A stretch of DNA of 52,767 nucleotides, from positions 1 to 52,767 of IMG/VR virus record IMGVR_UViG_3300034346_000019; one strand, given 5' to 3'. Below, one piece after another: positions 1 to 52,767 of the stretch. Source of the stretch: a virus. Under the pieces are notes generated by a model. The model was not told where the DNA came from. It worked only from the letters and a program-made list of their open reading frames with translations, and did not search any database. Made by a program: the position numbers and the translations under genes. How positions within the stretch are numbered: the first letter of the stretch is position 1; every line of letters begins with the position of its first letter.

Positions 1-55
1 CCACGATAACTGCTACGCGTGGTAAAATGAAGTTAATAGGTAATTTTGGAGGAAC
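1..55. repeat. Terminal overlap copy 1, identical to 52713..52767; marks a circularly closed or permuted genome
   Basis: 55/55 nt identity read directly at both window ends. Confidence 0.95.
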
Positions 56-860
56 TGCTAATTGGATGCACCAATTAAAAGAAAAATCTATTAAAGATAA
101 AGAATATGCTTATTATAGGATAACCGCGTGGGACGCAGTAGAAGCTGGAATATTAGATAGGGAAGAAATAGAGCAAGCGCAAAAAGATTTACCGCCTAAA
201 ATATTTAAACAATTGTATTTGGCAGAAGAACAAGAAAGCGATGATATGCTGTGTACGTTCGATTCTATTAACGACTTGTTTACTAATAATCATGTAAAGG
301 GCGGGAACAGATATATAACTGCGGATATTGCGCTACATGGTTCTGATAAGTTTATCATATTTGTATGGGAAGGGTTTAGAATTATACACTTTGTAGAGAT
401 CGACAAGTGTGAAGCAAATGAGGTTACAGAGTTGATAAAAAAAATAGCAACAAAATACAATGTCGGTAGATCGAATATCACTTATGATGCCGACGGTTTA
501 GGCTCGTTCCTTCGCGGGTATTTAAAAGGCGCAAAGCCATTTAATAACGGTGCTAGACCTTTGAAAGAAAATAATAAAGATACAAATTACAAAAACCTAA
601 AGAGCCAATGCGGCTACAAATTAGCTGAGCTAATCAATTCGAGAGCTATGTTTGTTGATTGTGATCTTGACAAAACGGAATTGATTAAAGAGTTAGAATG
701 CTTACAGTCTTATGCTCTTGATAACGATGGAAAAATTCAACTAATGCCAAAAGCTAAAATTAAAGAGTTAATAGGACATTCGCCCGATAAGCTTGACGCT
801 TTGATTATGCGTATGATATTTGAGCTAACACCAAAATCAAGCATTCGTATAAGAGTGTAG
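1..860 (+). CDS. terL: Terminase large subunit, C-terminal (nuclease) part; continues in frame from 52298..52767 across the circular junction (total about 424 aa)
   Basis: Position 27 equals 52739, which is in frame with ATG 52298 (441 nt = 147 codons). The N-terminal part carries Walker A/B motifs. Follows terS. Confidence 0.85.
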   Translation, partial: TITATRGKMKLIGNFGGTANWMHQLKEKSIKDKEYAYYRITAWDAVEAGILDREEIEQAQKDLPPKIFKQLYLAEEQESDDMLCTFDSINDLFTNNHVKGGNRYITADIALHGSDKFIIFVWEGFRIIHFVEIDKCEANEVTELIKKIATKYNVGRSNITYDADGLGSFLRGYLKGAKPFNNGARPLKENNKDTNYKNLKSQCGYKLAELINSRAMFVDCDLDKTELIKELECLQSYALDNDGKIQLMPKAKIKELIGHSPDKLDALIMRMIFELTPKSSIRIRV

Positions 861-933
861 AATAAAATCGACAATAATTAGTATAAACCCGAAAATTAAC
901 GTAAACTATTTTCGATAGTGTAGAAAATAAGAT

Positions 934-1476
934 ATGAAAAACATAACTGTATCGAAGTATAACAGGATTAAAAATAAGCTTAAATATAATATAATCTTGG
1001 AGCATATAAAGCCGAAGGATTCTTTTTTAAATGGATTTAACCTAGATAAGCTATCGTATAACGAAGTGAGAACAATTCAAAAGCTATTTACATCTGTTAA
1101 AACAATGGAGGATATGATGAAAATATTCACTACAGCTTATCAATGTAAAGATTATTTGTTTTGGAATATGAAAATTGTAAATTACTTCGAGACTAAAGCA
1201 TTTTTAATTGAAAAATTTGTATCTTTGAATGTATTGGAAAACAAGTTGTTAGGTGTTAAAAATGAGGATTCAGAGTTAAGAAATTCAGTAGCTGGAGGGA
1301 GGTTAGTTCCTTATGCTGCTATCTCAGTAATAGACGCTTACGCTAAGTTATATAAATTAGACCCAGAGGATTGCGGAAAAAAGTCATACAATCAAATAAT
1401 ATTCTATCTAAGTTATAATATTGTAACAAGCGATATAGATAGGCAAGTAAATAAATTGAAGTATGGAAGTAAGTAA
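934..1476 (+). CDS. Hypothetical protein (180 aa)
   Basis: Co-oriented ORF after terL; no motif recognised. Confidence 0.6.
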   Translation: MKNITVSKYNRIKNKLKYNIILEHIKPKDSFLNGFNLDKLSYNEVRTIQKLFTSVKTMEDMMKIFTTAYQCKDYLFWNMKIVNYFETKAFLIEKFVSLNVLENKLLGVKNEDSELRNSVAGGRLVPYAAISVIDAYAKLYKLDPEDCGKKSYNQIIFYLSYNIVTSDIDRQVNKLKYGSK

Positions 1477-1555
1477 TTCATAGAAAAAAATCTAAACTTA
1501 AAGATGTAAAGCAACGATCATATAGTTTAAAATCTATATTCTTAGAAAATAAGGA

Positions 1556-1708
1556 ATGAAATATAAAAAATATAAGGGCGGTATCGTTTATATTGGCGAA
1601 AAGAAAACTAAATGTAATCATAAATATGAGCCATTCCATAGAGGTTTTATGGTTTTAAGATCAGCTAGATACAAATGTGTTAATTGTGGAAAAATTAAAA
1701 TATATTAA
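1556..1708 (+). CDS. Small Cys/His protein (50 aa), zinc-ribbon-like
   Basis: ATG 1556; stop abuts the next ATG; CNH...H...CVNCG spacing. Confidence 0.35.
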   Translation: MKYKKYKGGIVYIGEKKTKCNHKYEPFHRGFMVLRSARYKCVNCGKIKIY

Positions 1709-2167
1709 ATGGCAAAAGACATAGTGGAGATATTTGAAGATTACGCAACAACGCAAAGCTTTAGGTATAAATACGGAAATAGAAACGTATTAAATCTGTT
1801 GCAATCAAATAGCGCAGATTTTCCAGACCAAGTTCATTTGCTTGTTGAGAGCGTGACAAGGCAATCGGAAATAGGTTCGATGGGTTTGTCAAGAAATGCA
1901 GTATTGTATTCAGGTAGGTATATTCTAGCATTACCTGATGATTACGCATCACATGTTTATAACGAGAATGAAACAGATATTTCCAAATCAAAATACAAAA
2001 TCAAGATTAAACCGTTGCTTACTAATTTTAAAGAATTGGAAAGTCAGTTCATGGCGTGCGATGGTTTAGATATATTGACTCATGAAAATAGTGACACTAT
2101 CAACTTCTTAGACGCAAACTTAACGGGTTTATTTTGCACGTTTAAATTTAGAGTTTATGAAAACTAA
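1709..2167 (+). CDS. Hypothetical protein (152 aa)
   Basis: Co-oriented ORF, tight spacing. Confidence 0.6.
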   Translation: MAKDIVEIFEDYATTQSFRYKYGNRNVLNLLQSNSADFPDQVHLLVESVTRQSEIGSMGLSRNAVLYSGRYILALPDDYASHVYNENETDISKSKYKIKIKPLLTNFKELESQFMACDGLDILTHENSDTINFLDANLTGLFCTFKFRVYEN

Positions 2168-2178
2168 AACCAAAACCA

Positions 2179-2349
2179 ATGAGTAAAAACCGACCATTAA
2201 AATTTACAATAACATTCAAGCTTCTAGGTAAAGAAGTAAAACCTTTAGATCAACAACTAACTGAAGCGTTAAAGATTGAAGATTACGTAACATGTGCAAA
2301 GATTCAGAGCAAAATGCAAGATCAAGAAATTAAAAAGTTGCTGAAATAA
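2179..2349 (+). CDS. Hypothetical small protein (56 aa)
   Basis: ATG preceded by the AAAACTAAAAC junction motif; fills a gap. Confidence 0.4.
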   Translation: MSKNRPLKFTITFKLLGKEVKPLDQQLTEALKIEDYVTCAKIQSKMQDQEIKKLLK

Positions 2350-2353
2350 AATC

Positions 2354-2737
2354 ATGGATATAAAAGACTTTATTCAAAAAATAGATAATAGAGAATTACA
2401 CGGAGAAAGCAACCAAGATGTTTGGGACGCTGCTTGGCTATGGGCTGACACGGCTAACAGTAACGATGATGATGTTCAATGGGGTTGGGATTGTGGGTTT
2501 AAATTAGATTACGATGGCAGTATATGCACTATTAGTTCTAGGTTTTATCCTCCGCATAAATCTAGTGAAGATTATAATAAATGGCACGGATGGATTATTG
2601 TTTATGTTTTAGATGATGAAGTTTCAAGAAAGAAAATAGAATCTGATACGTTAGAGGATTTAAAAATATCTACTGAGTTATACGTTAGTGGGATGGTGGA
2701 AAAATTAAAGGTGAACATTAAAGAATTATTGAAATGA
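2354..2737 (+). CDS. Hypothetical protein (127 aa)
   Basis: Co-oriented ORF. Confidence 0.6.
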   Translation: MDIKDFIQKIDNRELHGESNQDVWDAAWLWADTANSNDDDVQWGWDCGFKLDYDGSICTISSRFYPPHKSSEDYNKWHGWIIVYVLDDEVSRKKIESDTLEDLKISTELYVSGMVEKLKVNIKELLK

Positions 2738-2910
2738 AAAAAACATATAATACAACGATAAGCAAGACATCACAACGAAACTGCGTAAGTAAAAATATTA
2801 AGCAATGGATATTAACCAATAAGGTCAAGCATAATTTAGAAATTGCAGATAAAAACATTCAACATGTTGCTGATTCTGTTGCTAATAACATTGTAGGTAA
2901 GGGGTTATAG
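2734..2910 (+). CDS. Hypothetical small protein (58 aa)
   Basis: ATGA overlap with the upstream stop; fills a gap. Confidence 0.45.
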   Translation: MKKTYNTTISKTSQRNCVSKNIKQWILTNKVKHNLEIADKNIQHVADSVANNIVGKGL

Positions 2911-2912
2911 AA

Positions 2913-3116
2913 ATGAGCAAACTAAAACACTTAGACATAGATGTTAGCGCGAGTAAACTAAAATCATATATAATACAACTTGAAGCACGGTTGAAAGTGG
3001 CAGAGCGGGCGGAAAAACATAACGCTAGAAAAACCATGATGATAAGCGCAAGTTACCATAAAGGTGTTAGTGAGTCTTTAAAAAACGTTATTAGTGATTT
3101 AAAAAATATAACTTAA
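2913..3116 (+). CDS. Hypothetical protein (67 aa)
   Basis: Co-oriented, TAATG coupling to the next ORF. Confidence 0.55.
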   Translation: MSKLKHLDIDVSASKLKSYIIQLEARLKVAERAEKHNARKTMMISASYHKGVSESLKNVISDLKNIT

Positions 3117-3331
3117 TGTACAACGGAGCAGAAGTAGGCGAGCGTGTTAGTTTATTAGAAGATTATACAGTATGTGTAGTATTTAAGCATAAGCATAGAA
3201 ATATATCTTGGGACGTAGAAAAAGAGATTAAAAACGGAAACTTAATAATCGTTTATCCTGATGGGTCAATGTTAAAAAGTGAACATATAGGATTAGAATA
3301 TTTTAGAAACAATTATGTAAAAGTAAATTAA
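3116..3331 (+). CDS. Hypothetical protein (71 aa)
   Basis: Start/stop overlap coupling on both sides. Confidence 0.55.
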   Translation: MYNGAEVGERVSLLEDYTVCVVFKHKHRNISWDVEKEIKNGNLIIVYPDGSMLKSEHIGLEYFRNNYVKVN

Positions 3332-3546
3332 TGACAGATAAGAGCAAAGCAAAACAATTAGTTGATTTACTTGGTAGAGAAAACGCTATTGTAATATCTA
3401 ACGAAATATTTTTAGAGCATTATAATTATAGTGATCCATATACAGTTTGGAGAACTAAAGGAGAAAACTACACGAATAAAGAAAAATGCACCTATTGGAA
3501 TAATGTGCGAATAGAAATAGAAAACAATCCAGAGTTTAAAAAATAA
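3331..3546 (+). CDS. Hypothetical protein (71 aa)
   Basis: Start/stop overlap coupling. Confidence 0.55.
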   Translation: MTDKSKAKQLVDLLGRENAIVISNEIFLEHYNYSDPYTVWRTKGENYTNKEKCTYWNNVRIEIENNPEFKK

Positions 3547-4005
3547 ATGACAATCCTTTCAGAAAGTTTCGAGTTATTAAAAGACGACCTTATAAAAGCG
3601 TATGACGAAAAAGGAATGCGAGCGTCTGGGAAATGGGCGGACGCTTTAGAGGTTCGACAAGATAATCCTTTTAATGTAAAATTATTGGGTTTAGAATATT
3701 CGCAGCAATTAGAACACGGTCGAAGTGCTGGAGGTTTTCCACCGTTGGAAATTATTGAGCAATGGATATTAGACAAAAATATATTCGCAACGATTCAAGG
3801 GGATATAACATTAAGCAGTTTAGCGTTTTTAATAGCTAGAAAGATAGCGCGTGAAGGATGGAAGCGAGAAGGTTATGGGGGTGTTGATTTATTGAGTGAT
3901 GTTATTACACCGAAAAGAATACAAAATATAATAAATGAAGTAGGAGAAGCACAAGCGGCTGTGTATACTACTGAAATAATGGATTTAATAAAAGAGGTTG
4001 CATGA
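3547..4005 (+). CDS. Hypothetical protein (152 aa), possibly virion-associated
   Basis: ORF abuts its neighbours; LEYSQQLEHGRS...P segment faintly gp10-like; function unproven. Confidence 0.6.
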   Translation: MTILSESFELLKDDLIKAYDEKGMRASGKWADALEVRQDNPFNVKLLGLEYSQQLEHGRSAGGFPPLEIIEQWILDKNIFATIQGDITLSSLAFLIARKIAREGWKREGYGGVDLLSDVITPKRIQNIINEVGEAQAAVYTTEIMDLIKEVA

Positions 4006-4190
4006 AAATAACACAGATTATAAAAATAGTATTAGCAGTAACGCTGTTGTCTTTAGTTTTTGGAATTTTAGTAGAACTTCTTTTAAGTTTTGACTTTATG
4101 AAAACAAAAACGCCGCCTTGTCCGTTAGTTAGTTTTATTTCACCCTTTATAGTATTCAGTATAATCGCACATAAATTATATTACGACTAA
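4002..4190 (+). CDS. Small membrane protein (62 aa)
   Basis: Hydrophobic segments (ILAVTLLSLVFGILVELLL; ISPFIVFSIIA). Confidence 0.5.
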   Translation: MKITQIIKIVLAVTLLSLVFGILVELLLSFDFMKTKTPPCPLVSFISPFIVFSIIAHKLYYD

Positions 4191-4279
4191 TGACTGAAAA
4201 TCGAAAAGCAGATCCTTTAAAAGAGCTAACGAAAAAAGAAGGTAAACCTGATGAATTAAGAACTATTTACTAAAACAAC

Positions 4280-5422
4280 ATGGCAATAACATTCACAACA
4301 CCAATACCAACAGATAAATGGTTGTTTTCAGAAGAAAACAGAATCGTTGAATTTAATACAGATTCAGGAGTACAGCCTGTTTACTGCGATATTAACATAG
4401 GAGTCGATGCACAGGTTAGAATATATCCTTTACCTAACGGTTCGTTTTGGGTAAACCTCAAAGACTTCATTTCTCCACTACTTAGAAATTACGCGGATGA
4501 TGTAGATCCAACCACAATTGACCCTTTAGATATTGACACATTTGTCTTTAATTGGGATCGTATTTTTTTACACTCTAGTATCGACTTTACGCTGCGACTT
4601 ATAGATAATACACAAGAAACATCATCTTTCGTTCCTTTTATTCTATTAGGGGCTGAGCAGTTATATAATTATAAAAAGGGGTTTACTATTGAAAACTTAG
4701 ATGCTGCGATATTATCACCTATAAAGAGAGACACAGCGAATAGGTTTTATTTAAAGTATTGGGAAGGCTACCCGTTTGATTTTTGTATAACTCGTAATAT
4801 ATCGGGTATTGATAGTTCGCAAACAATTACAAATAATACTAACGGAATAACTTCACCAGCTATAGCAACGCCTTATGATGTAAATAGGTTATTCATATCT
4901 GATGGAGATAGCAATGTAACCCTAGAAGATTACTTACCACTTGTGCAAGGCTACAATGAGCTTGTAACTGATTCAGGAAACTATATAGAAGTTACTAAAA
5001 TAGATTCACAATGCGGCATATATTTAAAATGGCTCAATCAATATGGAGAGTATAACTATTGGTTATTCAATAATCAAAACAAGGTTGATAAACGAATTAG
5101 AAATTTAGGAGAGATTAACAATGATTTTTTCAATAAAGAGAATACGATAAGTCAAAGCCAGCAATTAGGAAAACAAAGTTTTGATTCATTCACAGTGAAA
5201 GCGGATTATTTGAAATCTGATGATATGGATTTACTGAAAGGAATTTTAACTAGCTCTAAAGTATACCTATTCACAGGGACACAGTTCACACGCAATAGCT
5301 TTAATGATTGGTTAGAAATAAATATTGTTAACACTAATGCTACTACCAAGAATGCGCGAGAACCAAACAACGAATTAACAGTAACATTTGAAATGCCTAA
5401 CGAATATAATATAACATTATAA
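4280..5422 (+). CDS. Putative virion structural protein (tail/baseplate module), 380 aa
   Basis: Large ORF at the head of a run of large structural-type ORFs; no specific motif. Confidence 0.6.
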   Translation: MAITFTTPIPTDKWLFSEENRIVEFNTDSGVQPVYCDINIGVDAQVRIYPLPNGSFWVNLKDFISPLLRNYADDVDPTTIDPLDIDTFVFNWDRIFLHSSIDFTLRLIDNTQETSSFVPFILLGAEQLYNYKKGFTIENLDAAILSPIKRDTANRFYLKYWEGYPFDFCITRNISGIDSSQTITNNTNGITSPAIATPYDVNRLFISDGDSNVTLEDYLPLVQGYNELVTDSGNYIEVTKIDSQCGIYLKWLNQYGEYNYWLFNNQNKVDKRIRNLGEINNDFFNKENTISQSQQLGKQSFDSFTVKADYLKSDDMDLLKGILTSSKVYLFTGTQFTRNSFNDWLEINIVNTNATTKNAREPNNELTVTFEMPNEYNITL

Positions 5423-5426
5423 ATCT

Positions 5427-5753
5427 ATGAAAGAATTAAGTCAGTTTCAGATATTCAAATTATGTAAAGATGAAAATGAGTTTGAATTATTAAAAGCAAT
5501 TGTATCAGAAAATAATGGTAAAATACACATTAAAGACATTAATGATAGAGGCATTACATGGCGTGAAGATGTTGTGATTGGAAACTACTCAACAATGTAC
5601 TTAAAAGATAAGACAGCTAAAAATATAATTAATGACTTCTCAGAAAAACAATTAAAAGAAAACAAACATAAAGCTATGTTAAAATTAGCTTTTAATGCAG
5701 CACTAGAGGGAAAAAGCTTTGAGGATTGGTATACAGAAATAAAAAATAAATAA
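5427..5753 (+). CDS. Hypothetical protein (108 aa)
   Basis: Co-oriented ORF in the structural block. Confidence 0.55.
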   Translation: MKELSQFQIFKLCKDENEFELLKAIVSENNGKIHIKDINDRGITWREDVVIGNYSTMYLKDKTAKNIINDFSEKQLKENKHKAMLKLAFNAALEGKSFEDWYTEIKNK

Positions 5754-7889
5754 TTGAAACTATTCATAAACGACATATCAATTCCGTTGCCGCTTAACTT
5801 TAAAATAGCGAGAACAAAACAAGCGAACGACATAGGTAGCCTAAACAACCGCCAAACTAATTACACCCAAAAATTAAAGCTTCCAAAAGTAAAAGAAACA
5901 ATTGTTGCCTTTGATAATTTAGGAGTTACAGGAAATGTGTCTAGGAAGCCATACGAACGAAATAGAGTGTTTCTGTATAATGATGACGGACAATCAGAAA
6001 TATATAACGGATGGGCTATAATTAACAGCACCGATAACTATTACAATGTTACGATTTACGATGGAGTAATAGACTTCTATAAAGCAATTGAAAACAAAGT
6101 AATTACAGATATAGGTGTAAGTGAATTAAATCACACAAAAAATACTGCAACGGTTTTAAATAGCTGGACGGCATCAAGTCCGTATAGATATATTGTGTCA
6201 GATTACGGAGGAAAAACAACCTTTAACGATGGGGTTGACGACATTTTAAATATCGATTACTTAGTTCCTAGCGTGAACGTGAAATGGTTGTGGAATAAAA
6301 TATTTAGTTTCTTTGAATTTACATATACAGGTGATGTATTTCTAACTGAAGAATTTACAAATTTATGGATGACCTTTCCCAAAGGTTTGAGTAATTCTGA
6401 GATTGTCCCCGAACTTATATATACTAATGATACATTTACAGCTATTTCAGCAGCTAGTGATGTTTCTTTGTACTTAGTACACACAGCTCCATCACCATCA
6501 CAAGGATCATTTTTAGCGAACAGTGCGGGGTTTACAGTTCCAAGCAATGCAACTTATGTATTTAATACAATAGGATCACTAACAGCGGATTTTGAATTGC
6601 AAAATGATGATATTGTATTTGATGTTTTTATGAATGGCTACATTGCTGTTAATCCTTTTAATTTAAGTAATGACCCCCCAGTAAATTTATACCCAATAAA
6701 TACAGGAGGTGACACGCTTATCCCACTACAAGAAGGTGATGTGGTTTACTACTACTACAGGTATGAAGGAGGGCAAGGATATTCTTCTATTGCAAACTTA
6801 AATATAAATCTAACACTTACTTATTCGCTGCTGCAAGGTGATGCAATAGATTTTGAAAATGCATTGATTAATTTTAAGGTTAAAGATTTTTTAAACGAAG
6901 TATTGTGGCGATTTGGTTTAACACCTTTCAAAGACAAGTACACTAATAATATAAACTTCTTAACGTATTCGCAATTAATTCAGAATACAAATTATTACGA
7001 TTGGTCAGATAGATTTGTAGGAGTTAAAGGAGAGTCTTACATGTACTCTAATTACGCACAAGTAAATAAATTAAAATACCAATATAACGACAAAGAAAGT
7101 GAATACAATGATGGAGAGCTAGTTATTAATAATAAAAACTTAGACGAAGAAACTACAGTAATAGCTTCTAAAATATACACAAGAGATTTGCAATTGTCGA
7201 TTATATTCGATGATAGTTACAATGTTTATTCTCTATGGGACGCACAGCCAAAAGAATTAACTAATGGTACTATAGAGATTAATTACAAATCAAAAGATAA
7301 AAGGTTTTATTTTCTTAGGTCAGAAACCGTTAATAAGAGTATTTACATAGGTAGTGAGTCATTGACGGAAAAGCAATCTATCTCAGAAATGCCAAGAGAA
7401 AGTTATTACCGATTACCTTTTCAAGATGTAGTACAGGATTATTACACACCTATTTATGGAATACTAAATGATTCGAAATTAGAAAATATATTGCTTCGTT
7501 TAGACGATAATTTGGTTAGTAATATAGAATTTAGTAGATTAGTGTATATTAAGCAATTAGCCGACTATTTTTTAATTAATAAGATACCTAATTATATAAA
7601 TAAAGGTGTTTACTCCGTTCAATCAATAAGAGTTAAATATACATCTATTATTCAAAGTAGTAACAATTTTGCAACTATTACAGATTATACGGGCGGAAAC
7701 TTAATTTTTGCACTGAATAACTACACAGAAGCAACTTTGACTTTACAAGTGAGTATTGATAATGGCGCAACGTGGAATAATGGTTCAATTTCGAGCGTAA
7801 GCCCTCATACAGTAGTTCTAACAATAGGGCAAATAGTAAGATTGAAACATATTAACGAAGATTTATATAGTAATATATACGAAATATGA
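5754..7889 (+). CDS. Putative tail tip / host-interaction structural protein (711 aa), TTG start
   Basis: Largest non-coiled ORF near the tail-fibre-like and tape-measure-like genes; Asn/Tyr/Ser-rich beta-type composition. Confidence 0.65.
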   Translation: MKLFINDISIPLPLNFKIARTKQANDIGSLNNRQTNYTQKLKLPKVKETIVAFDNLGVTGNVSRKPYERNRVFLYNDDGQSEIYNGWAIINSTDNYYNVTIYDGVIDFYKAIENKVITDIGVSELNHTKNTATVLNSWTASSPYRYIVSDYGGKTTFNDGVDDILNIDYLVPSVNVKWLWNKIFSFFEFTYTGDVFLTEEFTNLWMTFPKGLSNSEIVPELIYTNDTFTAISAASDVSLYLVHTAPSPSQGSFLANSAGFTVPSNATYVFNTIGSLTADFELQNDDIVFDVFMNGYIAVNPFNLSNDPPVNLYPINTGGDTLIPLQEGDVVYYYYRYEGGQGYSSIANLNINLTLTYSLLQGDAIDFENALINFKVKDFLNEVLWRFGLTPFKDKYTNNINFLTYSQLIQNTNYYDWSDRFVGVKGESYMYSNYAQVNKLKYQYNDKESEYNDGELVINNKNLDEETTVIASKIYTRDLQLSIIFDDSYNVYSLWDAQPKELTNGTIEINYKSKDKRFYFLRSETVNKSIYIGSESLTEKQSISEMPRESYYRLPFQDVVQDYYTPIYGILNDSKLENILLRLDDNLVSNIEFSRLVYIKQLADYFLINKIPNYINKGVYSVQSIRVKYTSIIQSSNNFATITDYTGGNLIFALNNYTEATLTLQVSIDNGATWNNGSISSVSPHTVVLTIGQIVRLKHINEDLYSNIYEI

Positions 7890-8224
7890 TAGTTGAAGAA
7901 ATAACAAAACCGCCTTATATTCATTTTGGATTAGGAAAAGAATCTTTAACGATTGAGATAGGTCAGTCTTTTAAAATATTCCAAAGGAATGTTTATTTAG
8001 ATGATTATGAATTTAAAATAAATAATGCGGCAGCAACTTATGAAAATGAATTTACAGCGTCGGCAATCGGAGAAACTACCTATAAGGTTACAATGATAAA
8101 TAAATTAAGTTCGGTTAAAGAAATAGATGGTAATATAATAGCCTTAGAAGTTGTAGGAGCTATTGCAAGTAGTAATAAGATATTAGCTAGTAGTAATTTA
8201 ATTAAAGCAGACGGAGGGATTTAA
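7886..8224 (+). CDS. Hypothetical structural-module protein (112 aa)
   Basis: ATGA overlap with the upstream gene. Confidence 0.55.
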   Translation: MIVEEITKPPYIHFGLGKESLTIEIGQSFKIFQRNVYLDDYEFKINNAAATYENEFTASAIGETTYKVTMINKLSSVKEIDGNIIALEVVGAIASSNKILASSNLIKADGGI

Positions 8225-8225
8225 C

Positions 8226-9554
8226 ATGGCTCAACAAATAATCAACAACGGAACAGTAGCGGGAGACGGAACAGGGGAAGTGCTTTTTTCGGCATTTGAA
8301 AAAGCTAATGATAATTTTACGGAATTATATTTAAGTAAGCGAGAAAATATAATTATATGCAACCAATCAAATAAAGACACAACATTAGGAGGTGTTATTG
8401 ATAGCGCGAAAGAATATTTTATTGACGGTGTTGTTGATATGGGTGCAACACAAATAACTGTTCCTATTGGTGGGATGACTATCAGAGGTTACTCTTTTGG
8501 TTTGAGTGGAATCATATCTAGTGAAGATAACTACACTATGTTTATATCTGAAAGTGCCCTGATAGGGTCTGGCAGCCTACTAGGTTTTGACTACTACATA
8601 GCCGTTTCAGGCGCATCTTCAAAAGTTTATGAATTATATGACGCTACAGGATTTAACGCCTTAGAGATCAATAGAGTTAATTATATTAATTGCTCATCTT
8701 TAGGCGATCTATATAACTATAGACAAGGGTTAGAGTTAGGTACAGGTAGATTTAACGGTAGTCCGTCATTAACTTTACATGGTCTTTGGTTAGGTGGTTA
8801 TCGGATTACCACCTCAATAGTTAGAGATATGAGTGATGTAGCAACAGAACCACTATTTAAGGAGGGTTTATTATTCCAAATGAATAGTAGATTTTTAACA
8901 GATATAAACGCTGACTTAGGCGACTTACAACCATTGTTAGATTTTCAACCTTCAAACTTTCCTAACGCTAGCACCTTACAATTAAAAGGGTGTGAGATTA
9001 CAAGGGGCGGGTCTTATGTGCCTAACGATGGAAATATAACACCTAATATAGATAGAGGTGATTTACCTTGTTATTGGAAAAGCAATAACGGAATACCTAA
9101 TACTTATCTAGGCGGCACAACAGAAGTTACAAGTGAGGAAACAACTGTAGTTAGTGCTGGCTCTACTTACTATGATTTACAAGGTGTCTTTACGGGTTCA
9201 GATTTGCAGCATTTTTCAGACAATGCGGATGGAGAATTAACTCATTTAGGAGTTAATCCTAGGGAATTTGAATTTACAGCATCATTGATATTAGAGAGTT
9301 CCGCAAATAACGACTTAACGGTAAGACTTGTTAAGTGGGATGATTCATCTAGTGCTTTTATAAACTTAGACTACACCGAGCAAACTAGGCAAGTAAACAA
9401 CTTACAAGGCGGAAGAGACGTGGCTAATTTCATGATAATTAATGGCGTTATTTTAGATGAAAATGATTTTTTGAAAATTCAAGTGAAAAATAATAGCGGT
9501 AACAATAATGTAGTAGCGGAAGTAAGTAGTTTTTTGAGAGTACAGGAAAGATAA
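8226..9554 (+). CDS. Putative tail fibre / tailspike (receptor-binding) protein
   Basis: N-terminus GTVAGDGTGEVLFSAFEKANDNFTELY matches the G-x-x-DGTGD-x-L-x-x-AF-x-K-x-N-x-NF-x-ELY motif common at phage fibre/spike N-termini. Confidence 0.6.
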   Translation: MAQQIINNGTVAGDGTGEVLFSAFEKANDNFTELYLSKRENIIICNQSNKDTTLGGVIDSAKEYFIDGVVDMGATQITVPIGGMTIRGYSFGLSGIISSEDNYTMFISESALIGSGSLLGFDYYIAVSGASSKVYELYDATGFNALEINRVNYINCSSLGDLYNYRQGLELGTGRFNGSPSLTLHGLWLGGYRITTSIVRDMSDVATEPLFKEGLLFQMNSRFLTDINADLGDLQPLLDFQPSNFPNASTLQLKGCEITRGGSYVPNDGNITPNIDRGDLPCYWKSNNGIPNTYLGGTTEVTSEETTVVSAGSTYYDLQGVFTGSDLQHFSDNADGELTHLGVNPREFEFTASLILESSANNDLTVRLVKWDDSSSAFINLDYTEQTRQVNNLQGGRDVANFMIINGVILDENDFLKIQVKNNSGNNNVVAEVSSFLRVQER

Positions 9555-9559
9555 ATAAT

Positions 9560-12208
9560 ATGGCAGAAAAAATAGTACTAGCGGAGCTTGATATTGATGT
9601 AGAAGGGTTAGTAAAGAATACATCAGAATTAAAAAAGCAATTAGACGCGCTGAAGAAGGCGCAAGCGGAACTAAAAAAGGCGGGTGATACATCAAGTAAA
9701 ACCTATATTAAAAATGCTGCGGATATAAAAACGCTATCACAAGCGTACAACACAAATGTAAAAGCATTAAGTGAAAATACAAAAGCAGTTGCAGAGTTAG
9801 CAGCGCGTGAGGATTTATTAAACACCGTTTTAAAGCAAGAAGTTACAAGCATCAAGGAGGCGAGGGCGCAAAACAAATTACTAAATAAATTGCGTAACGA
9901 AACAAACGCAACAACTGAAGAAGGTAGGCAGCAGATAGAACAATTAAACGCTGCGCTGAATGCTAATAATGATTTTATTCGAGAGAACGCGGACAATTAT
10001 CTACAACAAAAAATAAACATTGGTAACTACAAAGACTCTATAAAAGAAGCATTTGAAGAATTAAATATTTTCAATGGTGGCATAGTTGGATTTATAGCTA
10101 GGTCAAAAGAAGCTGGCGGAGTAGGTAAATTGTTTTCGTCTTCATTAAAGGAAATGACCAAAGGGATGATAGGGATGACTAAAGCGACGTTATCTTTTCT
10201 ATTAACTCCTATCGGTGTATTCTTAGCTGCGATAAGTGCAGCATTCTTACTAGTTAGAAACGCTATGAATCGAAGCGAAGAATCTACTAATAAAATAAAC
10301 AAAGCTTTTTCTGTTTTTAGCGGACTATTGAACCTAGTGTTAAGAGCGTTAAAACCTTTAGGCGATTTTTTAATAAACGGGATAGTAAAATCTTTAGAGT
10401 TTGTAGAAAAATCTGTTTATGCTGTTATAGAGTCTTTTGCGGGAATACTTAGTTTTCTAGGATTTGACGAAATGGCTGATAGCGTTCGCGGCTTTAACAA
10501 CGAAATGAAAGAAGCTACAAAATCAGCGAAGGCTTTAGCAGATGCGGAGGCGGAATTAAAAAAAGCCCAAAGGGAAACAGGGAAAGAAGTAAAGAAACTA
10601 CAAAAACAGCAAGAGGATTTAAGGCAAGTTAGGGACGATGTTACAAAAACTTATAAGGAGCGAAACAAAGCAAACGATGAACTAGCGTTAAAACTACAAG
10701 AGCAGCAAAGGCTTGAATTAAAAACGGCAGCTATAGCGGTAAAAGCTGCAAAACTATATATAAAAGAAAAAGGGAAGCAAAAAGATTCTTTAGATAGATT
10801 AGCAGCTGCGGAAGAAGAGTATAGCGATGTTTTAGAAAGAGTTAATGGTATTGAATCTGAACAGCTTACAAATCGAAATGCGCTTCAAAAAGAAGCTGCC
10901 GACAAAGCTAAAGCAATAAGAGAAAAAGCTTTTAATGATTCTATAAAAAAGCTAGACGACGAATTAAAATTATTTATCGCTCAACAAGGAACGCGTGCAA
11001 AAACTTTAGAAGAACAGTTAGTAGTTGCTAAGGGTATTGCTGAAAGAGAAACGGAAATATTAAAAACAAAGCTAAAAAACAATAAAAAGTTCCAAGCCGA
11101 ATATGATGCAGAAATATTAAAAATAAACAATGATCTGGCAGACAAAAAAGCGGACATAATTGTTGAAAATGCTGAGCTAGAGTTAAATAAGTATATCAAA
11201 ACTAATGAGTCTAAACTTGATAATGATAAGTTTTTTAGTGATGAATCGTTACGCATAGAGAAAGAGCGGCTTAATTCCATTGCGAAAAAGCAAGGAGAAT
11301 TTGCGAAAATCCAATTAGAACAGGGTAAAATAAACAAAACCGAGTATAACGCAGCTATTAATGAAATTAATGACGAGAATCAGAAAGGAATTGACGAAGC
11401 TAAAAGAAAAAGGGATAAGGATAAGAAAGAAGCTGAAACAATTGACGCGGAGAATCAAAGAATACTAGACGAGGAAAAATTTAATACCGAATTAGAACTA
11501 CAATTAAATAGGCTTCAAATAAAGAAGGAGCAAGAAATTGAAGTAGCGAAAGATAAAGGTGCTAGTGTAGAAAAAATAGAATCCGTATACAGGTTAAAAA
11601 AAGAACAATTAGAAGCGGCTGCATTAGAAGCTAAAAGAAACGCAAACGCGACAGCATTTGGACAAATTGCAGATTTACTAGGAGAGGAAACAGCACTAGG
11701 AAAAGCGGCTGCATTAGCTCAATCAGCAATAAATATTCAAGTAGGTATAACTAAAGCGTTAGCAAGTAAGGGGTTTGCTGGAATTGTAGAAGGTGCGGTA
11801 ATAGCAGCGAAGGGCGCGCAATCAGTCGCTAAGATAACAGGAATAGGGACTAAGTTTGAAAAAGGAGGATTTAGAGAAGTCGGTGGCAAACGGCATAGTC
11901 AAGGAGGCACAAAGTTTTTTGGCGAAGATGGTACTGGGTTGGAGGTTGAGAAAGGTGAGGGAATTGGAGTTTTTAGCCGAGATGAATTTACAGCATTAAG
12001 AAATCAGAATAATGCTTCTTTAGCTTCATTAGGGACTACTAATAATATTACACAGTTTGTTAGTCAAAGCAATTCACTTTCGGAAGGGCAAGTTTTTGCT
12101 GCGGTATCCAAAGCCTTTCAATCGATGCCTCAACAAGTCGTCGCGGTTGAAGATATTATATACCAATCACAGAGTTATGTTCAAGTTAAAACGGCTGCGG
12201 ATCTATGA
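9560..12208 (+). CDS. Putative tape measure protein (882 aa)
   Basis: Long Lys/Glu/Ala coiled-coil, central hydrophobic helices (LSFLLTPIGVFLAAISAAFLLV) and a Gly-rich C-terminal region. Position relative to the fibre genes is atypical. Confidence 0.6.
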   Translation: MAEKIVLAELDIDVEGLVKNTSELKKQLDALKKAQAELKKAGDTSSKTYIKNAADIKTLSQAYNTNVKALSENTKAVAELAAREDLLNTVLKQEVTSIKEARAQNKLLNKLRNETNATTEEGRQQIEQLNAALNANNDFIRENADNYLQQKINIGNYKDSIKEAFEELNIFNGGIVGFIARSKEAGGVGKLFSSSLKEMTKGMIGMTKATLSFLLTPIGVFLAAISAAFLLVRNAMNRSEESTNKINKAFSVFSGLLNLVLRALKPLGDFLINGIVKSLEFVEKSVYAVIESFAGILSFLGFDEMADSVRGFNNEMKEATKSAKALADAEAELKKAQRETGKEVKKLQKQQEDLRQVRDDVTKTYKERNKANDELALKLQEQQRLELKTAAIAVKAAKLYIKEKGKQKDSLDRLAAAEEEYSDVLERVNGIESEQLTNRNALQKEAADKAKAIREKAFNDSIKKLDDELKLFIAQQGTRAKTLEEQLVVAKGIAERETEILKTKLKNNKKFQAEYDAEILKINNDLADKKADIIVENAELELNKYIKTNESKLDNDKFFSDESLRIEKERLNSIAKKQGEFAKIQLEQGKINKTEYNAAINEINDENQKGIDEAKRKRDKDKKEAETIDAENQRILDEEKFNTELELQLNRLQIKKEQEIEVAKDKGASVEKIESVYRLKKEQLEAAALEAKRNANATAFGQIADLLGEETALGKAAALAQSAINIQVGITKALASKGFAGIVEGAVIAAKGAQSVAKITGIGTKFEKGGFREVGGKRHSQGGTKFFGEDGTGLEVEKGEGIGVFSRDEFTALRNQNNASLASLGTTNNITQFVSQSNSLSEGQVFAAVSKAFQSMPQQVVAVEDIIYQSQSYVQVKTAADL

Positions 12209-12459
12209 TAAAAGATATTTTAAGCGGCTGGACAAACTTTATTGATAAATCAGAAGTAACGGAAGAAATAGCAAAGGAACGCGCAGAAATATGCGCAACA
12301 TGTGAACACGCAAAGAAAGGTATGTTATTAACCTTTATTAAGGACTCCTTAAAAAATATAGAAGGTCACTACTGCAATGATTGTGGCGGATGCCCTTTAT
12401 CAGCTAAAGTAAGAACTAAAAACGATGTTTGTGAAAAATGGCAACGAGATACGAAATAA
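12205..12459 (+). CDS. Cys-rich small protein (84 aa), probable zinc binding
   Basis: CATCEH ... YCNDCGGCP ... C pattern; ATGA overlap with the upstream gene. Confidence 0.55.
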   Translation: MIKDILSGWTNFIDKSEVTEEIAKERAEICATCEHAKKGMLLTFIKDSLKNIEGHYCNDCGGCPLSAKVRTKNDVCEKWQRDTK

Positions 12460-12686
12460 TTAAAAATCTAGGACGCAACTTCTTAGTACTGATTCAAAAC
12501 GGTATAATCTCAATAACATTACTTGAACACAAGACGATGTACGAAGACTATTTAGATGAATTAAATAGTAATAATGTAACAAAATCAGTTTCAAACATAT
12601 CGATTAAATACGACGTAAGCATGCGTAAAATATTTAGAATTGTCGCCTATATGGAGCAAAAAACTACTGACAAAACTATGTCATAG
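12438..12686 (+). CDS. Hypothetical protein (82 aa)
   Basis: Co-oriented ORF, 22-nt overlap with the upstream gene. Confidence 0.5.
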   Translation: MATRYEIIKNLGRNFLVLIQNGIISITLLEHKTMYEDYLDELNSNNVTKSVSNISIKYDVSMRKIFRIVAYMEQKTTDKTMS

Positions 12687-12719
12687 AAAAAAGCCTACAT
12701 ATAATATACCTTTGTCTGC

Positions 12720-13901
12720 ATGACAGGGAATCTATACATTAATGGAGATATAGGTAAATACACAGCATCTGACGGTGAAGAAATCGACGGCGTTGTTTTA
12801 CTTGATATTATACAACAAGTTAAGAAGTACCCAGACGCAGAGCGATTTAAACTACACATAAATACGTTAGGTGGATCTATCTACGAGGGGAAAAGAATAA
12901 AAGAATACTTAGAGTCTTTAGGGAAACCGATTGATACATATGGTTACAATGTAGTTGCATCGATGGGTACCGATATTTTCTTACTAGGAGAGAAAAGAGA
13001 GCTTAAAAAGGGAACTGACTTTTTTATTCACTTGCCACAAGGTGGCGTGCATGGCGACTCAGAACACATAATGGATTACGCCAAAGAAATGGCTGATCTT
13101 AAAAAAGAAATGCTTGACAACTACATCCAAGCAACAGGGCTGAATCAAGAGGCGTTAATGCCCTTGCTAATTGATGAAACTACACTTACAACAGAGCAAG
13201 CATATAGTTTAGGTTTTGCAAACTCTCAACCGCTTGCGGTTGAGCCTATCGCGTATTTTAACACTAATATAAATAATAATAATATGAATTTAACAGCAGA
13301 GGATAAGAGCTGGATAGATAAGCAGTTTGAAGGTATTTCAAATAGCCTATCTAAGATTTTTAAATCAACTCCAAAAAATGTGATGGAGACAGCCGCCGAC
13401 GGGGAGACAATGATTGATTTTCCAGACATAGAAGAGGGTCAGCCTATCTCTATAGGCGCAAAAGCTATGGTGGACGGATCTCCCGCCGAAGGCGAATATG
13501 TAATGCCTAGCGGAAACACATTTGTTTTTGTAGCGGGGGAACTTACCGAGATTAGAGAATCGGAAGCTAAAGAAGAAGGTGCTGAAGGAGACGCTGAAAT
13601 GCTAGCCTTTATTGAAGATTTGAAAAAGCAACTTACAGTAAGCAAAGATGAGTTCGCAACTGCAAAAAAAGAAAACGAAACGATTAAGAAAGAGTTAGTA
13701 GCGGTTAATAAGGAAAAACAAACGCTTATCACTCAAGTTTCTAACATTAAAAGTCAGCAAGAAAAATTTCAAAAAGAACTGAAAACTAAGTTTGATTTTA
13801 CTGCAAAAAAAGAAGGTGAAAAAGAGGCTGATACAGGAATCGAAAAAAATGATGCAAAAAACGCATTAGAAACAATTAGAAACAAAAGAAAAAACAAGTA
13901 A
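12720..13901 (+). CDS. ClpP-like (S14) prohead protease fused to a scaffold-like coiled-coil C-terminus
   Basis: INTLGGSIYEG, VASMGTD and FFIHLPQGG parallel ClpP INSPGGS / ASMG / MIHQPxGG. Acidic coiled-coil tail. Lies immediately upstream of the capsid gene. Confidence 0.85.
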   Translation: MTGNLYINGDIGKYTASDGEEIDGVVLLDIIQQVKKYPDAERFKLHINTLGGSIYEGKRIKEYLESLGKPIDTYGYNVVASMGTDIFLLGEKRELKKGTDFFIHLPQGGVHGDSEHIMDYAKEMADLKKEMLDNYIQATGLNQEALMPLLIDETTLTTEQAYSLGFANSQPLAVEPIAYFNTNINNNNMNLTAEDKSWIDKQFEGISNSLSKIFKSTPKNVMETAADGETMIDFPDIEEGQPISIGAKAMVDGSPAEGEYVMPSGNTFVFVAGELTEIRESEAKEEGAEGDAEMLAFIEDLKKQLTVSKDEFATAKKENETIKKELVAVNKEKQTLITQVSNIKSQQEKFQKELKTKFDFTAKKEGEKEADTGIEKNDAKNALETIRNKRKNK

Positions 13902-13904
13902 GAC

Positions 13905-14981
13905 ATGGCAAGTGCAATTAATAATGGGGCATTTACATTTAACCCCGAAGAAATAAAAGATTGGTCTGAAGTAATTAACGAATTAACATTCGCCGATCCA
14001 GACTTAAACGCTATTCACGACATTCAACAAGGTATTAAATACGACGAGCAAATAGTGTTTGCTGGTAAGATTGGATTGATGGGTAAAAAAGTAGGCGCAA
14101 ACTGCGCACCGAACGAAATTTCAGGTATTTCGTTAACGGAAAAGTTTTGGAATCCTGTATTTGAAGACTTCAGATTAACACATTGTTCTACAGATGTTAA
14201 CACGCAAGATAAGTTAGTTAACCAAATGGCTCGAATGAATCCTGATTATAGAGATGTAGTATCTGGTTCTAATTCAAGCACAGGAAATTTCTTAGTAGGA
14301 AAAGTTATTGACGGGTTCAACGAAACTATTTTAAGGAAAGCATGGTTTAACGACACGGCAGCCGACACGGTGGTAAACGGTGGAGTGTTGACAAATGGAA
14401 CTGATAAGGAGTTTTTTAATTCATTTGATGGAATTTTTAAACAAATGTTTGTCGAGATTCCAGATACTGATAGTAAATATGTGAGTATTCCTAAAAATGG
14501 AAGAGCTAACTATGAGGATCAAGAATTAACCGCAAATGAATCTATTGCTATTTTAAAAGCAATGTACAAAAAAGCGGACAGCCGATTACTTAGTGATCCA
14601 AACAAAAAGTTTTACGTTACAAGAACAATCTGGGATGGTTATTTGGATGATTTAGAGGACATTCAAAATCAAGGAGCTGGAAACACTCTTATTAATGAAG
14701 AAGGGAAAGAAACTCTAAGATACAGAGGTGTAGAAGTTGTTAAGATGGAGATTTGGGATCGTATCATCGAAGATTTTGAAAACAACGGGACTACTTACAA
14801 TCTACCACACAGAGCAGTTTTAACAACTCCTTTAAATATTCCGATTGGTACACTTTCTCAAGATGATTGGGGAACGTTAGACGCATTTTATGACAAGGTA
14901 ACTGCTAAGAATTACATAGACGGAATCTATTCCCTTGATTCTAAATTTATGCAAAAGTACTTAGCAATATTCGCATATTAA
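13905..14981 (+). CDS. Major capsid protein (putative, HK97-fold expected)
   Basis: 358-aa ORF directly after the protease/scaffold gene; size and position typical. Confidence 0.7.
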   Translation: MASAINNGAFTFNPEEIKDWSEVINELTFADPDLNAIHDIQQGIKYDEQIVFAGKIGLMGKKVGANCAPNEISGISLTEKFWNPVFEDFRLTHCSTDVNTQDKLVNQMARMNPDYRDVVSGSNSSTGNFLVGKVIDGFNETILRKAWFNDTAADTVVNGGVLTNGTDKEFFNSFDGIFKQMFVEIPDTDSKYVSIPKNGRANYEDQELTANESIAILKAMYKKADSRLLSDPNKKFYVTRTIWDGYLDDLEDIQNQGAGNTLINEEGKETLRYRGVEVVKMEIWDRIIEDFENNGTTYNLPHRAVLTTPLNIPIGTLSQDDWGTLDAFYDKVTAKNYIDGIYSLDSKFMQKYLAIFAY

Positions 14982-15002
14982 TAATTTAAAAAACAGAAAA
15001 AC

Positions 15003-15587
15003 ATGGCATGTGAAGGATTGATTACAGCGGATATGTTATTTGATTGTCTTAACGCTCCTATTGGGGGAATTGAGGTAAACGTTTTATTATTCAATGTTGT
15101 AGATATAGATTACTCAGCACTCACAAGGGATGCTGCAAACCCTGATATTATCACAAATTTCGCTTTGAAAGCTGGAAAGACAGGTTTTTTACTTCAAGGC
15201 ATTAAGCAAGTAAATAGCGGGGCATCTGAACTTGTTAAAAAAGAGTTTTCTAACGACAAGAGAAAGCACACTTTTAACGGTACAGTATTTAATGTTAGTG
15301 CAGCAAACAAGTTGCAGATAAATCAAATGGCAGAAGGTGGAAAATATGTTGCTATTGTTGAAAGAAAATGGAAAGGAACAAACAACACCGAAGCGTTCTT
15401 AGCTTATGGAACACAGTCGGGCCTAGAGCTCACAACAGAAGTGCATAACACTAATGAAAATGATGGTGTTTTACAATTCTCTTTAGCGAGTGCTGACGGA
15501 TACGAAGAAAACTTATTGCCTAGTACGGTTTTAGAAACTGACTACGCAACAACTAAAGCCGCTTTTGATGCAAAGTTTGCAGCTTAA
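15003..15587 (+). CDS. Virion structural protein (possible major tail or decoration protein), 194 aa
   Basis: Follows the capsid gene; beta-rich composition; function uncertain. Confidence 0.55.
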   Translation: MACEGLITADMLFDCLNAPIGGIEVNVLLFNVVDIDYSALTRDAANPDIITNFALKAGKTGFLLQGIKQVNSGASELVKKEFSNDKRKHTFNGTVFNVSAANKLQINQMAEGGKYVAIVERKWKGTNNTEAFLAYGTQSGLELTTEVHNTNENDGVLQFSLASADGYEENLLPSTVLETDYATTKAAFDAKFAA

Positions 15588-15597
15588 TTGGTTAGAA

Positions 15598-16110
15598 ATG
15601 GAAGTTAATGACATCGTTAGCAAAGTAACTGCTAACGGTGTTAAATACTTGGAGTTGTTTATACGAGATTATACGAGAGAATTTAACACAACGGTAAATC
15701 CTAGCTGCGGCAAATGTATTGCAGACTACTTAAGAATTTACAAAGAAAAATTTCAAGCAATGGAAAATTCAAGCGATTACCAACTACATAAAAAAAGAGA
15801 ACATCTACAATTAGAGTTCGGAAGCAATATTAGGGTTTCAAATGCTAATATTACTAATGAGTACGCAAAACGGTTAATTAGTAGATACCACCCTATTCAC
15901 GGAGAGAAAACACTAGACTATTTATTTTCTAAATATCCTAAAAATGAAACTGAAATAGTAGTTGAGGAATTAGATGTGAATATTGAAAATTTGATAAAAA
16001 ATACAGCAGAAAAACCAAATGACGAATTGACATTTTCAGCATTAAAATTAAAATACCCAAACATAAAGGCGAGATCAAGAGAGAAGTTCCTTGCAAAAAT
16101 ATCTGAATAA
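15598..16110 (+). CDS. Hypothetical protein (about 171 aa)
   Basis: The track ORF starts at TTG 15565, overlapping the upstream gene. ATG 15598 (MEVNDIV) is preferred. Confidence 0.55.
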   Translation: MEVNDIVSKVTANGVKYLELFIRDYTREFNTTVNPSCGKCIADYLRIYKEKFQAMENSSDYQLHKKREHLQLEFGSNIRVSNANITNEYAKRLISRYHPIHGEKTLDYLFSKYPKNETEIVVEELDVNIENLIKNTAEKPNDELTFSALKLKYPNIKARSREKFLAKISE

Positions 16111-17336
16111 TGGCATCAAAAATGCAAACATTCTTTTTTGACTTAGCTAAGCGGCTGATAAAATGGGATAAGAGTCTGGAGGTTTACCGAAACGGTGTAG
16201 ATAACGCATATACAGAACGTACTGACAGACTTATAAATAATTCGGTAACCGCTAAAATGGCTAGCGGGATAATGCAGCAGTACCTTATCGGAAAAGGCTT
16301 TGGAGAAAGCGACGACAGTATAATTAATTCAGACACAGAACAAACGTTAATTGATTTTTCGGAAGATGTGTGCGAGTCGCTGGTGGAAAATAGAGGTGTA
16401 GCTATACACTTTAACTACATCGTTGATAAAGAAACAAACTTAAAACCAATAAATCCAGAGGTGATACCATTTAATACTGCTAGGTTAGGAAAAAAAGACA
16501 GTAAAAAATACAGCGGAAAAATATTACTTCACGATGATTGGGTTTGTGAAAGAATAAAAGCAGAATCTGCTTCCGTATTTGATGTATTTAATAATAATCA
16601 AGATGTTGTTAAGGCTCAAGTAAAAGCGGCTGGAGGCATAACGAAGTATAAGGGTCAAATTCTATACATAAGCTACGACAAGAAATATTATTACCCGTTA
16701 TCCCGCATTGACTCAGTAATGAATGATTGTGATAGTGAGGCTCAGGCTTCTGTTTATAAAAATCAACTACTTAGAAATGGTTTTTTCGGAAAAACACTAG
16801 TAGTTACAAGACCTTTAATTGATTCAGATGTAGAGGAATATAAACTTGTAGATGGTGCAAATGTGAGAAACCCTGAGTACCACAGAATGCAAAGTGAAGC
16901 GGATAAAACAAAAGAGACAATAGAAAAATTCTTAGGCGCAGAAAATGTTGGCGGTGCTATGATGATTGAGCTAGAGCATAACGGACAAAGTTTTGACGAA
17001 GCGATTATGATTAAGCAAATCGAAAGCAAGATAGATGATAAGATGTTTGAGTTTACAGAAAATAGCGTTTCAAAGAATATACTTATGGCGTTTTGCAACA
17101 TTCCTGTTTCATTAGTTAAATCTCCTGATAGCGCATTACTTGGAAATAGTGGTGAAGCACTTAGAGAGGCTAAAAAATCATATTGGGAAAATACAGAAAA
17201 AGAAAGAAACAAATTTGTTGCGCTGATTAACCGTGTGCTATCGGTTATGAGTACTGAAATGGAAATAAACATAATACCTCTAATAGATGTCAATAACAAC
17301 AAAATTAATCAACAGAGTACAGATACAGAAATATAA
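16110..17336 (+). CDS. Portal-like protein (408 aa)
   Basis: Size and motif order resemble HK97-type portals (...FLGAENVGGAMMIE..., ...ILMAFCNIPVSLV..., ...EALREAKKSYWENT...). Not adjacent to terL. Confidence 0.6.
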   Translation: MASKMQTFFFDLAKRLIKWDKSLEVYRNGVDNAYTERTDRLINNSVTAKMASGIMQQYLIGKGFGESDDSIINSDTEQTLIDFSEDVCESLVENRGVAIHFNYIVDKETNLKPINPEVIPFNTARLGKKDSKKYSGKILLHDDWVCERIKAESASVFDVFNNNQDVVKAQVKAAGGITKYKGQILYISYDKKYYYPLSRIDSVMNDCDSEAQASVYKNQLLRNGFFGKTLVVTRPLIDSDVEEYKLVDGANVRNPEYHRMQSEADKTKETIEKFLGAENVGGAMMIELEHNGQSFDEAIMIKQIESKIDDKMFEFTENSVSKNILMAFCNIPVSLVKSPDSALLGNSGEALREAKKSYWENTEKERNKFVALINRVLSVMSTEMEINIIPLIDVNNNKINQQSTDTEI

Positions 17337-17847
17337 ACAATTGTCCTCAAGCGGGTATGAAGCTAAGTTAGATCAAATTATATTAGACGCTCAATTTATA
17401 GATTTACGCCCATTGTTAGGAGAGGAGTTATATAATGACTTACTAAACAAAGTAGAGGATGGAAGCAATCAATACGATGACCTTTTAGATGGTAGTACTT
17501 ATACATATCAAAACACAACATATAACAACTACGGTTTACGTGTTGTTTTAGCAAACTACATATATGCACGTTGGATAATGGAAGGTGATGTAATTGATAA
17601 TCCTTTTGGCGCAACTAGAAAACTAAATCAAGGAGTTAGTGAGCCTATTTCTTTTCAGACAAAAAAACAACTAGATACTGATAATAAAAATTCAGCTTAC
17701 AATTATTGGCTAAATGTGAGGGCGTTTATTGTTAGAACAGGACTACCGCTATACAATGTCTGCCGTCCTCAAAAAAACACGTTTAAAATATCAAAAATAA
17801 GCACAAGCAGAAATGACTATAATTATAGATACGGTAAGCGATACTAG
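17287..17847 (+). CDS. Hypothetical head/neck-module protein
   Basis: ATG 17287 overlaps the portal-like gene by 50 nt; alternative TTG start at 17341. Confidence 0.55.
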   Translation: MSITTKLINRVQIQKYKQLSSSGYEAKLDQIILDAQFIDLRPLLGEELYNDLLNKVEDGSNQYDDLLDGSTYTYQNTTYNNYGLRVVLANYIYARWIMEGDVIDNPFGATRKLNQGVSEPISFQTKKQLDTDNKNSAYNYWLNVRAFIVRTGLPLYNVCRPQKNTFKISKISTSRNDYNYRYGKRY

Positions 17848-18643
17848 ATTTACGTACAATGGAATAGAGTATTTTAAAAATTTCACTCCAATAGTAAGAG
17901 GTGACAATATCGAAGTTGTTAATACGTATGACAGAAGAATATCATTGACAGATTCGCCTACTATTTATTCAGATTATATAGTTGATGGAGTTGCATTCGC
18001 GACAGTTGAATTATTGCAAACCGCATTGCTACCTGTATTATTTACTAGATCCACTTTAAGCGGTGGCGGTGGCGGCAGTAGTGATGTTTTACAAAGAGCT
18101 GTTGCAGTTTTCGCAGAAGCTACAAGCGTGAACAATGCAACTATTTACAGCGAACTGAACGCTACAAAATTATCTATTCCTAGAAATTCAGACTTAGCTT
18201 ATGAAACTTGGTTATCTGGAAACGGACAAACAACAAATCAAGTGCTTAATATTTATTTTGAAAAAGGTGTAACACCCGAATTTTTAACATACATAAATGG
18301 TGGAACAGGCGTTTCTACAATGAAAGGAGGTTGTAAAAATACGTTGATATACGGCATGACTTCGCAAACAAAATGGAATGCTAGGAGTTACACGACGGTT
18401 TATACTGATCCTGTAGCTGACGCATTTTTACTATTTGACGCAACAGGAACAACAGGAACAGACGGAACAAGCGGATCGGGAGTGTTAAACTCATATAGCT
18501 ATACTCAGAATTTCGGACGGGGTGAAGAATTGCAAATACTTCCAAACTCTCCTTTGATTTACGGCTTAGTACTAAGAATCGCAGACAGATACAATGAAAA
18601 TTATATATCAATAAAAAGAATATGGCTACACTACAACCAATAA
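17813..18643 (+). CDS. Hypothetical structural-module protein (276 aa) with a Gly5-Ser2 linker
   Basis: Two-domain ORF separated by GGGGGSS. Confidence 0.55.
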   Translation: MTIIIDTVSDTRFTYNGIEYFKNFTPIVRGDNIEVVNTYDRRISLTDSPTIYSDYIVDGVAFATVELLQTALLPVLFTRSTLSGGGGGSSDVLQRAVAVFAEATSVNNATIYSELNATKLSIPRNSDLAYETWLSGNGQTTNQVLNIYFEKGVTPEFLTYINGGTGVSTMKGGCKNTLIYGMTSQTKWNARSYTTVYTDPVADAFLLFDATGTTGTDGTSGSGVLNSYSYTQNFGRGEELQILPNSPLIYGLVLRIADRYNENYISIKRIWLHYNQ

Positions 18644-19194
18644 TATGGGAGATAGAAGAGTTCGCTGGATTAATGGGTGATCAATTAACGGGTAAGGATT
18701 TCACAATAACAAAACAACTAACCGCTACGGAATTAGATTTTGACAAAGGGCGTGAAGCTGGAAAAATCTATTCGCTAACTAGGGACGAAAATATCACAGC
18801 GATAAGTGAAAAACATGAAGATGTGCGCGAAAATGGTTTTTTAACAGGGATCAAAGAAACGTATAGCTGGTATAATTACGACGGAACTATTTTCGAGTCA
18901 AAAGAAAGTATTAAATCTTTAGGAGTTACACGCGCAGAAGAAGAAGAAGAAAACAGGAGAGCGCGACAAATCACATACTTGCAAGGAGCGGGAAAAAGAC
19001 TAGGAAAGCAAAAGGAAATTAACGAGCTATTCAAGCACTACGAAAATATAATTCAGTCATACAAAGGAAACGGAGGCACTGTATTTCTTGGTGCGATAAA
19101 TTCAGAAACAGACAGTGAAATTATAAAGATACTAAACAAGGTGCTAGCAGACGGAAACACAATAAAACAAGCGATACTAAATCAAATAACATAA
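18622..19194 (+). CDS. Hypothetical protein (190 aa)
   Basis: Co-oriented ORF. Confidence 0.55.
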   Translation: MATLQPIIWEIEEFAGLMGDQLTGKDFTITKQLTATELDFDKGREAGKIYSLTRDENITAISEKHEDVRENGFLTGIKETYSWYNYDGTIFESKESIKSLGVTRAEEEEENRRARQITYLQGAGKRLGKQKEINELFKHYENIIQSYKGNGGTVFLGAINSETDSEIIKILNKVLADGNTIKQAILNQIT

Positions 19195-19196
19195 TA

Positions 19197-19379
19197 ATGA
19201 TAGAAACTACCATAACAGAATACGACGCTTATATAGCATCGCTAACAAATGTAGAAATTAAAGAATCAGATGTATGTAATATTCATACAACAATGCATTA
19301 TGAACTAGGGGAGTTGTGCGCTATAAAAACACACCACACTTTAGAGGGAACAAACAAATACGAAATAAAAAGCACCTAA
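19197..19379 (+). CDS. Hypothetical protein (60 aa)
   Basis: Co-oriented ORF. Confidence 0.45.
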   Translation: MIETTITEYDAYIASLTNVEIKESDVCNIHTTMHYELGELCAIKTHHTLEGTNKYEIKST

Positions 19380-19390
19380 TAAATAATTTT

Positions 19391-19897
19391 ATGAATAATA
19401 AATTTTTAAATAGGTTTCGCAAGATTGAAACAATAAAAGCAACATTCTTGATATTTATCCCTTTAATTTTAATATCAGCATCTGGAGAGACAAGGGAAAG
19501 CATTTCCGATTACATTTATTCAGATGTGCGAGATTTATTCGTAGGGTTATTGTCGTTTGCTGCCGCTATGTTTATTTATAATGGTGTTGTGAATAACAAG
19601 TGGTATAATATTGCACTAGGGTTTTCACTTGTAGCTATCTCATTAACACCACATTACGACCTACCTATTATGCATTACGCTAGTGCGGGGTTATTTTTCT
19701 TAGGGTCTATAGTTGTAATGATTTTTTACAGCTCCGCAAAGCAGCGGATTTATAAAATAATTGCTGGATTTTTCATAATACTAGCAATGTCATTACATTT
19801 TGTATTTGACACATTTAGCTTATTAATTGCCGAATGGATAGGGTTAATTCCTATCTCATTACATTTTATATTAGAAACAAACAATAAAATAGATTAG
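19391..19897 (+). CDS. Polytopic membrane protein (about 168 aa)
   Basis: ATG 19391 preferred over GTG 19316; 5-6 hydrophobic helices. Confidence 0.6.
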   Translation: MNNKFLNRFRKIETIKATFLIFIPLILISASGETRESISDYIYSDVRDLFVGLLSFAAAMFIYNGVVNNKWYNIALGFSLVAISLTPHYDLPIMHYASAGLFFLGSIVVMIFYSSAKQRIYKIIAGFFIILAMSLHFVFDTFSLLIAEWIGLIPISLHFILETNNKID

Positions 19898-19899
19898 TT

Positions 19900-20034
19900 A
19901 TGACAGAAGAACAAGAAAAAATGTTGATTGAAGTTCACCAAATGTTGGGAGAATTTAAATCTGATTACAAAGAATTTAAAAGCACAACAGGGTTTGATCC
20001 TTCAGACAAAGGAGGTTGTCCGAAATTATCATGA
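19900..20034 (+). CDS. Hypothetical small protein (44 aa)
   Basis: ATG 3 nt after the upstream stop; ATGA overlap with the next ORF. Confidence 0.35.
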   Translation: MTEEQEKMLIEVHQMLGEFKSDYKEFKSTTGFDPSDKGGCPKLS

Positions 20035-20444
20035 AAAAGCTAAAACACATATTAAGCTATCCTTTAATAAAAATATTTAAGCACGACTTAGTTTTAAAAA
20101 TAACAGTAAGATCAATATTTATTTTGTTTGTTATTTTCTCGTTCGCTTGGGTTTCAGAGCGTTGTTTTAATAATTTACACAAGTCTCTTGAAGCATACAT
20201 TTATTTTGTTTTAAATACGATATATCTAATTATCGCACTATTGCCGTTAGGTTATTTTATTTCAAAATACAAGTTTTGCGTAACGACGTTGGTTAGTTTT
20301 TATATGATAATATTTTTACGTGTTTTTTGGATGATAAACAAGTACATAATAAAAGTGCCAAATTATGAAGATGTAAATATAGTATTTATCCTTTTCGCGT
20401 GGCTAGTAATAATTTATGATCGTTACAAAAGTATAAGAAAATAG
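20031..20444 (+). CDS. Polytopic membrane protein (about 137 aa)
   Basis: ATG 20031 preferred over TTG 20016; 4 hydrophobic helices. Confidence 0.6.
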   Translation: MKKLKHILSYPLIKIFKHDLVLKITVRSIFILFVIFSFAWVSERCFNNLHKSLEAYIYFVLNTIYLIIALLPLGYFISKYKFCVTTLVSFYMIIFLRVFWMINKYIIKVPNYEDVNIVFILFAWLVIIYDRYKSIRK

Positions 20445-20485
20445 AATAGTATTAATCCCCCTAAACAAACAGTATTGCATGAAAA

Positions 20486-20995
20486 ATGAAAATTAAAGAA
20501 ATAAAAATGAATCAATATTTAGAAATGATTTCAGACCCCAAAAACTTTGCTTATGTAATTGCCGCATATCTGAGTATTGACGTGGAACTGTTCGGGATTC
20601 TCCTTACAATACTATTTATTAATAGTGTATTTGGAGCAATAAGAGAGGTTAGGTTTGGTGTTGACTTTAGCAAGAAAAAATTCCTTTGGGGCTGGGCTTT
20701 AAAGCATGACGTATTAATAATTCTCTTAGCGGTTTTTGTACTAGGAAAAGCAGCGGGAAAAGATTTTTCAATTGGTGTAGATGCTATGTTGAGAATTTTA
20801 ATCGTAGCAGAAATATACTCAATCCTTGGAAACTTCTATATGATTAGAACAAAAAAGAAAGTCAAGAAATTCGACATAGTAACTTTTCTTATAAAGCTAT
20901 TGCGTAATAAGATTGAGTTCTACCTAAGAAGGTTTAAAATAGTAATTGAGTCAAAAGGTGATTGCGAGATGAACAATAAAGATAAAGAGATATGA
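20486..20995 (+). CDS. Holin (phage_holin_4 / LL-H-type family, putative)
   Basis: 3-4 TM helices, FSKKKF..G..K and VAEIYSILGN motifs like family-4 holins; immediately upstream of the endolysin with an ATGA overlap. Confidence 0.65.
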   Translation: MKIKEIKMNQYLEMISDPKNFAYVIAAYLSIDVELFGILLTILFINSVFGAIREVRFGVDFSKKKFLWGWALKHDVLIILLAVFVLGKAAGKDFSIGVDAMLRILIVAEIYSILGNFYMIRTKKKVKKFDIVTFLIKLLRNKIEFYLRRFKIVIESKGDCEMNNKDKEI

Positions 20996-21411
20996 ATACA
21001 GATATTATAGAAAACGCCTTAAATGAAATAGGAAAAAAAGAGATAGTAGGAAGTAAGCACAATCCAAGAGTTTTAGAGTATTTCAAAACAGTAGGGCATT
21101 CGTGGGTTAAAAATGATGAAACCGCGTGGTGCGCTGCTTTTGTAGGATATGTTTTAGAAAGATCAGGATATAGCTCTACAAGAAAGCTAAACGCTAGATC
21201 ATACATAAACTACGGAGAAAGCACGAAAGACCCGCAAAAAGGGGATATAGTAGTATTTTGGCGTAATGGTCGTAATTCTGCTTACGGACACGTTGCGTTC
21301 TTTGTTAGACAGACTAAAAATTGGATTTGGGTGCTAGGAGGTAATCAAAACAATGAGGTGAATATATCTAAATATCACAAATCAAGATTATTAGATTTTA
21401 GAACATTTTAA
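20992..21411 (+). CDS. Endolysin, NlpC/P60-CHAP-type peptidoglycan hydrolase (TIGR02594-like)
   Basis: ETAWCAAFVGYV (catalytic Cys) and GHVAFFV (His) motifs; follows the holin. Confidence 0.8.
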   Translation: MNTDIIENALNEIGKKEIVGSKHNPRVLEYFKTVGHSWVKNDETAWCAAFVGYVLERSGYSSTRKLNARSYINYGESTKDPQKGDIVVFWRNGRNSAYGHVAFFVRQTKNWIWVLGGNQNNEVNISKYHKSRLLDFRTF

Positions 21412-21414
21412 GTT

Positions 21415-21639
21415 ATGAAAACATTTATTGCGGTATTATTATTCACGCTAACATGCACAGCTCAAAAAGTAATTGTATTAGATTCTGTGTGTAAAATAAT
21501 TAAGTTTGATGTTAAAGCTAAGAATATTGAGAAAACATTAGACTCTTTGAAAGGTCGTAAGTTTTATATTATTAGAAATATTCGAGGGAAAGAATATGAA
21601 TGTTTGTTTATTCGGGAAAAGGAATTGAATATTATTTAA
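21415..21639 (+). CDS. Small secreted protein or lipoprotein (74 aa), possible lysis accessory
   Basis: Signal peptide MKTFIAVLLFTLTCTAQ; last gene of the lysis cassette. Confidence 0.55.
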   Translation: MKTFIAVLLFTLTCTAQKVIVLDSVCKIIKFDVKAKNIEKTLDSLKGRKFYIIRNIRGKEYECLFIREKELNII

Positions 21640-21901
21640 GCAAGTTCCATTTTTCTCTAATTACACTTAGTTTGTCTCGTAACTCAAACCTAGTTAATTT
21701 ATGACTATGCGAGTATAGCGCAGCGTTCTCTATTTCTAAAGTAATATTTCTCACATCATTATTAGAATAGGTGTAGTTTTCTTTTCGATATTCCTCCATA
21801 ACATTAGCTATTTCGTTTAAATCAAACTTACTTAGCAATGTTATTTCTTTTTGCTTTTTTGCTTTTAAAAAATCTAAAGCATTTATTTGCTTTAATCCCA
21901 T
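21632..21901 (-). CDS. Hypothetical protein (89 aa)
   Basis: Last ORF of the leftward operon. Confidence 0.55.
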   Translation of the reverse strand: MGLKQINALDFLKAKKQKEITLLSKFDLNEIANVMEEYRKENYTYSNNDVRNITLEIENAALYSHSHKLTRFELRDKLSVIREKWNLLK

Positions 21902-21920
21902 AATCTAAAGTATTAGTTTT

Positions 21921-22124
21921 CTAAATTTGATTATTTAATTCCTCATACCAAGCAATCGACTGCCTAATAGCTTCTGCTTGATAATAATTATCAGGTTCAT
22001 CTTTTTGGATTAAAGCTTTTTCAACCTGTTTTAAGGTGTCAATACTTTCTTCTCCGTCAATTAACTTTTGACACATTTTTTGTTTTACGTTATCGATCTT
22101 AGCTAATATATAATTACTTGTCAT
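21921..22124 (-). CDS. Hypothetical protein (67 aa)
   Basis: Co-oriented leftward ORF. Confidence 0.5.
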   Translation of the reverse strand: MTSNYILAKIDNVKQKMCQKLIDGEESIDTLKQVEKALIQKDEPDNYYQAEAIRQSIAWYEELNNQI

Positions 22125-22128
22125 AATT

Positions 22129-22326
22129 TTAGTTTAATTCATTAACAGTTAACTGATTCAATATATTTTCAAGTATAGTTTTTTCGGATTTCATTTTGTT
22201 TAATTCCTTTGTGTAAAAATTAACTTCATTAGGTGTCGTGTAATTACTTTTATTACTTTCTAAAGTGTAAATCTTACCTTCTAGTTCTCCACCCTTTTCA
22301 GATAGGTAATTTAATTCTTTTTCCAT
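22129..22326 (-). CDS. Hypothetical coiled-coil protein (65 aa)
   Basis: Co-oriented leftward ORF. Confidence 0.5.
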   Translation of the reverse strand: MEKELNYLSEKGGELEGKIYTLESNKSNYTTPNEVNFYTKELNKMKSEKTILENILNQLTVNELN

Positions 22327-22345
22327 TGTTATTTAGTTTTGTTGT

Positions 22346-22735
22346 TTAGTCTAAAAATGTAGGTATTTTTATAAAATTATCACTTTCTAACATAGAATAA
22401 GGAGATGAGTCCATTTCATTTATCAAACTTTTAAATCTCGGATTTTCATATACTTTAGGTAGTTTTGAGAATACCTTCATCACAATACTTTCATAAGAAT
22501 ACTTGTAAATAAAATAACATTCTTTTTTAGGAACTATAACCTGATAACCACCGTTAACACCTCTTTTTAGTAACTGCTTAAAAACCTCAGTTTTAATCCT
22601 GTTAGCATACACTCTGAGTTGAGTACTTGAAATAATATCTTCTTCTTTAAGTAAGTTTAAAAAATCATTAAGGCATACATAAGCTTGCCTTTCTGATTCG
22701 TCACTTATATATCTTATTTTACTTTGTGTATTCAT
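22346..22735 (-). CDS. Hypothetical protein (129 aa)
   Basis: Co-oriented leftward ORF. Confidence 0.6.
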   Translation of the reverse strand: MNTQSKIRYISDESERQAYVCLNDFLNLLKEEDIISSTQLRVYANRIKTEVFKQLLKRGVNGGYQVIVPKKECYFIYKYSYESIVMKVFSKLPKVYENPRFKSLINEMDSSPYSMLESDNFIKIPTFLD

Positions 22736-22785
22736 AACTATTTGCTTTAATTATAATTTATCTTTTTTACGGGTTACTAGTCCCT

Positions 22786-23070
22786 TTATTCCACTAAAAC
22801 TAAACAAATTTCAATCCCATCAGGTTTTATATACAAGTCATAGACTACAAATAAAGGACTATCTAGTTCAAGAAATCGCTTCTGATCTGTATTAAATCCA
22901 AGTACTTCTGTAAATAAACAAAGATCAACCTTCATTCCTTTTGTCGGTAAAAAAGGTAATTCAAACACCGTATTATTTATTTTATTTTGTATACTTTTAC
23001 CTATTAATATTTCACTTTCAGGAAAGTGATCTTCAGTTATATTTTCATCTAAATAAAATGATACTTTCAT
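22786..23070 (-). CDS. Hypothetical protein (94 aa)
   Basis: Co-oriented leftward ORF. Confidence 0.55.
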   Translation of the reverse strand: MKVSFYLDENITEDHFPESEILIGKSIQNKINNTVFELPFLPTKGMKVDLCLFTEVLGFNTDQKRFLELDSPLFVVYDLYIKPDGIEICLVLVE

Positions 23071-23102
23071 AATTATACTTTTTAGTTATTGATTAATTAA
23101 GA

Positions 23103-23255
23103 CTATAATTCGTCAGGAAAGACCCAGTGCCCGTTAACTATATCTGTAATCATATTTACAGTTTCATCTAAAACCTCTCCAGCTATTGGTGCTTCCCCTA
23201 AACCCATATCTGAAATATGGTTTAAATACATTTTTCTAACTTCTATTTTTGTCAT
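23103..23255 (-). CDS. Hypothetical small protein (50 aa)
   Basis: ATG 23255 to TAG 23103, 51 codons; fills a gap after the XRE gene. Confidence 0.4.
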   Translation of the reverse strand: MTKIEVRKMYLNHISDMGLGEAPIAGEVLDETVNMITDIVNGHWVFPDEL

Positions 23256-23262
23256 AATTTTA

Positions 23263-23544
23263 TCATTCACATTTAGGAAGTATACCCTTCCATTGTTTTT
23301 TATCGTTGTATATGTGATCGAATTTGTCGCTTAGCTCTATTAATTCGTGAGGCTCTACATTTAAAAAATCAGCTATTATTTTAAGCTTACTTAATGAAGG
23401 AATTGTTTTTCCTGTCACCCAATCACTTACCGTAGTTTCTCTTTTTGTTTCAAGGAAAGAAGCAAGGTCTTTGCCTTTTACTCCTTTCGCTTCCATAACT
23501 TCCCTTAATCGTAATTTTATATTTTGCTCTTTTTTATCTCCCAT
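23263..23544 (-). CDS. XRE-family helix-turn-helix transcriptional regulator (Cro/CI-type)
   Basis: LRLREVMEAKGVKGKDLASFLETKRETTVSDWVTGKTIPSLSKLKIIADFLNV is a classic HTH_XRE. Confidence 0.8.
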   Translation of the reverse strand: MGDKKEQNIKLRLREVMEAKGVKGKDLASFLETKRETTVSDWVTGKTIPSLSKLKIIADFLNVEPHELIELSDKFDHIYNDKKQWKGILPKCE

Positions 23545-23579
23545 TCTACAAATGTAGTATTTTTTGATTGTGAGTTTAT

Positions 23580-23978
23580 TTATAGCGTGTTTTTATCTAC
23601 TGCTAATCCTTTTTCGATTAATCCAAAAACGTCAAAGTGATTTTCTAATAAAACCTCAAATAATTGGTAGCTTAAAAGAGATACATCACCACTTAATTCT
23701 AATAATTGTATTTGTATTGTTTTAGAGTCGACACTGTTCCAATTCTTTAATTTAGATAAAGGTTTTAATAATGGCTTAAATTCCGTTTCATTAGGTTCTG
23801 CTAAATAGACATCTGTAGCATCAGAGAATGTAATTACTTGATCTGCGAAACACACCGTTTCTATTCTTTCATTTAGCCAATGCTCATTATATTCATGATC
23901 TGATACATTACCCTTTAAATTATAAGGTAGATAAGGCGCAAGGTGTTTTAATTCTAGTTTATTCATAATTTTTAGCAT
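23580..23978 (-). CDS. Hypothetical protein (132 aa); paralogous to the C-terminal part of the 47799..48413 product
   Basis: Shared KPLLKPLSKL / KPILRPLSDL and HFDVFGLIEKGLAVDKNTL / HFDLDDLIEENLAIDINTL. Confidence 0.6.
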   Translation of the reverse strand: MLKIMNKLELKHLAPYLPYNLKGNVSDHEYNEHWLNERIETVCFADQVITFSDATDVYLAEPNETEFKPLLKPLSKLKNWNSVDSKTIQIQLLELSGDVSLLSYQLFEVLLENHFDVFGLIEKGLAVDKNTL

Positions 23979-23988
23979 TAATTCTCTA

Positions 23989-23996
23989 CAAATATA
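23989..23996 (-). promoter_or_regulatory. -7 box TATATTTG (minus strand) for the leftward XRE-led operon
   Basis: Exact match to the Bacteroidota TAnnTTTG -7 element, 11 nt upstream of ATG 23978; no good -33 TTTG. Confidence 0.45.
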
Positions 23997-24036
23997 AACA
24001 ATTTATCATAAATAACACTAAATAAGTTATTTTTAT

Positions 24037-24067
24037 TTTGTTTATAACGTTTTATATGCTATATTTG
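24037..24067 (+). promoter_or_regulatory. Bacteroidota sigma-A-type promoter TTTG-N19-TATATTTG for the rightward operon
   Basis: TTTG 24037..24040, 19-nt spacer, TATATTTG 24060..24067; divergent from the leftward operon. Confidence 0.6.
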
Positions 24068-24148
24068 CATAGCAATAAACTACTAAAACCTATTACGTAA
24101 ACTAAAATAAAGCGTTCTAAGGGTGCTTAATTAAAAACTGATAGACAC

Positions 24149-24340
24149 ATGACAGAAGTCGGCAAAATAACAATAAACGCAACAGAAGAAGAAAGGCTTA
24201 ACAACGAGATGGAAAATGAAATTCAAGATCAAAAAGAACATCTTAAAAAATACACTAAAAACATAACTAGCCTTTTAGGAAAGAAGCGGTCAAAAGAGGT
24301 TAAAAAAGCTATGATAAGCTACTTAGTGGAGAACCTTTAA
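24149..24340 (+). CDS. Hypothetical protein (63 aa)
   Basis: First ORF downstream of the promoter. Confidence 0.5.
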   Translation: MTEVGKITINATEEERLNNEMENEIQDQKEHLKKYTKNITSLLGKKRSKEVKKAMISYLVENL

Positions 24341-24481
24341 AAACTAATACAGGTAGTGCGATGAAAAACGGAGATAACCCTTTCGTATGGAAAACAACTG
24401 TAATAATCTGCAAAAGATGGTTTAAAAGCCAAGTGAAGCACTACTTGTATTTATTGTAACGTACTTAAAAACTAAAACATT

Positions 24482-24661
24482 ATGGAAAAATTAAACATTG
24501 TTAAGCAATTTATTATTGAAGCATCTAAAAATTTAGAAATAGAATCCAATGAAATAACATTAGCATTAAGTGATGATAAAAAGACTATAGATATATATGA
24601 CGATCATTGGAATCTACTAGAATCAATTGAATTAGAAACATCTACAAAAACTAAAAACTAA
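24482..24661 (+). CDS. Hypothetical small protein (59 aa)
   Basis: ATG preceded by AAAAACTAAAAC; the stop lies inside a second copy of the motif. Confidence 0.45.
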   Translation: MEKLNIVKQFIIEASKNLEIESNEITLALSDDKKTIDIYDDHWNLLESIELETSTKTKN

Positions 24662-24665
24662 AACA

Positions 24666-25070
24666 ATGAGAGAAATAAAATTTAGAGGCTATCAACCTCA
24701 ATTAAAAAAATGGGTTTATGGAAATTTAATATCTAAACCAAACGGGGCAACTTTCATTTTTGATTATAAAGATAATTTCGAGGATCGAATAGAAGTAGAC
24801 CCCGAAACAGTAGGGCAATTTACAGGACAATCTGACAAGAACAAAAAAGACATTTACGAACACGACAAAGTAAGTGATGGTAAATTTATTTACAAAGTAG
24901 CTTGGGATAGAAACAACACACGTTTTTATCTTGAAGCAATAAACGTTATAAACTCAGAGTCTATTTTAGATGTTTTTTTAGGTATAGAAAACCATCCATT
25001 GGGTAATGGTTATTTCAGTCGAAAAGATTTAGAAATAGTTGGAAACATTCACGAAAAAACAACAGTATGA
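24666..25070 (+). CDS. YopX-family protein
   Basis: MREIKFRGY..., VGQFTGQSDKNKKDIYEHD, LEIVGNIHE are the canonical YopX motifs. Confidence 0.8.
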   Translation: MREIKFRGYQPQLKKWVYGNLISKPNGATFIFDYKDNFEDRIEVDPETVGQFTGQSDKNKKDIYEHDKVSDGKFIYKVAWDRNNTRFYLEAINVINSESILDVFLGIENHPLGNGYFSRKDLEIVGNIHEKTTV

Positions 25071-25426
25071 TAGAGTATTTAAAACCCATGAAAAGAACTG
25101 TTTCTTCGCAAAAAGAAGAAGATTTGATTGATTACATAATTAAAAATATTGAATCAAGAAAAACCAAAATAATTGACGACTTATATAATAAAATAGGACG
25201 ATTGCAATACGAAATTAATTGCTTAGGACTTGACAAGGAAGAATTGACAGGTGTTAGTATTAGAATAGAAGAATTAAAAGCCTTAGTTAAAAATATTGAG
25301 GTTGTACATTGCTGTAAAAGCGATAGCGAGCTGTTAAATGGTTTTTTAGAGTTTGCAAAAACATACGAAAATGATGGTTATTCTTTAAGTTACTTAAAAG
25401 AAATGTATGATAAAACACGCAATTAA
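25067..25426 (+). CDS. Hypothetical protein (119 aa)
   Basis: ATGA overlap with the upstream gene. Confidence 0.55.
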   Translation: MIEYLKPMKRTVSSQKEEDLIDYIIKNIESRKTKIIDDLYNKIGRLQYEINCLGLDKEELTGVSIRIEELKALVKNIEVVHCCKSDSELLNGFLEFAKTYENDGYSLSYLKEMYDKTRN

Positions 25427-25438
25427 AAATCATGGTAT

Positions 25439-25603
25439 ATGAAACAAGAAATTCTAAAAAAACACGGTATTGAAAATCCAAGCAAAGAACTGTTGTTAGC
25501 TATGGATAAGTATGCAGTTGCAAAAGTAAGTCAAGAGCTTAAAAGAGTTAGGAAAAGGAAATATTTGGAATTAAATTTAAAAAACGGTTACGATGAAAAA
25601 TAA
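25439..25603 (+). CDS. Hypothetical small protein (54 aa)
   Basis: ATG 25439 to TAA 25603; overlaps the next start. Confidence 0.4.
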   Translation: MKQEILKKHGIENPSKELLLAMDKYAVAKVSQELKRVRKRKYLELNLKNGYDEK

Positions 25604-25970
25604 AATACTACTCTACACTATAGGCGCGCTAATCACTTTATTTATAGGATCACAAATATACAACACCTATACAATAAATAGCCTTAAATCAAAGATAAGC
25701 GATATATACGACAATCAAATAGATAACCTAAAAACACAAGTAGTTAATCTACAGACAAAAAAAGACAGCTTACAAAGTAAAGTAGTTGCAAATGAAAAAA
25801 TTATCGACTCTTTAGAAGTCTACGGAATACAGTTAATAACAAAAAGAAACACGAATGAAAGCTACTACAATAAAAAGATTGCTAACGTTAATACTAGTTC
25901 TAACGACAGTATTAGAATGTTTTTGTCAAACTATAAGTATTCCGCAGAAGCAAGCAAAGGAAATAACTAA
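25593..25970 (+). CDS. N-terminally anchored coiled-coil membrane protein (i-spanin-like architecture)
   Basis: TM ILLYTIGALITLFIGSQIY followed by heptad-like LKSKISDIYDNQIDNLKTQVVNLQTKKDSLQSK. Confidence 0.55.
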   Translation: MKNKILLYTIGALITLFIGSQIYNTYTINSLKSKISDIYDNQIDNLKTQVVNLQTKKDSLQSKVVANEKIIDSLEVYGIQLITKRNTNESYYNKKIANVNTSSNDSIRMFLSNYKYSAEASKGNN

Positions 25971-26250
25971 AGGTTTGATAAATGGTCAAAAACTGACCAA
26001 AGAAAATAAAATATTGAAATTGGAAATAATAAACTACAAAGGTATAATTATACGGAAAGACTCAATAATTACAGATATAAAACTTCAGTTGAATTATTCA
26101 GAATCTCAATTATTTTTAACCAACGAACAATTAAGGCTTACCAATGAAAAGTTCAAACTTCAAAAAAGCAACACAGGATTAAAAAATACCATTTGGGGTA
26201 TTGGCGGCAGTCTAGTTGGTTTAATTGCGGGGATATTGTTAATTAATTAA
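25855..26250 (+). CDS. Protein with N-terminal signal/lipobox-like peptide and C-terminal TM (u-spanin-like architecture)
   Basis: MKATTIKRLLTLILVLTTVLECFCQ ... IWGIGGSLVGLIAGILLIN; overlaps the upstream ORF by 116 nt in another frame. Confidence 0.55.
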   Translation: MKATTIKRLLTLILVLTTVLECFCQTISIPQKQAKEITKGLINGQKLTKENKILKLEIINYKGIIIRKDSIITDIKLQLNYSESQLFLTNEQLRLTNEKFKLQKSNTGLKNTIWGIGGSLVGLIAGILLIN

Positions 26251-26258
26251 AGTTAAAA

Positions 26259-26486
26259 ATGAATTTCAGATTTAGAAAATACAAACAAGGTTGGATAGTA
26301 GAGCGAGAACAAAAGTATTTCTTCGGTTTTCGTTCTAAATGGGTACATATAGCTCATTGGTCTGGCTTGGGTGATTATCCATATTATTCAAAAACCCAAG
26401 AAGGCGCAAGAGATCAAGCAGTGAGTGAGATTAGAACACAAATTAATCATTCTTTTTTCAGAGATACACCGCATGAAGTGGATTGA
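26259..26486 (+). CDS. Hypothetical protein (75 aa)
   Basis: Co-oriented ORF. Confidence 0.5.
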   Translation: MNFRFRKYKQGWIVEREQKYFFGFRSKWVHIAHWSGLGDYPYYSKTQEGARDQAVSEIRTQINHSFFRDTPHEVD

Positions 26487-26572
26487 AATAATATTAACGG
26501 TTGAGATATGAATAGTAAACCCCTTTTTGAGCGTGGGGGATTGTACGCTCTTAACTTAATAAATATATAAAA

Positions 26573-26989
26573 ATGAGTGATTTTAAATGGTTTTTATCAA
26601 TTGCAACCTTAGTAATAGCAATTGCACTTGGATTAATGTTTGGACTTCCCAAATACAATGTATGGCGTTCGCAAATTGCAATTGAAAAAGCCCAAAATTA
26701 CGGTAAGGCTGAAATGGCACAGGCTGAACAAAACCGTATGATTTTAATTGAAGAAGCTAAGGCAAATCTTGAAGCGCAAAAGCTAAATAGTGAAAGTGAA
26801 GTAGAGCGAGCAAAAGGCATGGCACAAGCGATTGAGATTGAAGATGGTAAACTTACAGCACAGTACATTCACTATTTATGGGTAAGGAACATTGATAAAA
26901 TGGATGGCGAAAAGATTTATATACCAACGGAAGCCAATTTACCTGTGTTAGAAGCACAAAGTAGAATTTCTATATCTAAAGGCGAATAG
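26573..26989 (+). CDS. Membrane-anchored SPFH/band-7-like protein (short)
   Basis: N-terminal TM, Ala/Glu-rich helix, C-terminal ...YIHYLWVRNIDKMDGEKIYIPTEANLPVLE resembles HflC/prohibitin C-termini; weak call. Confidence 0.5.
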   Translation: MSDFKWFLSIATLVIAIALGLMFGLPKYNVWRSQIAIEKAQNYGKAEMAQAEQNRMILIEEAKANLEAQKLNSESEVERAKGMAQAIEIEDGKLTAQYIHYLWVRNIDKMDGEKIYIPTEANLPVLEAQSRISISKGE

Positions 26990-27033
26990 AAGCACGAAGC
27001 GATCGGTGGCAAGGGGTTTATTATTTATATTTC

Positions 27034-27066
27034 TTGTTACCATTTCGTTTTAATGAATGGTAACAA
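27034..27066 (+). terminator. Hairpin (11-bp stem TTGTTACCATT/AATGGTAACAA) after 26573..26989
   Basis: Perfect inverted repeat read in sequence; no clear T-run. Confidence 0.4.
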
Positions 27067-27070
27067 ATAA

Positions 27071-27097
27071 ATATACGGAAGTTTTAAAAAACGAATA
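27071..27097 (+). repeat. Copy A of the ATATACGGAAGTTTTAAAA(AA)CGAATA intergenic element
   Basis: 27 nt vs 25 nt, identical apart from a 2-nt A-run length difference with the reverse complement of 29779..29803; ends 3 nt before ATG 27101. Confidence 0.85.
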
Positions 27098-27100
27098 ACT

Positions 27101-27298
27101 ATGATAAATCTAAATAATGGAGAATCAAGAATACAAATGAGTAAAGATACTATTACAATTAATGGCAATACGTATCCTAAGCCATCAAAAGGAAATAATA
27201 TAACGCAAGTAAACGAAAAGATATTTATTAACGGTTATCAGTTTAAAAATGGAAAATTTAAAAGAACCATTTTATCTATGTGGTATTATTATTTCTAA
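27101..27298 (+). CDS. Hypothetical protein (65 aa)
   Basis: ORF bracketed by repeat element A and a hairpin. Confidence 0.5.
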   Translation: MINLNNGESRIQMSKDTITINGNTYPKPSKGNNITQVNEKIFINGYQFKNGKFKRTILSMWYYYF

Positions 27299-27332
27299 GA
27301 ACTTACGGGAAGCTGAAAACGACAGAGTAGGC

Positions 27333-27352
27333 AATAACTAGGGTTAGTTATT
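27333..27352 (+). terminator. Hairpin AATAACTA-GGGT-TAGTTATT followed by a T-rich tail
   Basis: 8-bp perfect stem, then TTATATT. Confidence 0.45.
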
Positions 27353-27493
27353 TTATATTCTCAAAAAGGGTACTATTGGCGAATAGTGAGACGGAAGAAA
27401 ACTCTTTTTTTTATTAAAAAAAAACACTTTCCTTGTGGAAATCCACGTGCATTTAATAAATAGATTCAAGATATTTGTATAAAACCAAACAAC

Positions 27494-27829
27494 ATGAAAG
27501 TAAAATATAAAGGTAGATCAAATTCGAGTTTAACTAAAGGAAATGATTATGCCGTAACCAAAACTACAAACGAAAGATTCCATATAATTAACGATCAAGG
27601 AAAAGAGAAGTACTATAATAATAAGAACATAAACTTTGAAAAGATAATCGACATAAGTAGTCTACCAGAATTAGAAAAAGTAGAAGTGTTTGCAGATCAG
27701 TTTTTAAAAATTCACAACATTAAAAATGTTTTCGTAGAACAAAACGACGGACAAGAAATAATTATCACACATTTCATGTTTGAATTTTACAAGCATTGCA
27801 AATTGGAATTAGATAAAATAAACAAGTAA
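27494..27829 (+). CDS. Hypothetical protein (111 aa)
   Basis: ORF preceded by a near-consensus -7 box GATATTTG. Confidence 0.55.
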   Translation: MKVKYKGRSNSSLTKGNDYAVTKTTNERFHIINDQGKEKYYNNKNINFEKIIDISSLPELEKVEVFADQFLKIHNIKNVFVEQNDGQEIIITHFMFEFYKHCKLELDKINK

Positions 27830-27839
27830 ATTATATAAT

Positions 27840-28076
27840 ATGAAAGATACAAAATCAACATTATTAGTTCCATTTTTAGACGAAACAGAGAGTTTTACGC
27901 TAGGTTTTGAATGCGGTATAATTTGGAGCAAATTAGAAAAAGAAGAGGAGATAACAAATCAATTAATCCATTTAAAAAACAAAGAGCAAATAATGCTATT
28001 ATGCGCTAACTTTTCGCTTTTCGCTAATGTAGAGAGGTATTGCGATGAATGGGGGTATTTATCCGTAAAGAAATAA
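27840..28076 (+). CDS. Hypothetical protein (78 aa)
   Basis: Co-oriented ORF. Confidence 0.5.
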   Translation: MKDTKSTLLVPFLDETESFTLGFECGIIWSKLEKEEEITNQLIHLKNKEQIMLLCANFSLFANVERYCDEWGYLSVKK

Positions 28077-28102
28077 GGGCTAATGAATTAAATTCTAAAG
28101 CA

Positions 28103-28140
28103 CAAAAAAGCAGCGAAACTAAAAAAACGCTGCTTTTTCT
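28103..28140. terminator. Bidirectional rho-independent terminator between convergent genes
   Basis: A6-GCAGCG-loop-CGCTGC-T5 between 27840..28076 (+) and int (-). Confidence 0.7.
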
Positions 28141-28317
28141 TTTATTAACCAATCAATAATTAATCCTATGAGGGTAACTAACCCTTTATGTAAACTATAG
28201 TGTAAATATAAGATTAATTTTCTAATAAAAAACGATTATACAGGATAAAAAACTATTAATTGATTAAAATTCAGGGTATTTTTTTATAATTACAGTTTTA
28301 TATAGTCAATAAGAATA

Positions 28318-29469
28318 TTAGTAATCAGGTGTGTTTTCAATAATATCACGCTTATACACACCTGTTGTTTCTTTCAAATAAATATCCGTCATTTTAGCGG
28401 AGCTATGCCCATACTGATTCTGTATGGATTCTTTGCTTACCCCAGCAACGTATTTATCGTCACCGCCTTTTCGCTTGTATGAATACATAGTTACATCAAT
28501 TCCTAAGCCTTTTTTTACGATTCTTCTCCAGCGTTTTGTAGCGGTGTCTGTTTTAATTGGAGTTGGCGCGGGTATAAAATCAATAAACTTTCCAACGTTT
28601 CCGCGTCCGCGCTCTCTATAGCTTCCAAACAAATAAAAATCTTTTGGATATTTATGCAATTCCATTGATAATAAAATAGTTTTTAACCCTCTAGGAATAA
28701 CTACATTTCTTTTTTTAGTCCCCGATTTAGTGATCTTTGGTGGTAACCTTATTTCGTTGTTATCAAGATTAATCATTTCTAATTGAATAGAAAGTATTTC
28801 AGAAGGACGTATACCTGTATAGTACTCGGTAGCAATGAAGTTGTTGAAATACGGATAAAAACCGCTTAACTCGTTCTTAATTACCTCGTGATCCTCGTTA
28901 GTTGGCTTTTCGTGTAGTGTACTTTCTTCTTCTGGAAGCCTGTCAATTAGATAGACAGGATTGTGCTCTATAATATCCCATTTAAGAACTTCAACAATAA
29001 CCGCGCTTAAGTAATTAAGATTTTTGTTATACGATTTGTTTGACCATTTAAATTCTTCTTTTGCTTTTTCCGCTAGAGTTCGTATGTGAACACGTTTCAC
29101 TTCTTTAACCGAAAGATCATTCCAAGATAGAAGGTTTACAATTTTTCTAAAAGAAGAAACTGTGCCTTTATATCCTGAGAATGTTTTTTTTGCTAAGCGG
29201 TCTTTTTTCTTATCCAGCGCAAAATTCAAGGCTTCGACAAAAGTCATTTCTTTTTTTGCTTGGACTTTAATAAGTGGATTCCAGCCATTTTTTAGCTTGT
29301 CGTGCAATGCTTTTTTTAAGATGTTTGCGTGTATTTCGCGCTCTTTTAGGCATTCGATACGGTTGATTCCGTACTTATACACTTTCTTTTTTCCTTGATA
29401 GCGGGTGTAGATGTACCATCCTTCAGCTGCTTTACATAGCTTAGGCACTGTGAAAATTGATTTTTCCAT
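28318..29469 (-). CDS. int: Tyrosine recombinase / phage integrase (Bacteroidota type)
   Basis: 383 aa; N-terminal arm/SAM-like region, YTGIRPSEIL (catalytic Arg box), C-terminal GHSSAKMTDIYL (His...Tyr). Confidence 0.9.
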   Translation of the reverse strand: MEKSIFTVPKLCKAAEGWYIYTRYQGKKKVYKYGINRIECLKEREIHANILKKALHDKLKNGWNPLIKVQAKKEMTFVEALNFALDKKKDRLAKKTFSGYKGTVSSFRKIVNLLSWNDLSVKEVKRVHIRTLAEKAKEEFKWSNKSYNKNLNYLSAVIVEVLKWDIIEHNPVYLIDRLPEEESTLHEKPTNEDHEVIKNELSGFYPYFNNFIATEYYTGIRPSEILSIQLEMINLDNNEIRLPPKITKSGTKKRNVVIPRGLKTILLSMELHKYPKDFYLFGSYRERGRGNVGKFIDFIPAPTPIKTDTATKRWRRIVKKGLGIDVTMYSYKRKGGDDKYVAGVSKESIQNQYGHSSAKMTDIYLKETTGVYKRDIIENTPDY

Positions 29470-29528
29470 TTTAATTTAGTTTTAATTAAAATGCTTGCGG
29501 AAACTTGAAAGATCAATAAATAATAAAT

Positions 29529-29715
29529 GTACACTATTTGTACACACTTTTTAAAATTTGTTTTATAACTAGCTAATAAATAGCTAGTTATAAAACTTAG
29601 CGGAGAAAGAGGGATACTCTATCCGCATATCTTAAAAAGTTATTTAGCTGATATTCAAGTGGTTGAAGTATTTTAATTTGGTTAATTTTGACGGTTTTGT
29701 ACACGGTTTGTACAC
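29529..29715. other. Candidate attP: paired TTGTACAC arm-type repeats flanking a 16-bp palindrome and a tRNA-3'-end-like core
   Basis: (T)TGTACAC at 29529, 29539, 29697, 29708 (11-nt phasing within pairs); palindrome 29561..29596; GCGGAGAAAGAGGGAT at 29600..29615. Confidence 0.5.
29561..29596. repeat. Perfect 16-bp inverted repeat with a 4-nt loop (GTTTTATAACTAGCTA-ATAA-TAGCTAGTTATAAAAC)
   Basis: Read directly. Confidence 0.95.
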
Positions 29716-29778
29716 GATTTAAACCAAATTAAAGGAAAATATTTGAGTATTGCAAATTGTAGTTTTTGCACATTGCTA

Positions 29779-29803
29779 TATTCGTTTTAAAACTTCCGTA
29801 TAT
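29779..29803 (-). repeat. Copy B (minus orientation) of the ATATACGGAAGTTTTAAAACGAATA element
   Basis: Reverse complement matches 27071..27097. Confidence 0.85.
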
Positions 29804-29867
29804 TTTTTTAACATTTATTTAAGAGAATTATAAATATAATATACTGTTAGTTAGGTATTTGTGAAAG

Positions 29868-29877
29868 TTCCGTATAT
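29868..29877 (-). repeat. Copy C (core ATATACGGAA, minus orientation)
   Basis: 10-nt core identical to the other copies; flanks differ. Confidence 0.6.
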
Positions 29878-29894
29878 ACTTATGTTAGTAGCAA

Positions 29895-30245
29895 TTAAAT
29901 TTTACTACTTCGTGCTATTCTGCCAAGACTTTCAAGAGATTTATTCATTTTATCGCTATCCCAGCGTTCTTGGTAAAATTCCACCGCCCAATTACTTGGG
30001 TGCATATATTTCAAAAACACATCTTTTTTTAAAATTGTCAGGTATAAACAATAACTTTCGTAGTCAAAAGTCCATTGGTCTTCGTTGTTTTCTGTTTTTA
30101 AAAACTGTGCTATAAATCTCTTGAAATTGCTTAACCCCCAAAGGTATTTGTTAGCTAATTCAATTCCGTGCCTTAAATTGTCCGTTTCTATTTGGTTAAT
30201 TTCTTCCAATTCCTTTGGGTTGTCTAATTCATTATATTCTTTCAT
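29895..30245 (-). CDS. Hypothetical protein (116 aa)
   Basis: Leftward ORF, preferred over the antisense 29861..30115. Confidence 0.55.
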   Translation of the reverse strand: MKEYNELDNPKELEEINQIETDNLRHGIELANKYLWGLSNFKRFIAQFLKTENNEDQWTFDYESYCLYLTILKKDVFLKYMHPSNWAVEFYQERWDSDKMNKSLESLGRIARSSKI

Positions 30246-30291
30246 ATCGTAAAATTTAACAGTTCGCTTCGCCTACTAACACGCTATATAA

Positions 30292-30624
30292 TTAATGCTC
30301 GTTCAGTTTTTCATAGTAAAATTTACCATCAAAAGGTTTGAAAGAAATAATACCATACTTCATTGCAAGTCTTACTATAAATGGTTTTTTAATCCTTTCA
30401 GTTATTGTGGCTAATTGCTGTTTAAATTGGTCAAGGCTAAATGTACTTTTATAGAAATTGCATTGCCTACAAGATGGGTTGTAATTCTCAATATCGTCTT
30501 TCCCACCTAAGTATTTAGCCTCTATATGGTCAACTTGCATTTTCTTGTATTCCAAATCTTCGCCACAATAGGCACATTTGCAATTATATTTCTTCCAAAC
30601 CTTTTCTCGTAGTTCCGTTTTCAT
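30292..30624 (-). CDS. HNH endonuclease
   Basis: CKCAYCG...VDHIEAKYLGGKDDIENYNPSCRQCNFYK (Cys4 plus HNH His/Asn). Confidence 0.8.
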   Translation of the reverse strand: MKTELREKVWKKYNCKCAYCGEDLEYKKMQVDHIEAKYLGGKDDIENYNPSCRQCNFYKSTFSLDQFKQQLATITERIKKPFIVRLAMKYGIISFKPFDGKFYYEKLNEH

Positions 30625-30810
30625 AATTAAATTTTGTGTTTAAATTGCGCACTAATCATATACAACTAAGTTGTAAACAATGCTACAACTTTGCTAATAA
30701 TTCATCAAGTTTAGAATTTAACGAATCTAGCCTATCAGAATTTGAGTAGGTCAATAAAGTTTCGTCAACGTCTTTTAGTTGCTCTTTAGTTAGGGTTTTG
30801 CTTATTTCAA

Positions 30811-31005
30811 TCAATTCTTAGCGAGTTCTAACGTATCGTTTTTGGTTCTATTCTGCCATAATTCTACGATTTGATTATCAGAAAGCACTTCAATTATTGT
30901 TGCACGCTTGTTGAATGCAGACATGTGTCTATTACTAGAGTTTCTAGTTTCTACTAAGACATTTACTTTAAATTCGTTTGTTTGTACTTTTGCGTTTTCT
31001 TTCAT
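30811..31005 (-). CDS. Hypothetical protein (64 aa)
   Basis: Preceded by the conserved 26-nt leader repeat. Confidence 0.5.
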   Translation of the reverse strand: MKENAKVQTNEFKVNVLVETRNSSNRHMSAFNKRATIIEVLSDNQIVELWQNRTKNDTLELAKN

Positions 31006-31028
31006 AATCTATTTTTTAATTGTGGCGT
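31003..31028 (-). repeat. Conserved leader copy 1 (minus strand: ACGCCACAATTAAAAAATAGATTATG)
   Basis: Matches 31884..31910 except for a 1-nt indel. Confidence 0.85.
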
Positions 31029-31068
31029 GTAAATATTTCGGTTTTTTGATTGGTCATGGTCTTTCTAA

Positions 31069-31266
31069 TTAAAGCGCATACCAAACAACGTGATTGATAT
31101 TAAGATTAATTTCAATACATCTGCCTAATGTATTAAATGAGTTATCAGGATTGGCGTTCACTTTTATAAAATAATCTCCTTGTGTCTTTGCATTTTTTAT
31201 CAAATTTTCAAATTCTTCGTAAGTTTCCTCAATAGATATTTTTCCCGTTGATAGTTTTACTTGCAT
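31069..31266 (-). CDS. Hypothetical protein (65 aa)
   Basis: Co-oriented leftward ORF. Confidence 0.5.
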   Translation of the reverse strand: MQVKLSTGKISIEETYEEFENLIKNAKTQGDYFIKVNANPDNSFNTLGRCIEINLNINHVVWYAL

Positions 31267-31282
31267 GTTGTTTTAATTTTAG

Positions 31283-31441
31283 TTACTGTTTAATTCCTTC
31301 TATAAAAGAGTCTAGGTCTTCAATAGTTTCTAAAAGGTTCTGTTTTAATTCTTCAGCTTGTGCTTTATAATACACAGTTGTTTCTAATTCATCAGTCTTT
31401 ACTTCCATGAAACTATTGATGTATCTTTTTGTTTTTAACAT
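31283..31441 (-). CDS. Hypothetical small protein (52 aa)
   Basis: ATG preceded by the AAAATAGGATTATG context shared by neighbouring leftward genes. Confidence 0.4.
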   Translation of the reverse strand: MLKTKRYINSFMEVKTDELETTVYYKAQAEELKQNLLETIEDLDSFIEGIKQ

Positions 31442-31453
31442 AATCCTATTTTT

Positions 31454-31603
31454 TTAATTAGTCACGGGAATGTTTAATTGTTCCCTAACCTTATTTAATG
31501 TTTTTATAGCCTCGTTTACTTCTTCGAAATTATCACCTTCATAACTCGCATCTATTCCGCAGTTGTTTATATCGTTTTCTAGTTCATTTAAAAGCTCTTT
31601 CAT
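31454..31603 (-). CDS. Hypothetical small protein (49 aa)
   Basis: Same AAAATAGGATTATG start context. Confidence 0.4.
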   Translation of the reverse strand: MKELLNELENDINNCGIDASYEGDNFEEVNEAIKTLNKVREQLNIPVTN

Positions 31604-31697
31604 AATCCTATTTTATATTCTTCAATAAGATCATCTAGCCCAAACTCGTCCATATTATTAATCCAACTTAAACATAGTTCTCTTTTTTCTTCTTCTG

Positions 31698-31886
31698 TCA
31701 TTGGTTCTTGGTTTTTTGTTTGTTAACAAAATCTAAAGCGTTACCGTAGGCGTTTTTTAATGAGTTCCCTCTACCTAAGACATTTTTATCATACACATTA
31801 TCGTAGACAACAAAATCTTTGTTGTAGCCTAAATTTAAACAGTAAGCGCCTGAGTGTATTTTTATTAAATCGTCTCTTACCTTCAT
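31698..31886 (-). CDS. Hypothetical protein (62 aa)
   Basis: Start moved from 31919 to ATG 31886, because the conserved leader repeat sits immediately upstream of the internal ATG. Confidence 0.5.
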   Translation of the reverse strand: MKVRDDLIKIHSGAYCLNLGYNKDFVVYDNVYDKNVLGRGNSLKNAYGNALDFVNKQKTKNQ

Positions 31887-31910
31887 AATCCTATTTTTTA
31901 ATTGTGGCGT
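31884..31910 (-). repeat. Conserved leader copy 2 (minus strand: ACGCCACAATTAAAAAATAGGATTATG)
   Basis: See 31003..31028. Confidence 0.85.
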
Positions 31911-31934
31911 ATTCGCCATGTTAAGGTGTTTTGT

Positions 31935-32172
31935 TTAATATACCGAACTGCTAGCAAACCCGAAAATATCTTTCCTAATATGGTTCATTGTCTCTTTTTT
32001 GTGCTTAACTCTAGTGATGGAATTTTCTTTATATCTCCTATGCTTCATTATTTTAGCACATTTTTTAGAACACCGTGATCTATTTATGTTTGTATAGTAA
32101 GAAGTTCCGGCACTCGCATTGCTTTTCTTTTAAGTCAAAATCGTGTTTGTATTTGCTTGTTAAATAATCCAT
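31935..32172 (-). pseudogene. Possible frameshifted Cys4 zinc-ribbon gene (two half-ORFs in different frames)
   Basis: Frame 1 is MDYLTSKYKHDFDLKEKQCEC...stop at 32080. The +1 frame continues GTSYYTNINRSRCSKKCAKIMKH... to 31935. Confidence 0.3.
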
Positions 32173-32202
32173 AATCTTAGTTTTTGTCTATTGTGTTAGG
32201 TG

Positions 32203-32442
32203 TTAAGGCTTTATTTTTAACCAAAATTCATTTTTAACTTCCTTTATTTGATCCTCAGTAAGTAAGTGGTTATAGTTGCCTGTAAGTGGTTTTCTTTTTC
32301 CTTTTGGCGTTAAAGTTGTGTTTATATCGTATCTAAACTTATTATCGTTTATATCAGTTTCCCACTCATTTTTAGTTATCCAAAGTGATACGTGGATAGT
32401 TAATTTTCCTTGATTGTGTTTTATTATTTTTTCGTGATTCAT
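32203..32442 (-). CDS. Hypothetical protein (79 aa)
   Basis: Co-oriented leftward ORF. Confidence 0.55.
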   Translation of the reverse strand: MNHEKIIKHNQGKLTIHVSLWITKNEWETDINDNKFRYDINTTLTPKGKRKPLTGNYNHLLTEDQIKEVKNEFWLKIKP

Positions 32443-32464
32443 GGTGTTTTAGTTTTATTAGGTG

Positions 32465-32632
32465 TTAAGCTATTTTTTGAAACTCTGAAATATCAACGCT
32501 TTTTACGTATTTTCCCGTTTCAACCATCTTTATATTCGCTTTCCCTCCAAAATTAACACTCATTACCTCCACTGCGTCACAACCCCATGAAACAATTTCG
32601 TTTACATTAGGAATCCAGTTTTTACCTTCCAT
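32465..32632 (-). CDS. Hypothetical protein (55 aa)
   Basis: The track start 32674 is TTG and overlaps a promoter; ATG 32632 (MEGKNW) is preferred. Confidence 0.5.
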   Translation of the reverse strand: MEGKNWIPNVNEIVSWGCDAVEVMSVNFGGKANIKMVETGKYVKSVDISEFQKIA

Positions 32633-32671
32633 AATTATTTGATTTAGATTGATTGCTTCATTGCAACAGTA

Positions 32672-32703
32672 CAAATATAAGTCAAATATACAAACTACAC
32701 AAA
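32672..32703 (-). promoter_or_regulatory. Internal leftward promoter TTTG-N20-TATATTTG (minus strand); a second TATATTTG lies at 32683..32690
   Basis: Plus strand shows CAAATATA at 32672..32679 and CAAA at 32700..32703. Confidence 0.5.
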
Positions 32704-32716
32704 TAAAAAGTGATAA

Positions 32717-32995
32717 TTATTTAATTATTATGTATTTATGTTTAAACTTTATTTTAAGTTTTTTACATATCTTATTAAGATTAGGGTTGCTTAACAGCGT
32801 GTCACTTTCGCCTTTAGAAACCGCCTTTATATTATTATAGGTTGTTTGACTCACGAAATACTTATGTTTCTTTAAATCCCTTAGTTTGAAGGAGGTTAAA
32901 TTTTCTTTTACCATATCGGCATCAATTAACGCGAGTAGGTATTTATAAAAATCCTTTGTGCTTAGTTCAACTTCTTTGTTTTTATTTTCTTCCAT
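32717..32995 (-). CDS. Putative HTH (XRE-like) regulator (92 aa)
   Basis: KLRDLKKHKYFVSQTTYNNIKAVSKGESDTLLSNPNLNKICKKLKI resembles an HTH_XRE core; heads a leftward operon divergent from a rightward promoter. Confidence 0.5.
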   Translation of the reverse strand: MEENKNKEVELSTKDFYKYLLALIDADMVKENLTSFKLRDLKKHKYFVSQTTYNNIKAVSKGESDTLLSNPNLNKICKKLKIKFKHKYIIIK

Positions 32996-33049
32996 AAAAC
33001 AAAGATACTTAAAAAATAAATAACATCACTAAAAATAAACTCAAATACA

Positions 33050-33081
33050 TTTGGTATCGTTAAATAAAAGTGATATATTTG
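33050..33081 (+). promoter_or_regulatory. Rightward promoter TTTG-N20-TATATTTG
   Basis: TTTG 33050..33053; TATATTTG 33074..33081. Confidence 0.6.
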
Positions 33082-33119
33082 TACCAACAAAAACAGATAG
33101 TCACACAAAACTAAATATT

Positions 33120-33335
33120 ATGAAAACAGAATTACTAAATCAATTAAAAGCAGATACAGAGTTATTGATGGGGAATGACTCAGTTGTTAATTTTGAATCG
33201 ATTGGGAATATATGTTTTGAATTTGAAATGTCAACAATAAAACAGGCAAATAGATTATTTAGATTATGGAGAAGAGGATTTCGAAGTTGGACTATTGAAA
33301 AAAAAGGAAGAAAAGTAAAAGTAAGAATGTATTAG
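33120..33335 (+). CDS. Hypothetical protein (71 aa)
   Basis: The track ORF starts at TTG 33051 inside the promoter; ATG 33120 (MKTELLNQ) is preferred. Confidence 0.5.
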   Translation: MKTELLNQLKADTELLMGNDSVVNFESIGNICFEFEMSTIKQANRLFRLWRRGFRSWTIEKKGRKVKVRMY

Positions 33336-33347
33336 AAAAAAAATAGT

Positions 33348-33629
33348 ATGCAAGAATTAGAACAATTAGAACAAATGTTAGCTCTTTTAAAAAACATAAA
33401 AAGAGCTAACGTTAAGAAGGGAAAACTAAGCGATAAATTAGCTAAAATGGATCATTACAATTCTACTCCAAAAAGAATAGGGGCAGCTAACGCAAATCTA
33501 AATTGGGAGTGTATGAACTACGATAAATTAAAAGTAGATTTCGCAAGACTGTTTAAAGACTCTTGTTTAGATGTTGGAGTTTCTGAAAGAGAGTACAACC
33601 CTAGCGGATTTCATTCTTTTAAATATTAA
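33348..33629 (+). CDS. Hypothetical protein (93 aa)
   Basis: Co-oriented ORF. Confidence 0.55.
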   Translation: MQELEQLEQMLALLKNIKRANVKKGKLSDKLAKMDHYNSTPKRIGAANANLNWECMNYDKLKVDFARLFKDSCLDVGVSEREYNPSGFHSFKY

Positions 33630-33695
33630 AACCAAACACCAACCATACTAACAATATGGTTGGTTAATAAAATATAAACTTAAAAATATAGAATT

Positions 33696-34034
33696 ATGGA
33701 AAAAAAATTGATAGACTTAACACAGCGAATTTTTTATTTATCTGTAGAAGTTTCAAATAAAACAGATTGGAAAACAACCTTTAGCTATAATAGCGGAATG
33801 TACCTGACATTTTACCTATATAAAGAAGGTTGGAGGTATGATGATTATATTGAAGCGGAAATAGCAATGCCTTGTGCTGAGTATCCATTTAAAAAAGGAA
33901 TTAGGACAATTGAATCCGCAATAGACAGGAGTAGAAACGTTGTGTATCAACTTACACGAATACTTAAAGGTAATGAGTTAAATCACGATAAACTAAATAG
34001 AGTAGAGCGTGTTGAATATGATATTGTTTTTTAA
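33696..34034 (+). CDS. Hypothetical protein (112 aa)
   Basis: Co-oriented ORF. Confidence 0.55.
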   Translation: MEKKLIDLTQRIFYLSVEVSNKTDWKTTFSYNSGMYLTFYLYKEGWRYDDYIEAEIAMPCAEYPFKKGIRTIESAIDRSRNVVYQLTRILKGNELNHDKLNRVERVEYDIVF

Positions 34035-34090
34035 AGATACAAACAACTAACACCCATTACATTAATATAGTAGGTTAAAACTGAAATGAT

Positions 34091-34351
34091 ATGATTAACG
34101 AAAGAATATATAATAATGTTTTAAAAAAACTGATTAGTAAAAAAGATGAATTAGATGGTGTTTTGTATCAAATGGAGCTTTTTTTTCAGCCTTATTTTAA
34201 AGACGAAATCTACATAACTCATCAGCCGAGCGATGGATTTGTCATTGTGGTTGTTTTTGAGGGCAATGAGCCAAGTAATATTAATTTATGTGAAGCAAAA
34301 AGAATTATAGAGCTAGATCCCTATCACTATTTAGATTGTGATTTTAAATAA
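34091..34351 (+). CDS. Hypothetical protein (86 aa)
   Basis: Co-oriented ORF. Confidence 0.55.
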   Translation: MINERIYNNVLKKLISKKDELDGVLYQMELFFQPYFKDEIYITHQPSDGFVIVVVFEGNEPSNINLCEAKRIIELDPYHYLDCDFK

Positions 34352-34375
34352 TTAACAGTATAAAGCTGAAACGAT

Positions 34376-34543
34376 ATGGGAAATAAAATAGAACTTGAGT
34401 TAACAGAATTAGAATTTAATGCGCTTACTAGCGTAGTTAGTTCGGCTTCGGCTATGCTTGAAGAGTGTTTAATTTCTCAAAAAGAAATAAAAGCAATTGA
34501 TAGGATGCTGAAAAAGAACGGATATAAAAGAAATTTTAATTAA
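34376..34543 (+). CDS. Hypothetical small protein (55 aa)
   Basis: ATG 34376 to TAA 34543; fills a gap. Confidence 0.4.
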   Translation: MGNKIELELTELEFNALTSVVSSASAMLEECLISQKEIKAIDRMLKKNGYKRNFN

Positions 34544-34562
34544 AAGCAACAAATTATAAATT

Positions 34563-34757
34563 ATGAAAAAAGAATCAACAGGTTTTTGCACAACGTGTCC
34601 AAGTGAAGAAGAAATATTTTTTGGCGACACAATCAAAGTAGTAGATGGTGCGCATGTTTTTAATACTGCAGTAGTAGAAAAAACAAAAGGCTTTGCTACT
34701 GTGGAGGGTGATTTACTGAGCGAATGGCTAGACGGAGAATATAGAGTAATAAAATAG
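34563..34757 (+). CDS. Hypothetical protein (64 aa)
   Basis: Preferred over the antisense 34469..34843. Confidence 0.5.
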   Translation: MKKESTGFCTTCPSEEEIFFGDTIKVVDGAHVFNTAVVEKTKGFATVEGDLLSEWLDGEYRVIK

Positions 34758-34759
34758 TT

Positions 34760-35116
34760 ATGGAAAACAGAACACGCGAATACGATTTTTGCATTAGAAC
34801 TTTTGAAGGCTTCACAGGTAAAGAAAAAATTACTTTCAAGCATGGAAAAGATACTGAAATTATCTACGAAAAAGAATCCTACGATTGGTATATAATAGTA
34901 GCAATTGAAAAATGCGATCTAATAAAAGAAGATAGACACCTTATAACACGTGAATTAGTTCTATCATACCGTTGGGCGATTCGTGAAGGATATAATCATC
35001 AATTAGACAGAAGCCTTCAAAACGCGTTCGATAGACCACGAAATCGAAACACTATTAAAGGTGTGAAAGGTTATATTGAATTGATTGAAAAGAAGTCTAA
35101 AGCAAATGAATCTTAA
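34760..35116 (+). CDS. Hypothetical protein (118 aa)
   Basis: Co-oriented ORF. Confidence 0.6.
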   Translation: MENRTREYDFCIRTFEGFTGKEKITFKHGKDTEIIYEKESYDWYIIVAIEKCDLIKEDRHLITRELVLSYRWAIREGYNHQLDRSLQNAFDRPRNRNTIKGVKGYIELIEKKSKANES

Positions 35117-35127
35117 AAACTAAAACC

Positions 35128-35277
35128 ATGAATAATTATCAAATAGCTATATCACTAATAGTATTTATCATCATTATGATTATAGTAATTAATTACTTAA
35201 TCAATATACGTATAGAATTGAAATACAGAAACACGCTGCTAGAAGAACAAAACGAAATACTGAGAAGTAAACAGTAA
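35128..35277 (+). CDS. Small single-pass membrane protein (49 aa)
   Basis: TAAAAACTAAAACCATG junction; IAISLIVFIIIMIIVINYLI. Confidence 0.4.
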   Translation: MNNYQIAISLIVFIIIMIIVINYLINIRIELKYRNTLLEEQNEILRSKQ

Positions 35278-35291
35278 AATAACAAGCTCAA

Positions 35292-35307
35292 TTACGGTTT
35301 CCCGTAA
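35292..35307 (+). terminator. Small hairpin TTACGG-TTTC-CCGTAA
   Basis: 6-bp stem 15 nt after the stop at 35277. Confidence 0.35.
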
Positions 35308-35355
35308 ATATTACTGCACAATTTAATGTTTATTTACAGCCTTTGACAATTATAC

Positions 35356-35383
35356 ACCATTTTGTTGGCGTTAACAAAATGGT
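35356..35383. other. Hairpin with an 11-bp perfect stem (ACCATTTTGTT / AACAAAATGGT)
   Basis: Read directly; lies upstream of 35418. Confidence 0.6.
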
Positions 35384-35417
35384 AAAACACCAATAAATTA
35401 AAACCAATCAATATTCT

Positions 35418-35723
35418 ATGAGTAATCAAATAATCCATGAAGGCGAAATAACTTTAGGCGAAACGGTTATTTCTTGTTACGTACTAAAAGACGGCACAAG
35501 AGTACTTTCTGGACGCGGTATGCAAGAGGCTTTGAGCATGGTCGATGAAGTCGAAGAGGGTAAGCAAAAAGCTGGGACCAGATTGACCAGATATTTAGGT
35601 CAAAAATCTCTTAAACCCTTTATTTACAAGGGAAAGGAGCTGGACCACTTCGACAGGCTTATTTTCCCACACAGAAAACTTACATTATTTTTTAAAAGCG
35701 GGGGAAAATACCTGTTTTTTTGA
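35418..35723 (+). pseudogene. N-terminal fragment of a P63C-domain-like phage protein (truncated)
   Basis: GEITLGETVISCYVLKDGTRVLSGRGMQEAL...LGQKSLKPFI matches the P63C-family N-terminus as I recall it. The frame then degenerates (RLIFPHRKLTLFFKSGGKYLFF*) and is followed by 265 nt of non-coding AT-rich DNA. Confidence 0.45.
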
Positions 35724-35952
35724 AACTACGGGAATTGAACGGATATTTTATGTAGATTAACAGATTAAATAGGTACATTACAACATAGTAAGGTAAAACC
35801 GTAACATTAATACGGTATTCAAATAAAACAACAAATACGCTAAATATACATGAAAATATTATGTATTATTGACGTGTTGAAATAATAATTAATCAACAAC
35901 GGATAGTGAATAAAAGAAAGTGATATTGCTAAAAACCAAACGATTAACGTGT

Positions 35953-35960
35953 TATTTTTG
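35953..35960 (+). promoter_or_regulatory. -7 box TATTTTTG upstream of the envelope-protein cassette
   Basis: Matches TAnnTTTG, 29 nt before ATG 35989; -33 element poor. Confidence 0.35.
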
Positions 35961-35988
35961 AGGTGTAAAAATCTTAAATCAGCATATA

Positions 35989-36159
35989 ATGAAAAAATCA
36001 ATACTATTATTAGCAGTACTATTTAGCCTTTCTTTTATCTCTTGTACGGACAACCTAGCAGAAGATGAATCAATCAATGAACAAATCGAACTTACCGACA
36101 AAGGAAACGTTGGAAGTCCAGGGAATGACGGCGGAGACGACGAGGATTCGGACGACTAA
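35989..36159 (+). CDS. Small acidic lipoprotein (56 aa)
   Basis: MKKSILLLAVLFSLSFISC lipobox, then a D/E-rich tail; 57 codons. Confidence 0.5.
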   Translation: MKKSILLLAVLFSLSFISCTDNLAEDESINEQIELTDKGNVGSPGNDGGDDEDSDD

Positions 36160-36904
36160 ATATATTTGCACTGCGCTATCTTTTTTAATCGTTCTTATAT
36201 TCCTATCTCATTCATTAATTGAGGTTCACGACACTAATACAGTGCAAGCGCGAAGCGATCACAAGTCAGCTAAGAAGCAAAAAAACGAAGCTGCAAAACA
36301 ACTACTACTACATATAGATAAATTAAATAGCGGTGATTTGACTAAAAATCAATTCACCGCTTTAACTTCTCCATTAAGTAAGGAACATAAGGAACTTACA
36401 AAAATATCAGCTTCAAAATACAAAGTATTAAATCAAGCAAAGAAAGACGCGAAAGTGTTAGGGTTTTTAAATCTTAATGTATTCGCTTTTCAGTTTGGTA
36501 TATTCTCTATACTATTTATCTTTTCGATTATTTTTTATATTCTTGGAAGACCAGAAAAATACAAAACTCTTGTTAATTCACACAAAAGGTTTTCAATTCT
36601 ATTTATGAGTATATCACTATATTATTTAGTTTGGACTTTTTACCCGTATTCAGATCTTCCGAGGCAATTTCATTTAGCAGCAATGTTTTTGATAGGTTTT
36701 ATATTATCAGTTGCAGTAATGAGCTTAATAGATTGGAAGTTTGAGAAGAAAGCAATCATACAATTATATAAAGACAATTTCAAAATACTATTTAGATTCA
36801 TCGCGATAACCGCGAAGGATTATGTCGACCCCTCCAAAGCGACACCATATAAGAAAAAATATATTACTGAAGTAGTTGATAATTTTAAATTACCCGAAGA
36901 ATGA
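36065..36904 (+). CDS. Polytopic inner-membrane protein with a soluble helical insert
   Basis: TM near ICTALSFLIVLIFL, a ~100-aa Lys-rich helical domain, then 3-4 TM helices. The true start is probably ATG 36125, still overlapping the lipoprotein ORF. Confidence 0.6.
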   Translation: MNQSMNKSNLPTKETLEVQGMTAETTRIRTTKYICTALSFLIVLIFLSHSLIEVHDTNTVQARSDHKSAKKQKNEAAKQLLLHIDKLNSGDLTKNQFTALTSPLSKEHKELTKISASKYKVLNQAKKDAKVLGFLNLNVFAFQFGIFSILFIFSIIFYILGRPEKYKTLVNSHKRFSILFMSISLYYLVWTFYPYSDLPRQFHLAAMFLIGFILSVAVMSLIDWKFEKKAIIQLYKDNFKILFRFIAITAKDYVDPSKATPYKKKYITEVVDNFKLPEE

Positions 36905-37080
36905 GGAGCGAAGACAAGATAAAAAAATTAGAAGAGTTTGGCATAATTGATCCAGATGTAAGCGGTGTGATTAAATCAGACTACGAAAAGATCAAAGAAG
37001 AACTAAAAGAAGAAACGGAACAAAGAACGTCAAGCCTTATTAGTGCAGCTAAATGTGCTAATATCAAACTTTTTATATAA
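36901..37080 (+). CDS. Hypothetical small protein (59 aa)
   Basis: ATGA overlap with the upstream stop. Confidence 0.45.
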   Translation: MRSEDKIKKLEEFGIIDPDVSGVIKSDYEKIKEELKEETEQRTSSLISAAKCANIKLFI

Positions 37081-37081
37081 C

Positions 37082-37091
37082 ATATACGGAA
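37082..37091 (+). repeat. Copy D (core ATATACGGAA) of the intergenic element
   Basis: 10-nt core identical to the other copies; lies upstream of 37159. Confidence 0.6.
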
Positions 37092-37102
37092 TACCGTAAA
37101 AC

Positions 37103-37134
37103 AAAGCAATATTAATTCGTTAGTATTGCTTTTT
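37103..37134 (+). terminator. Rho-independent terminator (AAAGCAATA...TATTGCTTT plus T-run)
   Basis: 9-bp stem followed by TTTT. Confidence 0.6.
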
Positions 37135-37158
37135 GATATTTAAACTAAAATCTAAATT

Positions 37159-37698
37159 ATGAAAAAACTATTACTACTATCACTACTATTTATTCTATCA
37201 TTTACAGCTATTTACGCGCAAAATATACCTAAATTTGAAATAACCAAAGAAGGCATTGATCCGATTGTTGTAAAAGTGGATAGCTTAAAATCAAATGTGC
37301 TGTATGAAAAAACACTTGAATGGGTTAATTCAGCGTTTAAAAACCCAAAAGAAGTTATTGTAGGTGATATTAAAAACAAGAGCTTAAGAATAAGTGGGTA
37401 TGAAAAATCAGCTTACGATTACGGCGGGGCTTTTGGAACAACTTTTAAAGGTGATATTGAGTTTCAAATACTTTTAGACTTTAAAGACAATAAGTACAGG
37501 ATGGAAATTAAATTTATAAAACTTTATGATTATACGGGATCTGTGTATAATTTTAAACCAAGTAGTTATTATAAAAAATCAGGAGAGATAAAAAAAAGGC
37601 ATAAAAAAGAAAAGCAAGGTCTCACAGATTTTGCAAACAGATATTCTAAAATGATTAATGATTATATTGCGAACAAAGATTATAAAGATAAATGGTAA
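37159..37698 (+). CDS. Secreted protein (179 aa), DUF4468-like by eye
   Basis: Signal peptide MKKLLLLSLLFILSFTAIYAQ; own upstream terminator and own downstream terminator. Confidence 0.7.
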   Translation: MKKLLLLSLLFILSFTAIYAQNIPKFEITKEGIDPIVVKVDSLKSNVLYEKTLEWVNSAFKNPKEVIVGDIKNKSLRISGYEKSAYDYGGAFGTTFKGDIEFQILLDFKDNKYRMEIKFIKLYDYTGSVYNFKPSSYYKKSGEIKKRHKKEKQGLTDFANRYSKMINDYIANKDYKDKW

Positions 37699-37738
37699 GA
37701 CTTGAATTTTATTAAAAACATAATTAATCTAACTATTC

Positions 37739-37771
37739 AAAAGATCACTTTAAACGGTGGTCTTTTTTTTT
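37739..37771 (+). terminator. Terminator hairpin plus T9 run, overlapping the 3' end of the convergent regulator gene
   Basis: AAAAGATCAC...GTGGTCTTTT (one G-T wobble) then a T-run. Confidence 0.55.
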
Positions 37772-38181
37772 GCTACATACTCTACTTCAATATTATTATC
37801 TTCTAATACTTTTTTAAACTTCTTGTTTGCTTCACCGTCAATTATAAGGCTTATTAACGGTCTTTTTAATACGGTTTCTAGGTTTTTATAGAAACTCATT
37901 TCAAACTCCTTTAGGGTTACTTCGTAACCTCCTACCATTATAGTATCTTTTTCTTGAATATACGTTTCACTATCTTCTTTTACCACACTATTACTATATA
38001 AAAAGTTATAAAGCGTGTTTACAGTCAGATCATGAGGTCTTTTTATCTCTCCACGAAACAATTTAGACAGTCCAGACTCCTTCAATTCAGTATGTTTCGC
38101 TATATAATAAGAAGTAATACCTTCTTTCTCCACTTTTTCTAGTATTTTTTTTAGTTTCTCTCCTTTGGTTAATTCACTCAT
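37750..38181 (-). CDS. HTH DNA-binding regulator (candidate lysogeny repressor), 143 aa
   Basis: N-terminal GITSYYIAKHTELKESGLSKLFRG HTH-like segment; divergent from the rightward replication operon promoter. Confidence 0.6.
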   Translation of the reverse strand: MSELTKGEKLKKILEKVEKEGITSYYIAKHTELKESGLSKLFRGEIKRPHDLTVNTLYNFLYSNSVVKEDSETYIQEKDTIMVGGYEVTLKEFEMSFYKNLETVLKRPLISLIIDGEANKKFKKVLEDNNIEVEYVAKKKTTV

Positions 38182-38231
38182 AATAAGCGTTTTAGGTTAT
38201 ATATTTCGGTAGGATTGACGTTTTTTAACAT

Positions 38232-38250
38232 AATATTACCACAATATTAC
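38232..38250. promoter_or_regulatory. Operator-like direct repeats AATATTAC-N3-AATATTAC
   Basis: Copies at 38232 and 38243 (11-nt phasing) between the divergent regulator gene and the promoter; related ATTATTAC at 38274. Confidence 0.35.
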
Positions 38251-38259
38251 TATAAATAT

Positions 38260-38291
38260 TTTGATTGTATAGTATTATTACTGTATATTTG
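38260..38291 (+). promoter_or_regulatory. Rightward promoter TTTG-N20-TATATTTG
   Basis: TTTG 38260..38263; TATATTTG 38284..38291. Confidence 0.6.
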
Positions 38292-38332
38292 TACATGTAC
38301 AACGGAACGTATTAACGCAAATATAAAAAATC

Positions 38333-38647
38333 ATGTCACACATACAACAATTAAGCATCACAAAAACATCATTAACAGATTCATCTGTATTAGTTATTGA
38401 GAGATCAAGCAAAGATAACGAGCAGTTAGATGTATTTAACAATGGTCAATTAGTCGCTTATGTAGTTGTAGAGGATGATTCTTTAAATGTTTGTGAGTTA
38501 GAAATTAAATTAACCAATATCGATATAAAAGCTATTAAGGAATTATCAGAAGATTATTTGACACAGGAAATTATTGATACTGAAAATGAAAAAGCATTCG
38601 CAGAAAGATACGCGGTTGATTATTCAGAAGATCAAAAAGTAGCTTAA
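38333..38647 (+). CDS. Hypothetical acidic protein (104 aa)
   Basis: First ORF after the promoter. Confidence 0.55.
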   Translation: MSHIQQLSITKTSLTDSSVLVIERSSKDNEQLDVFNNGQLVAYVVVEDDSLNVCELEIKLTNIDIKAIKELSEDYLTQEIIDTENEKAFAERYAVDYSEDQKVA

Positions 38648-38663
38648 TTATAAAACTAAAACC

Positions 38664-38825
38664 ATGACAACAAAAACTAAAACAATGCTAGAAGTTATAT
38701 TAAGAAGCAAATTCGATGAGCTTCATAATCCTTGGCAACAGGAATGCGCAAAAGAAGTGATAACAGCAGCGAAAGAACTTGAGTTAACGTGGTTAGCTGA
38801 GGATATGGAAAGAGATTTATTTTAA
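38664..38825 (+). CDS. Hypothetical small protein (53 aa)
   Basis: AAAACTAAAACCATG junction. Confidence 0.4.
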   Translation: MTTKTKTMLEVILRSKFDELHNPWQQECAKEVITAAKELELTWLAEDMERDLF

Positions 38826-38844
38826 AACATACAAGGAAAAACAA

Positions 38845-39090
38845 ATGAGCAAAGCAAACAATAGACTAAAAATGGCACAGTTAGTAGTCGACTTCACAAA
38901 CATAGGTATACATGTCTTCCCAAGAGATTACATAACGAAATATTGTCCTTACAAGCAAGGAGCTAAAAAATACAAATGGTTTACATCAGCCGCTAATGTT
39001 TGGAATCTTAGAAACACAGATGAAAAGATTATCAAGGTATTTGAAAAAGCTTTTCAAGACGCGCAAAACGAATTTGAACCAACAACATAA
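38845..39090 (+). CDS. Hypothetical protein (81 aa)
   Basis: Co-oriented ORF. Confidence 0.55.
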   Translation: MSKANNRLKMAQLVVDFTNIGIHVFPRDYITKYCPYKQGAKKYKWFTSAANVWNLRNTDEKIIKVFEKAFQDAQNEFEPTT

Positions 39091-39128
39091 ACAACACTCT
39101 TAGTAATGACACCAAAAAGCAAAAACTA

Positions 39129-39272
39129 ATGAAAACACTAATAGTAACAGATGAACAATACGAAAGCTTGCGGAGGCTGTTTGTTAATGAAGCAGTAGGA
39201 CAGGATGATGTGCCTGTCCTCACGAAAGAAGAGCAGATTTACAAACAGTATTCAAATAAGCTAAACGCATAA
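39129..39272 (+). CDS. Hypothetical small protein (47 aa)
   Basis: ATG 39129 to TAA 39272; followed by a strong terminator. Confidence 0.4.
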   Translation: MKTLIVTDEQYESLRRLFVNEAVGQDDVPVLTKEEQIYKQYSNKLNA

Positions 39273-39292
39273 GGTTTGAATTGGTTGGTAGG

Positions 39293-39331
39293 AACAGGGG
39301 GTAAATGAGCTAAAAAGCTCCCTGTTTTTTT
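39293..39331 (+). terminator. Rho-independent terminator
   Basis: AACAGGG...(GAGCT-AAAA-AGCTC)...CCCTGTT followed by a T7 run. Confidence 0.7.
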
Positions 39332-39378
39332 AAACAAACAAACAAAGAATTTTTTTTCATGTATTTAATTTTTGGATT

Positions 39379-39410
39379 GCGGGAAAATGAAGTGCGATAA
39401 GTTTTCCCGC
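39379..39410. other. Hairpin with a 9-bp perfect stem GCGGGAAAA / TTTTCCCGC and a 14-nt loop
   Basis: Read directly; no T-run; lies in a ~190-nt non-coding gap. Confidence 0.6.
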
Positions 39411-39466
39411 TACATGAAAAAGATAAAGTATAAATAAATCAATAAAAACTAAAACAAATAATTACC

Positions 39467-40063
39467 ATGAAAGAAACAACGTATAAGGCATTCGATAAAA
39501 ATTTTAAATGTAAAGGATTTCAATATGAAGAAGGAAAAGAGTATGAGATAAAAGGAGATGTTATCCCTTGTGAAAATGGATTTCACGCGTGTAAAAATCC
39601 GTCAGACGTTCTTTCCTACTATCCATTAATAGGAAGTGAATTTGCAGAAGTTGAGCAGACTGGAACTGTTATAAATCATGAGGACAAAACAGTTTCTTCA
39701 AAAATTAAAATTAAAGCGAAAATAAATCTTCTAGGATTTATAAAAGCAAAAGTAAACTACTTAGTTGAAACAGTTAAGGATTCCGATACAACTGGAGATG
39801 AAGCACATTCCGCTACAACTGGAGATGAAGCGATCTCTTGTGGATTAGGTTTTCAAAATAGAGTTAAATCTGAAAATGGATGGATAGTTGTAGTAGACTG
39901 GCGTTATGATTATGATAAAAATTCATATTATATACACAACATCTATAGCGCCAAAGTAGGGAAACATAAAATAAAAGGTGAAACTATACAATCAAACACT
40001 CTGTATTGGTTTAGTAACGGAGAATTAAACTCAGAACCATGCACTAACAACATTAAATCATGA
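39467..40063 (+). CDS. Conserved phage protein of unknown function with an internal 9-aa tandem repeat
   Basis: N-terminus YKAFDKNFKCKGFQYEEGKEYE...CENGFHACKNP is a widespread phage family. 27-nt repeat ACAACTGGAGATGAAGC at 39788 and 39815. Confidence 0.65.
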   Translation: MKETTYKAFDKNFKCKGFQYEEGKEYEIKGDVIPCENGFHACKNPSDVLSYYPLIGSEFAEVEQTGTVINHEDKTVSSKIKIKAKINLLGFIKAKVNYLVETVKDSDTTGDEAHSATTGDEAISCGLGFQNRVKSENGWIVVVDWRYDYDKNSYYIHNIYSAKVGKHKIKGETIQSNTLYWFSNGELNSEPCTNNIKS

Positions 40064-40206
40064 TAGAACTACTAATGTTAACAATAGCACTAGGCGCAAT
40101 GCTTGTAGGTTTTTGCATCGGCTATATAATAAGAATGAACCACGAAAACGATTTGACGAAACAGTCAAAAGAAATGACTGTAAATCAGTTGTTCCAAAAG
40201 AAATAA
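40060..40206 (+). CDS. Small membrane protein (48 aa)
   Basis: ATGA overlap; LMLTIALGAMLVGFCIGYII. Confidence 0.4.
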   Translation: MIELLMLTIALGAMLVGFCIGYIIRMNHENDLTKQSKEMTVNQLFQKK

Positions 40207-40218
40207 ACATTTAACCAC

Positions 40219-40275
40219 ACCGCAGTAGAGTTGTAAACAGCTAACAAAAGATATAAAGCGAAATTCTACTGCGGT
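40219..40275. other. Long hairpin: 11-bp perfect stem ACCGCAGTAGA / TCTACTGCGGT, 35-nt loop carrying AGCTAACAAAAGAT
   Basis: Read directly; immediately upstream of the annealase gene. Confidence 0.7.
40239..40252 (+). repeat. AGCTAACAAAAGAT copy 1
   Basis: Identical 14-mer at 47662..47675 and inverted at 47709..47722. Confidence 0.9.
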
Positions 40276-40292
40276 TAAAAAAACTAAAGATT

Positions 40293-40892
40293 ATGAGTAC
40301 AGGAATAGACTTAACAAAACTAAAAGAACCGCTACCAATTGAAGCTGTAAAACAACACCCAACAAAAACATATTTATCAAGCATCAAAGCTATATATGTA
40401 ACTGAAAGGTTTAACGATGTGTTTGGTGTTGGCAAATGGACTCAAAAAGTAGAAATGGAATATGTTAACCATGAAAACGGAATGGTGATAGTAAAAGTAA
40501 CTTTTGAAGTTCCTACACTTAGTATATACTATGAAAGCTATGGCGGGAACGACAACGGAGGGAAACAAAACAAAAACTTCGATTTAGGTGACGCGTATAA
40601 AGGAGCTACTACAGATGCGATTACTAAAATAGGTAGCTATTTAGGTGTTGGAATAGATGTTTTTAAAGGAAAGAACGATAAATCACCTAACAATAAAGAG
40701 TCTAAAAAACCTTGGTTAAACATCTACAAGAAGGACACTAAGGAGTTAACCGATGAAATGACAGGTGTTTATGTAAAAATGAAAGAAGGAACTTATTCAA
40801 GCCTTGTAGAGATTAGAAGAGATTTTGCAGTAAACAAAGTAAACGCAACAACTATCGAAGCGTGGTTTTTGAAACTTAAACAATCAGTTTAA
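40293..40892 (+). CDS. Rad52/Sak-family single-strand annealing protein
   Basis: ...YVTERFNDVFGVGKWTQKVE... and ...GDAYKGATTDAITKIGSYLGVGIDVF match Rad52_Rad22 family signatures. Confidence 0.7.
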   Translation: MSTGIDLTKLKEPLPIEAVKQHPTKTYLSSIKAIYVTERFNDVFGVGKWTQKVEMEYVNHENGMVIVKVTFEVPTLSIYYESYGGNDNGGKQNKNFDLGDAYKGATTDAITKIGSYLGVGIDVFKGKNDKSPNNKESKKPWLNIYKKDTKELTDEMTGVYVKMKEGTYSSLVEIRRDFAVNKVNATTIEAWFLKLKQSV

Positions 40893-40962
40893 TTATGGAA
40901 GGAAGTAAAGAGTATTATTACCAATACCAAGAACAACTAATCAACGAAGAAAATACAATACT

Positions 40963-41445
40963 ATGGATGCAACAATACAATTAATATCAAATGTAAAAAA
41001 TGCGATTAAAGAGTTGGAAGAACATGCATTATCTGGCAACGAATCGGAGCACTTGGCATTCGCAGAAATTAAAAGTGAAAACTTAGATGAATTATTAAAA
41101 GAAAGTCTTTCAAAAATACAATCAAATGCTATTGAGATTTTAAGAGGGAATTACCTAGAGCATAACCAAAAGAGTGTAAAAGCTGATGGTTTTAAATTCA
41201 CGGTTAGAGCTGGCTCTACAAGATATTATTACACAGGAATAGAAGAAATTGAAAACGCTAAAAACGAGTTGAAAAATTCAGAAGCACAGAAGAAAGTCAA
41301 GGATTTAGAAGCTAAATATAAGGTAGCGTTTCAACAGAAGCAAAAAGGCGTTGCAATGTTTGATGAGGAAACAGGTGAGGAAATAGATGTTTCGCTAGTA
41401 AATGTAGTGCACTCTAAAGATGGATTAACTGTAAAACCTGTTTAA
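40963..41445 (+). CDS. Hypothetical protein (160 aa)
   Basis: Co-oriented ORF in the recombination module. Confidence 0.6.
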   Translation: MDATIQLISNVKNAIKELEEHALSGNESEHLAFAEIKSENLDELLKESLSKIQSNAIEILRGNYLEHNQKSVKADGFKFTVRAGSTRYYYTGIEEIENAKNELKNSEAQKKVKDLEAKYKVAFQQKQKGVAMFDEETGEEIDVSLVNVVHSKDGLTVKPV

Positions 41446-41446
41446 A

Positions 41447-41776
41447 ATGACGCAGAGACCACTCGATAAGATTCTAAATAAAATATCTGACTTAATTGAT
41501 GCATACGAAAGCGGAGTATGGCAAAGCGTTGATAATTTAAGAGTAATGCAAAGAGAATTAGTGTCTTATAACTACTTCTTGTCAAAACATAACATTGAAT
41601 ACTTCCAACAATATAACGCAGTACAATACAAACACAAAGGAAGTGTAAGCGCGGGAAAGATATTAGCAGAGGAGCAAGTACCAGAGCTTAGAATGATCCG
41701 CAAGATAATGGAAGCAATAGAGAATGTAATGTGGTCAATGAGAAGTGAAATATCAATTATTAAAAAAGAATCCTAA
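41447..41776 (+). CDS. Hypothetical protein (109 aa)
   Basis: Co-oriented ORF. Confidence 0.55.
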   Translation: MTQRPLDKILNKISDLIDAYESGVWQSVDNLRVMQRELVSYNYFLSKHNIEYFQQYNAVQYKHKGSVSAGKILAEEQVPELRMIRKIMEAIENVMWSMRSEISIIKKES

Positions 41777-42063
41777 TGAGCAAACCAACCTACAGCGATT
41801 CAGAAGGTAACAGATACACTACGGATCAAATAAACCGAAAGAGTGATAAAGCAGCAAATAGCAAGCTAGTAGATCAATTAGTTGATTACGGATATAATTT
41901 TTGCGAAGAATGCGAAAGAAACGATTGCAAGCCTATAGATGTTAGTCACACGGTTAGTAGAAAAAAAGCAAAGGAACTTGGGAAAGTTGAATTGATTTGG
42001 GATAAAAACAATATGGAGATTTTAGGCAGACGCTGTCATAAAATAAAAGATCAGTTGGTATGA
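41776..42063 (+). CDS. Zinc-binding HNH/NinG-like nuclease-type protein (95 aa)
   Basis: CEECERNDCKPIDVSH...RRCH pattern. Confidence 0.5.
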   Translation: MSKPTYSDSEGNRYTTDQINRKSDKAANSKLVDQLVDYGYNFCEECERNDCKPIDVSHTVSRKKAKELGKVELIWDKNNMEILGRRCHKIKDQLV

Positions 42064-42437
42064 GCGAATACACAGAGCATAAAGCGGTAGCAAACTATTT
42101 AAAAATGCAATACCCAAATGTAATATTCACCTCAGACAGTTCAGGTATTAGATTATCAATAGGTAACGCAAAGAAAATGCTAGCATTAAAATCTAATAAT
42201 AAGATTCCAGACTTAATAATATTACACCCAAATCAAGAGTACAACGGATTAATAATTGAAATAAAAGCAAAACACAAAAGCCCGTATTTAAAAAACGGTT
42301 CACTAAGCAAATCAGTACATATTCAAGAGCAAAACAAAACACTAGAAGCGTTAACAGAATTGAAATACAAAGCGGTTTTTGGTGTTGGATTTGACGAGTG
42401 TAAAAATATTATTGACAAATACATGAATAAATCATAA
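42060..42437 (+). CDS. VRR-NUC / PD-(D/E)xK nuclease (possible junction resolvase)
   Basis: H..V..YL, IPDLIILHP...LIIEIKAK. Confidence 0.65.
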   Translation: MSEYTEHKAVANYLKMQYPNVIFTSDSSGIRLSIGNAKKMLALKSNNKIPDLIILHPNQEYNGLIIEIKAKHKSPYLKNGSLSKSVHIQEQNKTLEALTELKYKAVFGVGFDECKNIIDKYMNKS

Positions 42438-42442
42438 AAACC

Positions 42443-42652
42443 ATGAGCAACGACCCAAAATACAAAGTAATAAAAGCATACAAAGAAAAATCTTTAAGAA
42501 AGAAAAAAAGCGAAATAACTAATTGGCTTCGAGTATTGGAAGCAACTAATACAAGGCGCGTAAACAATATGCGCGAAACTAAAAATTATTGGATAGACAG
42601 ACTAAACACAGTAAATCAAAAAATAAGTTTAATCGAAAATAGAAGCATTTAA
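42443..42652 (+). CDS. Hypothetical basic protein (69 aa)
   Basis: Co-oriented ORF. Confidence 0.5.
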   Translation: MSNDPKYKVIKAYKEKSLRKKKSEITNWLRVLEATNTRRVNNMRETKNYWIDRLNTVNQKISLIENRSI

Positions 42653-42663
42653 AAAACAACAAT

Positions 42664-43011
42664 ATGCAAATTACAGGAAAAATAAGACAAATAGGAAATA
42701 CAGAAACATTCGGAAGCAATGGCTTTAGAAAGCGTGAAATTGTAGTAACAACAGAAGAACAATATCCGCAACATATTCTAATTGAGTTTATACAAGATAA
42801 ATGTGACTTGTTAAATAATTTTAGCGTCGGACAAGATGTAAAAATTAGCATAAATATCAGAGGGAGAGAATGGACTAATCCACAAGGAGATGTAAAGTAC
42901 TTCAACTCATTGCACGGCTGGAGAATTGAAGGCGCGCAATCACAAAAACCCGCAGCAGTTCCACCCGCAGATACAACTATAGAAGACGAACAGGATGATC
43001 TTCCTTTTTAA
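42664..43011 (+). CDS. DUF3127-type OB-fold single-stranded DNA-binding protein
   Basis: MQITGKI...FRKREIVV...QHILIEF typical of DUF3127; C-terminal acidic tip EDEQDDLPF like the SSB DDDIPF tail. Confidence 0.7.
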   Translation: MQITGKIRQIGNTETFGSNGFRKREIVVTTEEQYPQHILIEFIQDKCDLLNNFSVGQDVKISINIRGREWTNPQGDVKYFNSLHGWRIEGAQSQKPAAVPPADTTIEDEQDDLPF

Positions 43012-43044
43012 AACTATAAACGAAACGGATTAAAATATACAAAG

Positions 43045-43188
43045 ATGAATACATTATTAAGTATTATAGGACTTATACTAATTATAGTAGCACTTACATT
43101 TCAAGTACTAATAACCGAACCAAAGACAACAATACTATTGTTGTGGTTATACGTACTTATTAGAAATATACAAGAGTTTGTAGAGTGA
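43045..43188 (+). CDS. Small membrane protein (47 aa)
   Basis: Two hydrophobic segments. Confidence 0.35.
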   Translation: MNTLLSIIGLILIIVALTFQVLITEPKTTILLLWLYVLIRNIQEFVE

Positions 43189-43274
43189 TTTTTAATTGCT
43201 GTTAACACCCGTATAAACGGTCGTTTTAATGCCGTTTCATACACCGTTACATTTTAACTACTAAAACAAAAAAA

Positions 43275-43712
43275 ATGCAGACAAGTATTTTAAACAGAAA
43301 CGAAGCTTACAATTCAATAATTGAAAAGCTCCCAAAGAAAAGAAAGGAGGTGTTCAACGTTATATCAGTACTAGGTAAGGCATCTTTGGAAAATATAGCA
43401 AAGTTCTTAAAATGTCGCCCTAGTGATATTAGCGGACGTATCACGGAATTAAAGAAATGCTTTTTAATAAAAGAGTTTTGTTCTGCCGACTCTCGCAGAA
43501 CTGGGAATCCTGTCACAGTATACATACTTACAACAGAAGACGACAGGATTGATTCCGTTAATGAAAAATTCATCGAATTAAGAACCGAAAGAGATCGCAT
43601 AACAAATGATCTAAATCTAAACAAAGCATTAAGTCAAGCATTGCGAAGAATCGGTTTAGATAGAATTAACAAGATCAACAAAGAGATCAAAGCCTTAAAA
43701 AAAGTGATATGA
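43275..43712 (+). CDS. Winged-helix DNA-binding protein (145 aa)
   Basis: VFNVISVLGKASLENIAKFLKCRPSDISGRITELKKCFLI...GNPVTVY is MarR/wHTH-like. Confidence 0.55.
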   Translation: MQTSILNRNEAYNSIIEKLPKKRKEVFNVISVLGKASLENIAKFLKCRPSDISGRITELKKCFLIKEFCSADSRRTGNPVTVYILTTEDDRIDSVNEKFIELRTERDRITNDLNLNKALSQALRRIGLDRINKINKEIKALKKVI

Positions 43713-43972
43713 AAAAGGATAAGATCGCAATAGCTCAGAAGATTGATAGTGCTAATACATATTATTTATTTAGAGAAAACGGACGAGAATTAACCTTTAA
43801 GATTATAAATAATTCAATTACAGAGAGTAGAGATTTAACCACCTTAGAAAGAAAGTTTATTGCTAAGAAATATCTAAACAATCAACACAAATTATTCGAT
43901 AAACTAAAAGGTGTATCAAAAGAAATTTTAGACAAACTAGAATTGAAATTACAAGTATTACAAAATAATTAA
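43709..43972 (+). CDS. Hypothetical protein (87 aa)
   Basis: ATGA overlap. Confidence 0.55.
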   Translation: MKKDKIAIAQKIDSANTYYLFRENGRELTFKIINNSITESRDLTTLERKFIAKKYLNNQHKLFDKLKGVSKEILDKLELKLQVLQNN

Positions 43973-43990
43973 AACTAAATACCCCTACCG

Positions 43991-44752
43991 ATGGCAAAAA
44001 CAGGCTTAATATTCTATCAAAACGACACCGACAGGTATCAAGATATGAAGATCAAAAGATTAAAAAAGCAATTTAGTTGTTCGGGTATTGCTATATGGGA
44101 TTACGTTCTGAACGAGATTTACAGAGTAGAAGGGAGTTTCTTAGTGTGGAATGAAGATTGTGCCTTTGACGTTTCAGACTACTTTGGAATCAAAGAAAGC
44201 TTAGTAAAGGAAGTTATAAACTATTGTGCTAGTATTGGTCTTTTTAACAAAGAACTTTTTAGTAACGAGAGTACACTTACCTCAAAAGCAATTCAAACCA
44301 GATACGTAACCACTTGTAAAAAAGCAAAACGAAAAAACTATAAAGTTCCCGAACATTTAGACTTATTACGCGTAGAAATGCCAAAAGTACGGGAAGAAAC
44401 GCCAAAAGTACGCGTAGTTTCAGACATAGTAGAGTATAGTATAGTAGAGAATAGTAAAGTAAAGAAGAGTAGAGAAGATGTTTATTATCCAATCGCCAAA
44501 ATTATCGAAGCTTATTTAGCGGATGAAAGAATTGTATCTGCTGTAATTTCAAACAAAGACAACAAGCTAAAAGATAAAGAACATCTAAAAACTAGGCTTA
44601 AAGAATTTGAAGCTATGATGATTGAGCTTGGTCGTAGTTCTGAAACTTGGACAGAGTTCACAACGTATTTTAGAAATTGGAACAAAAGTCAAAAAAAAGC
44701 AATTGAAAAACAAGTATCAAAAACCAAAAGAGCTAAAATAAATCTCGTTTAA
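43991..44752 (+). CDS. Replisome organiser / replication initiator (DUF4373, Lin1244-like N-terminus)
   Basis: FYQNDTDRYQDMKIKRLKKQFSCSGIAIWDYVLNEIY typical of DUF4373; directly upstream of dnaB; contains iteron-like repeats. Confidence 0.65.
   Translation: MAKTGLIFYQNDTDRYQDMKIKRLKKQFSCSGIAIWDYVLNEIYRVEGSFLVWNEDCAFDVSDYFGIKESLVKEVINYCASIGLFNKELFSNESTLTSKAIQTRYVTTCKKAKRKNYKVPEHLDLLRVEMPKVREETPKVRVVSDIVEYSIVENSKVKKSREDVYYPIAKIIEAYLADERIVSAVISNKDNKLKDKEHLKTRLKEFEAMMIELGRSSETWTEFTTYFRNWNKSQKKAIEKQVSKTKRAKINLV
44380..44412 (+). repeat. Iteron-like direct repeats GCCAAAAGTACG x2 (21-nt phasing), flanked by TACGCGTAG x2
   Basis: Copies at 44380 and 44401; TACGCGTAG at 44367 and 44409. Confidence 0.8.
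44426..44456 (+). repeat. ATAGTA(GAG) repeat cluster
   Basis: ATAGTA at 44426, 44436, 44441, 44451; ATAGTAGAG at 44426 and 44441. Confidence 0.75.
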
Positions 44753-44755
44753 CCA

Positions 44756-46204
44756 ATGGAATCAAACATAAGCATATTAGAAAAAGGAAAGCTGCCGCCG
44801 CAAGCTGTAGACTTAGAAGAAGCTGTTTTAGGCTCAATAATGAGTGATTCAAAAGCAATTGAAGAAGTTGTTGACATTTTAAAAGCAGAATCATTTTACA
44901 AAGAATCTCATAAAATGGTGTTTAAGGCTATTAAAAAACTTTATGACAGGAGAGAGCCTATTGACTTATTAACGGTTTCAAACACACTTAGAAATAGCGC
45001 AGAGCTAGACCTAGCGGGTGGAGACTTCGCGCTGATAGGATTAACTCAAAAGGTTTCAAGTAGCGCGCATATTGAATATCATTCGCGAATCATTGCACAA
45101 AAAGCATTGCAAAGGGATTTAATCAAGCTAGGAAACAGCGTTATAATTGACGCTCACGACGACACGAAGGACGTGTTTGCTTTATTAAACAACACTTTTG
45201 ATTACTTAAATGAAGTTTCAGAGACAACATCGAAATCTACAGAGGTAAAAATAAGTGACCTCGTAAAAGATCAGATTGAAAAAGGTATTAAAATATTCAA
45301 CGGAGAAATTGAAGCTGGACTTCAAACACCATTTGAGAAAATAAACAAAGCTACAGGTGGATGGAGGGATTCAGAGCTTGTAATTGTTGCAGCGCGTCCA
45401 GGAATGGGAAAAACAGCTTTTATTTTAGCGGACTGTGTATTTTCTGCTGTTGTAAACAAAGTGCCTACTGCCTTTTTCTCTTTAGAAATGGCAGCAACTA
45501 AACTTACAGATAGAGTGTTGTCAATGCAGGCTAAAATTGATTCTTCTTGCTTTAATATTAACGGCTTGTCGCAGTCGGATATTAGTAAAATAATGGCTAT
45601 AAAAAAAGAAATTGACGAAGCTCCTTTTTACATCGATGACACACCTTCACTTTCAATACATGAGTTGAGAGTAAAAGCAAAACGAATGGTTAGTAAGTAT
45701 GGAATCAGAAAAATAGTAGTTGATTATTTACAGCTAATGAGTGGTACAGGCGGAAACAGAGAGCAAGAAATATCAAGTATTGCAAGAGGCTTGAAGCTGC
45801 TAGCTAAAGAACTTAGCGTGCCTGTTATTGCTTTGTGTCAATTATCTCGAGCGGTGGAAACACGTGGAGGAAGTAAGCGACCTTTACTTTCCGATTTACG
45901 TGAATCTGGAGCAATAGAGCAAGATGCTGATGTAGTAAGTTTTATTTATCGTCCAGAATATTATGGTATAGAAGAATGGGATGACGACGAACGATCTTCA
46001 GCAATTGGACAAGCAGAAGTAATATTTGCAAAAAACAGAAACGGAGGATTAATAAGAACGCGTCTAGCTTTTGAGGGTAGATATACGTTATTCAGCGATA
46101 TAAAAGATGATTTCGAATATTTCACACCAACAGAAGAAGAAGTGCCAACACCTAAAGCCTCAATAAATGAAGCTTTTGGAGACGATAATGAAACACCTTT
46201 TTAA
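44756..46204 (+). CDS. dnaB: Replicative DNA helicase DnaB
   Basis: N-terminal LPPQAVDLEEAVLGSIM, Walker A ARPGMGKTAF, VVDYLQLM, ALCQLSRAVE, LRESGAIEQDADVV. Confidence 0.95.
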   Translation: MESNISILEKGKLPPQAVDLEEAVLGSIMSDSKAIEEVVDILKAESFYKESHKMVFKAIKKLYDRREPIDLLTVSNTLRNSAELDLAGGDFALIGLTQKVSSSAHIEYHSRIIAQKALQRDLIKLGNSVIIDAHDDTKDVFALLNNTFDYLNEVSETTSKSTEVKISDLVKDQIEKGIKIFNGEIEAGLQTPFEKINKATGGWRDSELVIVAARPGMGKTAFILADCVFSAVVNKVPTAFFSLEMAATKLTDRVLSMQAKIDSSCFNINGLSQSDISKIMAIKKEIDEAPFYIDDTPSLSIHELRVKAKRMVSKYGIRKIVVDYLQLMSGTGGNREQEISSIARGLKLLAKELSVPVIALCQLSRAVETRGGSKRPLLSDLRESGAIEQDADVVSFIYRPEYYGIEEWDDDERSSAIGQAEVIFAKNRNGGLIRTRLAFEGRYTLFSDIKDDFEYFTPTEEEVPTPKASINEAFGDDNETPF

Positions 46205-46302
46205 AATATAACACTATAACACAAGTAAAAAGAGAATACAAATTACATAATACTAATTCAAAATATTAAATAATCAAATAACAATTAAATGATGTATCAA
46301 TT

Positions 46303-46485
46303 ATGAAAAAAGAAACAATAGAAAAACTAAATAAAATCGGAGCGAATATATCTGCGGCAAAAATGCTATACAGCTCTCTAATCGATAATGAAAAGCTAAC
46401 AAAAGATCAGGTTATCGATTTAGAAAAAGCAGATGAAACAATTAATAAATCATGCGATATGATTCGATCTATTGCGTTTAAATAA
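46303..46485 (+). CDS. Hypothetical protein (60 aa)
   Basis: Co-oriented ORF. Confidence 0.5.
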   Translation: MKKETIEKLNKIGANISAAKMLYSSLIDNEKLTKDQVIDLEKADETINKSCDMIRSIAFK

Positions 46486-46513
46486 ACTGTAGTAAAAATA
46501 TTAATCGGCCATC

Positions 46514-46804
46514 ATGGCACAACACATAAAAATTATGCAAAATTTATCAAAAGAATTTGATCACATAGGAAAAGTAAGAGTATCCTATGGATTTGGAAAT
46601 CAATTAATCAAAATTGAAAAAAGAGTAAAACATCCTAAAACATTCCTAAAACCAGAACGTGTGGAATGGAAAACTGTATATGCTGGTTTTGCTGATGTTT
46701 TAAGAGAATCCTTGTCAATATATGATGATCTAAAAAAAGAAGCTGAACCGACGGAGAAGACACTAAGAGAACAGCAAGAGCGAGAATATCGATCAATTCA
46801 TTAA
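46514..46804 (+). CDS. Hypothetical protein (96 aa)
   Basis: Co-oriented ORF. Confidence 0.55.
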   Translation: MAQHIKIMQNLSKEFDHIGKVRVSYGFGNQLIKIEKRVKHPKTFLKPERVEWKTVYAGFADVLRESLSIYDDLKKEAEPTEKTLREQQEREYRSIH

Positions 46805-46815
46805 TACTGTAGGTA

Positions 46816-46968
46816 ATGAAGCTTGAAGAAAGAACTGAAATGATAAGAAAGATTCGTGCTGAATTCTTAGATGCGGAAGAAATACTTCCTTCTGGAAGTT
46901 TCACAATAATGCATGACTTGAGAATTAAGACACAAAAAATCATCATTGAATCAATAAAGATACTATGA
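46816..46968 (+). CDS. Hypothetical small protein (50 aa)
   Basis: ATG 46816 to TGA 46968. Confidence 0.4.
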   Translation: MKLEERTEMIRKIRAEFLDAEEILPSGSFTIMHDLRIKTQKIIIESIKIL

Positions 46969-47120
46969 AACGATCTGAAGAGCTAAAAGTGAAGCGTAGA
47001 AAGTTCATTAACAATTACGTTGAACAGAATCAAGAAAAACAAATGAAAGTCATCGTTGCTGAATTAGTAGATCGTCTTTTCATTTCAGAAAAATCAATAT
47101 ACAACATATTAAAAGAGTAG
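46965..47120 (+). CDS. Small HTH-like DNA-binding protein (51 aa)
   Basis: ATGA overlap; VAELVDRLFISEKSIYNILKE resembles an excisionase/HTH_17-type recognition helix. Confidence 0.45.
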   Translation: MKRSEELKVKRRKFINNYVEQNQEKQMKVIVAELVDRLFISEKSIYNILKE

Positions 47121-47284
47121 TAAAAAAGAAGCTCCCGTGTGAACAGGAGCTAAATAAAAGCCTTGGTGTTGAAACCAAATCTTTCTAAGTGGAATTACAA
47201 AGATACAATTCTTCATCAAAGCTTTCAATCGAAAGCGGAAGCCGAAAAGCTAATAGAGTAGGCAAATTTTAAAACAATTATATA

Positions 47285-47512
47285 ATGAAAAAACGAAATT
47301 TAAAATCTTTGAAGTTAAACAAGAGATCAATTTCCAATTTATCAAAAATTAAAGGTGGTGAAGGTGGTTTTTTTTCAAATTTATTTGAATGCTTTGACCC
47401 ATCGGATATGACAGAACCATCTATTTGCACAGTATATGATTACGGAGAAGGTTTTTATCCAATTCCATATATGTGCGAACAAACGTGTCAAACCGCTTGT
47501 TACGGAAAGTAA
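47285..47512 (+). CDS. Double-glycine-leader, Cys-rich secreted peptide precursor (bacteriocin/RiPP-precursor-like), 75 aa
   Basis: Leader MKKRNLKSLKLNKRSISNLSKIKGG; 50-aa core with 5 Cys ending YMCEQTCQTACYGK; followed by a hairpin. Confidence 0.65.
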   Translation: MKKRNLKSLKLNKRSISNLSKIKGGEGGFFSNLFECFDPSDMTEPSICTVYDYGEGFYPIPYMCEQTCQTACYGK

Positions 47513-47627
47513 TTAAATAATGAAGGCGGTAATTGATACTTGCCGTCTTCAAAAACATACTAATTGCAATTAAAACAACTTAAAAACCTGTAGGTTAATC
47601 GGTCGCCTACTATTCCAATGACCGAAC

Positions 47628-47667
47628 AAAACAATATATAATGAAAAAACAAAATTTAAAAAGCTAA
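47628..47667 (+). pseudogene. Truncated second copy of the leader-peptide gene 5' end (MKKQNLKS*)
   Basis: AAAACAATATATAATGAAAAAACAAAATTTAAAA parallels 47271..47305; stop after 8 codons. Confidence 0.55.
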
Positions 47668-47675
47668 CAAAAGAT
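47662..47675 (+). repeat. AGCTAACAAAAGAT copy 2 (left arm of a 14-bp inverted repeat)
   Basis: Pairs with 47709..47722. Confidence 0.9.
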
Positions 47676-47708
47676 AGTATAATAACTTAAAAATCATTAT
47701 ATTGTAAC

Positions 47709-47722
47709 ATCTTTTGTTAGCT
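47709..47722 (-). repeat. AGCTAACAAAAGAT copy 3 (inverted)
   Basis: ATCTTTTGTTAGCT on the plus strand. Confidence 0.9.
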
Positions 47723-47798
47723 GATTACAACCCTTTGTAAACTCAGCTAATTTGTAGTATCTAATACTTTCCGATTAGCTTTAAATCTAAAGCTAGAA

Positions 47799-48413
47799 AT
47801 GAATCAAATCAACAAAGAAGACAAAGAATTATTATACAAAGCATTATGTGGGTATTTACTGTATAAACTTAAAGTATCAATAATAAACAATGAATTAGGC
47901 GAAATAAAGAAGATAGACACCTTAACAGGTTGTCAATGTTTTGACGAGGATGAAATTTGGATTTACACACCTAAAAACGAATGGCTTATTGAAGAAGTTA
48001 AACCAATACTTAGGCCGTTATCCGATTTAACAAAAGAGATAACACACAATGGAAAAGTAATTACACCTATCAGAGAATTGTTTAAAATGATAGACAAGTC
48101 TGACTATGTGGATTGGTATCATTTTTTAGATGTCGAACTAGACGAATGCTTAAAAGCAGCTAATACACAGATCGACGACGAATGGAATTTCTGTTTGAGA
48201 TTAGACCATCCAAAAAACGGTAACGAAAACTCTTTAACATTAAGCGTTACAAGTCACAATATTTGCTTGTTTGATAATCTTAATTGTGAAGAAATGCGAA
48301 TAATGAATGAAAGGGACTTATTCGAGTATTTAAAATCACTTCATTTCGATCTAGACGATCTAATAGAAGAAAATCTAGCAATAGACATTAACACATTAAA
48401 TACAAATGACTGA
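47799..48413 (+). CDS. Hypothetical protein (204 aa); paralogue of the 23580..23978 product
   Basis: Shared motifs listed at 23580..23978. Confidence 0.6.
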   Translation: MNQINKEDKELLYKALCGYLLYKLKVSIINNELGEIKKIDTLTGCQCFDEDEIWIYTPKNEWLIEEVKPILRPLSDLTKEITHNGKVITPIRELFKMIDKSDYVDWYHFLDVELDECLKAANTQIDDEWNFCLRLDHPKNGNENSLTLSVTSHNICLFDNLNCEEMRIMNERDLFEYLKSLHFDLDDLIEENLAIDINTLNTND

Positions 48414-48573
48414 TAGAGATAAAATAATAACAGGGGAGTGCGTTTCTCCAATGACTGTAGATAGATGTAGTTATTGCGTAGATACTTGTGAGGCTTCTAA
48501 TAACAGCTTTAAATTAATTAAAGTGCTTATAGATAATGAAATTGATAAGCATGATAAAACTAAAAAAAAGTGA
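48406..48573 (+). CDS. Hypothetical small Cys-containing protein (55 aa)
   Basis: ATG 48406 to TGA 48573. Confidence 0.4.
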   Translation: MTDRDKIITGECVSPMTVDRCSYCVDTCEASNNSFKLIKVLIDNEIDKHDKTKKK

Positions 48574-48794
48574 ACATAGCAAAACAAATAATACTAGATG
48601 AAATACTAGAGGACAGCCACCCCGAAGCAATAGAAGATGTTATTTTTTGGGCGTTGGAATTTTACGCAGATCACAAGAAAGAAGAAACTAATGGTGGTGT
48701 AATAGCTTATGCAATCGTTGAACAAATCAAAGAAGCGGAGAAAACCAAAAAAGTCACTTTACTGAATGAAGAAACAATCAATAATTTAAACTAA
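48570..48794 (+). CDS. Hypothetical acidic protein (74 aa), GTG start
   Basis: GTGA overlap. Confidence 0.5.
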   Translation: MNIAKQIILDEILEDSHPEAIEDVIFWALEFYADHKKEETNGGVIAYAIVEQIKEAEKTKKVTLLNEETINNLN

Positions 48795-48798
48795 AGAT

Positions 48799-49140
48799 AT
48801 GCTAACAGGACAATGTAAAAAAGATTTCGAAACGTGGCTATTTCATTCAAATTATGGATTTATGGTTAATGTGAGAGATTCTGTTGAAGGAAATTACGAG
48901 CATGAAGTTGAATTTTGTAATGAATTTAAAGGCTTCCCTTTTTCAATGCAATGGGGAGTATATCAGGACTTTTTTATCTCTAAAGAAATGAAAGTAGATG
49001 TTTACTCAGCGAAACATAAGGGAGTTGTTTATTACGAATACGATTTAGATGATTTTGGTGGTGATAAAGACACAATGCTAGAAGCTAGAGAGGCTTCAAT
49101 AAAAAAAGCAAACCAAGTATATAATAATAAAAACAGTTAA
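48799..49140 (+). CDS. Hypothetical protein (113 aa)
   Basis: Co-oriented ORF. Confidence 0.55.
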   Translation: MLTGQCKKDFETWLFHSNYGFMVNVRDSVEGNYEHEVEFCNEFKGFPFSMQWGVYQDFFISKEMKVDVYSAKHKGVVYYEYDLDDFGGDKDTMLEAREASIKKANQVYNNKNS

Positions 49141-49149
49141 AAATAAATA

Positions 49150-49287
49150 ATGAAGGTAATTGAACAATATATTATAAAAACTAGTTTAATTATAAAAACT
49201 GAAAACGGAAACTATTACCGCGATGGTGGTAGAGGGTATTATGAAGAATTAACAGAAAAACAATTTTTAAAAATTATAAATCAATAA
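49150..49287 (+). CDS. Hypothetical small protein (45 aa)
   Basis: ATG 49150 to TAA 49287. Confidence 0.4.
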   Translation: MKVIEQYIIKTSLIIKTENGNYYRDGGRGYYEELTEKQFLKIINQ

Positions 49288-49290
49288 AAA

Positions 49291-49659
49291 ATGTCAGACA
49301 CAAATTTAATTAGTTTAGGAATAATAGCAGTATTTACAACATGGTTTTTTGGTATGAAATATTATATAGGAAGCATTATTGATTCATCCTTTTCACCAAT
49401 AGAAAACAAGATAAAAGCCTTTAGAGAATCTCAAAAAATTACGGAAGCTGATAGGGACAAAATAAATTTTATAGAAGGTTACGAATGTAATATGAGGTTT
49501 CACGCGGAGCTTGAACCTAACGCATGTCAACAGCCGCAAAACCTAGTTGATGAATATAATAGGCTCACAGTTTGGTTAAATGATAATTATTCTACTTATA
49601 GCGATTATAAAAACGATGTAAGTACTAAGCAATACACAGTAAGATTTAAAAAATCATAA
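49291..49659 (+). CDS. N-terminally anchored membrane protein (122 aa)
   Basis: LISLGIIAVFTTWFFGMKYYIG. Confidence 0.55.
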   Translation: MSDTNLISLGIIAVFTTWFFGMKYYIGSIIDSSFSPIENKIKAFRESQKITEADRDKINFIEGYECNMRFHAELEPNACQQPQNLVDEYNRLTVWLNDNYSTYSDYKNDVSTKQYTVRFKKS

Positions 49660-49671
49660 CAATACAAACAA

Positions 49672-49833
49672 ATGAGTGTACAAATATTCAAGTGCGATAA
49701 ACACGAAAACCATTTTCCAAACCATTGTCTACAGTGTGAAATGGAAAAAGCAAAAAGCGGAAAATCTAATTGGTACAATGAAGATAGCACGTTAAACCCT
49801 TTAAATTGCTTAGGTAAAACATTAACCAACTAA
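49672..49833 (+). CDS. Small Cys/His protein (53 aa)
   Basis: CDKHENHFPNHCLQC; preferred over the antisense 49605..49829. Confidence 0.4.
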   Translation: MSVQIFKCDKHENHFPNHCLQCEMEKAKSGKSNWYNEDSTLNPLNCLGKTLTN

Positions 49834-49837
49834 AAAC

Positions 49838-50164
49838 ATGAGCTTACAAATAATCAACCAAGAAGTATTTATTAACGGTAAACAAATAACCAATGCAGAA
49901 ACAATAGGTAGCTATATATTAGACCAAGCAACAGAAGCGGACGAAATAGAAATTAACTTCAGAGCGACCATCGAACAAATGACAGCGGCGTATAATGAAT
50001 TAATAAAACTAAACGATTGGATGACTTTACACGATGGAGAAAAAGCCTGTATAAAACTTCCAATATTAGATGTTACAGGATTCCAAGTAGCCTACAGATC
50101 ATCTGCAGTACTTATGCAATTTGTTAACGCTTATAATAATGGAAAAATAAAAATTACGAAATGA
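49838..50164 (+). CDS. Hypothetical protein (108 aa)
   Basis: Co-oriented ORF. Confidence 0.55.
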   Translation: MSLQIINQEVFINGKQITNAETIGSYILDQATEADEIEINFRATIEQMTAAYNELIKLNDWMTLHDGEKACIKLPILDVTGFQVAYRSSAVLMQFVNAYNNGKIKITK

Positions 50165-50556
50165 TAGACACAACAAGTTTTTTAATAGGAATAGTATATG
50201 GAATAATTTTTACATTAGTAAGCTACGCAGCATTTGCAATATACACTTATTACAAAGGCTTTCAAGAGGATGGAATGTTACCGTTAGAAGATGAAAAAGA
50301 TATTAATGACATTGAAGTGCATTTTGAAGAAGTGGTAAGCAATACTAGGATGAAAAATGAAACAGAAAATTTATTAGCAGACATACGTAATAAAATGTCA
50401 CCAGCTTCACATTTAATAGCGTTAGTGGAGAGGTATATTGACGATGACCAAAAAACAGGAGCGGAACAAAGAGAATTGTATGAATATATTAAAACTGCAA
50501 TTCCAAAAGCGAAAGAATCTATAGAGTATTTAAGACAAATACAGTTAAACAAGTAA
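50161..50556 (+). CDS. N-terminally anchored membrane protein (131 aa)
   Basis: FLIGIVYGIIFTLVSYAAFAIYTYY. Confidence 0.55.
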   Translation: MIDTTSFLIGIVYGIIFTLVSYAAFAIYTYYKGFQEDGMLPLEDEKDINDIEVHFEEVVSNTRMKNETENLLADIRNKMSPASHLIALVERYIDDDQKTGAEQRELYEYIKTAIPKAKESIEYLRQIQLNK

Positions 50557-50561
50557 AAAAA

Positions 50562-50581
50562 CCTCATGCGCCAACATGAGG
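50562..50581. other. Hairpin CCTCATG-CGCCAA-CATGAGG
   Basis: 7-bp stem after the stop at 50556; A-run upstream, no T-run. Confidence 0.4.
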
Positions 50582-50625
50582 GTAAACAATAATAAAATTA
50601 TTTAATTAAAGTAAAAACCAAAAGT

Positions 50626-51141
50626 ATGAAAAATTTAATAATGATTATTGCTATGATATTATCAACCATTGCAGTAAAATCACAAAATCAAATTAGCGCA
50701 TTAGCAGCGCAAGATATGAGATTGCTAATAACAGGCAGTGAAACGTATGACAGTGGAACATTTGATATGATGTTCAGAGTACAGGCAGAAGCGCAACAAG
50801 ACAAACACGGTTACGCATCTGTATTCTTTGAATATGAAAGAGCAGAACTAACGCCAAATTATGAGCGATACAGTTTAAACGCGAGTTATACACTTAATAA
50901 ACTATTTATAAAAGACTTAGAACTATCCGCATACATTGGATACGGTACAATTAATAGAGGATTTAGCAAACAATCTTTTGGATTTGGTGGATCAATAAAC
51001 TATAAGATCACAGATGATTTAAAAGTTAGCAGCATTCTTCAGTTAGTAGACAGAACAGATTTAGGAGTCTTGTATGATGATAGAAGAATAGTTACATCGT
51101 ACTTTTTAGGAATTAGTTACACTTTACGAAAGGGGAAATAA
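50626..51141 (+). CDS. Outer-membrane beta-barrel protein (small porin/OmpX-like), 171 aa
   Basis: Signal peptide MKNLIMIIAMILSTIAVKSQ; alternating hydrophobic beta-strand pattern with aromatic girdles (YASVFFEYE, LSAYIGYG, GGSINYKI, YFLGISYTL). Confidence 0.65.
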   Translation: MKNLIMIIAMILSTIAVKSQNQISALAAQDMRLLITGSETYDSGTFDMMFRVQAEAQQDKHGYASVFFEYERAELTPNYERYSLNASYTLNKLFIKDLELSAYIGYGTINRGFSKQSFGFGGSINYKITDDLKVSSILQLVDRTDLGVLYDDRRIVTSYFLGISYTLRKGK

Positions 51142-51144
51142 AGT

Positions 51145-51459
51145 ATGAAACAAGTGAAACAAGAAGAACTAGACACAAGCTACTCAGGAGTCGTAAGTTA
51201 TATTGACGGAAATGATGAAACGGGACGAAAACTAATATCTAAATTTATAGTAAACTTTATCGAAGTAGAAGAAGAGCTTATAGAGTTAGAAGCAAAAGTA
51301 AGCAAGCTACAGAGTGAAAGAAACCAATTAAAACACGGTATAAGCAATATTGCTGAACATTTGAAAAAGCAAAAACCTTTCTACGTACCTATCGACTCAG
51401 TAGGAATAGTAGAAGTTACAAAGGATGATGGAATTATTTATGGCAAGGAAATATTTTAA
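51145..51459 (+). CDS. Hypothetical protein (104 aa)
   Basis: Co-oriented ORF. Confidence 0.55.
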   Translation: MKQVKQEELDTSYSGVVSYIDGNDETGRKLISKFIVNFIEVEEELIELEAKVSKLQSERNQLKHGISNIAEHLKKQKPFYVPIDSVGIVEVTKDDGIIYGKEIF

Positions 51460-51478
51460 AAATTAAACTACCTAAAAA

Positions 51479-51703
51479 ATGAATAAGGATCAAATAGTAA
51501 TAATAGGAAGGAACGGTATTACAGGAAGGGAAGCGGGCGAAGCATTGACTGAAATAGGAAGAACGATGTCTATGGATGAAATAAACAAAGCCTTAAAAAG
51601 ATACAGAAGTAAAAATAACGGAAATATGCTTCGAATAGGAAATTATTATAAAGCACTAGAAACAAACAAAGTATTTGTACATACATCTAAATTTCATAAG
51701 TAA
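51479..51703 (+). CDS. Hypothetical protein (74 aa)
   Basis: Co-oriented ORF. Confidence 0.5.
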   Translation: MNKDQIVIIGRNGITGREAGEALTEIGRTMSMDEINKALKRYRSKNNGNMLRIGNYYKALETNKVFVHTSKFHK

Positions 51704-51846
51704 TGGAAAAACAAAAAGTAATAGAAACACTAGAACAGCTCAACAATTGGAGAAGATGTAAAGAAGATGTTAACGCTTTTGAAATGCCAAACCCAACAGA
51801 TACAGGTATTGCAATTGATGAAGCGATTAAATTATTAAAAAAATAG
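51703..51846 (+). CDS. Hypothetical small protein (47 aa)
   Basis: TAATG coupling. Confidence 0.4.
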   Translation: MEKQKVIETLEQLNNWRRCKEDVNAFEMPNPTDTGIAIDEAIKLLKK

Positions 51847-51851
51847 AAGAA

Positions 51852-52298
51852 ATGGCAGCACCAAAAGGAAATAATTATTGGGAGTTTAGAGAAAAGCATG
51901 GAAGGGATTTTAAATATACACCTGATCTTCTTTGGGACGAAGCCGTAAAATACTTTGAATGGATAAGTAAAAAGGTTTGGAATAAAAAAGATCCTATAAA
52001 GTCTGGTGATATGGCGGGAACGTTATTAGATGTGCCAACACAAACACCAATGAGTATACAGTCATTTTGCTTGTTTGCTGATATAGATGACAACACCTTT
52101 TCAAGATATGAAAAAGGAAAAGGGTATGAAGATTTTTGGGCAATCACAACACGTATACGGAATATTATAGAATCAAATCAATTTGAAGGCGCAACAGTTG
52201 GAGCTTATAACCCTAACATAATAGCACGTAAACTCGGTTTGATTGACAAAAAAGAAGTTGACCAGAAAGGGAGTGTAAATATTTCATTTAAAGACTAA
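51852..52298 (+). CDS. terS: Terminase small subunit
   Basis: MAAPKGNNYWEFREKHGRDFKYTP...PMSIQSFCLFADIDDNTFSRY...IARKLGL pattern typical of phage TerS; TAATG-coupled to terL. Confidence 0.65.
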   Translation: MAAPKGNNYWEFREKHGRDFKYTPDLLWDEAVKYFEWISKKVWNKKDPIKSGDMAGTLLDVPTQTPMSIQSFCLFADIDDNTFSRYEKGKGYEDFWAITTRIRNIIESNQFEGATVGAYNPNIIARKLGLIDKKEVDQKGSVNISFKD

Positions 52299-52767
52299 TG
52301 AATATAGTAATAGAAAAACCAAATTTAGCGGACTATCAAAAAGACTTTCTTTATAACGATAGTCGTTTCACAGTCACCGAAGCAAGTACTAAGGTGGGTA
52401 AAACGTTTTCGCATATCTGGTGGATTTATGAACAAGCTCATGCGGATTGGAACAAAGAAGGGTATAATCATTGGTGGGTTGCTCCTGTGTATTCTCAAGC
52501 AAAGATTGCGTTTAAGAGGCTTAAAAATAAAGTAGGTCGTACGGGATTGTATAAGATTAATGAAAGTAACCTAACAATAACAACCCCTATAGGCACAGTT
52601 ATTCATTTTAAGTCAGCAGATAAACCCGATAATCTTTTTGGAGAAGATGTATATTCTATTGTATTCGATGAAGCACCTCGTGCAAAAGTAGATGCTTTTT
52701 ATGCGTTACGCTCCACGATAACTGCTACGCGTGGTAAAATGAAGTTAATAGGTAATTTTGGAGGAAC
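52298..52767 (+). CDS. terL: Terminase large subunit, N-terminal ATPase part (runs off the window end and continues at 1..860)
   Basis: Walker A EASTKVGKT, Walker B SIVFDEA; no stop before the window end. Confidence 0.85.
   Translation, partial: MNIVIEKPNLADYQKDFLYNDSRFTVTEASTKVGKTFSHIWWIYEQAHADWNKEGYNHWWVAPVYSQAKIAFKRLKNKVGRTGLYKINESNLTITTPIGTVIHFKSADKPDNLFGEDVYSIVFDEAPRAKVDAFYALRSTITATRGKMKLIGNFGG
52713..52767. repeat. Terminal overlap copy 2 (identical to 1..55)
   Basis: Read directly. Confidence 0.95.

Follow-up and report, generated by a model that had tools for sequence, protein, structure and literature searches.

A three-gene envelope operon convergent with a CI/434-type repressor gene in the lysogeny-switch arm of a temperate Flavobacteriaceae phage

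The slot between integrase and repressor genes houses lactococcal sie2009, TP-J34 ltp and the defences of mycobacteriophage prophages; known superinfection exclusion (Sie) genes are usually patchy and co-oriented with the repressor gene. Lactococcal Sie2009 and Ltp of Streptococcus thermophilus TP-J34 are membrane proteins or lipoproteins encoded next to, or between, integrase and CI-type repressor genes; lysogens presumably express them, and DNA entry is their supposed point of action. To our knowledge, hardly any work has been done in Bacteroidota on the control of lysogeny or on defences encoded by prophages. The operon described here resembles sie2009 and ltp in position, in the kind of product encoded and in presumed lysogen expression, and has no sequence or fold similarity to them: in Gram-positive hosts, Sie2009 and Ltp are each encoded by one gene that has the orientation of the repressor gene, whereas the present operon has three genes, is convergent with the repressor gene, belongs to a diderm host and also occurs on non-phage elements.

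The window, that is, the whole stretch of DNA analysed, comprises 52 767 nucleotides (IMG/VR record IMGVR_UViG_3300034346_000019). The region listed in Table 1 is assigned with high confidence to that arm of a complete, circular temperate phage genome which carries the lysogeny switch; the phage is one of Flavobacteriaceae. With equally high confidence it contains a conserved module not described before, namely a three-gene envelope operon (the trio) that has a Bacteroidota promoter of its own and runs towards a convergent CI/434-type repressor gene, and between the two one inserted, swappable secreted-protein (DUF4468) cargo gene. The repressor gene acts as the conserved fourth member of this module. 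An earlier note on this DNA had described a self-contained four-gene moron. Its four open reading frames (ORFs) were recovered as given in Table 1, and the sequence confirmed a set of envelope-targeted genes that has a promoter and terminators of its own and lies beside a repressor-like HTH gene; the moron reading held for gene 4, a variable insert, and failed for genes 1–3, which are constant and linked to the repressor gene at all loci examined.

Table 1. Coordinates of genes and DNA elements in the window.
Feature	Position	Strand	Remarks
Truncated phrog_2384-type gene remnant	35418..35723	+	left boundary of conserved module
Palindrome GGTAAAACCGTAA-N5-TACGGTA	35791..35817	.	~190 nt 5′ of lipoprotein start
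Inverted repeat ATACAT-N9-ATGTAT	35846..35866	.	5′ of promoter
Bacteroidota-type −7 promoter box TATTTTTG, trio operon	35953..35960	+	position conserved
Mini-lipoprotein gene, 56 aa	35989..36159	+	signal peptide, lipobox ...LSFISC, Cys19
Four-TM inner-membrane protein, 279 aa	36065..36904	+	uncharacterised family
Small helical acidic cytoplasmic protein, 59 aa	36901..37080	+	ATGA-coupled to membrane gene
Hairpin TACGG-N4-CCGTA	37085..37098	+	directly 3′ of small ORF; contains ATATACGGAA copy
Intrinsic terminator ending trio operon	37103..37134	+	13-bp stem, dG −11.5, then T-run
Variable cargo gene, secreted DUF4468 (TBP-like fold), 179 aa	37159..37698	+	signal peptide ...AIYA/Q
Bidirectional terminator, cargo gene/convergent repressor gene	37739..37766	.	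scan; dG −11.3
CI/434-type repressor candidate, 143 aa	37750..38181	−	N-terminal HTH and ~65-aa C-terminal domain
Divergent switch region, repressor/rightward early-replication operon	38182..38332	.	AATATTA(C) half-sites 38231–38261

Promoter, genes and products of the operon

The upstream phage gene that the earlier note took to be truncated matches phrog_2384 at positions 48–112 only, of 338 (E 6.4e-13), which is consistent with that claim; DNA homology of related loci (designated by L numbers) to the window begins at 35701 (L003) and 35793 (L001). The −7 box was found where it had been claimed. By itself, the pattern TAnnTTTG is no more frequent in the window than expected by chance (88 matches versus 89.4 expected). 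In the window, L003, Kordia (four loci), L014, L018 and L023, an exact copy precedes the lipoprotein ATG by 35–39 nt, and TAnnTTTA lies at −33 to −41 relative to this ATG in L001, L004, L006 and L022; altogether, a box was located 33–41 nt 5′ of the ATG in 13 of 17 loci, against a background of 2.8 % of 45-nt windows.

The palindrome further upstream, which may be an operator or an insulator/terminator, was flagged as terminator-like on the minus strand by the terminator scan. Palindromes of this type (family consensus TTACGGT-AAA-ACCGTAA) precede the trio by 185–310 nt in L001, L003 (degenerate), L006, Kordia L008/L010 and Aquimarina L013/L015, and the frequency of TTACGGT-type palindromes in these loci is only about one per 14 kb. 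The inverted repeat that follows has a counterpart in L001 that is changed on both arms (ATACAC...GTGTAT). The element ATATACGGAA is present in four exact copies, and in 14 copies with at most one mismatch versus 5.1 expected, a number reached in 0 of 100 shuffles; the copy reported after the trio is real (37082) and lies within the TACGG-N4-CCGTA hairpin (dG −5.0), which is kept in L001 as TACGGATAACCGTA. A common operator was considered for the DNA around the trio promoter and for the repressor/early switch region, and was dropped, the two sharing one 10-mer only, which is about the chance level. Known RNAs were not found in the region with Rfam, and a megablast search of 34.5–39.5 kb against GenBank phages gave no match.

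The mature lipoprotein of the window (37 aa) is very acidic and carries the motif TDKGxVxSPG. In an alignment of 13 loci, M1, C19, K38 and G45 are invariant and S18 and P44 nearly invariant; mature forms across loci have 26–40 aa and a net charge of −5 to −13. Pairing of the acidic lipoprotein with a basic hairpin of the membrane protein was rejected as a general feature: it is true only in the window's clade, and the net charge of the hairpin is about +1 family-wide. The lipoprotein gene comes first in all loci and overlaps the 5′ end of the membrane gene, by 95 nt in the window (+1 frame) and by 59–98 nt, out of frame, in every measured locus. This overlap is read as dual coding because a start upstream of TM1 is needed (the upstream ATG is required by the membrane gene in L003 and L004) and this ATG is ever-present. 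The open +1 frame was discarded as proof, since codon-shuffled sequences stay open in most loci, and a programmed +1 frameshift that would join lipoprotein and membrane protein is less parsimonious than separate initiation.

The membrane protein belongs to a family of 122 cluster representatives (E ≤ 1e-3; all 160–360 aa) among 1.84 billion proteins; identity between loci ranges from 59 % down to about 20 %. An AF2 model from a five-sequence alignment was poor (pLDDT 63.9) and was replaced by a model from a 124-sequence alignment (pLDDT 92.6, pTM 0.81). The model and the charge bias of the 124 sequences predict four TM helices with both termini in the cytoplasm, an N-in orientation, a periplasmic helical hairpin of about 80 aa and a helical C-terminal tail on the cytoplasmic side. 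The highly conserved residues (His49, Gly133-Phe134, Trp190, Asp197-Pro199 and Tyr203) are all at the periplasmic face. The AlphaFold check proposed earlier for this product thus yielded a confident model. Foldseek searches of the PDB and BFVD with this model were negative (best E 0.66 and 0.31), the best hits being generic coiled-coil or MFP-hairpin pieces only. Nothing meaningful was found with the family profile among PDB sequences, and no consistent family emerged from Pfam across the members; the JGI label "predicted phosphatase" for this ORF was unsupported in any library.

The start codon of the 59-aa ORF sits inside an ATGA overlap with the stop codon of the membrane ORF, and an ORF of 55–87 aa lies 3′ of the membrane gene in every locus examined. 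Near its N-terminus the small protein carries the motif K-x-K-K-L-x3-G-x-I, and its C-terminal tip is hydrophobic; it gave no match in Pfam, the PDB or NCBIfam; a SHOCT-like N-terminus was rejected (0 of 14 members match SHOCT). In the window's clade, the type of the membrane C-tail (A or B) goes with the type of the small protein. Both terminators claimed previously are present: 37103–37134 by folding and 37739–37766 by the scan. The former was missed by the scan because it has fewer than three G–C pairs; its hairpin is kept in L001, which also has an analogue of the latter. Genes 1–3 are blank in PHROGs, Pfam, NCBIfam and PADLOC, in agreement with the earlier view that the products have no recognisable virion role and match no named defence system; homology to ordinary virion or lysis proteins was not found, and the phage's own holin and lysozyme genes lie at 20486–21411.

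Distribution, cargo slot and repressor gene

The trio occurs together with a CI-type repressor gene at about 22 loci, which belong to phages, prophages and genomic islands. It stands tail-to-tail with a CI/434-type (XRE) HTH gene in every locus with available downstream DNA, and in compact loci its 3′ end overlaps that of the repressor gene. The carriers comprise a circular phage genome, prophages, a mobilisable element (relaxase), small islands and five Kordia genomes; one copy adjoins a RiPP cluster. The module travels with the repressor gene of very different mobile elements and keeps a deeply conserved dual-coding overlap. In L006, L018 and L023 the trio lies between the integrase and CI-like repressor genes. 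L016 is a 2.5-kb island amid housekeeping genes that holds only the trio, the HTH gene, a Cro-like ORF and one more ORF; L017 has two tandem copies of the module, each with its own HTH gene. Cultured carriers are Kordia jejudonensis SSK3-3, K. aestuariivivens YSTF-M3, Aquimarina longa SW024 and Leptobacterium meishanense I13, and the function of the module is directly testable because several cultured strains carry it. In a tblastn search of 50 697 phage records, four diverse members of the membrane-protein family gave no match, and pattern scans of viral, metagenome and (first scan) genome contigs found nothing.

The cargo protein matches PF14730 over residues 37–121 (34.8 bits; gathering cutoff 22.6) and phrog_4002 (E 1e-10), and a homologue is annotated in Flavobacterium phage laban6-1; DUF4468 (Pfam) is without known function and is mentioned only in passing in the literature. 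The homology of L001 to the window is interrupted at 37176–37712, exactly across the mature cargo protein. Proteins unrelated to DUF4468 occupy the slot in L001 and L003 and three other genes occupy it in L006; it is empty in at least 14 loci. This defines a cargo slot in which the secreted proteins change while the flank that encodes the signal peptide is conserved. The DUF4468 gene is flanked by two terminators; the 25 nt that follow the first of these gave no sign of a separate promoter. When the loci were compared for variability of the cassette, the result was split: the trio has its own promoter and terminator, as a moron would, and is present in every related locus instead of being absent or replaced in syntenic relatives, whereas gene 4 is replaced or missing in the loci just named. 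Of the set, the DUF4468 gene alone is moron-like.

The repressor protein of the window alone gave weak HTH matches. A profile of 12 syntenic homologues matched the 434 repressor (6e-10), P22 C2 and ICEBs1 ImmR, and it is through this profile that an N-terminal Cro/CI-type HTH was recognised; the same profile also matched the HipB, HigA and PezA antitoxins. The L006 homologue matched HTH_3 (3e-5), the L001 protein gave a sub-threshold match to MqsA_antitoxin, and PADLOC returned PDC-M64C for the window protein at chance level (E 0.015). No module HTH protein matched Peptidase_S24 (LexA-like autocleavage); an S24-type repressor of a Leeuwenhoekiella phage has the HTH in common with the module repressor. 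The N-domain shows 57 % identity to L006 and the C-domain 74 % to L001, from which reassortment of the two domains is deduced. Similarity of the small protein tracks the repressor C-domain (r 0.57, Mantel p 0.0002, partial r 0.48) and not the DNA-binding domain (r 0.08; repressor N- versus C-domain, r 0.10), in a sample of 14 loci that is dominated by three close pairs and in which the genes are physically adjacent. The switch region holds TAATATT-N5-AATATTA and the direct repeat AATATTAC at 38232 and 38243; from it the repressor gene diverges from rightward genes (38333 onward) leading to the replication module at 40–46 kb, a layout also found in L022 and L023.

Proposed function and alternatives

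For the trio, the reality of the genes, their topology, conservation, synteny, promoter and the turnover of the adjacent cargo are taken as established. The function that we favour, tentatively and as somewhat less than an even bet, is that of an envelope exclusion or defence module expressed in the lysogen; lysogen expression, complex formation and a defence phenotype are what we infer, superinfection exclusion in particular from position and topology. Its own promoter would keep transcription of the trio separate from that of the lytic operons, so that the products would be made in the lysogen. The mini-lipoprotein would be exported and lipidated, and its TDKGxVxSPG peptide would dock at the foot of the hairpin, against the conserved residues that the four-TM protein presents on its periplasmic side, while the small cytoplasmic protein would bind the C-terminal tail. 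The resulting inner-membrane/periplasm complex on the route of incoming DNA would protect the carrier cell from superinfecting phages or other mobile DNA. Exclusion would complement repressor immunity, which could explain why repressor gene and trio are kept together even in decayed elements.

Several observations argue for exclusion: conservation of the genes from 59 % to about 20 % identity and of the overlap in every measured locus, the conserved position of the −7 box, the terminator kept in the cargo-bearing clade, the place between integrase and repressor genes in L018, L023 and L006 and tail-to-tail with the HTH gene, and the N-in topology with a periplasmic hairpin and periplasmic conserved residues in a confident model. 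The holin and lysozyme genes 15 kb away and the lack of PHROG matches point in the same direction and away from lysis or virion roles. Intact remnants (L016, L017 and the five Kordia genomes) suggest a benefit to the host, or selfish retention, without a functional element. Against exclusion, no homology was found to any known Sie or defence protein (Pfam, PHROGs, PADLOC and NCBIfam); the trio, unlike known Sie genes, is strictly syntenic and convergent with the repressor gene, with overlapping 3′ ends in compact loci; and a barrier specific to the entry machinery of one phage is unexpected on a relaxase-bearing element or beside a RiPP cluster. The co-variation of the small protein with the repressor C-domain hints at a functional link to the repressor, which a pure barrier does not need.

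That link is central to the main rival of exclusion, envelope-to-repressor signalling, which we hold to be possible but unlikely. Here the lipoprotein and the four-TM protein would sense an envelope or extracellular cue and relay it from the cytoplasmic tail through the small protein, as a membrane-tethered partner-switch or anti-repressor, to the C-domain of the CI-type repressor, which would set induction or excision. Signalling would fit products that span periplasm, membrane and cytoplasm, a synteny with the HTH gene that is strict over different element types and down to about 20 % identity, and duplication of the unit along with its own HTH gene (L017). It would also fit the free reassortment of the HTH domain beside a co-varying C-domain, and the A or B type of the membrane C-tail that follows the small-protein type; repressors without an S24 autocleavage domain need another route of induction. 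However, linkage alone may suffice for co-variation of adjacent genes in so small a set of loci, the genes are convergent and not co-transcribed, and intact modules remain where nothing is left to regulate (L016).

The same co-variation would suit a neutralising pair in an addiction or abortive-infection system, a reading that we consider rather improbable. The four-TM protein, with or without the lipoprotein, would then be a latent membrane-damaging effector that is freed by loss of the element or by phage attack, and restrained by the small protein, the HTH protein or both, the C-domain of the latter resembling the toxin-binding domain of XRE antitoxins. An intact orphan in a 2.5-kb island and tandem copies are typical of selfish modules, and the profile matches to HipB, HigA and PezA and the sub-threshold MqsA_antitoxin match in L001 lean the same way. 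Type II toxin–antitoxin genes, however, are co-transcribed, whereas those of the module are convergent; no similarity to holins or known membrane toxins was found, the sole match of this kind being BhlA holin (Pfam, E 0.59); PADLOC gave no match for the trio and the above chance-level one for the HTH protein; and the conserved residues face the periplasm, with no obvious pore.

Lysogenic conversion without phage defence is improbable. On this reading the trio would change the envelope or the surface of the cell that carries it (for example lipoprotein display, adhesion or envelope homeostasis), and the neighbouring secreted cargo (DUF4468 and others) would supply further conversion factors. 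All products are envelope-targeted, and the adjacent slot gathers unrelated secreted proteins behind its conserved flank, but no enzymatic or adhesin domain is present, the mature lipopeptide has just 26–40 aa, and conversion would not account for the strict linkage to the repressor gene.

An i-spanin has a single N-terminal TM helix, with the remainder periplasmic. A two-component spanin or lysis accessory like lambda Rz/Rz1, suggested by the +1-frame overlap of a lipoprotein gene (signal peptide and invariant Cys after Ser, as in an o-spanin lipobox) with the gene of a membrane protein bearing a periplasmic helical hairpin, is rejected as contradicted by the sequence: there are four TM helices with both ends cytoplasmic instead of one N-terminal helix, no periplasmic Cys was found in the mature lipoprotein (13-locus alignment), the holin (20486–20995) and lysozyme (20992–21411) genes are 15 kb away, and the module also occurs in non-phage islands without lysis genes and on a mobilisable element. 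Overlapping gene architectures are a hallmark of spanins, with the o-spanin gene embedded in, overlapping the 3′ end of, or placed after the i-spanin gene; the order found here, with the lipoprotein gene first and overlapping the 5′ end, differs (PMC6139136).

Comparison with known systems

Lambda rexAB and P22 sieA/sieB, the type of exclusion genes to which the earlier note had likened the position of the cassette, are like the trio tied to the immunity region; RexB and SieA are polytopic inner-membrane proteins, and the systems protect the lysogen. Unlike the trio, rexAB shares a transcript with cI and works by abortive infection, with RexA as its cytoplasmic sensor; it has no lipoprotein, periplasmic hairpin or homology to the trio. 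The outer-membrane lipoproteins T5 Llp and phi80/N15 Cor, and the F-plasmid exclusion pair of TraT (lipoprotein) and TraS (inner-membrane protein), resemble the trio as element-encoded small lipoproteins, with or without an inner-membrane partner, that block related DNA; they act on a specific receptor (FhuA) or the cognate transfer apparatus and are not homologous to the trio, whose lipoprotein is much smaller (26–40 aa mature) than Llp, Cor and TraT and is encoded by a gene that overlaps that of its partner. Lambda Rz/Rz1 and P2 LysB/LysC have in common with the trio an out-of-frame overlap and a small lipoprotein with a membrane protein of periplasmic coiled-coil type, and differ in TM number, topology, gene order, Cys, genomic position and presence outside phages.

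What has been defined is a compact, widespread four-gene module with three families without annotation and one confident fold without a match in the PDB or BFVD. Either outcome, a three-component envelope exclusion system or a membrane-to-repressor relay, would be new. For the relay, RcsF–IgaA and PspBC–PspA–PspF provide an analogous chain of lipoprotein or small membrane sensor, polytopic transducer, helical partner and transcription factor, although they are chromosomal stress systems without homology to the trio; Mlc sequestered by PtsG is a further functional analogue. We know of no envelope-stress relay that feeds a phage or mobile-element repressor. If signalling were true, a sensor wired to the repressor would be a portable membrane-controlled genetic switch for Flavobacteriaceae phages, mobilisable elements and even a RiPP cluster, and in its logic a diderm counterpart to arbitrium or Rap–Phr control.

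Conservation of the trio

The features listed in the earlier note were all confirmed in the window sequence. Its reading of them as a four-gene envelope moron, possibly for superinfection exclusion, is partly supported. Only the fourth gene is moron-like, being replaced or absent in relatives; the first three genes (a mini-lipoprotein, a four-TM membrane protein and a small protein, together the trio) are instead conserved with the repressor gene. The object is larger and more conserved than had been supposed: trio plus repressor, recurring on many mobile elements.

An initial search of 5.8 billion clusters with the 279-aa membrane ORF yielded no more than four further close homologues, at 50-59% identity. 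A profile run against 1.84 billion cluster representatives then gave 122 membrane-family clusters at E<=1e-3, all of 160-360 aa and of a single architecture; no trio family member was found in 50,697 GenBank phage records. DNA or gene calls were read for about 22 loci (L001-L023 and one further contig). Apart from the second tandem copy of locus L017, every copy has a lipoprotein ORF of 47-63 aa that starts ahead of the membrane ORF and runs into it. The membrane ORF is always followed by an ORF of 55-87 aa, whose start codon in most cases overlaps the preceding stop. The lipidation Cys is invariant in the lipoprotein alignment, which contains the motif [ST]-D-K-G-[DE]-V-x-[SA]-P-G; the mature lipopeptides (26-40 aa) carry a net charge of -5 to -13.

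Relative to the lipoprotein ORF, the membrane ORF is shifted to the +1 frame (overlap of 59-98 nt in all measured loci), and TM1 begins directly past the stop codon of the lipoprotein. L003 and L004 have no start codon in the interval from this stop to TM1, so the upstream ATG must serve the membrane protein there. Read in the +1 frame, the Asp/Glu codons at the tail of the lipoprotein give Thr/Arg/Lys, which make up the basic cytoplasmic N-tail of the membrane protein; a single stretch of DNA therefore encodes both an acidic tail in the periplasm and a basic anchor in the cytoplasm. The open +1 frame was rejected as proof of dual coding: codon shuffles remain open in most loci, since the acidic codon composition keeps the frame free of stops. 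Of the two frames in the overlap, that of the lipoprotein is the more conserved (mean pairwise identity 0.46 vs 0.34). The JGI name for the membrane ORF, "predicted phosphatase" (protein P0001), is supported by no library.

The membrane protein was modelled with AlphaFold2 by using a 124-sequence alignment (pLDDT 92.6, pTM 0.81). The model runs through TM1, a helical hairpin (residues 57-129), TM2, TM3, TM4, a long helix continuing TM4 and a final helix. From family-wide charge statistics (mean net charge +3.3 for the N-tail, +2.1 for the TM2-TM3 loop, -0.8 for the TM3-TM4 loop), the N-terminus and C-tail are predicted to be cytoplasmic and the hairpin periplasmic. All strongly conserved residues (H49, G133, F134, F140, G145, W190, F192, D197, P199, Y203) are located around the base of the hairpin, on the periplasmic side. 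No match to the model was found with Foldseek (best E 0.66 in PDB, 0.31 in BFVD), nor to the membrane family in Pfam, PHROGs, NCBIfam, PADLOC or PDB sequence profiles.

Coordinates of the features (window positions unless a locus is named)
Feature	Position	Strand	Remarks
Mini-lipoprotein gene	35989..36159	+	
Membrane protein gene	36065..36904	+	
JGI gene call, membrane ORF	36242-36904		begins at Val60, thus without TM1
Small protein gene	36901..37080	+	
Gene 4, secreted DUF4468 protein	37159..37698	+	
Repressor gene	37750..38181	-	CI/434-type, candidate
Palindrome, window copy	35791-35817		
Holin/lysozyme pair	20486-21411		
Tyrosine integrase	28318-29469	-	
Replication module	40-46 kb		
Repeat copy	27068-27097	+	
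Repeat copy	29779-29806	-	inverted
Repeat core	29868-29877	-	
Second divergent junction	32717-33335		
Leftward operon at junction	29.9-33.0 kb		
Rightward small-gene operon at junction	33.05-35.7 kb		
Leftward 92-aa ORF	32717-32995		
DUF805b RNA motif, Rfam RF02914	47232-47264	+	49.5 bits (gathering threshold 35.6), E 3.6e-11
Tandem units, L017	4147-7444		membrane protein, small protein, convergent HTH, twice
HTH gene and RiPP cluster, five Kordia genomes (L008-L012)	about 9.8-13.0 kb		grasp-with-spasm type, facing

Repressor, regulatory sites and cargo

Wherever downstream DNA was available, the next conserved gene 3' of the trio is a convergent XRE-type HTH gene (118-166 aa), whose 3' end abuts or overlaps that of the small ORF in compact loci. 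A profile of 12 module HTH proteins matches the 434 repressor (6e-10), P22 C2 and ICEBs1 ImmR; no S24 peptidase domain was found in any module HTH protein examined. This arrangement is found in prophage arms (L022 and L023: trio, repressor, then early operon, with an integrase before the trio in L023), in a prophage within a 327-kb contig (L006), in a mobilisable element (L018: integrase, trio, HTH and later a relaxase), adjoining an integrase (L015) and in a 2.5-kb island with housekeeping genes on either side (L016). In L017 the lipoprotein ORF accompanies the first tandem copy, and upstream there is a gene for TssD (type VI secretion). The Kordia RiPP cluster comprises two GG-leader peptides, one ATP-grasp and one SPASM radical-SAM gene; a large serine recombinase gene is found upstream in L008 and L010, and in L008 this recombinase gene adjoins ftsZ.

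Across 14 loci, small-protein similarity tracks the repressor C-terminal domain (r 0.57, Mantel p 0.0002; partial r 0.48 given the membrane protein); there is no tracking with the repressor DNA-binding domain (r 0.08), nor between the two repressor domains (r 0.10). Within the window clade two types can be told apart (window and L001 vs L004 and L006), and the cytoplasmic tail of the membrane protein, the small protein and the repressor C-domain agree in type; the HTH domain reassorts without regard to type. As evidence for a functional tie, the co-variation is suggestive only, because few loci were sampled and the genes lie side by side.

The promoter box TAnnTTTG is uninformative alone (88 matches in the whole window vs 89 expected) and becomes informative because relatives keep its position: the exact box lies 35-39 nt 5' of the lipoprotein ATG in nine of 17 related loci and a one-base variant at -33 to -41 in four further loci, against a background of 2.8% of 45-nt windows. 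Both terminators near the trio and gene 4 (dG about -11.4) have counterparts in L001. The palindrome TTACGGT-AAA-ACCGTAA, or a split form of it, lies 185-310 nt 5' of the lipoprotein start in the window, L001, L006, Kordia (L008, L010) and Aquimarina (L013, L015), and is kept between clades with ~30% protein identity and differing HTH domains; such palindromes occur about once per 14 kb in the compared loci. Its arms also form a small hairpin directly 3' of the small ORF in the window and L001.

Homology between the window and L001 covers 35793-37175 (upstream region, trio, terminator and signal-peptide codons of gene 4) and returns at 37713-37953 (terminator and C-terminal half of the repressor), being lost exactly over mature gene 4 and again over the repressor HTH domain. 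The slot between trio and repressor holds DUF4468 in the window, an unrelated secreted protein in L001, a secreted protein with a SHOCT domain in L003 and three other genes in L006; it is empty in compact loci. Of the four genes, gene 4 alone qualifies as a moron; this DUF4468 gene is ordinary cargo. The conserved flank takes in the signal-peptide codons (window 37159-37175 vs L001 1680-1696), with the mature protein swapped, and suggests that secreted-protein cargo is exchanged behind a fixed signal peptide.

The phage genome

Bases 1-55 and 52713-52767 of the window are identical, so the contig is a circularly closed assembly (~52,712 bp), that is, a complete phage genome and no prophage with host flanks. 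It is AT-rich (GC ~31%). Head and tail genes, portal and maturation protease among them, are present together with lysis, integrase and replication genes, and the genome is therefore temperate and siphophage-like; hosts among the Flavobacteriaceae are indicated by its nearest relatives.

The integrase gene is flanked by inverted copies of an imperfect ~29-bp repeat, AAATATACGGAAGTTTTAAAA(A)ACGAATA, with the common core ATATACGGAA that had already been noted; the core is found once more nearby. These repeats may be arm-type or att-related sites of the integrase. The stretch from integrase to trio otherwise consists of small unannotated ORFs, with a second divergent junction at which a leftward 92-aa ORF could be another regulator. 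The DUF805b RNA match sits late in the rightward early/replication operon.

Function and relation to known systems

Exclusion-type defence is our tentative preference for the role of the trio. The Sie genes of other temperate phages sit in the same slot, and the promoter of the trio is its own and conserved; the predicted complex of the trio products would sit at the periplasm and inner membrane. Decayed or minimal islands retain trio and repressor intact, as expected if both protect the cell. Other observations point rather to a direct functional link between trio and repressor: strict synteny over different element types, duplication of the unit along with its own HTH gene, a repressor without an autocleavage domain and the co-variation of the small protein with the repressor C-domain. 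Signalling from the envelope to the repressor is rather unlikely as the function. An addiction or abortive membrane effector is somewhat less probable again, and lysogenic conversion of another kind is improbable. The trio resembles Rz/Rz1 in its gene overlap and in combining a lipoprotein with a coiled coil in the periplasm; as a spanin it was rejected on four of five spanin criteria, and a spanin or lysis role is most improbable.

No homology of the trio to Llp, Cor, Ltp, Sie2009, Imm, SieA, RexAB or TraT/TraS, as represented in Pfam, PHROGs and PADLOC, was found. If exclusion is the function, the module would best be called a member of the known "lysogeny-module envelope genes", with new protein families and a new architecture.

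Follow-up and report, generated by a model that had tools for sequence, protein, structure and literature searches.

In marine picocyanobacteria, many prochlorosin precursors (ProcA) with leaders of the NHLP type are encoded at scattered positions and handled by one enzyme (ProcM). In temperate phages, small secreted peptides are represented by the arbitrium system (AimP/AimR/AimX), the peptides of which are 6 aa long. Phage-borne bacteriocin clusters are also known, and each of the examples found comes with enzymes, a transporter, and an immunity gene of its own. Prophages of the sublancin type, such as SPbeta, carry the whole cluster, in which genes for modification enzymes, a transporter, and immunity accompany the precursor (Dragos et al., bioRxiv 10.1101/2020.10.01.322628). 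The terms "Bacteroidetes" and "Flavobacteria" have no occurrences in the text of that survey of prophage bacteriocins. Class I lanthipeptide precursors (LanAs; pinensin-type) of Bacteroidota have a leader with the motif LxLxKx5L followed by GG, and a C39 protease is often encoded in the cluster (NF038153; Walker et al. 2020, PMC7268733). The RiPP precursors covered by TIGR04149 are modified by radical-SAM (rSAM) enzymes and have leaders of the general Lys-rich class ending in GG.

The present study describes a phage that carries a precursor gene only. If the leader of such a lone precursor is specific to the host, this would show that viruses are able to tap RiPP pathways of their hosts in trans, and one gene of 228 bp would offer a simple handle for testing the role of the very large, uncharacterised peptide family of the marine bacterium Kordia. 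The window, i.e. the whole stretch of DNA analysed (52,767 nt), is a complete circular phage genome of about 52.7 kb with an integrase. Its genes include those for terminase, portal, tape measure, prohead protease, integrase, and an HTH_3 Cro/CI-type protein. The initial annotation had regarded the DNA as that of a phage, which the circular genome, structural genes, integrase, and Cro/CI-type HTH protein confirm; the integrase indicates that the phage is temperate. Pfam matches in the gene set comprised 20 unrelated families besides the integrase, a Clp protease, and a weak match to T4 gp9/10. The main features are as follows.

28318..29469, minus strand: tyrosine integrase (PF00589, E = 3.3e-11)
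47285..47512, plus strand: 75-aa precursor-type peptide gene (leader, core, and stop codon; based on the open reading frame and leader homology)
47285..47359, plus strand: leader of 25 aa, MKKRNLKSLKLNKRSISNLSKIKGG, ending in G24-G25
47360..47509, plus strand: core of 50 aa with 5 Cys, 7 Ser/Thr, 10 aromatic residues, and a net charge of -7
47510..47512, plus strand: stop codon of the peptide gene
47232..47264, plus strand: DUF805b RNA motif (Rfam RF02914, clan CL00115, cis-regulatory candidate), ending 20 nt before the ATG

The 75-aa ORF, GG leader, and 50-aa core with 5 Cys described in the initial annotation were all present. The peptide gene belongs to the replication/early block and shares its strand; it is outside the lysogeny module, 17 kb from the integrase. 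No intergenic regions in the neighbourhood are longer than the two that flank it. Searches of the peptide and its neighbours with Pfam, PHROG, and PADLOC gave nothing useful, the downstream genes matching two PHROGs of unknown function.

The leader carries the LxLxKx5L motif as L9-K-L11-N-K13-RSISN-L19, and these positions are invariant in family alignment A2. The terminal G24-G25 was also found in 80 of 89 Kordia relatives. The consensus for GG cleavage by C39 peptidases has hydrophobic residues at -4, -7, -12, and -15; I22 (-4), L19 (-7), and L11 (-15) of the phage leader fit, but R14 (-12) does not. An HMM constructed from 8 bacterial leaders identified the phage peptide among 8131 ORFs with 43 bits (E = 1.7e-11). 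By similarity, the leader alignment, this HMM, and the described motif (PMC7268733) place the leader in the Lys-rich double-glycine class of Bacteroidota, as had been proposed.

The more specific proposal of a TIGR04149-like leader was not borne out because TIGR04149 (GG_sam_targ_CFB; cut-off, 25 bits) gave no match at E up to 10. The Pfam model Lant_leader_dom did not match the peptide. The only curated model to touch it, and hence the nearest, was NF038153 (lant_leader_L1a, class I lanthipeptide leader), with a score of 9.6 bits (E = 1) below the cut-off of 22 bits. Among ten relatives tested, NF038153 was the best or second-best model, and its cut-off was passed only by P0005 (24.1 bits); some Kordia relatives gave weak TIGR04149 matches (7-16 bits). 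The phage peptide resembles class I lanthipeptide precursors in L9xL11xK13x5L19, G24G25, and a core with Cys and Ser/Thr. However, it scores below the cut-off, is phage-borne, and has LanB and LanC neither on the phage nor near the paralogues examined. With the rSAM-modified precursors, it shares the general Lys-rich class ending in GG, whereas it lacks a match to their model and the phage lacks a radical-SAM/SPASM gene.

We searched 185,579 species genomes with the pattern LNK[RK][SL]IS[NHS]L[SQ]. Kordia accounted for 33 of the 34 confirmed genome loci, and on this sequence pattern the leader family appears to be found almost only in Kordia. The 91 paralogues in these loci occur in tandem arrays as well as singly and at scattered positions, and their Cys-rich, acidic cores vary. 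The phage leader and that of a metagenomic relative (L003) agree at all of 19 residues, and Kordia and Leptobacterium peptides have near-identical leaders. At the DNA level, 14 of 57 nt differ from L003 and all of these differences are synonymous, while the protein leader is identical at 19 of 19 residues. Therefore, the leader is under purifying selection, the lack of which had been named beforehand as a possible refutation. The nearest Kordia locus was no better than 47/57 nt.

GC content and tetranucleotide usage of the window resemble those of Kordia (r = 0.65 with single 20-kb Kordia loci). The corresponding values were r = 0.12-0.16 for two other Flavobacteriaceae, and the median for viral loci was 0.37. 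Together with the leader family, this composition suggests Kordia as the probable host genus. Genera including Kordia have been remarked upon as rich in lanthipeptides (PMC11118758).

In other phages, the occurrence of the peptide is sporadic because it was found in none of 80 DnaB-related viral loci or 50,697 GenBank phages. Neither the region (megablast) nor the peptide (tblastn) had a match among GenBank phages. An intact family member is present on a second IMG/VR contig (L135), the viral status of which is backed only by a single PAPS-reductase PHROG in the 10 kb analysed. On that contig, the peptide gene stands alone; its leader is the same, and its core is rich in Cys, very acidic, and aromatic. 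The closest DnaB in IMG/VR was 52% identical, none of the 80 DnaB-related loci had a GG-leader ORF, and the 204-aa gene downstream of the peptide had no relative in IMG/VR. Therefore, neither synteny conservation nor an insertion site is demonstrable.

The Cys and Ser/Thr contents and the charge of the core fall inside the range spanned by its Kordia relatives. Its strong acidity is unlike classical cationic bacteriocins, yet typical of the Kordia family. Ser/Thr and Cys for thioether rings are available (7 and 5 per 50 residues), which is necessary, not sufficient. An exhaustive search with the core only, covering 1.84 billion representatives, yielded no true homologue. As the core is an orphan, selection on it is not assessable and the evidence for purifying selection pertains to the leader only. 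The single match in this search (P0006) was spurious, being a tandem-repeat translation with a score inflated by 9 copies of GEGF.P...CE.T.

The DUF805b element upstream of the gene scored 49.5 bits (gathering threshold, 35.6; E = 3.6e-11 over the whole window) and covers model positions 1-35 of 35, with the loop GGAAGCCGAAAA and the tail AGAGUAGGCA. The family was named for DUF805 genes, whereas both here and in the loci examined from viruses and metagenomes, the element is followed by many other genes. In 47 viral contigs and at least 120 metagenome loci, a few to approximately 40 nt separate it from the downstream start codons of unrelated genes. These included at least 7 other GG-leader Cys-rich peptides and, in other viral contigs, early-type genes such as those for SSB-like proteins. 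DUF805b is a generic 5' element of Bacteroidota and their phages that precedes many unrelated genes. Its location at the usual distance from the start codon supports ATG 47285 as the start used. No DUF805b was found in 617 kb of host family loci. We found no functional description of DUF805b in the searchable literature. The present locus adds to the evidence that it is a general 5' element in Bacteroidota and phages, and its placement at a fixed, short distance before the start codons of many small exported proteins makes its function easier to test. A structured leader RNA had been claimed upstream of the peptide. The 164-nt leader RNA is indeed moderately structured (z = -2.64), but this structure is largely the generic DUF805b, which the initial annotation did not name. 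The idea that DUF805b marks transcript 5' ends was not borne out by the Bacteroidota -7 box (TAnnTTTG), which only 3 of 45 DUF805b instances had upstream; a sigma-70 promoter scan is uninformative for Bacteroidota.

The earlier statement that the phage has no maturase, exporter, or immunity gene was upheld by profile annotation of the complete gene set, in which no maturase, RiPP enzyme, exporter, or recognised immunity gene was found. The Radical_SAM, SPASM, Peptidase_C39, ABC_tran, and ABC_membrane families were absent from this gene set, as were LanB and LanC from the complete genome. The bacterial copies examined likewise had no LanB, LanC, C39-ABC, or rSAM gene within 10 kb; therefore, orphan status is normal for this family. 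The ten best maturase or exporter candidates beside bacterial paralogues were rejected as housekeeping or unrelated proteins. At the genus level, Kordia is reported to be rich in RiPPs and to have LanC as well as clusters of the lanthipeptide and rSAM types (PMC11118758, PMC7477175). Since the leader is of the Kordia type and the phage has no such machinery, the peptide probably depends on host enzymes.

On balance, we consider it somewhat probable that the gene encodes an orphan GG-leader precursor that derives from, or co-evolved with, the Kordia peptide family and is matured in trans by the host, yielding a phage-supplied variant. The cassette resembles slightly more than one unit of a host-type tandem array, with a full gene, the intergenic region after it, and the opening 21 nt of a second gene. 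It is located behind the phage-typical DUF805b 5' element and ends at a palindromic hairpin. If the gene is expressed, the leader would serve as the recognition part for leader-dependent enzymes and C39-peptidase ABC exporters. Host machinery may then modify the core in trans by introducing thioether or other Cys-based cross-links, cleave after G25, and export the peptide. An infected or lysogenic cell would thereby gain a new, phage-supplied peptide variant, which may be biologically active.

The Kordia family resembles the prochlorosins in its scattered and tandem precursors, conserved leader, and hypervariable cores. By analogy, this likeness may extend to processing in trans by machinery encoded elsewhere, as a matter of logic only and not of homology; the Kordia-type peptides differ from prochlorosins in leader type, phylum, and enzyme class. 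Similar to prophages with bacteriocin clusters, a temperate phage here carries a gene for a secreted-type ribosomal peptide that may benefit the lysogen; in contrast to those clusters, only the precursor is present. More tentatively, we speculate that "auxiliary precursor genes" are a feature of temperate Kordia phages; these would be orphan peptides, driven from the phage's DUF805b, with a copy of the host's RiPP leader, so that host enzymes and exporters either build a product designed by the phage or are jammed, although we regard this generalization as doubtful. If true, it would be a new viral route to reprogram or sabotage a peptide natural-product pathway of the host without any biosynthetic gene.

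The start of the gene and the region downstream of it contain the following features.

47272..47305, plus strand: direct repeat copy 1, comprising the 13 nt before the peptide gene and its first 21 nt
47628..47661, plus strand: direct repeat copy 2, 34 nt, 88% identical to copy 1 at a spacing of 356 nt
47641..47667, plus strand: truncated ORF in copy 2 (ATG 47641, TAA 47665-47667), reading MKKQNLKS and then stop
47657..47727, no strand assigned: inverted repeat with 28-nt arms (47657-47684 and 47700-47727, 82% complementary), starting where the similarity of copy 2 ends
47521..47551, plus strand: 12-bp hairpin beginning 9 nt past the stop codon, without a U-run after it

The truncated second copy is not due to chance: a 27-nt sub-pattern of the repeat occurs twice with no more than 1 mismatch, and 0 were expected in 100 shuffles. 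The spacing of 356 nt is close to the period of Kordia tandem arrays (median, 359.5 nt). Similarity past the 34-nt repeat was no better than chance, with 314 of 500 shuffles scoring at least as high as the real alignment. The proposal of a lost second precursor gene therefore holds in part: a duplicate at host-array spacing, its stop after 8 codons, and the perfect 14-nt core of the inverted repeat (47662-47675 and 47709-47722) are real, but duplication is demonstrable for the gene start only. An out-of-frame N-K-R remnant in the truncated copy was rejected because its alignment was no better than shuffles. Folding of the 3' intergenic region was far above that of shuffled sequences (z = -5.56, 0/200).

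The truncated adjacent copy indicates that the locus does decay. This is consistent with the gene being an inert passenger, namely, a host-array fragment acquired by illegitimate recombination and now being lost, with an ORF intact through recent capture and no role in the phage. The lack of the peptide in all related viral loci examined, the core without homologues, and the position of the gene between the two longest intergenic regions are in line with this explanation. Nevertheless, we consider it unlikely. The 14 differences among 57 positions from the closest protein-identical relative argue against a recent DNA transfer, and no Kordia locus was closer than 47/57 nt. Moreover, a DUF805b of the phage type, absent from the host family loci, is present at the normal distance from the ATG, and the second viral contig has an intact family member.

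Host-dependent maturation may also be the target rather than the means. As a leader-mimic decoy made during infection, the peptide would occupy or jam the leader-dependent maturation and export machinery of the host, blunting, for example, a RiPP-based response, without an active product. A location in the early block, on the early strand and outside the lysogeny module, would suit such a role, as would the occurrence of DUF805b before early-type (SSB-like) genes in other viral contigs and the combination of a constrained leader with a unique core. In other bacteria, lanthipeptides reportedly have an anti-phage function, according to a preprint. However, we know of no anti-phage role for Kordia peptides, and the core retains the Cys and Ser/Thr typical of the family, which a pure decoy does not need. 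We regard this purely inferential explanation as quite improbable.

Upstream of the peptide gene, two further features were noted.

46965..47120, plus strand: conserved small ORF of 51 aa ("mini-HTH"), with homologues of equal length at 67-75% identity
47130..47151, no strand assigned: 9-bp hairpin rich in G+C, immediately following the 51-aa ORF and folding in plus-strand RNA

The 51-aa ORF had been presented as an HTH gene accompanying the peptide. It is a real, conserved ORF, but the partnership did not hold: in 3 of 3 relatives, neither the peptide gene nor DUF805b follows it. In one relative (L170), it is divergent from a Peptidase_S24 repressor gene, i.e. in a Cro-like position, and in another (L171), it precedes tail-collar and holin genes. 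Judging from these relatives, the 51-aa ORF is an independent gene that is not specifically tied to the peptide. Pfam and NCBIfam gave no match to it, and its best PDB sequence match was GerE (E = 0.14). An AF2 model (pLDDT 85) predicted a helix at residues 2-38, a turn, and a helix at 42-50, which are two helices and not a three-helix bundle; an HTH fold is weakly indicated.

The initial annotation had raised an arbitrium-like logic, in which a processed, secreted peptide is sensed by a phage receptor and biases lysis-lysogeny. The phage is temperate, the peptide has a secretion-type leader, and the small upstream ORF may bind DNA; like arbitrium, the system would involve a small secreted peptide from a temperate phage. 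However, the idea gained no support because no phage ORF has a receptor-type domain, and we consider it highly improbable. A receptor-type gene such as AimR was neither adjacent nor elsewhere in the gene set, all three relatives have the 51-aa ORF but not the peptide, and a distance of 17 kb separates the locus from the lysogeny module. In addition, the peptide lacks a Sec-type signal and the architecture of a short mature peptide, and its Cys-rich core of 50 aa contrasts with the arbitrium peptides of 6 aa.

That the ORF arose by chance in AT-rich DNA between genes, which would explain the lack of Pfam, PHROG, and PADLOC matches, has next to no probability. The leader homology (19-residue identity and the 43-bit HMM score) effectively refutes it, and the exclusively synonymous divergence, DUF805b at start-codon distance, and a frame open for 75 codons at 32% GC also argue against it.

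The hairpin at 47130..47151 is terminator-like on the minus strand only, the T-run being on that side. Homologues of the 51-aa gene have a hairpin and T-run at the corresponding position.

Direct repeats of 55 bp at 1..55 and 52713..52767, together with a large terminase ORF spanning the contig junction, indicate a complete circular assembly of about 52.7 kb (GC 32%). The window is a temperate tailed phage encoding terminase, portal, tape-measure, Clp-type prohead protease, replication initiator, DnaB, a tyrosine integrase and a Cro/CI-type HTH protein. The features discussed here are as follows.

28318..29469, minus strand: tyrosine integrase
47232..47264: DUF805b RNA (Rfam RF02914), full-length match, 49.5 bits against a gathering score of 35.6
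47272-47305 and 47628-47661: direct repeat, 34 nt, 88% identical, spacing 356 nt
47657-47684 and 47700-47727: arms of an inverted repeat with a perfect 14-nt core

All sequence features described in the initial annotation were found. The product of ORF 47285..47512 begins with MKKRNLKSLKLNKRSISNLSKIKGG and continues with a core of 50 aa that has 5 Cys. The 75-aa product was a singleton among 5.8 billion clustered proteins, and its weak matches covered the leader only. The first 19 residues were identical in one metagenomic peptide, and further leader matches were found in Leptobacterium and Kordia, one of which is annotated as a class I lanthipeptide. An HMM of eight bacterial leaders gave the phage peptide 43 bits (E = 1.7e-11); since the training set was found via similarity to the query, this score expresses fit to the family and not independent discovery. 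The leader DNA differed from that of the protein-identical relative at 14 of 57 positions, all synonymous, which rules out a very recent DNA transfer and is a clear sign, at the codon level, of purifying selection on the leader.

The leader fits the LxLxKx5L...GG motif of Bacteroidetes class I LanAs, whose clusters often contain a C39 protease (Walker et al., PMC7268733). The class I lanthipeptide leader model NF038153 scored 9.6 bits for the phage peptide vs a cutoff of 22, and most Kordia relatives were likewise under this cutoff. The TIGR04149-like assignment proposed earlier was not borne out, as a search of the 75-aa product against TIGR04149 and Pfam models returned no match. Since the curated cutoffs were missed, we treat the peptide as one that would work like this leader class, not as a certified member.

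When the 50-aa core was searched exhaustively with phmmer against 1.84 billion representatives, only the peptide itself and the protein-database entry P0006 (E = 1e-11) came up. P0006 was rejected as a homologue: it is a translated tandem repeat of 550 aa (9 copies of a ~57-aa unit), and its score was driven purely by repetition, which calls for caution in searches with short queries. A unique core behind a conserved leader is the signature of such precursor families. Since the core is unique, selection is measurable on the leader and not on the core.

We scanned one genome per species (185,579 species) with the pattern LNK[RK][SL]IS[NHS]L[SQ], and 33 of the 34 confirmed loci belonged to Kordia. 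These loci held 91 leader-HMM hits, in tandem arrays and as single genes, with variable cores. The family medians were a 27-aa leader and a 41-aa core with 5 Cys, 8 Ser/Thr and a net charge of -3, and the core was acidic in 73 of 89 members. With 50 aa, 5 Cys, 7 Ser/Thr and a charge of -7, the core of the phage peptide is within the family range; its aromatic share is unusually high (20% vs a family mean of 6%). GC content (32.1% in the window vs 33.7% in Kordia) and tetranucleotide usage point to Kordia as the probable host: single Kordia loci of 20 kb correlated with the window at a median r of 0.65, whereas two other Flavobacteriaceae reached 0.12-0.16 and viral loci a median of 0.37.

The duplicated segment comprises 13 nt upstream and the first 21 nt of the peptide gene, and the second copy reads MKKQNLKS and then stops. 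One 27-nt sub-pattern is present in two copies in the window at no more than one mismatch, whereas 100 shuffles gave an expectation of 0. The similarity ends where the inverted repeat starts. The stretch 47510..47800 (291 nt), which takes in the 3' intergenic region of 286 nt, has a much more stable predicted fold than shuffled versions (z = -5.56). An out-of-frame continuation of the remnant was rejected: in a local alignment past the repeat, 314 of 500 shuffles scored no worse than the real sequence, and duplication can be demonstrated for the gene start only. The decayed tandem copy reported earlier thus holds in outline, and its spacing of 356 nt matches that of Kordia arrays, in which neighbouring family genes had a median start-to-start distance of 359.5 nt (n = 36). 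Most simply read, the phage carries one full unit of what appears to be a host-type tandem array, together with the opening 21 nt of the unit after it; the array was cut either at capture or afterwards, and the cut coincides with the palindrome.

The Pfam scan of all phage ORFs of at least 80 aa identified 20 families in batch, plus the integrase, the Clp protease and a weak match to T4 gp9/10. In agreement with the initial annotation, it revealed no lanthipeptide dehydratase or cyclase, radical-SAM/SPASM protein, C39 peptidase or ABC transporter. Similarly, no maturase or exporter was found within 10 kb of the bacterial paralogues examined, and orphan precursors are therefore normal for the Kordia-type family. 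Kordia is described in the literature as rich in RiPPs, with LanC close to precursors and with clusters of the lanthipeptide and rSAM types (PMC11118758; PMC7477175). The best-supported reading, which we consider somewhat probable on the sequence evidence, is that the gene encodes an orphan precursor reliant on the host for leader-dependent modification, cleavage and export. Host enzymes would recognise the leader and modify the core, with lanthionine, another thioether or disulfides as candidate chemistry; the host would then cleave after G25 and export the product. Among the alternatives, an inert captured fragment is unlikely and a decoy that mimics the leader is rather improbable. An arbitrium-like signal is very improbable, and a chance ORF can practically be set aside given the leader homology. 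Phage-encoded bacteriocin clusters that include their own machinery are known (bioRxiv 10.1101/2020.10.01.322628). In contrast, this phage has the precursor gene alone, with a host-specific leader, which would represent a new version of that theme.

No GG-leader peptide of this type was found in 80 DnaB-related viral loci or 50,697 GenBank phage records. L135, an IMG/VR contig of 47.8 kb whose viral status was weakly checked, encodes an 84-aa peptide with a leader as in the window and a Cys-rich, very acidic, aromatic core. Its gene has neighbours in the opposite orientation on both sides and no companion on its own strand, and the similarity of the two cores is marginal (E = 0.09). L056 (IMGVR_UViG_3300043219_000028) encodes a DnaB 51% identical to that of the window, and no other viral locus correlates better with the window in tetranucleotide usage (r = 0.68). 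L056 may be a phage that shares the window's host genus; the 13 kb of it that were covered contain no GG-leader ORF.

The DUF805b RNA ends 20 nt before ATG 47285, which supports use of this start codon. Its core pattern was present in 47 IMG/VR contigs, with a covarying stem, usually 4-40 nt ahead of the start codon of an unrelated gene; these genes encode membrane proteins, small acidic proteins and SSB-like proteins that end in DDDLPF. Searching metagenomes for the motif with ATGAAAAAA after it returned at least 120 loci, mostly before signal-peptide or lipoprotein genes; at least seven copies precede other GG-leader Cys-rich peptides. No copy of DUF805b occurred in the 617 kb of Kordia family loci, and in the window it lies just beyond the edge of the duplicated segment. 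Its absence from Kordia loci, its position before unrelated genes and its location outside the duplication indicate a generic Bacteroidota/phage 5' element; by this distribution, it is an element placed ahead of the captured gene and not a peptide-specific regulator. The structured leader of the initial annotation exists and includes the RF02914 match, but the Rfam family had been missed and the element is generic. The peptide gene is 17 kb from the integrase, in the replication/early block and behind an element that precedes early-type genes elsewhere, so that "lysogen-delivered" is not established.

No description of DUF805b function was found in the searchable literature. A Bacteroidota -7 box was upstream in only 3 of 45 viral instances and many copies directly follow the preceding ORF, which suggests a role that is intercistronic and linked to translation. 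DUF805b is far more widespread than its name implies (47232..47264 in the window; loci L008-L054 and L173-L292). It keeps a short fixed distance to the start codon, in most cases some 20 nt. The genes that follow are very diverse and include many for GG-leader peptides, SSB-like proteins or small exported proteins. In a group of viral contigs of 83-106 kb, which come from sample 3300045988 with the one exception of L053 (35 kb), a conserved additional hairpin (CTAACAtTCTCGTTGTTAG) stands after DUF805b, and the ORFs beyond it are all very short (L012-L016, L018, L022, L026, L029, L032, L034, L040, L046-L048, L050, L053 and L054). In these contigs, it may be part of a non-coding RNA or a longer leader.

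The 51-aa ORF (46965..47120, plus strand), originally described as an upstream mini-HTH gene, is a real conserved gene, judging from homologues of equal length and 67-75% identity. In three of three relatives, neither a peptide gene nor DUF805b lay by the homologue, which was followed by a hairpin and T-run terminator; by this synteny, the ORF is a neighbour and not a partner of the peptide gene. Its conserved C-terminal pattern and AF2 model (two helices, pLDDT 85) make an HTH fold plausible but unproven; a GerE match had E = 0.14. At L170 4916..6156, on a bacterial chromosome, a homologue is divergent from a 315-aa Peptidase_S24 (LexA/CI-like) gene, in a Cro-like position. This pair is minimal CI/Cro-like, with no other phage genes nearby.

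The hairpin at 47130..47151 after the 51-aa ORF has a T-run on the minus strand only. ORFs above ~50 aa nearby are on the plus strand, except a 103-aa minus-strand ORF (46635..46946) that overlaps plus-strand ORFs. The homologous positions in relatives have plus-strand terminators; addition of the peptide cassette may have removed the T-run here.

LytTR regulators are common controllers of bacteriocin and peptide-signal loci. An 862-aa Reg_prop / Y_Y_Y / LytTR regulator lies directly upstream of a three-gene precursor array in a Kordia genome (L145 7257..9842), and by this analogy it could govern the peptide family. In the metagenomic locus L003 (3122..7571), which supplied the identical 19 residues, six GG-leader peptide genes with variable cores directly precede a 592-aa Peptidase_S41 gene, possibly a processing protease. 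Another locus, L001, has a Flavo-1 RNA (RF01705; 42.9 bits, just over the gathering score of 42) at 9540..9707 on the minus strand. It lies opposite in strand to two Kordia 'class I lanthipeptide' precursor genes and ~300 nt upstream of the pair.
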